Shown one piece after another: positions 1 to 54,062 of a stretch of 54,062 nucleotides of DNA. The stretch lies in assembly GCA_964016885.1 (NCBI GenBank), contig CAXHJY010001638.1, positions 1-54,062 on the forward strand. The letters are read 5' to 3'. Origin of the DNA: Eledone cirrhosa (lineage: Eukaryota). Both the position numbers and the translations under genes were made by a program. The notes beneath the pieces are model-generated. The model saw only the letters and a list, made by a program, of their open reading frames with translations, was not told the DNA's origin and did not search any database. How positions within the stretch are numbered: the stretch's first letter is position 1; the number at the start of each line of letters is the position of its first letter.

Positions 1-12476: not shown

Positions 12477-12806
12477 TCATCATCATCATCATTTTACGTC
12501 CGCTTTTCCTTGCTTGCAAGGGTTGGACGGGAACTGATTCTGGCTTGATTTCTACAGCTGGATGCCCTTCCTAACACCAACCTGTGAGTGCTGGGTGATT
12601 TTTTGTCGTGGCACCTCCACGACCACTTTGCAGTGGAATGATAAGGACCCCAGTCCCTATCATCTCATTTCTACAGCTGAGTAAACTGGAGCAATGTGAA
12701 ATAAAGTGTCTTGCTCAAGGAAACAACACATCACCCGGTCTGAGAATTGAACTCACAACCTTTCGATTGCAAGGCAAATGCTCTAACCACTAAGCCATGT
12801 GCCTCC
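12477..12806 (-). mobile_element. tRNA-derived SINE, family B, with RTE-derived tail
   Basis: Minus strand has A box TGGCTTAGTGG and B box GAGTTCAATTC. Its 3' end matches the RTE end at 8420-8476, and it is homologous to 50384-50718. Confidence 0.85.
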
Positions 12807-12850
12807 ATATAATATATATATAAAATATATATATAATATATATATATAAA

Positions 12851-13146
12851 ATAGAGAAAATTGAGGTTGGTAATGGCACATGGAATATATAAGACAGAAT
12901 ACTTTTTTGTGAAAAAACAATTTTATAAGGTAAGGAAAGAGTAAAGGGTATAAAAAATGAGCGGTTTCGATGGGTCTGCAAAAGCCATCTTTTCAAATGT
13001 TGATTAATATTAAGAAAAATTAATAATAAGAAGAGTTAAAATTTGAGATTTGAAAATTCAAGTATAGAATTCATTGTGGGATTTCATAGTAGTTTTCATC
13101 TTGGTAGCAGCAAGTTGACTGCTGTGTGTCCCTTTCTGGTAGTGAA
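12851..13146 (-). mobile_element. Hammerhead-containing dispersed repeat, copy 2
   Basis: Near-identical to 207-497. The hammerhead at ~12954-13002 has GAAACCGCTC instead of GAAACCGGTC. Confidence 0.7.
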
Positions 13147-13239
13147 TAATATATATATATATATATATAATATATATAATATATATATATATATATAATA
13201 TATATATTATATATCTTATATATAAATTATATATAATAT

Positions 13240-13472
13240 ATATTCTATTCTAAGGCGGGTAAAATTCCTGAGATCCATGGACGAGTTCTCTCCAGCGGTC
13301 TCTGTCCCTCATTATCGCTGCCATGTCCTGCGTCTCCAACAGACCAGTGTCTGTCCTTAGGGCATCAACATACGTTAAACCTGGTCTTCCTCTTCTAGTA
13401 TGTCCATGTAGGGGCTCCCAAAGGAGCACTGAGTGCAATGTCAACTCTGGACGTCGGTGAGCATGTCCACAA
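13240..13472 (-). mobile_element. LINE 3' fragment, a different RTE-like family
   Basis: Translation GHAHRRPE..LLWEPLHGHTRRGRPGLTYVDAL..MRDRDRWR. Confidence 0.7.
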
Positions 13473-13592
13473 TAGAATAGAATAATATATATATATGAGG
13501 TTTTCTTAAATAAATGTTCTACATGGGTGAAAGCATAAGGAAAAGAAATCGGAAAAGCAGCTGGGGTCTTTTTAAGAATATTTATTTAATTC

Positions 13593-13628
13593 CTTTACCG
13601 GTTTCACAATTTTTATGCTTTTCAAAAG
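13593..13628 (-). ncRNA. Type I hammerhead motif (U3-A8) in the 3' pseudo-LTR
   Basis: CTT-TTGAAAA-GCA-taaaaat-TGT-GAAAC-CG-GTA-AAG; helix I is CTT/AAG. Confidence 0.6.
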
Positions 13629-16234
13629 TAGAATTAAGATGGAGGGTTTGTCTTGCATCTGGTTCATGTTCGAAAGTTCTTTGTTTTATGTAGAAAGAAT
13701 GGCTTGAATTGCTGGGTTTTTTTAAAAAAATAATTTGGTTGGTTGATGACTTTTGTGAATAAGAAAATAAATTTCGTGCCAGTTTGTGTTCCAAAGTTCT
13801 TATTGTATTTGCCTTAAAAAATGTGGCTCAAATTGTTGTTAGTGTTGGTTGACTGTCACATGAATAACATCAAATGTCACGCTAGTTCATGTTTGACGGT
13901 TCTTTCTTGCCATTTTCAGTCACATGGTTGGCCATATAATATAGGTGCCAGAAAAGGATGGTTTGTCATAGAAAGTTTTGTGCCAAACAAAAGATAATGG
14001 TCAAGAAATGGGAGGGGCAGAAATAGAATAGTATGGCTGATGTGTCAAAATTCAGACTTTCTATTGAAATAAATTGAATGTTTGTGGTGGCGGCAATGTA
14101 GAAAAGAGAAATATATATTTTTATTCATGTGCGGGTGTGTGTATAGCAAAGCAGTTTGTCATCTTGATAATAGAAGATTCCATTAGTAGAAATGGAGGGA
14201 GTATGGTTAGCATGTTAAGGTATGTTAAAGTATATTTAGCTCTGGTCTTTTATTTTCGAATATAGAGAAGGGTTTTATGTGTGGTATGTATATGTGTAGA
14301 TGGTTAGTATATTAAACTATATTTAATGCTGGTCTATATTTTTTAATAAACATATTTTCCTTATTTATTCGTATTTGATCGGTTGTATTGTCTGTGCAAA
14401 GTCTTGGAATTTGGGTGTCTTATTGTTTGCACATATGTCTAGATGTCCACTGATGGTATCTGTCTTGTAATTGTTGGCAATGAATTGTCATTCTGTTTCT
14501 GAGGGCGAGTTTAGTTTTCCCTATATAATCTTCATTACATCCTTTACATTTAATGGCATAAATTATATTTTTTGATGGGCAAGTGAAATGATTTTTTACA
14601 ACAAAACTTTTCCTGATTAAAATGTATACATTGTGCTTTTAATGGGGTGAGTGCAAGTTCCGCAATTAGAGTGACCACATTTTTTTACAGTTGATTTTGG
14701 GTTTGTGGTGGGTAATTTGGTATTGGTGAATAATGTTTTTAGTGATTTAGGTTGTCTTTTGCTTTTGATTATTTTGTGTTTCAAGTGCTTTTTTCATTCT
14801 TGGATCTTGTTTCAATAGATGTAATTTTCTAGAAAGTGTGAAATATTCATTTTGAGAGAATTTTAATTTGTTGGGTTGAGAAGTTTGTATTTGAAAGATT
14901 GATAATTCTCGGTTTTTCAAAACTGGTTTGTGCCACTGGGTGTCATGGGTCATATAGCCTTGGTCTAAAAAATGATTGTTCTGAATTGTTTTCTCATAGG
15001 TATTACTATATCTAATGGCATTTTCCCTGTTATTGTATGGTCTTGTATAGAAGTTTCAGACGTACTTATGTTCTGTTTGTTAATGGTCCCGGTTCTAATT
15101 TTTGTTCCTTTGTGTGGGTTGGGGTCTACGGTTTCGGAACAGGTTCTGTGTAGATTGTGATCTATGGATCAAATCCTGTCTTGTGTTAGGAGGTGCTTTT
15201 TTAGGAGGGTTATAGTTTTGTCTATGGATTCTTGGATTATCATCATAATTTTGCTGGGGGGGGGGGGGGGGGGGGGGGGGGGTATGTTCAACGTTTTGTT
15301 ACTTTTTTGTTGTAAGTGTGGTGTGTGAATTTTAGTTTGTTTTAAAAATGGGTAACCTGTATGGTGTTCATTTTTGAAATCCATTTCGTAATTGTTGAAT
15401 TAGGTGGTTTTTTCCCCATCATTGGAGGGATGTTAGTTCTTCATTCTCACAATTTTCTTTCCAAAGTTTGAAGGTTTTTTCATAGAGTAGGCCTTCAGAT
15501 TCTGTCGAGTGACTTGAATTTTTCTTTGTTGCAGTTGGCTGTTAACCATAACAGTTCTATTTCTATTTTAAACTTTTCCCTAAGTTTTTGTTGGTTTTCT
15601 GGTTTATTCGGGATGGGTTTTATTTGGAGTTTTTTTAGGGAGGATGATTGGAGTAGAATTTAGCCACTTTTCATATATATCTGCTTTGCCGTTATTTTTT
15701 AGGAGATTCCAAAAGGCAAATTTGCGGGCTGTGAGTTTTAGAGTGTTTTTCACTGAGTGAACTTCTTGGAGATTGGGTTCTAATAGTTGTTCCAGCTTTT
15801 GGAGCATTGCTGTCTCAATGGTTTTGATTAGTTAGGTTAATGTTGGAGTAATATTCGTCTCTTGGGTATTTTCTCCTTCTTCATGGGGACCTTTTTTGTA
15901 GATATGTATTTGGTCCACTTTCTTGGTCAAGAATGAAAGCTTGGAGGAAATCTCCTTTAAGATGTCCTGGTTCAGTGTGTTGTTGTTTTGTTGAGACTTT
16001 GGTGGCATTTCCGTGTGGTGGGTATCTATAAAAAAAATAAGGGTTTTTGTTTTTTTTTTACATAAAAAAATGAGATATCCTACACGGGTGAAAATATAAG
16101 GAAAAGAAATCGAAAATGCAACTGGAGTCTTTTTAAGAATATTGATTTACTTCCTTTACCGGTTTCACAGTTCTTATGCTTTTCGAACACGAACCAAATG
16201 CGAGACAAACAACAAATCCTCCATCTCAATTCTA

Positions 16235-16270
16235 CTTTTGAAAAGCATAAGAACTGTGAAACTGGTAAAG
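16235..16270 (+). ncRNA. Type I hammerhead motif (U3-A8) in the inverted pseudo-LTR
   Basis: CTT-TTGAAAA-GCA-taagaac-TGT-GAAAC-TG-GTA-AAG. A truncated opposite-strand copy lies at 16154-16185. Confidence 0.55.
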
Positions 16271-16560
16271 GAAATAAATAAATATTCTTAAAAAGACTCC
16301 AGTTGCATTTTCGATTTCTTTTCCTTATATATGTATGTATGTATATATATATATCTTGAGGTCTTGAATTATCTCACTTTATGGCTAAAAGATCAAAGTT
16401 GATTAGTCAATAAAATAAATATCAGACTAATCAAAGTCCTGAGCTCGATATAATTGACTAAAATCCCTTGCAAGTTGTGTTCCAGTAAAACTAAAGTCCA
16501 ATCACTGAAACCAGTAACAAAAGAATAAATAATAAATAAAATTAAACTTGATTAATTATT

Positions 16561-16566
16561 TTTATT
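16561..16566 (-). promoter_or_regulatory. Candidate NOP16 poly(A) signal AATAAA
   Basis: TTTATT on the + strand, 8 nt past the NOP16 stop codon. The AT-rich context lowers specificity. Confidence 0.35.
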
Positions 16567-16574
16567 TGCTTAAC

Positions 16575-16748
16575 TCATGTATCAACATCCATCTCTGACT
16601 TTGCTTCTTTGTCAGTACTCGTTTTACCTGGATTCCTTGATGCTAAATATTTTTTATATTGCTTTTCCATATTTTTAAATTTATTAATTTTTTTTTGGAT
16701 CTGATAAGGTGTATCTTGGTAATAGTTCCTGTAATCTTTTGCCATTTT
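16575..16748 (-). CDS. NOP16: Nucleolar protein 16, exon 5 (last)
   Basis: Acceptor cttcacag, then KMAKDYRNYYQDTPYQIQKKINKFK..*. This contains the conserved MAxDxxNYYQDTPxQI motif; phase 0 is consistent. Confidence 0.93.
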   Translation of the reverse strand, partial: KMAKDYRNYYQDTPYQIQKKINKFKNMEKQYKKYLASRNPGKTSTDKEAKSEMDVDT

Positions 16749-17566
16749 CTGTGAAGAAAAAAAAAAGAGGAGGTTTAATTTCAAATATAGAAAGGAACAA
16801 AACAACTTAACCCATTAGCATCTAAACCAATGAAATTTCTGATTCCGCCACCTTAACCCTTTAGCCTTTAAACTGGCCACTCATACTGATGTTAAGGTAT
16901 TGTTCTCAAAATAAATATCAAAATCTCATAGATTCGAAATTATGTGAGGTTTATGTGCCTTTACCATGAAAATATAATAGTAAATATAGAGTAATGGAAA
17001 TATTAAAAAATAAGAACATTACTTCTCTTTTTCACTGTTATGGCTCACACTTGCACAACTTCCTATGAGATACAATCATACAGATTTTTTTTCTGGTGAC
17101 AGGAGGCAGAATTAGAATGCAGAGCTACTGCAAGGCACCCCCATCTGATGTTTTAATAATTTGAAAAGATGATTATCAAATAATTTTGAAAATAATCAAG
17201 AATTTAGAGAAAGATTTAGTAATATAACTAATTTCTTTATTATCAAGTTGGTATGTGTAGCATAACTCAACAAACGTTCTTACATAAAATTATGATGGAA
17301 GGTTTTCTGATAAATATAAACATTTTAAAACAAGAAAAATCTATCATAAAAGCAAGGACAGTTTCAAGTGGTTTGATATCGAAAGAGTTACCCCCAACAT
17401 TAATGACTGCCAATTTGCTGCCTCTAGACTAAAAAGAAAAAGTAACAAGTTGTTTATTACTTATTCTACAATGTTCACCATCTAATGAAAAAAAAAAAGG
17501 GAAATTTATTCTGAATTCATCAATCATGCCTACTCTAAACAATGCAAGATAAACTAGTTTACTTAC

Positions 17567-17673
17567 TTCATAGTCTTCACCATATTTTTCCATCATAAGT
17601 ATACAGTATTTCACTTCTTCTTCTGGCATAGATTTTGGTCGGTTTCCTCCTTGAGATGCTTCTTCTTCTAAGC
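17567..17673 (-). CDS. NOP16: Nucleolar protein 16, exon 4
   Basis: Acceptor ttgacag, then (G)LEEEASQGGNRPKSMPEEEVKYCILMMEKYGEDYE and donor gtaagt; phase 1 to 0. Confidence 0.93.
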
Positions 17674-18169
17674 CTGTCAAGTAGATAAAGTTCATATGTA
17701 GCTTTGAATTGTATTTTTTATGCATATAAATCTTCTAGTGTTTAAAGCAAAATAAAACATTTCTAATCATGTGCTGGTCTGAGGACAGATGTTTTAGATA
17801 TCAGCACCCTATACCATCATTAATCCAATGATACAAACTCAGATAGTGCGTGAGAATGCACTCTGGTATGCATAGTGTCAGAATGGAGAAAGCATTAGCT
17901 CGGAAGAGAGAAAGGAAGACACATTGAAATAGCCATTCTAACTCATGGGGTTCACTCTAGCTGGTGGCCTACTTTGCTCCAGTCAGCAGTGAGTAGGGTG
18001 GTAATGGTAAGTGGCCAAAAATGCCAGAAGTTTCCACCACTAATGTCTCAACACCAAACCTTATTAGAATGCAGCCAATACTTCAACAGCTTGCCATCTT
18101 CAGCTTATAAGGTGTTTCATTTAACCCCATGAGAGTGCATAGCTTGGAGATCAGAGTCACTCCAGGTAG

Positions 18170-18415
18170 AGCCACTAATTTTCTGAATTGAGAGATCACA
18201 GCTCTGATATTACAAGCAGGTGGTTAGAATGTCTCAGGAAAGAATCGCTGGACAGATTTTATGGAAAAAACCAACCAGCAGGAGTAAAACCCAAGTAAGA
18301 TGGTTGGATAACATCCATGAGCTTGGCTGGTCTAGCTTGGAAATCCAGCCAGATCAGTTGGAAACAGTTGCTTCTGACAGGACCAGCTGGAAGGAGTGTT
18401 TGAAGAATCTGCCCA
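18170..18415 (+). mobile_element. Old RTE-like LINE 3' fragment
   Basis: VVRMSQERIAGQIL..RWLDNIHELGW..DRTSWK. Relatives at ~24895-25110, 36675-36810, 37715-37935 and 38660-38830 share GGATAACATCCATGAGCTT-type sequence. Confidence 0.6.
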
Positions 18416-19240
18416 TATGGAGATCTATTTCAGCTGATGATGTCCTCCAAGACACTACCAGTTCCAGGATATGTGATGACTTCTTGCCTGCTATTCTTAT
18501 AATTTAGTCATCCAAGGTTTTCATTCCCAAGAAATCAAACAATCATAACACACTTCTGTTTACTCATCTATTCCTGTTTTTGAACTTGTACATTGTAGTA
18601 AAGGCACATGGCTGAGTTCCTATTCCTGGACCGGGCGATGCGTTATATCCTTGAACAAGACACTTCATTTCATGTTATTTCTTCTACCTGGAATTGTGAC
18701 CGATAGATAGTATTAGCAACTGGAAAGACAAATGGAAACATTGTTTCCTCGATCCGATTTGACAAGCTCCAGCCCACTTATTAAGTGAATGAAGTCTGGG
18801 ATCTTGTTGATCGATTGTCGATTGAAGTAGATAGAATAAGTTCTACTTCAGAGGAGATAAATGAATGTAAATATATTCTAAATGCTAATAGGCTTTTAAT
18901 AGTCAGTGTTTAGTTCTGATACATGGAACTCAGTAAATTAAAGAACCAGTAATTTAACCTTTCATGACTGCATTCCTAATAAAATTCACTCTATTTTGAT
19001 TAATTAATGAAGAATTTTGAGGGATTTACTAAAATTATTAATAATTTCATCAGTAAGAGAGTAACTTAATGTAAGGTTCTTATATAAAATTACACGGGAA
19101 GATTTTAAATTAAATTGGAAACCGTTAAAATGGGTGGTTTTATTTCATAGAACCAGAACTGGTTTTGGCTAGGTTGGTAACTAAAGGTTTAACCCTTTCA
19201 TAACAGCATTTCTAATGAAATACACTCTATTTTAATTAAT

Positions 19241-19425
19241 TGTTTCTACTTTAGGCACAAAGCCAGCAATTACCCAGTGCATTACTGGTACTTTATTTTA
19301 TCGACCCCGTAAGGATGAAAGGCAAAGTCAACCTCAGCGGGATTTGAACTCAGATCGTAAAGGGACGTAACTATGCTGGAAAGCATGGCGTCCGACCCTC
19401 CACCGATACTGCCAATCCACCGCCC
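19241..19425 (-). mobile_element. tRNA-derived SINE, family A, inserted in a tandem ~235-nt TTAA-bounded unit
   Basis: A box TGGCAGTATCGG, B box GAGTTCAAATCC and central GCCTTTCATCCTTACGGGGTCGATAAAAT. The flanking duplication is ACACTCTATTTTAATTAAT. Confidence 0.85.
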
Positions 19426-19721
19426 TGTAAAATCCACACTCTATTTTAATTAATGAAGGATTTTGAGGGATTTACTAAAATTATTAATTATTTCATTACT
19501 AAGATAGTAACCCATTGTAAAGTTTGTATATATATGTTGGAAGATTTTAATATAAATAGGAAACCTTTATAACGGGTGATTTTATTTCATATAACTAGAG
19601 CCAGTTCTGGCCGGGTTGTTAAATGTTAAAACCTGAGGTAACAAAAGATTAATAAAGAAATATTCCGCAAGCAAAATAATTAAAAAATTAAATTTGACAA
19701 TAGATAAATAAAGTAAGCAAC

Positions 19722-19812
19722 CTTCAACAACATATGCTTTTCTATGAGGTCTCTTTTTTGTTTTATCCACTTCCATTTTGTCATCTTCAAGACTTCGATG
19801 ACCCATGATGTC
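19722..19812 (-). CDS. NOP16: Nucleolar protein 16, exon 3
   Basis: Acceptor attttcag, then DIMGHRSLEDDKMEVDKTKKRPHRKAYVVE(G) and donor gttgct. It resembles vertebrate MEVD..RKPYVL; phase 0 to 1. Confidence 0.85.
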
Positions 19813-19883
19813 CTGAAAATCAAATTTCAACATTTATAATCTTGGAGGTTCAAGGGACAAAGTATTAAATAAAAATTAAAATA

Positions 19884-20276
19884 ATTGTTTCTACTCTTGG
19901 CACAAGGCCAGCAATTATCCCAGTGCATTACTGGTGCTTTATTTTATCGACCCCATAAGGATCAAAGGCAAAGTTAAACTCAGCGGGATTTCCAATGTAG
20001 AACATAAAAGGCCGTAACTCTATGCTGCAAAGCATAGCGTCTAACCCTCTACTGAGACTGCCATAAAAATAAAATAACAATTCTACTATAGGCACAAGGC
20101 TAGCAATTTTGAGGAAAGGTTGATTAAATCGACCCCAGTGCATTACTGGTACTTTATTTTATCAACCCCCGTAAGGATGAAAGGCAAAGCTAACCTTGAT
20201 GGGATTTGAACTCAGAACGTAAATGGCCGTAACTCTGTGCTGCGAAGCAGCACAGAGTTACGGCCATTTACGTTCT
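19884..20276 (-). mobile_element. Two adjacent family A SINEs, the second ending in a fold-back hairpin
   Basis: The GCACAAGGC.AGCAATT..CCCAGTGCATTACTGG..AAGGAT.AAAGGCAAAG motif set occurs twice. Confidence 0.8.
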
Positions 20277-20460
20277 AATAATAAATGAATTAGAAACTAA
20301 ACAAAAATAAAATTAATAATTTTTTAAGTAGATACAATTTTAACCTTCACAGTGGGCAACAAAATGCACCACATGAGTAATCTCACTTTAATAGAGTAAC
20401 AACTCATAAAAATTACTAGCATGCTAAAGATTAAAGAAAGGAAAAACCTTTGTAATATAC

Positions 20461-20569
20461 CACTGCTTTTGGAATTGGTAGTGTTTTATTAGGATTAAAA
20501 CAGAGTCCCATATCTTCAAAGTTGCCTCTTACAGATCTGCCCTTGTCCCAGGATTTTTTTATCAATGTA
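20461..20569 (-). CDS. NOP16: Nucleolar protein 16, exon 2
   Basis: Acceptor tttctag, then (C)TLIKKSWDKGRSVRGNFEDMGLCFNPNKTLPIPKAV and donor gtatat. This contains the conserved WDxxxSVxxNxxxMGLxxxPN motif; phase 2 to 0. Confidence 0.93.
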
Positions 20570-20738
20570 CTAGAAAATGAAAATAAGATAAAAAAAAAGA
20601 TATGAATTAAAACAATGGATATAATTTTGATATTGTCATAACAATGCTAAACTGAAAACATAACATTTCTGAGGATATTAATGTAAAGCTAATTAAGAAT
20701 GAAATGAGTAAATCACTGAAATTTCTGATTCCTCCACC

Positions 20739-21158
20739 TTAACCCTTTAGTATTTAAACTGGTCATATCCAACCAGAATTCTCTCACCCCTTTCTGTTCA
20801 AACCGGCCACTCATACCGATGTTAACCCTTTAGCATTTAAATGACTCTATATTTACTATTGTATTTTCACAGTAAACACTTTATTTCACATAATATCGAA
20901 TCTATGAGATTTTGATAATATTTATTTTGAGAACAATACCTTAACGAGTGACCTGTTATGGCCAGCTTGAATAGAAAGAGGCGAGAGAATTATGGCCGGA
21001 TACAGCCAGTTTAAATGCTAAAGGGTTAAGGTATTGTTCTCAAAATATATATCAAAATCTCATAGATTTGATGTTATATGAGATAACTATGTCAGATAAA
21101 ACCTTTTCTGTGAAAATACAATAGTAAATATAGAATAATGTAAATGCTAAAGGGTTAA
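20739..21158. mobile_element. Nested or rearranged piggyBac-type MITEs (TTAA-CCC...GGG-TTAA)
   Basis: TTAACCCTTTAG(C/T)ATTTAAA at 20739 and 20822, and inverse TAAATGCTAAAGGGTTAA ending at 21029 and 21158. A related copy lies at ~16807-16990. Confidence 0.65.
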
Positions 21159-24104
21159 ACTTCATTTCAAAGATTAAACTCACAATTTCAGAATGTTATA
21201 AAGCCTAACTGACATACCAGGTCTCCACAATACTCACAGATATGGAAAATTATTGAGGAACTGGATTGAAAACAAATGTCCTTTCTTTTTTAACTTCTGA
21301 AAGTTTGGCAATAAAGAAAAGATAGACTTTCAGTTCTTTCAAAACTAACATATTTCATACAAGCTAAACAACCACTAAGCAGGTTTTGGTGACGACTGAC
21401 CAGTGCTGATCAAGTAGACCTATGGCATTTTAACTGCGACCATCCTGTCTTTTATTCAGACAATGTGTATACATATTACAATCAAGTATGAGAAATCTTT
21501 GTATTTAGACCTGGAGAGATGGGCTCCGCCAGGTTTTTAAAAAAATGACATAGAAACGATGTATGTCAATATGACACCATTACGACTCCATCAGGAGTTA
21601 CGAGACCATGCATGCATGCAATAGCAGGACATGTCCTTTTGAACACAAACCACATGAAGGGGATTATCTACTAATGCCACAATAAAATGCACCCAGCCTA
21701 CTCTGTAGAGTGGTAATACTGGTGTCATGGAAAAAATATGTCCAGACATTCCTGTAAGGAGGCAGTGCTGGTGCCATGAAACAAAAAGCATCCAGTCTAC
21801 CCAGTAAGGTGCTAGTGCCAGAGTCACAATAAAATACTTCCAGTCCACTCTTTAAATAGGCAATGCTGATGCCATCAAAAAATGCCTCTAGAGAACTGGA
21901 TGACTATTATAGAGGCCAGTGTATCCATAGCCGAACTGAACAACTACAGAAATACCATATCGGTAAAGTCCATTTTTCAGCCAGTAGCATTCAAGAGGTT
22001 CGGGAAAGCTGAGTCGCCAATAACGAAGATATGGTAATGTCGTGAATGTCTAGGACTACCTCAAAATATTTTTTAGGACAACACTGTAAATGTGATTGGT
22101 GTTAGAAAGGGCATCCAGACGTATGAAACGTGCCAGATACAGTCCTATACGAGCAAGACACGGTCACCCGATCAATCTTGCCTCGTCTAATCCTCAGAAG
22201 AGGAAACAAAAATATCTCGCCTGATTCATTACATATATATATAGAAAATATAAAAGTATTGTCTACATCGTAGTTACCTAAAACGAAAGATCGCCTATGC
22301 ACACACACATATGGAAAATAAAAGATCGCATGTGCACATACACAAACTTCTAAAAACTACCTAAAACGAAAGATCACCTATAAATAAGTGTGAATCTGAG
22401 AGGGGAATATGTTGAATAAAAATCATAATTAACTGAACCTTCTGTATTTTCTTTTACCCAAAGCCAGGAACTTTTCAGCACCCCATCGTATATATATATA
22501 TGTGTGTGTGTGTGTGTTTGTGTATGTACACGAGCGGAGAAAGATATATGAATGTAACCACATAATTTTATTTTATTATTAATTATACCAGAAGCGGGTC
22601 AATTTTGAATAGGAAGAAAATTTATTTTTCTACTAAACATCATATTTCCATGTGGCATAATAATAATAACTAACTTTAACAAGTTCTTAAAGATTAAATA
22701 AAAAAGACGGAAATTCCCTTCTCCAGAGAATGGTCGGTGCCAGGGGGAGACAACTCTGTATTGGTTTGTCATGAATTTTTTACACAGACAAAAGAAATCA
22801 AATAGACTCAATTATAAAAGGTAAGTGTAGTTGCTCCATTCCTTTATTTTTAACTCGCATTCAACTGCGTTTTCTTAAATAATTTTAAGAAATATAAAAA
22901 AAAACATGTATACATAATGTTGTGGATCATTTAATATATCTATACCCAAAAGGTGCGAAACAAAATGAACACCTAAATATTTAATGATTGTTGTTGTTCA
23001 ATACATCTATTAATATATTGTAAGCACGTTTAGAGTGTTGTTGTTTAGCCCTAGGTCAGTTCTGATCAAAATGTTCCAGGCACTTACTCTCAGGTCTCGA
23101 ATAATCGTTTCTCGGGCCCCGCTAAATTTTTCAGATTTTTTTCCCAACCCACCGCTTATTAAATTTTGCTAATCTATCTCCGGTGAAATTTTATTGTAAG
23201 TGGTAGTAGCATTCCTGCGACAATTAATTTCATTAAGATATTCAAAAACATTATACATGAGAAAAGAAGTACATTACTAGAAATCCCATACGTTATATAA
23301 TAAATAGGATGTGTTGGGAGTATCAATATGTAAACTAAACGATTAATTCTGGGGTTTTTTTTTTAAATCAACGGAGAGAACCTAGGAAAATTACCGATTT
23401 TCTAACCCTCTCCTATTATTTGGGACCCGAGAATACGTCCCATATTTTTTTTCCACTTATGTCTAGGATTACAATACCTAATGTGTTCTTCCTTTTTTGG
23501 GGGGTTCTAGATAGTAGGGTATGATATGATGGGATTTATAACCGATATTTCTAACAAACCAAGCTAACACTTCTTTACCTAAATGTTGAACAATGCATGT
23601 TTTTGTTACTGCTTATGTACACTTGTTTTTTTTTTAGTATTTTTCGTTTTAAATTTTAGAAGTCGAACTTGAATTAAAAGGGTTAGGAGTTACAACTAAG
23701 ATTACATTATCCAATATATCCTTCCTATTTCAAGACATTAGTGAGCGAGAAGATCTGGCTGCTATTTCTAGGAAGTCGAGCGACTATATCGAGGTTTCCT
23801 GGTTAGATTCACAGCAAGTTTAAATATATACATATACTACTCCAGCTCCCATTATATTTCTACGATATGTAAGACAGGTTATGATAATAAGTGAAAAACA
23901 GAAAATCTACGATGTCTCTTGGCCTGCTAGAAATTGCAGCAAAATCTTCCTCAAATCTCATCCCAATGTCTTAAAGAAAGAATGACATGAGATATTATAG
24001 CCTTTAATACATCTAAGATTACAGAATTTTTCATAACTGTACTGTCTTTAATCGTAAATTTACTCAATAAAGGTTGACCTGTGGCTAAATAATTCATCAA
24101 GGTA

Positions 24105-24300
24105 TTTGTCTACATATTAAAGTAACTTTCAACATACTATAATCTATCTTTCATAATACTGTCTACATAGAAAAGTATCTTTCATCATACTATGTCTACA
24201 CATCAATACTATAATGTCTACATAGAAACGTATCTTTCAATATACTATATCTACATAGTAAAGTTTCTTTCAACATACTATAACGATATAGTAAAGTATC
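24105..24300. repeat. Degenerate ~30-40-nt minisatellite in NOP16 intron 1
   Basis: Recurring AAGTATCTTTCA.CATACTAT..GTCTACATAG units. Confidence 0.7.
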
Positions 24301-24325
24301 AACGATATAATGATATTATCCACGC

Positions 24326-24331
24326 CACGTG
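24326..24331. promoter_or_regulatory. E-box CACGTG (GCCACGTGG) near the start of NOP16 intron 1
   Basis: The motif lies about 30 nt into intron 1. Confidence 0.4.
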
Positions 24332-24362
24332 GTGTATTTATGGTAAAAACACAGACACTTAC

Positions 24363-24469
24363 CAATCAATGTTGGGCATTCTTTTTCTTTTCTTATTCTC
24401 GTGTCTTCGATTAACATCATATCTATAATTATGTTTAGAACGGACCTTTCGACCAACACCTTTAGCCAT
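24363..24469 (-). CDS. NOP16: Nucleolar protein 16, exon 1
   Basis: MAKGVGRKVRSKHNYRYDVNRRHENKKRKRMPNID(C) then donor gtaagt, resembling the NOP16 N-terminus YxVNRKR..PxIxC. The five exons total 588 nt, i.e. 195 aa plus stop. Confidence 0.92.
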
Positions 24470-24560
24470 ATTTACTGTTATATTATAACTTCTATGTTAA
24501 TACACAAGTTAAAACAATGCTCAATAAGATCCAACGACAATCAGGTTAAAAGTTCTCTAA

Positions 24561-24568
24561 CCGGAAGT
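24561..24568 (+). promoter_or_regulatory. ETS/GABP motif CCGGAAGT upstream of NOP16
   Basis: Perfect motif about 90 nt upstream of the ATG in otherwise very AT-rich DNA. Confidence 0.45.
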
Positions 24569-25256
24569 TAAAAATTTAGTGTGTTCATAGTGAACGGATA
24601 TATAGTCACAGAAAAAGTCACATTTTTCATTTACCATAAATAATAATTATATTAATTAAACAAATAATATTTTATGTCTATTATTAATTGAACAAATAAT
24701 GGTTTCTGATTTAGGTCAAGCACCAGTAATGCACTGATGATTGTTTTAATCGACTTTCTCCTCCCCTCGTTAATTAAATAAATATTTGAAGTCGTTGCTT
24801 CTGACAGGACCCGTATTTGAGAAATCTACCCCCACAGTCAAAGTCGGGAATAAGTGGGCTAAGAAGAGAAGATATTTGAAGTATGTTATTAATTACTTAT
24901 TCTTCATCCCCTTATTCCTGAGAGGGTCGTAGAGCCAGAGTCCTCAAATATTCCTTCCAGTAGGTCCTGCCAGAAGCAACCATCTCCAATTGATCCGGCT
25001 GGATCCCCAAACGAGACCAGCCAAGCTCATGGATGTTATGCAACCATCTTGCTCAGGGACTATCCACAGGGTCTCCTGCCGGTTGGTTTTGCCCGTAAAA
25101 TCTGCCCTGATATTAATTAAACAAATAATAATTGAAGTCTGTTATTATTTGAACAACTAAAGAAAAACAGGAAATTCCAAACTGAAATGTTGATTTGTTA
25201 CTTTTCAATAGCCAGAGCCAGATTCCACCGTTACATGTAAAATATAAACACATATA

Positions 25257-26002
25257 ATTGTTTCTACTTTTTAACACAAGGCCAGCAATTTATCCAGTGT
25301 ATTAATGGTACTTTATTTTATCGACCCCGTAAGGATGAAAGGCAAAGTTAACCTCGGCGGGTTTTGAACTCAGTCCGTAAATAATAAATACAATTAATCA
25401 TTGTTGGAGACCTTACAATTATAATGGTTTCTGGTTTAGGCACAAGACCAACGATTTGGGGAAAGGGGAAAGTCAATTATCAACCCAATGCGTTACTGGT
25501 ACTTTATTTTATAGTAACTATGAAAAGCAAAGCTAACCTCAAATACACCAAAATATATAATCGAAGCGAAAGAAAGAACAAAATAATATTTTAAGTCGAT
25601 TATTAACTGACAATACATGACTTGTATATAATTTTTCTACTTTTGGCACAAGGCCTGCAATTCAACAATGCATTACTGGTACTTTATTTTATCGACCCCA
25701 TAAGGATGAAAGGCAAAGTTATCCTCAGCGGGATTTGAACTCAGAATGGCAAGGGCTGTAACTCTATGCGTCAAAGCATGACGTCCGACCCGCTACCGAT
25801 ACTGCCAATCCAATGACAACACAATTTAATATAATACAATTATGTTGTGTGAAAAAAAATCTCATTTTGTTTAATATCTAAGTCATTGTTTCTACTTTAG
25901 GCACAAGGCCAGCATTACCCAGTGCATTACTGGTACTTTATTTTATCGACCCCGTAAGGATGAAAGGCAAAGTCAACCTCGGCGGGATTTGAACTCAGAT
26001 CT
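25257..26002 (-). mobile_element. Cluster of four same-orientation family A SINE copies or fragments
   Basis: Copies at ~25257-25380, 25425-25540, 25632-25812 and 25887-26002. Confidence 0.8.
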
Positions 26003-26429
26003 AAGTAATGAAATAAAATTCTTGTTATACTTTGGGAGGGGCATGTTGCCAATAAAAACACATGCACATCTCGATTTTCACTTCAATTTATTATAAACTA
26101 GCAGAGGTACCCGGCGTTGCCCGGTATAACTCTCAATGGAGTAGTCGTTCAAATGAACCGAAAGACTATAGAAGTAACAATTTATAGGTGTTGGCTCTAA
26201 AGAGGTCCTTTGAATGTTCACTTTGAAATATCTCTGCGGCGGTTGTGTCGTATTTGCGTTGCTTGTTATTTGAGATTGTAACCTAGAAAAGCATGTAACA
26301 GTCAGTGGCCACAAAAATGGCCTTGGCAAGATCACGCTGGAATGTCAAAAAAATGTGTAAATAAGATCTAGAGAAAAGTAGATTAAGTAGGGTAAAATTA
26401 CGGGACATCGATAGCAAAGCGTAATAACG

Positions 26430-29400
26430 GCCCTACGACCGTCAGCGTCTGACCCTGTGATTTGTTAATCGACATGGCGAAACTGAGCCGGAGAGGGAAT
26501 TGCAGCCTTCTGAATGTGAAAGGAATGGAATGAGAGGTATCCTTGGTATGAAGATAGTATCCCCCTTACCACACCCTGTAAGTATTGTTGCCTCAATAAC
26601 ATGAGGCATCGCCTTTTGATGACCAGACGCGTGCCGTTGGAAAGCCTTTTGGGTTCCAAATACCTGATGAGCATGACAGGGGCACCTTTCTTAAGTCGCA
26701 GTAAGTGTGGTGGCAATCCAGGAGGGTCTAGGGAGTTAAGAAATTCTGAAGGGTAATTAACAACTTGTAGACGTGCAGGTTTCCAGGCAAGCACACCATG
26801 AACTCTTCATTGATGTTTCCAACCATGTGGTTTTTCGAAGCCAATATTGTGCGTTCACACAACCACTCTTGATTTGTGTAGTTCTCCTCAAGATTAGGAA
26901 AAACAGATGTCCTTAACTCAGCAATTGACTTAACGCATCTGCAAATCCCTGTGAGGTCCGCTACACCATCTCCGTTGAGTGGGACTTTGCCATCTCCCAA
27001 CGACGAAATGGCAGCAGCAAAACCCGCTGATGTCTCATCACCTTGCAGTTGTGCTTTCATGTTTGTTGTAAGCGTCAGCTTTCTTACATAACGCCAAAGT
27101 GGGGAGGCCTTAAGGCATGCACCAACCTCATCAGCCCGCGTACCTTTTGGGATTACAGGCAGAGTCTGTCGGAAGTCACCAGATAACAGGAAAGTGAGAC
27201 CTCCCATTGGATCGTGACAGTCCCTGATGTCTCCGAGTGACCAGTCTAATGCCTTGAAAGCCGCCTTGTGGGCCATTGTGCATTCGTCGCAAACAATTAG
27301 TAGGCAGCGCTTTAACACCAGTGCTTTTCCGGAAGACTTTCTGATGTTGCACGTGGGTGTCTCAGATGATGCCATGTTGAGAGGAAGACTGAAGGCAGAA
27401 TGGGTCATCCTGCCACCAGGCAGCAAAGTTGCTGCAATGCCGGAAGAATGCGTGTTGCCTCACTGCAGCGAATAAAAGTTTGATTACAAATGTTTTGCCC
27501 GTGCGTCCGGGAAGAATATACCCCCTTCCCGATTACGGATGGAATCAATGACAATGTTGAAGGCTTGTTTCTGATCCATTAGAAGTTTTGGTTCATTTTC
27601 TTCAACATACTTTTTGAAAAGCCGACATCTAAGTTTGGGCGAGACGCCTATATTCGTCTGCGAAATCATCTTTGTTTAAAGAGTAAGGATTACTCAATTC
27701 ACAGACGTGCAAGAGGATAGCAAAAAGTGCCCTTAGACTATGGCATGATTGTGAGATGGTTGCATCCCATTGTGCGTCATCTTCTAAAAGTCCACGCCTC
27801 AAACAGGCTTCCCTGTACGTTCCACAGGCGTATCCATTGACGGTTCACAGATGAGTGAAGCTGGTCGGCCCTCTCACCTCATGAAGCAGAAGTCGCAGGT
27901 AGAAACATTCGTGTTGGGTAGGGTGGACCGTATAAACTCGCCCAAGGCAATTGTCGAATTTGATGCCTGGATGTCCAACCACCTGTTGCCCTACCTTCCT
28001 TCGTAGCCAAGTAAAGTAAGACGGTATTTCAGAATACAGCAGAGTTTGAGCGAAGTCGTCGTGTTGGCAAAGTTTGAAAAAAGCGGTGAGTGTAGTTTCC
28101 TTTGGTGAGATCGCTTGCATCGTTGAAATACACCCGTCGACTGTTTTCAAGGTGAAGCAAGTTGTTTAATGACGGGGTGTCGTTGGTGCAGTGGGAAGCC
28201 AAAAGTCTTCATTGCTGCTAATGTATCGGCCTGCTTGGTAGTCAGATACCTCATCTCTACTATTTTCATGACGAAGACCAAAGACGGCAGCATTCAATCC
28301 CTTGTTTACGTACTTACAAATGTATTTAATTGATTTTACTGAGTTGCAAAATTCGATGTTTATATGGGCGTTGAACGCTTTCAAGAGGAGGGGGCAATAT
28401 GGCACTATCCAGCTGTTGTCTATTTCGCGTTCACCAACTTTTGCTGTGAACCCACCGTCTTCAGGTCTCCTGCGCCTATACAACGGATATCCGTCACCGC
28501 CAGTCTGTGTTTCCTGTAAAAACGGCCTGGGATATCGTTTTGTACACTTTCCATTGTGTATGCACAGGGATTTCATATTGAGTCCATGTCTGCAAGGACC
28601 ATGGACCATGTTTGATGTGACTGTAGAGAAAAGGTCCTTGTCAATCAACGGATCAGGTAGTTTGGAAGAAATGAATTTGTCGATGTAGTTTGAACTGATT
28701 TTTGTAACCAACTAAATCAAGATATGGGCTTGCAGCAGCCCTCGTTTCTGCCATTCAACTGTGTACATGTCGCACCTGACGCCCCAAAACCTGTCCTTTC
28801 TTTAATAAATCCATTAATTTGGATAATTTCAGGTGAAACACTCTTGCTATGAGATCATGCCTGTGTCTTGGTGCTTTACCGTGGAACAGTTCATTTGGGA
28901 TTTCCTGCTGAAATGGTATCCGTCCTCGCTGTTAACAAATAGCAATGGATACAGGGGTGCATCGTAGGACCTGTGTGTCTCATTGATACGCTGTAATGTG
29001 CTGTCTCAGTGCTTTAGAATATCATTCTTGTTGTGCTGTTCACCACAAATAACCGCAGCAATCTCATTACATGTTGGTGCGTTGAACCGACCAGCGTGTT
29101 CTCCAGATGGCCTTTGGTCAGCATATATGACCACACTAAAGTTTGGGTTGGTGGCTGTTCCAAAGCGTACTTGAAACTGCGAACATAGCTGTTTTTGTCA
29201 TGAAGCATTTCTTGAAGTTTTATTATGGTTTCAATGTTAGTTTCGGACGAAATAGAGTTTCGCATCTCTCCCTGCCCCTGATAGTTTCCAACGAAGTATA
29301 ACTAAAGAAATTGGGGATCCTTTTCTGCCAGAGGCTGAATAGACCCAATCAAGTGGTAGATCTGCCCCTGGACCTTGAAAGTTGGCATGAACCCATGTTC

Positions 29401-30207
29401 CGAGGCAAGCTTTGCTCCGAAGAATGTCATCTGAAACGCTGAATTGTTGCGGCAGATATTACGCAGAAACTTCGATGATTCGTCCGTCGTGTTTGTCAAA
29501 AGGAGTTGCTATGTCTCTGGAGGGTCGGGAAGAGGAGATAGTCTAACTTTACCGTTTGAACAGCACATTCCATCTCTCTCCCCTGGCCACTTTTTCGTAC
29601 GACAAAACTGGCAAGTAGAGGTCATTTCCCCAATTTGAATATCTGCATGGATGGCGTAGTCGGAGGAGGGGTCATAGTTAAAGGCCTTCAACAACCATCG
29701 TGAATTGCAAGTCATAGAAATGCTACGTAACAATGATCGCTGCTGTTCACTTTGCAGAAGTTGGCTACGTCGTTGCTCTATGGTTTCAGTATTTCATGCA
29801 GCAGCAGTGGCAGCGGCCTCCCTGCTTCGTTGAATGGCGCGTTGTCCTTCATTCTCTTGAGCACGAGCAGCGGCTGTTGCAGTGGTGTCCCTGCTTCATC
29901 GAATGGCGCGTCGTCCTTCATCCTCTCGAGCGCGAGCAGCGAATGTTGCAGCAACCACCCTGTTTCGTCGAACAGCACGTCGCCCTTCATCCTCTCGAGC
30001 GCGAGCAGCAGCAGTCGTGGCAGCATCTTTGTTTCATCGAAGTTCACGCCGACTGTCATTCTCCTCTGCTCTTGCATCTGCCAACTGCTCACCATTCTGT
30101 GAGAGCCTGATCACAGTCGCATTTACATCTTCGGTGAGACGCCTTCGCTTAGACCTACTTGCATCATTAGATAATTGACCAATGAAAGTTCTTTTCTTGT
30201 GGGGCAT
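26430..30207 (-). pseudogene. Helitron RepHel (HUH Rep plus PIF1-like helicase), multiply disrupted
   Basis: ATG at 30207 is followed by N-terminal ARARE repeats and a zinc finger (CQFC..MCCSNGKV). Rep motifs are YTVEWQKRGLLQAHI, NMVHGPC and SIKYICKYVNKG; helicase motifs are DECTM, GDFRQTLPV and FAMSINKSQGQT. Confidence 0.93.
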
Positions 30208-30560
30208 TATTTTTAGAAAATTAACCAGGGAGAACGATAAATAGTGGACAAAAAACGTTTAAGTAAGCAAATATAAACACAGATATAAATTGTCAAAAAA
30301 TGTGATAAATCTATGTGGTCTGAGAAAGTGGGTATGTTTTGCAAGATTTTGTGTACCAGTCAAATTTCAGGTTTTAAGTTAGGGGCAACGCAGCATACGG
30401 ACTACCTGTGATAAAGGAAATTAAATAGTGCGGCTACAGTGGTAGGTTTATAAGTGTCAGTATGTTTGTTCAGTTTGAATATAGCAATAAGTAAGTATTA
30501 ACCATTGAAAGGATACAGGCAAAATGGCCGAAAAATCACAGCATGATAAACTGGAACCTT

Positions 30561-30933
30561 CATCATCATCATCGTTTAACGTCCATCTTCCACTCTTGCA
30601 TGGGTTTGGACGGGAGTTTTCCCACTTGAGGCAAGAGTGGTTGTCTTGCTCGCATAGGACTGTCTGGACAGATTTTAAGGGTAAAAACAATCAGCAGGAA
30701 ACCCAGGAGTAGACTCCGAGCAAGATGGTTGGATAACATCCATGAGCTTTCGGACTCGATGAAATAAAGTACAAGCCAAGTACTGGGAGAGGTTCTATTA
30801 ACTTTTTCCTCCCCCAAATTACTGGCCTTGTACCTAAAGTAGAAATCAGAATTAAACTGAAACATTTTTGAAGATTATTAACTCAAAGGAAGCAATTCCA
30901 GAATATTTTGTGTAAATATTCATATATATACAT

Positions 30934-30966
<33 letters not shown>

Positions 30967-31577
30967 GTTTAACGTCCATCTTCCACGCTTGCATGGGTTT
31001 GGACGGGAATTTTCCCACTTGAGGCAAGATTGGTTGTCTTGCTCGTATAGGACTGTCTGGCGGGTTTTCTACGGCTGGATGCCCTTCCTCACACCAACCA
31101 CGTTTACAGTGTGGACTGGGAGGTTTTTACCGTGTCACCTATGCGGCCACATTACAGCATGGACTGTGTGTTTTTTTGTCATGACACCTACACAACCTCA
31201 TTTATTTCGGACTGGATGTTGTGGTACCAACATAGCTTTACATTGAAAGGGGTGGTGTGGATAGGGTGGGGGTAGTGGGACGGGGGTGTATTTTTGTTAG
31301 AGGTGCCTACTGACTGTAGTAGGTTTCACTTTGTACTTAGGTAAGGCGGGTCTTCTGTATTAATGTGTAGCGCCAAAGATCTCGGTCCAGTGACATTGTC
31401 TTGGAGAGGTGTAAGTGTGTGAGGTCGGTATTTATCAGGTCGTCCCAGGTTTTTCTGGGTCTGCCTACTCCGTGGCTACTGTCTATTTTTATTGCCCTGC
31501 ACTTTTTTATACAGCTGTCGTCTTTCATGCGCATCACGTGACCGTACCAACATAGTCTTCTCTCGAGTAAACAACAT
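30561..31577 (-). mobile_element. Chimeric RTE insertion: RTE 3' end, captured flank, second RTE tail
   Basis: Two (CAT)n tails (30561 and ~30935). Segment 30668-31563 is an inverted copy of ~35886-36758. The apparent TSD is CTGGAACCTT / CTGAAACCTT. Confidence 0.75.
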
Positions 31578-33294
31578 CTGAAACCTTATGACTATAAACA
31601 CATTAACTAAACCTCCTTTAAGGTGACAAATGTTGAAGAAGCATGTGTTTCAGAAACATGGGGTAGCTTATGAGAGTACGCATGTAAAAAAACCTACTAC
31701 TTGTCAAAAGTAAAAAAAGAAGTGTGATTCTAGGTCGGACTTGACCGATATAAATAGGAGTGATTTCACTCAATGAACAACACTCGAGTTGTCTGATTGG
31801 TTAGATAATACAAATAAGTGTGATGAAATCTACTGGACACAACTCACTGATGTGTGGTTGGCCAGAGGTTGCCATTTCGCACTTAATCGAGGTGCAATTA
31901 AACGAGGGAGACAACCGGGTGCAAAAACTAATCAATCATTCGCACAGTTTAGGCATGAGTGTGAAATAGCACAATCCTCATACAGTAGGCATTAAAATTT
32001 ACACCTGGGTTAAATCACGCTTTCTTGGTTAGGAGTGTGAAATCACGCCAAAGTTCAAGGAAATAAATTTAACTCCTCATTCCGCACTTAATTGCGGTGC
32101 AATTACACGGGGGAGACAATCATCCTAAAGTTTACTAAACAAACTAAAGGGGGGATTTAAAAATGCGCTACTCCATTTGTAGGACATGAGTAACCGATGC
32201 ATCAACTTTCGTTTAAATTGATTTTTATTTCCAGAAGTTGAAATGCTTTGCTGCAACCATAATATGAACTTTAAAAGTGGTCCAAAGGAGCTCACTGCCC
32301 TCCCTAGAGGGTTCCCTTGCAAAATTCAAGTGATAACAAATGAGTGGTGCTTTATCTTATGGCAGGCAATAACCATTTTGTTTAGTTTTTGTAAGAATCA
32401 AGTATAAACTCTCGAGGTTATGGTGCTTTTTTTATTGTGGCAGTTTGAACTTTTATAGGCTCATTGTCCCCGTGGACTGAATTAAAATGAAAGTAAATGT
32501 GCCTCACTGTATCTTCATCGTTTTATTGGACTACCAATTATCGAAGCTATGACACTTTGCTGCATTACAATAGCCAAATTCAATAAATGACTCGCCGTGG
32601 CTTACTGCCCTCTGGGGGACCCCTTGCTTGTTCCGAGTATAGACAGTGTCTTCAACATCCTCTTTAGGCAATGGGTAACCGATGTGTCCGAAGTTAAAAT
32701 CGAACGTAAACTTCAAAAGTTATCAGGTACTAATACAATGTTAATGTGAACTTCAATAGATAAGTCGAAGGACCTTATTACCCCCCCCCCCCCCCCCCGG
32801 CAGTAAAAGTTCATGTGTTCACCTTCCTTTATAAGCCATAGGTAACCAATACGTCTCGCTTCGTGAAAACCAAACACCAACTCAAGCAGTTATGACATTT
32901 TGTTGCATTGATGATATCAACTTCAACATGCATCAAGTCGGTTTACTGTCCCCTAAGGGGTCCCCTACCTGAATTTCTGCACAAGTGCATGCCTGCAAAT
33001 TTATTTGTAGTCCATAAGCAAACAAAAGATTAATTTTGGTGAAGATGGGAGGCAAACTGCAGGAATTATGGGGCCTTTATGCAGTAGTACTGCTGACTCC
33101 AAGCGAGAGGCTTAAGGGCGTTATCTGTCCCTGGGGGGCCCCACAATCGATGTACGAAAAAATAAAATAACCTACGACGCGTAATAGGACTTCAGAAACC
33201 TATGTATGAAATTTGGTGCAAATCGGTTGTAAAATGTAGAAATGCATGCAGTTACACAGACAGACAGACATCTTCTGTTTTATATATATATAGA

Positions 33295-33794
33295 CTAGCA
33301 GAAAACCACTCGCTGGGCGGTTTTCTGCTAGCAAATCTAGTGTATATACTGATATTGTTGAGATTTGGATGAGAAATGTTTTCGGCACCACATGTTCACC
33401 GTCTCTCGGTGTGTCTTTTATGCATGTATAAATATATATGTTATCTATACGGTGAAATCTTTGAAATAAATATATGTTAAAACGAAAAAGGAGAAAAAGA
33501 GATTAGTGACGGAAATATAAACGTTATGATACATAAACGTTATGATATAACGATGGAAATATATAAACGTTTACGATAAAACGATGGAAATAGAAACGTT
33601 TATATATAATGATATAAACACTCGTAAGTCGAAACACTTGTAAGTCGAAACACTCGTAAAGCGAAACGTATAAATAAAGATTAATGTAATGAATTTGAAA
33701 AGCATAGAGATTTGAAACCGCGTCTATTTGTTTCCTTGGCATTTTTTACAGACAGACAGACAAACAAACAGAGAAATGCCCATTATATATTAGA
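33295..33794 (-). mobile_element. Small non-autonomous Helitron abutting the large one
   Basis: CTAG terminus at 33295 and 5'-type end TCTAATATATAAT..TGTTTGTCTGTCTGTC at ~33794. Further (GACA)n 5'-like ends lie at ~34021-34050 and ~34737-34780. Confidence 0.55.
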
Positions 33795-34302
33795 AGTAGA
33801 CTTGGCATGGTGTCAAGTCAGAACCGCCTCGAACTGGTTACTTCTGGCTTGTGCAAGGTGTCTCTATAGCAACCAGCGATTCCCTCGGCCTCAGTGACCA
33901 AAGTCAGTGGAGAGGGGAAGGTTATGTTTCTATAGCGACAGTGTTTCTCTTGGTAGTACCAAAGTGGAGAAAGGAAGGGAAGGTAATATTTCTGTAGCAC
34001 CTACATTTGAGTTTTAGGGAAGGACAGACAGACAGACAAACAGCCCATATATTTCTGTGTGTATATATATATATATTACACACACAGAAATGTATATATA
34101 TTTCTGTGTGTATATATATATATTTCTGTGTGTGTGTATATATATATATATTACACACACAGAAATGTATATATATTTCTTAGAACAAAATTATTATTAA
34201 TGTTTTGCTGTTCATAACAATTGGAATTGAAAAATTACTTTTGAAATTATTAGTTATTTTATTAATGCTTAGATATGTAAAAATGAAGCAATGTTTCTAA
34301 TA

Positions 34303-34490
34303 ATTGTTTCTACTTTTGGCACAAGGCCAGCAATTACCCAGTACATTACTGGTACTTTATTTTATCGACCCCGTGAGGATGAAAGGTAAAGTTAACCTCG
34401 GCGGTATTTGAACTCAGACCGTAAAGGGACGTAACTCCATGCTATGAAGCATGGTGTCCGACTCTACAGATTCTGCCAATCCACCGCCCT
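34303..34490 (-). mobile_element. Family A SINE, full length
   Basis: A and B boxes and central domain as in 19241-19425. Confidence 0.85.
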
Positions 34491-34999
34491 AATGTCTGTA
34501 TGTAATGAGGGAGTGGGGAGTGAGAGGGGAGAGAAAGAAAGGCAGAGGTGAAGTGACGAAGTGACTCTCTCCTCCTCCTCCTCCTCCTCCATCTCCCCAT
34601 TCGTCACATCGATAGAGGGGAAGAATGTTAGTGTGTTACAAAGAGAAAGAGTGAGAGTGAGAGAAACAGACAGACTAAAAGAGAGGGATAGCTGGAGAGA
34701 GAGATAGCAACCACGCATGCACGTGTTTCCACTGTCGGACAGACAGACAGAGAAATTGCTGGTTATATATTATAAGGAGATTCCCGGTTGGTTGGTTGGT
34801 TCGATAACCGGATGGCTGTTTATATATTGTGACCTCCTCAGTGACTGTTTTTATTTTGTGTCTCTCCTTTGTGCTATCCTACACCATCTTGTTTTTGTGT
34901 TGTGTGCTGTAAAATAAAAATCTTTAAATATAATTATTTATTCCTTGTCATTTGCTATCTTGGATTAGTTTTTGTAACTTAAGAAAACAACAACTGTAT

Positions 35000-35238
35000 A
35001 ATGTCTATCTTCCACGCTAGGATGGATTAGATGGGAGTTGTCCCACTTGAGGCAAGGCTGGTCGGGTGACTGTGACTCGCTCATATAGGACTATCTGGCA
35101 GGTTTTCTACGGCTGAATGCCCTTCCTAACACCAACCACATTTACAGTGTGGAACTGGGAACTTTTTACCATGTAACCTACATGGCCACATTACAGCATG
35201 GACCGTGTGTTTTTTTGTTGTGACATGACACCTACACA
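35000..35238 (-). mobile_element. RTE 3'UTR fragment
   Basis: Matches 45485-45715 in reverse orientation. Confidence 0.75.
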
Positions 35239-35345
35239 ATATATATGTTTGTGTGTATGTAAAAGGTAAACAGAAATAACAACACAATCTGTACAGTATA
35301 TGGAAGGGATATATTAGGTTAACACTTGGTATAGCAGGAAGAGGG

Positions 35346-35381
35346 CCTTAACGTTTCGGACGCTAGCCCTTCATCAGAAGA
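35346..35381 (-). ncRNA. Minimal type I hammerhead motif
   Basis: TCTT-CTGATGA-A-GGGC-tagc-GTCC-GAAAC-GTT-AAGG, giving helix I UCUU/AAGG, a 4-bp helix II and palindromic helix III (ACGT). Confidence 0.7.
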
Positions 35382-35475
35382 AAGAATGAGAAATAAGATA
35401 GATTGAGGGGACGGGCGGGTTGGAATTGAAAAAAATGTCTTTAGATAAAAATAACAGGTCCATATATATATGAGT

Positions 35476-35871
35476 GAAGGTGCATGGCTTAGTGGTTAGA
35501 GCATTGGGCTTGCAATCGAAAGGTTGTGAGTTCAATTCTCGGACCAAGTGACTCAGCTGTAGAAATGAGATGATAGGGACTGAGGTCCCTATCATTCCAC
35601 TGCAAAGTGGTCGTGGAGATGCCATGGCAAAGAAAGCACCCAGCCCACACTGTAAAGTGGACGTGTAGGTGCCACGGAAAAAAAAGCACCCAGCACTTAC
35701 TGTAAATGAGGTTGGTGTTAGGAACGGCATCCAGCTGTAGAAATCAAGCCAAAATCAGTTTCTGTATGAGCAAGTCAAGGTCAGCCGACCGGACACTGCC
35801 CACAACAGGACAACCTCTCTAACCCATACTAGCATGGAAGAACGGACGTAAAACGGTTATGATGATGATGA
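35476..35871 (+). mobile_element. Family B SINE carrying the tail of the 2770-4980 RTE family
   Basis: tRNA-like head with A and B boxes; the 3' ~250 nt match 2790-3035 in reverse. Confidence 0.8.
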
Positions 35872-35885
35872 TATATAATATATAT

Positions 35886-36489
35886 AGAGAGAGAGGACTA
35901 CGTTGGTATGGTCACGTGATGCGCATGAAAGACGACAGCTGTATAAAAAAGTGCAGGGCGATAAAAATAGACGGTAGCCACGGAGTAGGCAGACCCAGAA
36001 AAACCTGGGATGACTTGATAAATTCCGACCACACACACTTACACCTCTCCAAGACAATGTCACATGACCGAAATCTACAGAGTAATACAGAAGACCCGCC
36101 TTGCAAAGCGAAACCTACAGTCAGTAGGCACCTCTTAACAAAAATACACACCCGTCCCACTACCCCCACCCCATCCACACCACCCCTTTCGATGTAAAGT
36201 TATGTTGGTACCACAACATCCAGTCCGAAATAAATGAGGTGTAGGTGTCATGACAAAAAAACACACAGTCCACGCTGTAATGTGGCTGCGTAGGTAACAC
36301 GGTAAAAACCTCCCAGTCCACACTGTAAACGTGGTTGGTGTTAGGAAGGGCATCCAGCCGTAGAAAACCCGCCAGACAGTCCTATACGAGCAAGACAACC
36401 AATCTTGCCTCAAGTGGGAAAATTCCCGTCCAAACCCATGCAAGCGTGGAAGATGGACGTTAAACGATGATGATGATGATGATGATGAT
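35886..36489 (+). mobile_element. RTE LINE 3' fragment
   Basis: LRWYGHVMRMKDD..GRPRKTW and a (GAT)n tail. Confidence 0.9.
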
Positions 36490-38269
36490 ATGTATATATA
36501 TGAATATTTACACAAAATATTCTGGAATTGCTTCCTTTGAGTTAATAATCTTCAAAAATGTTTCAGTTTAATTCTGATTTCTACTTTAGGTACAAGGCCA
36601 GTAATTTGGGGGAGGAAAAAGTTAATAGAACCTCTCCCAGTACTTGGCTTGTACTTTATTTCATCGAGTCCGAAAGCTCATGGATGTTATCCAACCATCT
36701 TGCTCGGAGTCTACTCCTGGGTTTCCTGCTGATTGTTTTTGCCCGTAAAATCTGTCCAGTGATTCTTTCCTGAGACATTCTAACCACATATCCATAGTAT
36801 CAGAGCTGTGCCTGTTTCTCAAAATTTAGTATCACCTTGCCGTGAAAATGTTTTTATTCCTGGTAAATATATAATTTAAAAAGATATTGAGAATAATCGT
36901 CATTGTTTAGTTTCAGATCAACCCTGATTGAACACTCCTATGATCAAATGTATTCCAACCATAATCATCCTACCTCTTAAAGACGATATGTAGGACAATG
37001 TCACGTTATATGTCCTTTATTTTTTTAAACAAGTACGATAAGATTTAAACGAGACCCAGCAACCACAGTGAGAATAATTAGTTAGCTTTAAAAATGAATA
37101 AAATATGATAACAAATCAACCTTGAAAAGGTATATGACCATGTTCCATGGGACTTTTGTGGAAGGTTCTGTAATATTACAGGATCAAAGGACTTCTTGCA
37201 GCTCTGATGTCTCTGGACAGGATTTACTTGCACAACCTGGTTGAAAGTGGTATCAACACTGGCAGTTGTAGGATCAGTCAGCTGAAATTTGCAGATGACA
37301 TGGTACTACTTACCTTGTCAGAAGGTGATTTCCAACATGCCCTTGATAAGAATGAAAATCACACGCTGCAAAGACTGAGACACTTGTCCTCTCAAGGAAA
37401 ACTTGTGCAGTGCATTTTACATGTGAGTGGAGTTCCACTGAAGTAGGTAAAGAAGTCAAGGGACCGTATTCATGAGTGATGGAAGACAAGAAACTGAAGT
37501 AAATGCAAGAATTACAGTTCACCAGTATACATGAATTACTAGCAACAGCTGGTCTTGAACTACTCTGTTATCACCTGGAAATTTACAATTGATAGGAATG
37601 GGTTGAGAACCAAGCCTTGTTATCTTCTGTAAAGTACACAACAAAACACCACTACTGCTATTATTTCATGCAGATGACGAGGCTGAGAGGGTCTTGAAAT
37701 GTTAATGGATTTCTTCTTTCTTCTTCCTCACCCACTTATTCCTGAGAGGGTCATGGAGGCAGAGTTCTCAAACACTCCTTCCAGCAGGTACTGTCAGAAG
37801 CAACCATCTCCAACTGATCCAACTGGATCCTTAAGCGAGACCAGCCAAGCTCATGGATGTTATGCAACCATATTGTTCAGGTTCTACCCATGGGTCTCTT
37901 GCCAGTTGGTTTTGCCTGTAAAATCTGTCCAGTGGTTAATGTTGATGGACTAAGGGATGATATTGTTCCAAATTAACCATAAAAGACTAAGAAGATATGA
38001 AAACCTTTGAAGATTAAACTTGAACACAGTCATATTTTCAATGTAACATGTTTGAAAGGAAAGCTACTCCCATAATATGGATCATTGTGGACATTGTTCC
38101 ACTGTATGCCAATGGAGCAACGTCCATGTTTTATCTTTCTGTTCTTCACAGGACAAAAAAAAATTAAATATATCTAGATCCAAATAGAGTAGCCTCCCTT
38201 GTGACACATCATTTGGATTCAGCTAATGCATGTTATCTAAAGTTTGTTTCAAGCAGGACGCTTGTTAGG

Positions 38270-38522
38270 CTGGTGTTTATCTCGGTTTCGTGGCGTGAAG
38301 GGACTGAGAATACAAGACTCCCCCTTCCCCGGACAGGACGCCAGTCCATAGCCGAGTTAACCCCCCAGCTATTGCTGGTAATCATTTTCAGCTGAGTAAA
38401 CTGGAGCAATGTGAAATGAAATGTTTTGCTCAAGAACACAACACCCAACTCAGCCTAGGAATTGAACCCACGACATTGTAATCATAAGTCCAACGCCTTA
38501 CCACTAAGCCACGCGCCTCCAT
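38270..38522 (-). mobile_element. tRNA-derived SINE related to the family B head
   Basis: Minus strand GGAGGCGCGTGGCTTAGTGG..GGGTTCAATTCC..CTTGAGCAAAACA..TTGCTCCAGTTTACTCAGCTG. Confidence 0.75.
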
Positions 38523-39936
38523 GTGCACGTTATAGTAGTAGTATAATAATTCTTTTTGTCCTGTTACACGGATCTCACCAGAACATATCACAACCTCTCA
38601 AACGACTGCAATTTTTCTTCTCTTCTCCTTTGCCCACATATTTTTGGGTGAGTCATGGAGGAAGAGTCCTCCAACATGCCTTCCAGAAGATCTACCTATC
38701 AGAAACAGCCATCTCCAATTGATCTGGCAAGACCAACTAAGCACATGCATATTATTCAACCATTTTATTCATGGTCTACATCTGGGCCTCCTACCAGTTG
38801 ACTTTGCCAGTAAAAGTGTCTGGCAAAGAGATGTAGGGATAAAGTTGAGTCCAAGCTACTTGACAAACTGTGTTTTTCGCTCTGCCTGGATGCAACACAG
38901 CCAATTAAATATTCATCTTGTGGGTCATTAGCAAAAAATCATGGAAATATTGCCAAGAGATTTATGTTTGTTTCCTAGTCCTTGAAAAGGCACACAACCA
39001 CGTTCCACAGGACTTGTTCTGCTGGAGTATGGGATAGATGGACAGTCTTGAATCCTTATAATTGTGTTCAGATCTTCTTACTATGTCCACAAGAGTGTCA
39101 GTTACAAAGCTTGGCTAGATGTGGTTTAACCACAGCTGAACACATTGCTGTCCTTTCTCATTAAACTCTGCCAAGTCCAATGCTGTGTATTCCAGCAGGG
39201 GCGTATCAGGAGCTGCTGCGTAATCTGTGGTTCAATGCCACAGTCACACACAACATCCCTGTCCTTTAAATATCCCCATTTTGCAAGATTGACTTTTGCA
39301 TGACCAACACCAGATCTTAATCTGTTGAGGTATTTTCACACTGTATAGTTTGTATCTGCTCCAGGGGGCAGTGCCTACCTCACCTTTAGCTCTATTGTTG
39401 TTACAGATGGGCGGCTTTTAAGTTTTTCTTCCCAGTGAGTGACTCTTTCACTATTTATGCTTGATGTTCCAAGGGTGTGATGCTCTTTAGGAAACTTTTC
39501 CTAGATTTAAGGCATGTTCAGATAACTGGTGCTGAGTTGAAACCATTCAACGTAGGTGTCATACTTTGCAGTGTGTTTATATTATCACCTCTCCTGTTCA
39601 TGAACAGGATTGACTTTGCCTCTATGCCTTGTATAAACTGACAGTTTAATCAGTTGGTTTCAGTTAATTGAATTATATATGTAACCCTATGTTGCAAAGA
39701 ATAGTGTCCGATGCTCTACCGATTACAGCCAATCCACTGTCCTATATCAGTGATATATATGAATTGTTTTTTTTTGTTGTTTTTTTCCTATAGCATGTTT
39801 GGCATTACATTATGGTTGTTTCTTTGCTACCATGTTGTACAGAAGGCCCTAGTATTACTGGTATCAAAATTTGGTATTGGGAGCTATTCAAATCAGATCC
39901 TTGAACTAGACTTCAGTGCATTGTGCCAACTTGGAA

Positions 39937-39993
39937 ATTCTGATGAAGAAGTAATGACTTCTGAAATATATATATATATATATATATATAAAT
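39937..39993 (+). ncRNA. Type I hammerhead motif with (TA)12 helix III
   Basis: ATT-CTGATGA-AGAAGT-aatg-ACTTCT-GAAA-(TA)12-AAT; intact core and perfect 6-bp helix II. Confidence 0.6.
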
Positions 39994-40173
39994 AGTCGTT
40001 TTGGAAGCCTTAACAATGCAGATGGGTAAATCTCCGGGTAACAAAATCAGGTGGTAATGAGAGAAAGATGTACGAAGAAGCATAGAAAGAGACATAGAGA
40101 GCGTAAAAGAACATAGGAAAAGTGTAAAAAATAATAACACGAGATAGAGTTACCTTGGAAGTGATTTAATAGT

Positions 40174-40207
40174 CCCTATATTTCGGATTTCATATCCATC
40201 AACAGGG
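40174..40207 (-). ncRNA. Degenerate type I hammerhead motif (core A6 to U)
   Basis: CC-CTGTTGA-T-GGAT..ATCC-GAAATATA-GG. Confidence 0.4.
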
Positions 40208-40579
40208 TTTTCCAAGGGGAAAAAAGTTGTCAGAGAACAACACATGGCCGTCATTGTTTACCATGTGCATGAATGGTGGTCTTCTACAGACAACCTTGCC
40301 TGTACTTGTGCCTTAGAGGGTAAGTATCTAGGTGTGAATCCCATGGTCATTCGTGACCGAAGGTGGTCTTTACCATTTATAGATATATAATTATTTAGGT
40401 CAGTTACGACAATGGCACCATACTAGGTATGTACATTTTGTTGATGACCAGCTTCAATAATTGTATTCCAACTTGCCCTACAGACTTGATTTGCTCTACA
40501 CCTTGGATGTTTATTCACCTCTTACTACTACTACCATATATATATATATTATTATGTAGTAAACAACATAAGGCAATTA

Positions 40580-40639
40580 TTCCATTTACCAGTGGTTTCT
40601 TAAAAGCAAAAGATTTTGCTTTCACTCCTCAGAATAAAA
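40580..40639 (-). ncRNA. Type I hammerhead ribozyme, left arm
   Basis: TTTATT-CTGAGGA-GTGAAAGCAAAA-tc-TTTTGCTTTTAA-GAAACCA-c-TGGTA-AATGGA. Confidence 0.7.
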
Positions 40640-40853
40640 AAATCCTGGTCTGTTTATTGAATTTGGATTTTAAAAACAAAAATGCAATCTATATGAAAGT
40701 GAGGCTGGAGAAGGAAGAAGGAAAGGAAAAATAAAATAAAACTACACATGCAAATACACACACAAAAACACAGAAGCATATATACATATACACATATATA
40801 TACATACACATATACACATACATACACTCATACATACACACACACACACATAT

Positions 40854-40896
<43 letters not shown>

Positions 40897-41076
40897 TATA
40901 TATGTGTGTACAAGCATTAACATACACACACACACATATATGTATACATACACACACATATACATACATAGCTATACAATTATACACATACAAATACGTA
41001 CATATCATAAACACGCACAACCAAACAAATACAAACACACACACACACATACATATATATATACACACACATACAT

Positions 41077-41145
<69 letters not shown>

Positions 41146-41487
41146 CATATACATACACATACACACACACATACATGTGTGTGTGTGTAAAACTCAGTCT
41201 TAGATAATTCAAATGAACCTTACATATACATATATATGTAAAGTAATATAGCAACATAAGGCAATTATTCCATTCACCAGTGGTTTCTTAAAAGCAAAAA
41301 ATTTTTCATTCAATCTTTTGCTTTTAAGAAACCACTGGTGAATGGAATAATTGCCTTATGTTGCTTTATTACTTTACTACTATATATATGTATATGTAAG
41401 GTTCATTTGAATTATCTAGGACTGAGTTTTACACACACACACATGTATGTGTGTGTGTATGTGTATGTATATGTATGTATATATATG

Positions 41488-41518
<31 letters not shown>

Positions 41519-41866
41519 ATGTATGTGTGTGTATATATATATGTATGTTTGTATTTGGTTGTGCGTGTTTATATGTACGTATTTGTATGTGTATAATTGT
41601 ATAGCTATGTATGTATATGTGTGTGTATGTATACATATATGTGTGTGTGTGTATGTTAATATTTATGTATATATATATATATGTATGTGTATATAATTAC
41701 ATATACATATGTGTGTGTATATATTGTATACGTGTGCGTGTTTGTGCATGTATGTGTATGTATGTACGAGTGTATATATGTATGATTGTGTGAATGTATG
41801 TATGTATATGTGTGTGTGTATGGCTATGTTTGTGTATGTGTATGCTTGTACACACATATATATATA

Positions 41867-41913
<47 letters not shown>

Positions 41914-42012
41914 ATATGTGTGTGTGTGTGTATGTATGAGTGTATGTATGTGTATATGTGTATGTATGTGTATGTGTATATATATATGTATGTATATATA
42001 TGTGTATATGTA

Positions 42013-42071
<59 letters not shown>

Positions 42072-42215
42072 ATGTATGCTTCTGTGTTTTTGTGTGTGTA
42101 TTTGCATGTGTAGTTTTATTTTATTTTTCCTTTCCTTCTTCCTTCTCCAGCCTCACTTTCATATAGATTGCATTTTTGTTTTTAAAATCCAAATTCAATA
42201 AACAGACCAGGATTT

Positions 42216-42275
42216 TTTCATTCTGAGGATTGAAAGCAAAATCTTTTGCTTTTAAGAAACCACTGGTAAATGGAA
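42216..42275 (+). ncRNA. Type I hammerhead ribozyme, right arm
   Basis: TTTCATT-CTGAGGA-TTGAAAGCAAAA-tc-TTTTGCTTTTAA-GAAACCA-c-TGGTA-AATGGAA. It has a 7-bp helix I, an ~11-bp helix II and GUA at 42266-42268. Confidence 0.78.
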
Positions 42276-42488
42276 TAATTGCCTTATGTTGTTTATTACA
42301 TAATAATAATTAAGCTCTGTTACCTACATAAAGCACTCTTTTTTCCTGGACTTTTCAGACGGAATTACTTCATTCACACACATATATATATATATATATA
42401 GATACCGAGTGAAATCGGGGTGGCAGGGGACCTCATTTAAAAAGTACTCAATGCATTAGTAGAGTGTAAACATTATTTAATAGGACTT

Positions 42489-42673
42489 GGGTGGTGGATT
42501 GGCAGTATCGGTAGAGGGTCGGACGCCATGCTTTCCAGCATAGTTACGTCCCTTTACGATCTGAGTTCAAATCCCGCCGAGGTTGACTTTGCCTTTCATC
42601 CTTACGGGGTCGATAAAATAAAGTACCAGTAATGCACTGGATAATTGCTGGCCTTGTGCCTAAAGTAGAAACA
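42489..42673 (+). mobile_element. Family A SINE, full length with 17-bp TSD
   Basis: ATTATTTAATAGGACTT at 42472-42488 and 42674-42690; A and B boxes intact. Confidence 0.9.
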
Positions 42674-43129
42674 ATTATTTAATAGGACTTGAACTGTTTC
42701 ATTTCTATGAATTCACAAGGGAATTCCAGATGATTTCACACGAATGAAACAGTTCTAGTCCTGTAGAAGCCATTTCTATATTAAATATTTGTGGTATATA
42801 TATATAGGATAAAAGGATGAAGATCCCATAACTCCTTTTGGAGTTGTAGAGGCACCGTCAAATGGTGTGTCTAGGGCACTTTTAAACCTAGAGGATCTCA
42901 ACGCTCTATAAGTCTGAAGACAGTTGATTTTTCTCTGTAGAGGAAGAATCGACCCCACTACTGAACTGGTACTTTTTTTTATCAACCTCGAAAGGATGAA
43001 AGGCAAAGTTGACCCCGGCGGTATTTGAACTCAGAGGGCGCAATGATGTGGGACGAGTACTGTAAAGCATTCTATCCAACATCTCAACGTAAAATCCCAA
43101 CTGCGACAACACAATGTAATGTAGTTTGG

Positions 43130-45740
43130 TAAAGAATATCCAAATTTGGAAAAGCACTCAAATTGTGATGTTGAAGGACCCCATAGTCAGTGACAAATTT
43201 AAAAGCTTATTACTTGATGCCTTTGACAATAAGGAAGAGCAATTAGAGATGTACAATATAGAGGAACAGTGGCAATACTTGAAAGTGAACCTGCTGAAAG
43301 CAACAGATGAAATCTGTGGCTGGAGCAGACCTATTGGCAGGAGGAGAGTAACTTGGTGGTGGAACAGTAAGGTGGAAGAGACAATCAAGGCCAAAAAGCA
43401 GGCATGGAAAGTATGGCAGGATGGGGGAAGTAGAGAGCACTATCAAGTGGCCAGGAGAGAAGCTAGGAGACAAGTGTACTTTGCAAAAAGGGAAGCAGAG
43501 GAAAAGAAAGTTCAAGCATGTTCTACAACGTGAGGACCAAAAATGTGAGGTGTTCAGGATTGCTAGACAATGTGTCAAGGAAAACTGTAATATTGTTGGG
43601 GAGAAGTTTGTCCGTAATGATAACGGTGTACTTGCCCTCACTGATACTGATAAGAAGATAGCCTGGAAGTGTCACTACGAGAGACTATTAAATGAGGAGA
43701 ATAAATGGGAAAAAAATAGTCTACCCCAAATCGATCCAATAGATGGACCAGCAATGCAAGTTAAAGGTAGTATAATAAGTAAGGCAATCAAAGATATGAA
43801 GACAGGCAAAGCAGCTGGCCTTTCGTAGATAGTTGCTGAGATGTTGAAGGCATCTGGTATGGTGGACACACTATGATCACCCATATAGTTAATCAAGTAA
43901 TACAGAATGGGGTCATACCGAAAGACTGGCATAGCAGCATCATCATTAACTGCTACAAGGGTAAAGGGGATGCTCTAGATAGAGGAAACTATAGAGGCAT
44001 TAAGTTAGTTGACCAGGTCATGAAGGTCACAGAAAGAGTTATAGCGCAACTAATCAGAGAGCGAATTGATCTAGATGAAATGCAGTTTGGGTTTGTGTCA
44101 GGTAAAAGTACTACAGACGCTCTTTTCCTTGTACGACAACTACAAGAGAAGTACCTAGCTAAAAGTAAATCCCTTTACTTAGCTTTTGTAGACCTGGAGA
44201 AAGCCTTTGACAGAGTCCCCCGCTCCATTATCTGGTGGGCTCTTAGAAAACTAGGTGTAGATGAATGGCTTGTGAGAGCTATACAAGCTATGTATAATGA
44301 AACAGTCAGTAAAGTTAGAATTAACAATGAATATTGTGAAGAATTTAGTGTAAAAGTTGGCGTTCATCAAGGCTCTGTCCTTAGCTCCCTCCTATTCTAG
44401 ACCGGCTGCCCATGGGAACTCCTATATGCAGATGATCTAATGTTCATAGCTGAATCAATGGCTGAACTAGAGAAGAAATTCCAAACATGAAAGCATGGCC
44501 TAGAATCAAAAGGCTTTAAAGTTAACTTGTCTAAGACTAAAGTTCTAGTTTGTAGAAAGGAAAATAGGGCACAGGTGCCCTCTGGGAAATGGCCATGCTC
44601 AGTGTGTAGGAAAGGAGTAGGCAGAAATTCCATTTTATGTCCCAAATGCAAAGTATGAGTACATAAAGATGTAGTGGGATCACAGGTAAACTATCTAAGA
44701 ACGTAGACTTTATATGTGGCCAATGCTCAGGTGCAATAAGTAGCAAGTGTCCAGAGGATACTAGCTCCTTCTATTGCCCAGATGGGTGACAAAATCAGCA
44801 GTGGTGGAGGGTGTTCTGAAAGTACAGTAGCCAGAGTCAGAACGGGATGGAAAAAGTTCAGAGAGCTTATACCGTTATTGGCCACAAAAGGTTTCTCTCT
44901 AAAAGTGAAAGGCAGTTGTATGATGCCTGTATACGAACAGCAATGCTACATGGCAGTGAGACATGGGCATTACGTGCAGAGGACCTGCGCAGACTGGAAA
45001 GGAACGAAGCATGCATGCTCCGTTGGATGTGTAATAGTAATATACGTGAACGGCAAAGCATAAATGAACTAAGTGAGAAATTAGGAATAAGAGGGATCAG
45101 ATGCTGTTTACTTGAGAGAAGACTACGTTGGTATGGTCATGTGGTGCGCATTAAAGATGACAGCTGCATAAAAAAGTGCAGGGTGATCAAAATTGATGTT
45201 AGTTACAGAGTAGGTAGACCCAGAAAAACCTGGGACGATCTGATAAATTCCGACCTTACACACTTGCACCTCTCTAAGACAATGTCACTGGACGGAGATC
45301 TTTGGTGCTACGCAGTAATACAGAAGACCCACCTTGCCTATGTACAAAGCGAAACCTCTTAAACAAATATACACCCCAATCCACTACCCCTACCCTATCC
45401 TCCCACTCCCACCAACACCACCCTCTCTCTGTAAAGTTGGTACCACAATATGCAGTCCAAATAAATGAGATAATGGAGTCGAGATCGTGTAGGTGTCATG
45501 ACAAAAAAACACACAGTGCATGCTGTAGTGTGGCCGTGTAGGTAACACGGTAAAAAGTTCCCAGTTCCACACTGTAAATGTGGTTGGTGTTAGGAAGGGC
45601 ATCCAGCCGTAGAAAACCAGATAGTCCTTTATAAGCGAGACACGGTCACCCGACCAACCTTGCCTCAAGTGGGACAACTCCCGTCTAACCCATGCTAGCG
45701 TGGAAGATGGACGTTAAACGATAATGACGATGATGATGAT
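43130..45740 (+). mobile_element. RTE-clade LINE, 5'-truncated and disrupted
   Basis: VTWWWNS, QFGF, DLEKAFD, YADD and LRWYGH are spread across several frames, with stops and deletions and a (GAT)n tail. Confidence 0.95.
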
Positions 45741-45935
45741 ATTGCATTAGCTATAGTGTCATTTAGATACAATTTTTTCGTTAGCCATCTGTTTCAGATC
45801 TTTCACTGATACCAGACTTAAGTTCGACAGTCTATATACATATATATACATGAATGGACCTGTTTTTTGCCCTAAAAATTATTTTTTATGTGTCCACCAC
45901 TGCTCGTCTCCCCAATCTTTCTATTTCCTTTTCTA

Positions 45936-45971
45936 TTTTCTGATGAAAGACTAGCTTCCGAAACGTTAAAA
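45936..45971 (+). ncRNA. Minimal hammerhead motif with decayed helix II, relative of 35346-35381
   Basis: TTTT-CTGATGA-A-AGAC-tagc-TTCC-GAAAC-GTT-AAAA. Confidence 0.5.
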
Positions 45972-46189
45972 CTCTTCTACTATATCAATCGTAAAACTAA
46001 TATATTAATTGTACTGTGTCGTTTGCTTTATTTCTGTTTATATATATCCGTATGGGGTTGACGGCTGAGAGAAAAGAGTACTCAATACGAAGTACAGTTT
46101 TAATATTCATTTTATTAAGGCGAAATAGGGAGTTTCGTCCGTGTTAAACAGGCGAAACGCTAGAATAACAAGACTCAATAAATTTAAAG

Positions 46190-46224
<35 letters not shown>

Positions 46225-46272
46225 TCCCACTCTTGTGTGTATATCTATATCAATTTGTACACACACGTCTAT

Positions 46273-46313
<41 letters not shown>

Positions 46314-46480
46314 GACAAAACAAAACTACAAAATTAACCTGCAGTTAATTAATTTATAGTCACTATAGTACTCTAGGTAGGCATACTATCTTAGCAGGAA
46401 GCTGTTGTTAAAAAGTGTATTGAAAAAGTTTACCCATAATTCTCTCTAGTTCCGCCTTTACCACACCTTGTGGCGTGGAA

Positions 46481-46530
46481 ATGTCGAAGCGTCGCATTGA
46501 CGTTGGTGATTCTTCTTCGAAACGAAACAG
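46481..46530 (+). CDS. DHX15: Probable first coding exon of DEAH-box helicase DHX15/Prp43
   Basis: GAAATG start, MSKRRIDVGDSSSKRN(R), then strong donor CAG|GTAGGT. The peptide resembles the recalled DHX15 N-terminus (human MSKRHRLDLG). It sits in a CpG-rich patch in AT-rich DNA; no later exon was seen in the window. Confidence 0.6.
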
Positions 46531-47439
46531 GTAGGTTAAGCCATTATAACATCAAATACAAAGATATTTTATATTTCAATATCTAACTTTCATATATTTC
46601 GAATTGCTTTGGAATCTACGAACTTTTTCTTTTCGTTCTTTAAAAAAAGTTACTTAAAATGGCCGAATTTGTCGGGGGGAATATTTTGTGGTTATAAACT
46701 GGAGGTTCATTTATTTGGTTCTGTCTGTCTTTATTTATTCCTCTACCTGTCTGTTTATCATCTCTTCCTTAATTTTCCCCCTCATATCCACGATCCCTTT
46801 ATTTATTGTTCTCATACTATGATAAATTTATATATATATAGTTATAATTATACACATATAGTTAAAAAGTGAAGGTGAAAATGCACAAAAGTATATTTAA
46901 AGATTATTTTTTCTTTAATTCAACAATGTATACTTTTATAATTGTTGCATTAAATAACCCGTTTCGAATGGTATAATAATCGTATCAAATATTAGATGTT
47001 AAATATTGAATATTTAAAAAAATGTTTGTTCATTGAGCAGATCGAATATATATATATAATCTTCCGTGAAGATGTGTTAATGAAAGTCAGCGGTTTTCCC
47101 ACATTGTTTGAAATAGTCTCCAACAATTTAACTAGTCTGTATTTTCTATATATATATACGTATTTATGTCTTTCGTTGCAAAAATGTCCACTTAAAATAA
47201 AAACCTCAGTGCGTGTATATACACAACACACGCATTATATATAAGTTGTCTTTTTTCCTAAATATGCGCTTTATCTATACGTACAAAATACTGTTTCTCA
47301 TATGATATATGGCTCTTTTTCTCTATACATATATCTTTTAATTTGAATTATATATATATATATAAAGGCTTCTACAGGACTAGTACTGTTTCATTAATAT
47401 CAAATCATATGTATACATAAGCTATATTATGTATGTATG

Positions 47440-47472
<33 letters not shown>

Positions 47473-47834
47473 TATACATACACACACACATATATATATG
47501 TTGTTTATTACATAACTCTATATATATATGCAAACATTTTATTTAAAATTGTTGGGTTACAACGAGTAAATATTTTATAACTGATATAAAAGCACTCAAC
47601 AGATTTGGAGTATTTTACGATATTAAACAAATGGAAACTACATTTATAAAACCATATTTATTTCATTATATATATTTCAGGGATATCATATTAAAAATAT
47701 GGTATGCCCTCTTCAAACAAAATACAATATATAAACAGTTTTATAAATAAATTTGACATACCTTGGAAAATTTACAACTTCCATTTAAAAAGTTATGGTA
47801 GTGAGAATATATATATATATATATATATAATAAG

Positions 47835-48040
47835 TGAAGGCGTGTGACTGAGTGGTTAGAGAATTGTATTCGCAATCGTGAGGTTGTGAGTTCGATTCCC
47901 GGACCGGGCGATGCGTTAGTCCTTGAGCAAGACACTATTTCACGTTGCTCCTTCTACCTGGAGTTGCGACCGATATTAGCAATTGGAAAGACCAATGGAA
48001 ACATTGTTTACTCGGTCCGATTTGACGAATGTCGATCGGT
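47835..48040 (+). mobile_element. tRNA-derived SINE with a family B-like head and a different tail; relative at ~18600-18790
   Basis: TGACTGAGTGG..GAGTTCGATTCC..CTTGAGCAAGACAC. Confidence 0.75.
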
Positions 48041-48968
48041 CCTGTATATATATAATAGAAGTATAAAGTGAAAGTTTATTAGGATTATATGGAAATTAAG
48101 AAAACAAATAGTTCGATTATTGTAAACTGTATGTAGTTCTATTCGTTACTGCCTTTATTATTGGAAATACCATTCGATCTGCGTTTGTATACAACGTACG
48201 CGCGCACACATTTTCATCATACATTCCAATGTCATGGTTTTATATGTGGGGATGTAGTGTCATTTCTATACTTACTACAAAGTGAAAATATATCCTCATT
48301 CATCAACTCTCCAGAAAGCTACACCTTAGAAAACCCATCTTTGTAAAATAATTTTCACTTAAATATACTAAGAAAGTTGTGAGGAAGCTAAGTCGAGGAT
48401 GGAGGCACTGAACTGCAGTAATCACCGTTTTCCGTAAAACGGTGATGATGATGCACACAGAGAAACGAATAATAGGAATTAATTTAAAACAGTTTAAATA
48501 GAAGAGGTACATTGAAACAAAAAGCGACTACCTAAAAGTCTGCAGTAGTTAGTGTGTGGTTTGTGATATATTTAAAACTATGCTGGCAAATTATGTAATT
48601 ATATTTTCAAAAACATTAGTCTTTATCAAAAACAAATTACAACACCACATATAAAACTTGGTTACTGACAGTCGTGTATTTTATCTAGGCTTTTCTTTAT
48701 CAGTTTTCTTAAAACAAAACATTGAACGATTAAAATTAAAATTCGGTTTGTATATATGTATTATTCACACAATATCTGAGAAAATAGACTATTTTCTCAC
48801 AGATTTATAGTAGCGGATTTATATATATATTAGTAGCAGATTTATATATATATTTGCAAAAATTAATCGGTTATTGAAAAGTTGGCTTATAAATCAAAAG
48901 TTCTTAGTTAAAAAATTTTGACTTTCTACTATTTAGAAATCAGAAAATTATGTATGTGGATGAAGTTA

Positions 48969-49035
<67 letters not shown>

Positions 49036-49104
49036 ATAATATATATATATATCATCATCATTCGTCGACTACTGTCGAGATGATGGATCTCACTCATGCG
49101 CCAG

Positions 49105-49138
<34 letters not shown>

Positions 49139-49745
49139 TATTATATATATATAGATATTATATATAATATATATATATTATATATATATATATTATATAT
49201 ATATATATTATATATATATATATTATATATAATATATATATATTATATATTATATATATATATAATATATATTATTATATTATATATATATATTATATTA
49301 TATATATATATATTTATATATATATATATTATATATTATATATATATATATTATATATTATATATATATTATATATATATTATATATATATTATATATAT
49401 ATATATATTATATATATATTATATATATATATTATATATATTATATATATATATATATTATATATATATATTATATATATTATATATATATATATATTAT
49501 ATATATATATTATATATTATATATATATTATATATATATATTATATATATTATATATATATATATATATTATATATATATATATATTATATATATATATA
49601 TTATATATATATATATATTATATATATATATATATTATATATATATATATTATATATATTATATATATATATATTATATATATATATATTATATATATAT
49701 ATATATATATATTTTTATATATATATTTTTATATATATATTATTA

Positions 49746-49816
<71 letters not shown>

Positions 49817-49957
49817 ATATATATATATTTATATTTATATATATATTATATATATATATATTTATATATATATATTATATATATATATATATTATATATA
49901 TATATATAATATATATTATATATATATATATATTATATATATTATATTATATTATTA

Positions 49958-50046
<89 letters not shown>

Positions 50047-50239
50047 ATATATATTATATATATATATTATATATAATATATATATTATATATAATATATA
50101 TATATTATATATAATATATATATATATAATATATATATTATATATAATATATATATATTATATATATATATATATATAATATATATATATATAATATATA
50201 TATATATAATATATATATATTATATATATATATATTATT

Positions 50240-50286
<47 letters not shown>
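49105..50286. repeat. ~1.2-kb interrupted (TA)n array
   Basis: Pure A/T sequence. Confidence 0.9.
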
Positions 50287-50339
50287 TCTTGGGGCATGAG
50301 TGAGATCCATCATCTCGACAGTAGTCGACGAATGATGAT

Positions 50340-50370
<31 letters not shown>

Positions 50371-50383
50371 ATATATATATATA

Positions 50384-50718
50384 TGGAGGCACATGGCTTA
50401 GTGGTTAGAGCATTGGCCTTGCAATCGAAAGGTTGTGAGTTCAATTCTCAGACTGGGTGATGTGTTGTTTCCTTGGGCAAGACACTTTATTTCACATTGC
50501 TCCAGTTTACTCAGCTGTAGAAATGAGATGATAGGGACAGGGGCCCCTATCATTCCACTGCAAAGTGGTCGTGGAGGTGCCACGGCAAAAAAGCACCCAG
50601 CACTCACTGTAAATGAGGTTGGTGTTAGGAAGGGCATCCAGCTGTAGAAATTAAGCCAGCATCAGTTCCCGTCCCACCCTTGCAAGCAGGGAAAAGTGGA
50701 CGTAAAATGAAATGATGA
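50384..50718 (+). mobile_element. Family B SINE, full length, with RTE tail
   Basis: A and B boxes are present. The tail CCCGTCCCACCCTTGCAAGCAGGGAAAAG.GGACGTAAAATGA matches RTE 8422-8464. Confidence 0.88.
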
Positions 50719-52756
<2,038 letters not shown>

Positions 52757-54062
52757 AAACCCAAGTTCATCATTACACAGCGTCTCGATGATAGACTGAA
52801 ACTCGACATCGAAACTAACTTCTGTCGGACAGCTTATCAACTGAAATGGCTAACCGCCATCCAAAACAACACCGAGATCGATTACAACCCCACAACCCAC
52901 CCCACACTCCCCACGTATCACCTCGACAACCCACTCCACCCCCCACCCACCAACCACGAACTTGACACTAAACTACTCAGGTTGAAACATTCTATCTCTA
53001 ACATCCTTTCCCAACACACACACACACACAATAAACGCAACCTCACCAATGCACAATTTAATACTCTCACCAACCTAAGATCCAGGAACCTTGTGTACCT
53101 TCCCTCTGACAAGGGGAAAGAATTCTGTGTCATCTCGAGAGAGACCTACAACAACTTAGCTCTCCAACATCTTAATGACCACAGCCTCTACTCGAAAGTC
53201 ACAGGGACCTCCTCGACTCTAATCGAGGAAGGCATTAACACCATATGGACTAACATCTGTGTCCAACGAAAACTGCCAAAGAAGGTAAAAAACAACATAA
53301 TGACTCGAAACAGCAAATTACCCACCTTCTACCACTGGTCAAAACACATAAACAAGGACCCGATTTGAAAATCAGGCCCATTGTCTCTAGCGTGGAGGGC
53401 CCACTCTATAAAATATCGTGGCTGCTCTCCACACTACTCAAACCTATTCTACACACACTACCAGCCCACGTCTGCAGCTCAATGGAAGTCTTGGAGCGAC
53501 TACACCATCTGGCGCCCAACACCAGAAAGGACAACGGTTATGCCTTCAGTCTTGATGTGGTCTCCCTTTATACCACCGTACCAGCATCCCCAGCTGTCGA
53601 CCTGTTTGACCGAACGAGTCCGAGCATCTAACCTACACTGCTTCGGACTCACACACACGGACATCCACCAACTCCTCTCCTTCGTTGTGGATAATGCACT
53701 CTTCAATTTCCTCGGCCACACGTACAAACAAATCTCTGGGCTACCTATGGGCTCTAGTCTGTCCGGCATACTTGCGATCTCGTACATGGACCACCTGGAA
53801 CGCAAGGCACTCAATACCTGCCAACCCAACGCCGTCGCCTTCTACTCCAGATACGTTGATGATATCCTGATACTTACTTCTTCCCGGGAGATGGCGAATG
53901 AAATTCACCAAATCTTCAACGATACTGACCAACACATCGATTTCACCATCGAACACCCGGGAGAAGACGGGTCTCTCGCCCTCCTCGACTTCCGTATCAA
54001 CATCTCGAACAAGGAGACATAAACACCACTTTCTACCGCAAAGCAGCGTGCAAGGACCTATT
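52757..54062 (+). mobile_element. Penelope-like element reverse transcriptase, disrupted and running off the window
   Basis: PLE RT motifs PSDKG, KIRPIVS, SLDVVSLYT, YKQISGLPMGSSLS, YSRYVDD and FTIE..LLD. Frameshifts at ~53340 and ~53605 and a stop at 54020. Confidence 0.9.

Follow-up and report, generated by a model that had tools for sequence, protein, structure and literature searches.

What is the origin of a palindrome of about 1.75 kb that has a hammerhead ribozyme fold at each of its outer ends but no protein-coding gene of its own? Such a structure is found in a 54,062-nt contig from the octopod Eledone cirrhosa (the whole of this stretch of DNA is hereinafter the window), and the preliminary description, made from the sequence alone, took it for a candidate new family of retrozymes, that is, non-autonomous retroelements. 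The comparison of the locus with the rest of the genome leads to a different answer. The palindrome is, very probably, a head-to-head pair of 5'-truncated copies of the 3' untranslated region (UTR) of a coding Penelope-like element (PLE) of the Hydra clade, located in a (TA)n tract and likely produced in one insertion, with the RNA copied from both ends of the enzyme-cut tract.

The palindrome and its surroundings

Two inverted arms that meet at 41312-41317 indeed make up the palindrome, as originally seen, and align with only 8 mismatches over 706 columns. The left arm lacks a 183-nt block of the right arm (41659-41841) and further differs by gaps of 60 and 28 nt and by changes in the TA tracts; thus, the difference between the arms, previously attributed mostly to microsatellite length, is mostly this one block. 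The left arm ends at about 40550, abutting (TA)7, whereas the right arm does not stop at 42304, as initially proposed, but reaches 42374, with (CA)4 next and then (TA)9. The additional 3' sequence of the right arm, which extends about 70 nt beyond the left one, is a long tail of about 65-70 nt that is conserved in the family. The features of the locus are as follows.

40536-40549: (TA)7 target microsatellite, left side, assigned from the sequence and from the family ends, which abut (TA)n
40550-40579, minus strand: 3' end of the left arm, of the short type (about 35 nt beyond the cut site of the hammerhead)
40580-40639, minus strand: terminal hammerhead H1, left copy; A17 at 40587
40640-40780, minus strand: non-repetitive UTR segment U, left copy
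40781-41247, minus strand: microsatellite-rich UTR body and segment B, left copy, without the 183-nt block
41248-41317, minus strand: 5'-truncated internal hammerhead H2 and following sequence, left arm; G17 at 41275
41312-41317: head-to-head junction, a few-base overlap of the two 5'-truncated arms, within helix II of H2
41316-41366, plus strand: 3' half of H2 and following sequence, right arm; G17 at 41340
41367-41440, plus strand: segment B, present in the family only after H2
41441-42074, plus strand: (TG)/(TA)/(TATG) UTR body, with the order of modules kept among copies; 41659-41841 absent from the left arm
42075-42215, plus strand: non-repetitive UTR segment U; AATAAA at 42197
42216-42275, plus strand: terminal type I hammerhead H1; predicted cut after A42268; near-palindromic helix III
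42276-42374, plus strand: long 3' end, consisting of the short-end stretch and then the tail of about 65-70 nt (42310-42374)
42375-42400: (CA)4, absent from the template at that place, then the (TA)9 target microsatellite

No copy of the family open reading frame (ORF) was found in the window by tblastn, in agreement with the initial statement that the locus has no real ORF. The search for an empty site of the locus was negative as well, the left flank giving only an unrelated repeat. By contrast, the segment 42075-42304 yielded 1,623 first-look candidates in the genome, and all 40 that were scored are 98-100% identical; the AATAAA signal is present in this segment, as reported, but the segment, described as unique, is a high-copy repeat. 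The dispersed copies that had been anticipated are there, whereas tandem monomers were not found. A general pattern for this type of hammerhead, which covers several sister families, matches the genome 8,614 times, compared to a single match for the reversed-pattern control.

The window holds further hammerhead-like cores at 1706 (+), 35377 (-) and 45940 (+), with a short, G-C-closed helix II, that belong to other families. AP-endonuclease/reverse transcriptase (RT) LINE-like copies in both orientations and a helicase-like fragment, labelled by eye from the translations, are located at 3080-10497, 43216-45742 and 26731-27459.

Two classes of hammerheads

The folds at 42216-42275 (+) and, in the mirror copy, at 40580-40639 (-) are complete type I hammerheads, as originally reported, with the defining core (CUGANGA / GAAA / NUH) and three helices. 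In the plus-strand copy, these elements are a helix I of 7 bp, a CUGAGGA core, a helix II of 11 bp, GAAA, a helix III of 3 bp, and GUA; the left copy, in which A17 lies at 40587, has two private changes, C to U in helix I and U to G at the first base of helix II. Helix II is unusually long, as had been noticed: 10-11 bp across the two copies, compared to 7-8 bp for the PLE hammerheads in PMC4209133. Among 25 distinct sequences, the core is invariant save N7, 95% of the helix cells are paired, and five pairs, some of them in helix II, have changed on both sides; this covariation among copies, expected under the preliminary description, gave a score that none of 500 shuffles reached, and slid controls were 37-57% paired. 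Most of the changes in helix II come from one sister lineage and so represent few events. H1 lacks the G10.1-C11.1 pair that is typical of canonical and PLE hammerheads, and has U-A or an N.A mismatch at the first position of helix II, which is paired in 16 and unpaired in 9 of the 25 sequences.

In free folding, the hammerhead is not the minimum structure of H1 (z about -1) but lies 4.8 kcal/mol above it (-11.9 versus -16.7), and an alternative predicted hairpin masks the 5' strand of helix I together with the CUG. Unconstrained dimer folding did not give a clean double hammerhead, and an Rfam scan of the locus returned no hammerhead family up to E = 1, only microRNA-type hairpin matches below the gathering scores. 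The PLE hammerheads described in PMC4209133 combine a long helix II and a small palindromic helix III with low activity, and likely act as dimers. We predict that H1 is a weak ribozyme that would require a dimer or the help of a protein.

The inner ends of the arms are different. The half-hammerheads at these positions have G17, at 41340 (+) and 41275 (-), that is, GUG instead of GUA, and the CUGANGA core is absent from them on both strands, the left-arm piece beginning just inside the core with the CUG missing. Therefore, the values of 688 and 928 nt that had been given for the spacing of cleavage sites in the two arms are right as figures but are not distances between two standard cleavage sites. 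The inner halves are truncated pieces of a second, internal hammerhead, H2, with G at the cleavage position, and the family accordingly holds two classes, the terminal H1 with A17 and the internal H2 with G17. Genome-wide, the H2-type core (CUGAAGA) has 196 matches with G17 and 26 without, and 24 of the latter are H1 copies, recognizable by an H1-type helix II, with a G-to-A change at N7. The H1-type core has 2,560 matches with A, C or U at position 17 and 54 with G; nearly all of those listed among the 54 have an inner-type helix II. Given that G17 strongly impairs minimal hammerheads, whereas tertiary-stabilised ones still cleave (PMC3884650), H2 is predicted to be largely silenced, weak rather than proven dead. 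Such silencing would keep the ORF attached to the priming sites.

Several observations pertain to the history of these modules. Older-looking forms of H2 in L201-L205 have G17 yet retain CUGAGGA and an intact helix II, suggesting that G17 arose first, with the other decay coming later. We considered the capture of the end of a sister family as the source of H2 and segment B; however, every segment B in the listed contexts comes after an H2-type hammerhead, which makes a duplication within the lineage the likelier origin. Locus L034 (3646-3910; also L029) contains a local duplication of 143 bp that encompasses the 3' half of H2 and segment B. An AATAAA-like hexamer about 25 nt before the core (42197 in the window; L107-L129) is kept in sister families. 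A GT splice-donor-like hexamer coincides with the H1 cut site (42266-42271 in the window; L048:748-850), and an AG acceptor-like site lies just beyond the long end point (L048:748-850); judging from these motifs, an intron in the 5' leader that overlaps the H1 ribozyme is possible.

The coding element behind the arms

Elsewhere in the genome, the sequence of the arms lies downstream of an ORF of 709-711 amino acids that encodes an RT and a GIY-YIG nuclease, so the suspected link to PLEs was well founded. The order in the parent unit is tail, leader, ORF of about 710 aa, microsatellite, H2 (G17), microsatellite, segment U and H1 (A17). In L048, it can be followed from one H1 through the tail, leader, start codon, an interrupted RT and nuclease ORF, about 200 nt, a microsatellite, H2, segment B, the body and segment U to the next H1; the succession H1, tail, leader, ORF, H2, body, H1 is seen in L081-L095 as well, and ORF, H2, B, body, U, H1 is repeated across L081-L099. 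The ORF is uninterrupted in seven fetched copies (L086-L089 and L091-L093). In full-length copies, the long-end tail is continuous with the leader of the next ORF and, beyond it, with the start codon. A search with the nuclease-domain region of L048 gave matches that are 95-100% identical in all 150 cases scored.

Measured from cut to cut, four copies are 4,190, 4,253, 4,605 and 4,678 nt long (4.2-4.7 kb), and in three copies the UTR from the stop codon to H1 spans 1.83-2.08 kb, of which 57-59% consists of alternating pyrimidine-purine runs; in this respect, the notion of a microsatellite cargo holds. The end of an ORF lies at most 1.5 kb upstream in 20 of the 30 position-ordered H2 sites, two more have only the post-ORF segment and eight have neither. 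H2 and H1 are 0.7-1.8 kb apart in most copies (73 spacings). Given an unrelated-looking insertion inside the UTR microsatellite of L048 (3700-5320) and H2-H1 spacings of up to 7.3 kb in some copies, the UTR collects further insertions.

The ORF contains RWK at position 37, DKT at 114, YRDD at 346 and CxCX5C at 555, followed by a nuclease with a GIY-YIG-like VVY..YVG at 574, no cysteine in between, CxxC at 658 and CxH at 689; a CX2-5CxxC (CCHH) motif is missing, and the only GxKF-like match, at 503, is not N-terminal. Each of four motifs is common to 118-120 of the 120 listed homologues. Pfam gave no match on the ORF itself but detected GIY-YIG in a homologue (P0002), so the domain calls rest on motifs and homologues. 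For the Hydra clade, PMC8557442 describes RWK, a DKG to DKT change, a CxCX5C linker, the absence of CCHH, and CxxC and CxH in the nuclease. On the basis of the motifs, and of a comparison by eye with the alignment and supplement references of that paper, we would place the element in the Hydra clade, and both arms of the palindrome then appear to be the 3' UTR of an autonomous PLE of this clade. The parent family is apparently undescribed, the literature search having returned only Hydra-1_Obim, a relative that is set apart by eye; the designation of a new family is provisional.

Long and short ends come in pairs

In copies of the family, the H1 cut is followed by either about 35 nt (short end) or about 105 nt (long end) before (TA)n is reached; in 40 regions, we identified 32 short ends, 22 long ends and 2 others. 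The number of CA units between the long tail and (TA)n varies from none to about 7 (42375-42382 in the window; long ends in L206-L259), and short ends differ in how many TAA units they have; these variable units look like stuttering at the start of reverse transcription.

The inverted 5' structure invoked from the start is a recurrent one. Among the first 100 H1 matches listed, on the largest contig, a hand count gave 24 outward-facing pairs within 10 kb, which account for 48 of the matches, along with 2 direct pairs and 1 convergent pair. The palindrome is the normal footprint of this family. Moreover, the ends of a pair are not combined freely: one long and one short end were observed in all 12 simple inverted pairs initially analysed (11 of them independent, as two share flanks) and in all 14 pairs of a held-out set (p = 6e-5 at even odds; one long tail among these breaks off early). 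Among loci chosen by other criteria, 18 of 21 pairs, four of which repeat earlier ones, show the same combination; the three that do not have two long ends (L081 and, separately, L084) or two short ends (L087). These exceptions, and a further pair with two long ends in L094-L095, are all around full-length copies. In L207 (4832-5073), two long ends flank a single (TA)n tract, a tail-to-tail arrangement that is rare. The presence of a tail on one of two inverted ends has been described before (PMC8557442, legend of Fig. 2; PMC3846280), and the optional tail has been explained in vitro by two internal start sites (PMC11167929). The pairing of long and short ends suggests that, within a single insertion, the enzyme likely begins copying at two fixed points.

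In 10 pairs, the two arms come from the same sub-lineage, differing by 0-6 edits over about 150 nt, compared to medians of 6-12 to other loci; this similarity is no proof of a single template RNA because 2-24% of other arms are equally close. Of the 51 loci examined, 31 allowed the inner junction to be placed; two assignments to position 1 (L247, L130) are artefacts of the mapping, in which H1 and H2 positions can be swapped. The 5' ends are scattered from unit position ~105 to ~4120, in the leader, in the ORF and up to the hammerhead itself, many with overlaps of 1-8 nt, and none of the placed junctions has an arm that starts at the cut site. In many pairs, as in the palindrome of the window, both arms end at nearly the same unit position.

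Alternative explanations

Could the locus nevertheless be a non-autonomous retrozyme, in which the stretch from H2 to H1 is excised at both hammerheads, circularised and reinserted by PLE enzymes? There are two same-direction hammerhead folds 0.7-1.8 kb apart in most copies (73 spacings), H2 retains the core and helix I, hammerheads with G17 may still cleave (PMC3884650), and most H1 copies have no ORF nearby, all of which is compatible with such an origin. However, retrozymes are tandems of units of 170-400 nt, each with a working hammerhead (PMC7229834; 10.64898/2026.07.22.740005), so in a retrozyme unit segment B is expected after, and segment U before, every hammerhead. A GUA hammerhead followed by the monomer head, segment B, occurs 0 times genome-wide, versus 2,566 with the normal tail, which speaks against the proposed release of a circularising monomer by two hammerheads; segment U is upstream in sense in none of the 30 position-ordered H2 sites, and the four direct H1-H1 neighbours identified in 55 regions are not repeats of a monomer. 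H2 is a G17 hammerhead in 196 matches against 26, the copies end past the cut rather than at it, and a unit of 688-928 nt, with most H2-H1 spacings at 0.9-1.8 kb, exceeds the 170-400 nt of animal retrozymes (PMC7229834). Nor is this a non-coding family: the same sequence is the UTR of ORF-bearing copies, with an ORF end upstream of 20 of the 30 H2 sites. Thus, we have to abandon the retrozyme family, the central proposal of the preliminary description, as very improbable. One arrangement, in L247 (705-1160), is retrozyme-sized, its cut sites being 330 nt apart: a half-hammerhead is followed by the tail, the leader and the first codons, and these by segment U and H1. It adds a fifth direct H1-H1 neighbour and was rejected as a retrozyme family, being a single-copy internal-deletion derivative.

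The same parent element could also give rise to the palindrome by folding back, if the cDNA snapped back at the helix II hairpin or an antisense template primed itself (PMC3846280). The junction within the hairpin and the many pairs with near-equal arm ends, such as 4098/4098, 1791/1801 and 2218/2209, are what such a mechanism predicts. The difficulty is that a copy cannot exceed its template at one end while being shorter at the other, and the short-tailed arm reaches further 5' in L044, L259, L031, L232 and L236 (the long-tailed one does in L099, L245 and L256); simple fold-back therefore fits the symmetric pairs but not these, and we consider it unlikely as the explanation. Hardly credible at all is an artefact of assembly or long-read fold-back, a concern insofar as the window is the whole of a small, unplaced 54-kb contig and the flank of the palindrome is represented only once in the assembly. 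Against it, 8 substitutions and several indels, the 183-nt one among them, separate the arms, the two arms do not end alike, and 24 pairs of this form are present on the largest contig.

A scenario for the insertion

The paired insertion of two truncated UTR copies, our preferred reading, can be accommodated by a simple chain of events. The GIY-YIG nuclease would nick both strands of the target, and each 3' end would prime reverse transcription on uncleaved read-through RNA, one at each start point. At this locus, both cDNAs would have halted inside helix II of H2 and been joined via a few shared bases (microhomology), after which the left arm would have lost 183 nt between repeats. A single template RNA for both arms is plausible. 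In vitro, both strands are cut and extended by a PLE protein, a predicted dimer, that uses two internal start sites and takes unprocessed RNA as the template (PMC11167929); the same experiments, as described there, show no strand preference of the start sites, which counts against coupled priming.

An intriguing extension of this scenario is a two-headed PLE enzyme that holds one RNA and in which each DNA end is obliged to use a different start point, combined with a UTR that is a microsatellite-spreading cassette between a live and a G17-silenced hammerhead and, as such, a precursor of a retrozyme that resides in an autonomous element of which intact copies exist. We offer this composite proposal tentatively, with less than even confidence. 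If it is true, the family is one substitution away from a monomer-releasing retrozyme.

Implications

The origin of inverted, one-tailed PLE insertions is named as an open problem in PMC8557442. With thousands of near-identical ends and natural uninterrupted ORFs, this young family offers the material for a genome-wide count of the long/short rule and for its test in vitro. Each long copy adds about 1 kb of TA/TG repeats to the TA tract that receives it, and microsatellites can in this way expand directly in the genome. For annotation, caution is due, as the ORF-less hammerhead palindromes here are mostly tail ends of PLEs, not retrozymes.

Relation to known elements

The closest match is with the Hydra-clade PLEs as described by Craig et al. 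(2021, PMC8557442), with which the family shares a single ORF of about 710 aa with a C-terminal nuclease, RWK, DKT and CxCX5C, the lack of the nuclease cysteine pair, a hammerhead in the pLTR, (TA)n targets, partial tandems, inverted 5'-truncated copies and a tail at one end. The unit of 4.2-4.7 kb departs from the 'generally <3 kb' given for that clade on account of the long UTR; this UTR, at 1.8-2.1 kb, with 57-59% alternating repeats and a second, G17 hammerhead, differs from those of the Hydra-clade PLEs, and the tail is about 70 nt rather than 30-40 bp (PMC8557442). Hydra-1_Obim (Hydra-1_oBim in File S2 of PMC8557442), of 2,507 bp and with a (TA)n target, has the identical tiny helix III, ACCA-N-UGGU, whereas helix II of our family is different in sequence and longer; by eye, the two appear to be related but different families.

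PAc, the Poseidon element of Anolis (Frangieh et al. 2024, PMC11167929), likewise has two fixed 3' ends that yield an optional tail, AT-rich targets, a hammerhead upstream of the start points and ends that are not at the ribozyme cut; it differs in belonging to another clade and in that its start points are inside the ORF, not in the leader, and that paper reports no pairing of start sites between strands. The Penelope elements of Adineta vaga (PMC3846280) share with our family the head-to-head inverted pLTRs, junction palindromes, microhomology, the optional tail on one inverted pLTR and, in Pen1, a long spacer before the 3' pLTR; they are low-copy, the spacer is captured unique DNA instead of a conserved microsatellite body, and the paper favours antisense self-priming. 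The non-LTR retrozymes of animals (Cervera and de la Pena 2020, PMC7229834; Li et al. 2026, 10.64898/2026.07.22.740005) resemble the locus in the window in the type I hammerhead, low GC, non-coding character and mobility via PLE enzymes, whereas the sequence analysed here has no tandem monomers and no second standard cut site, is much longer and is part of a coding element. Seen against these systems, the locus is a real PLE insertion that is ordinary in kind but unusual in its long, microsatellite-rich UTR, in having a second hammerhead (with G17) and in how strictly the ends are paired; it is this strictness of long/short pairing that the family adds to the known tails of PLEs.
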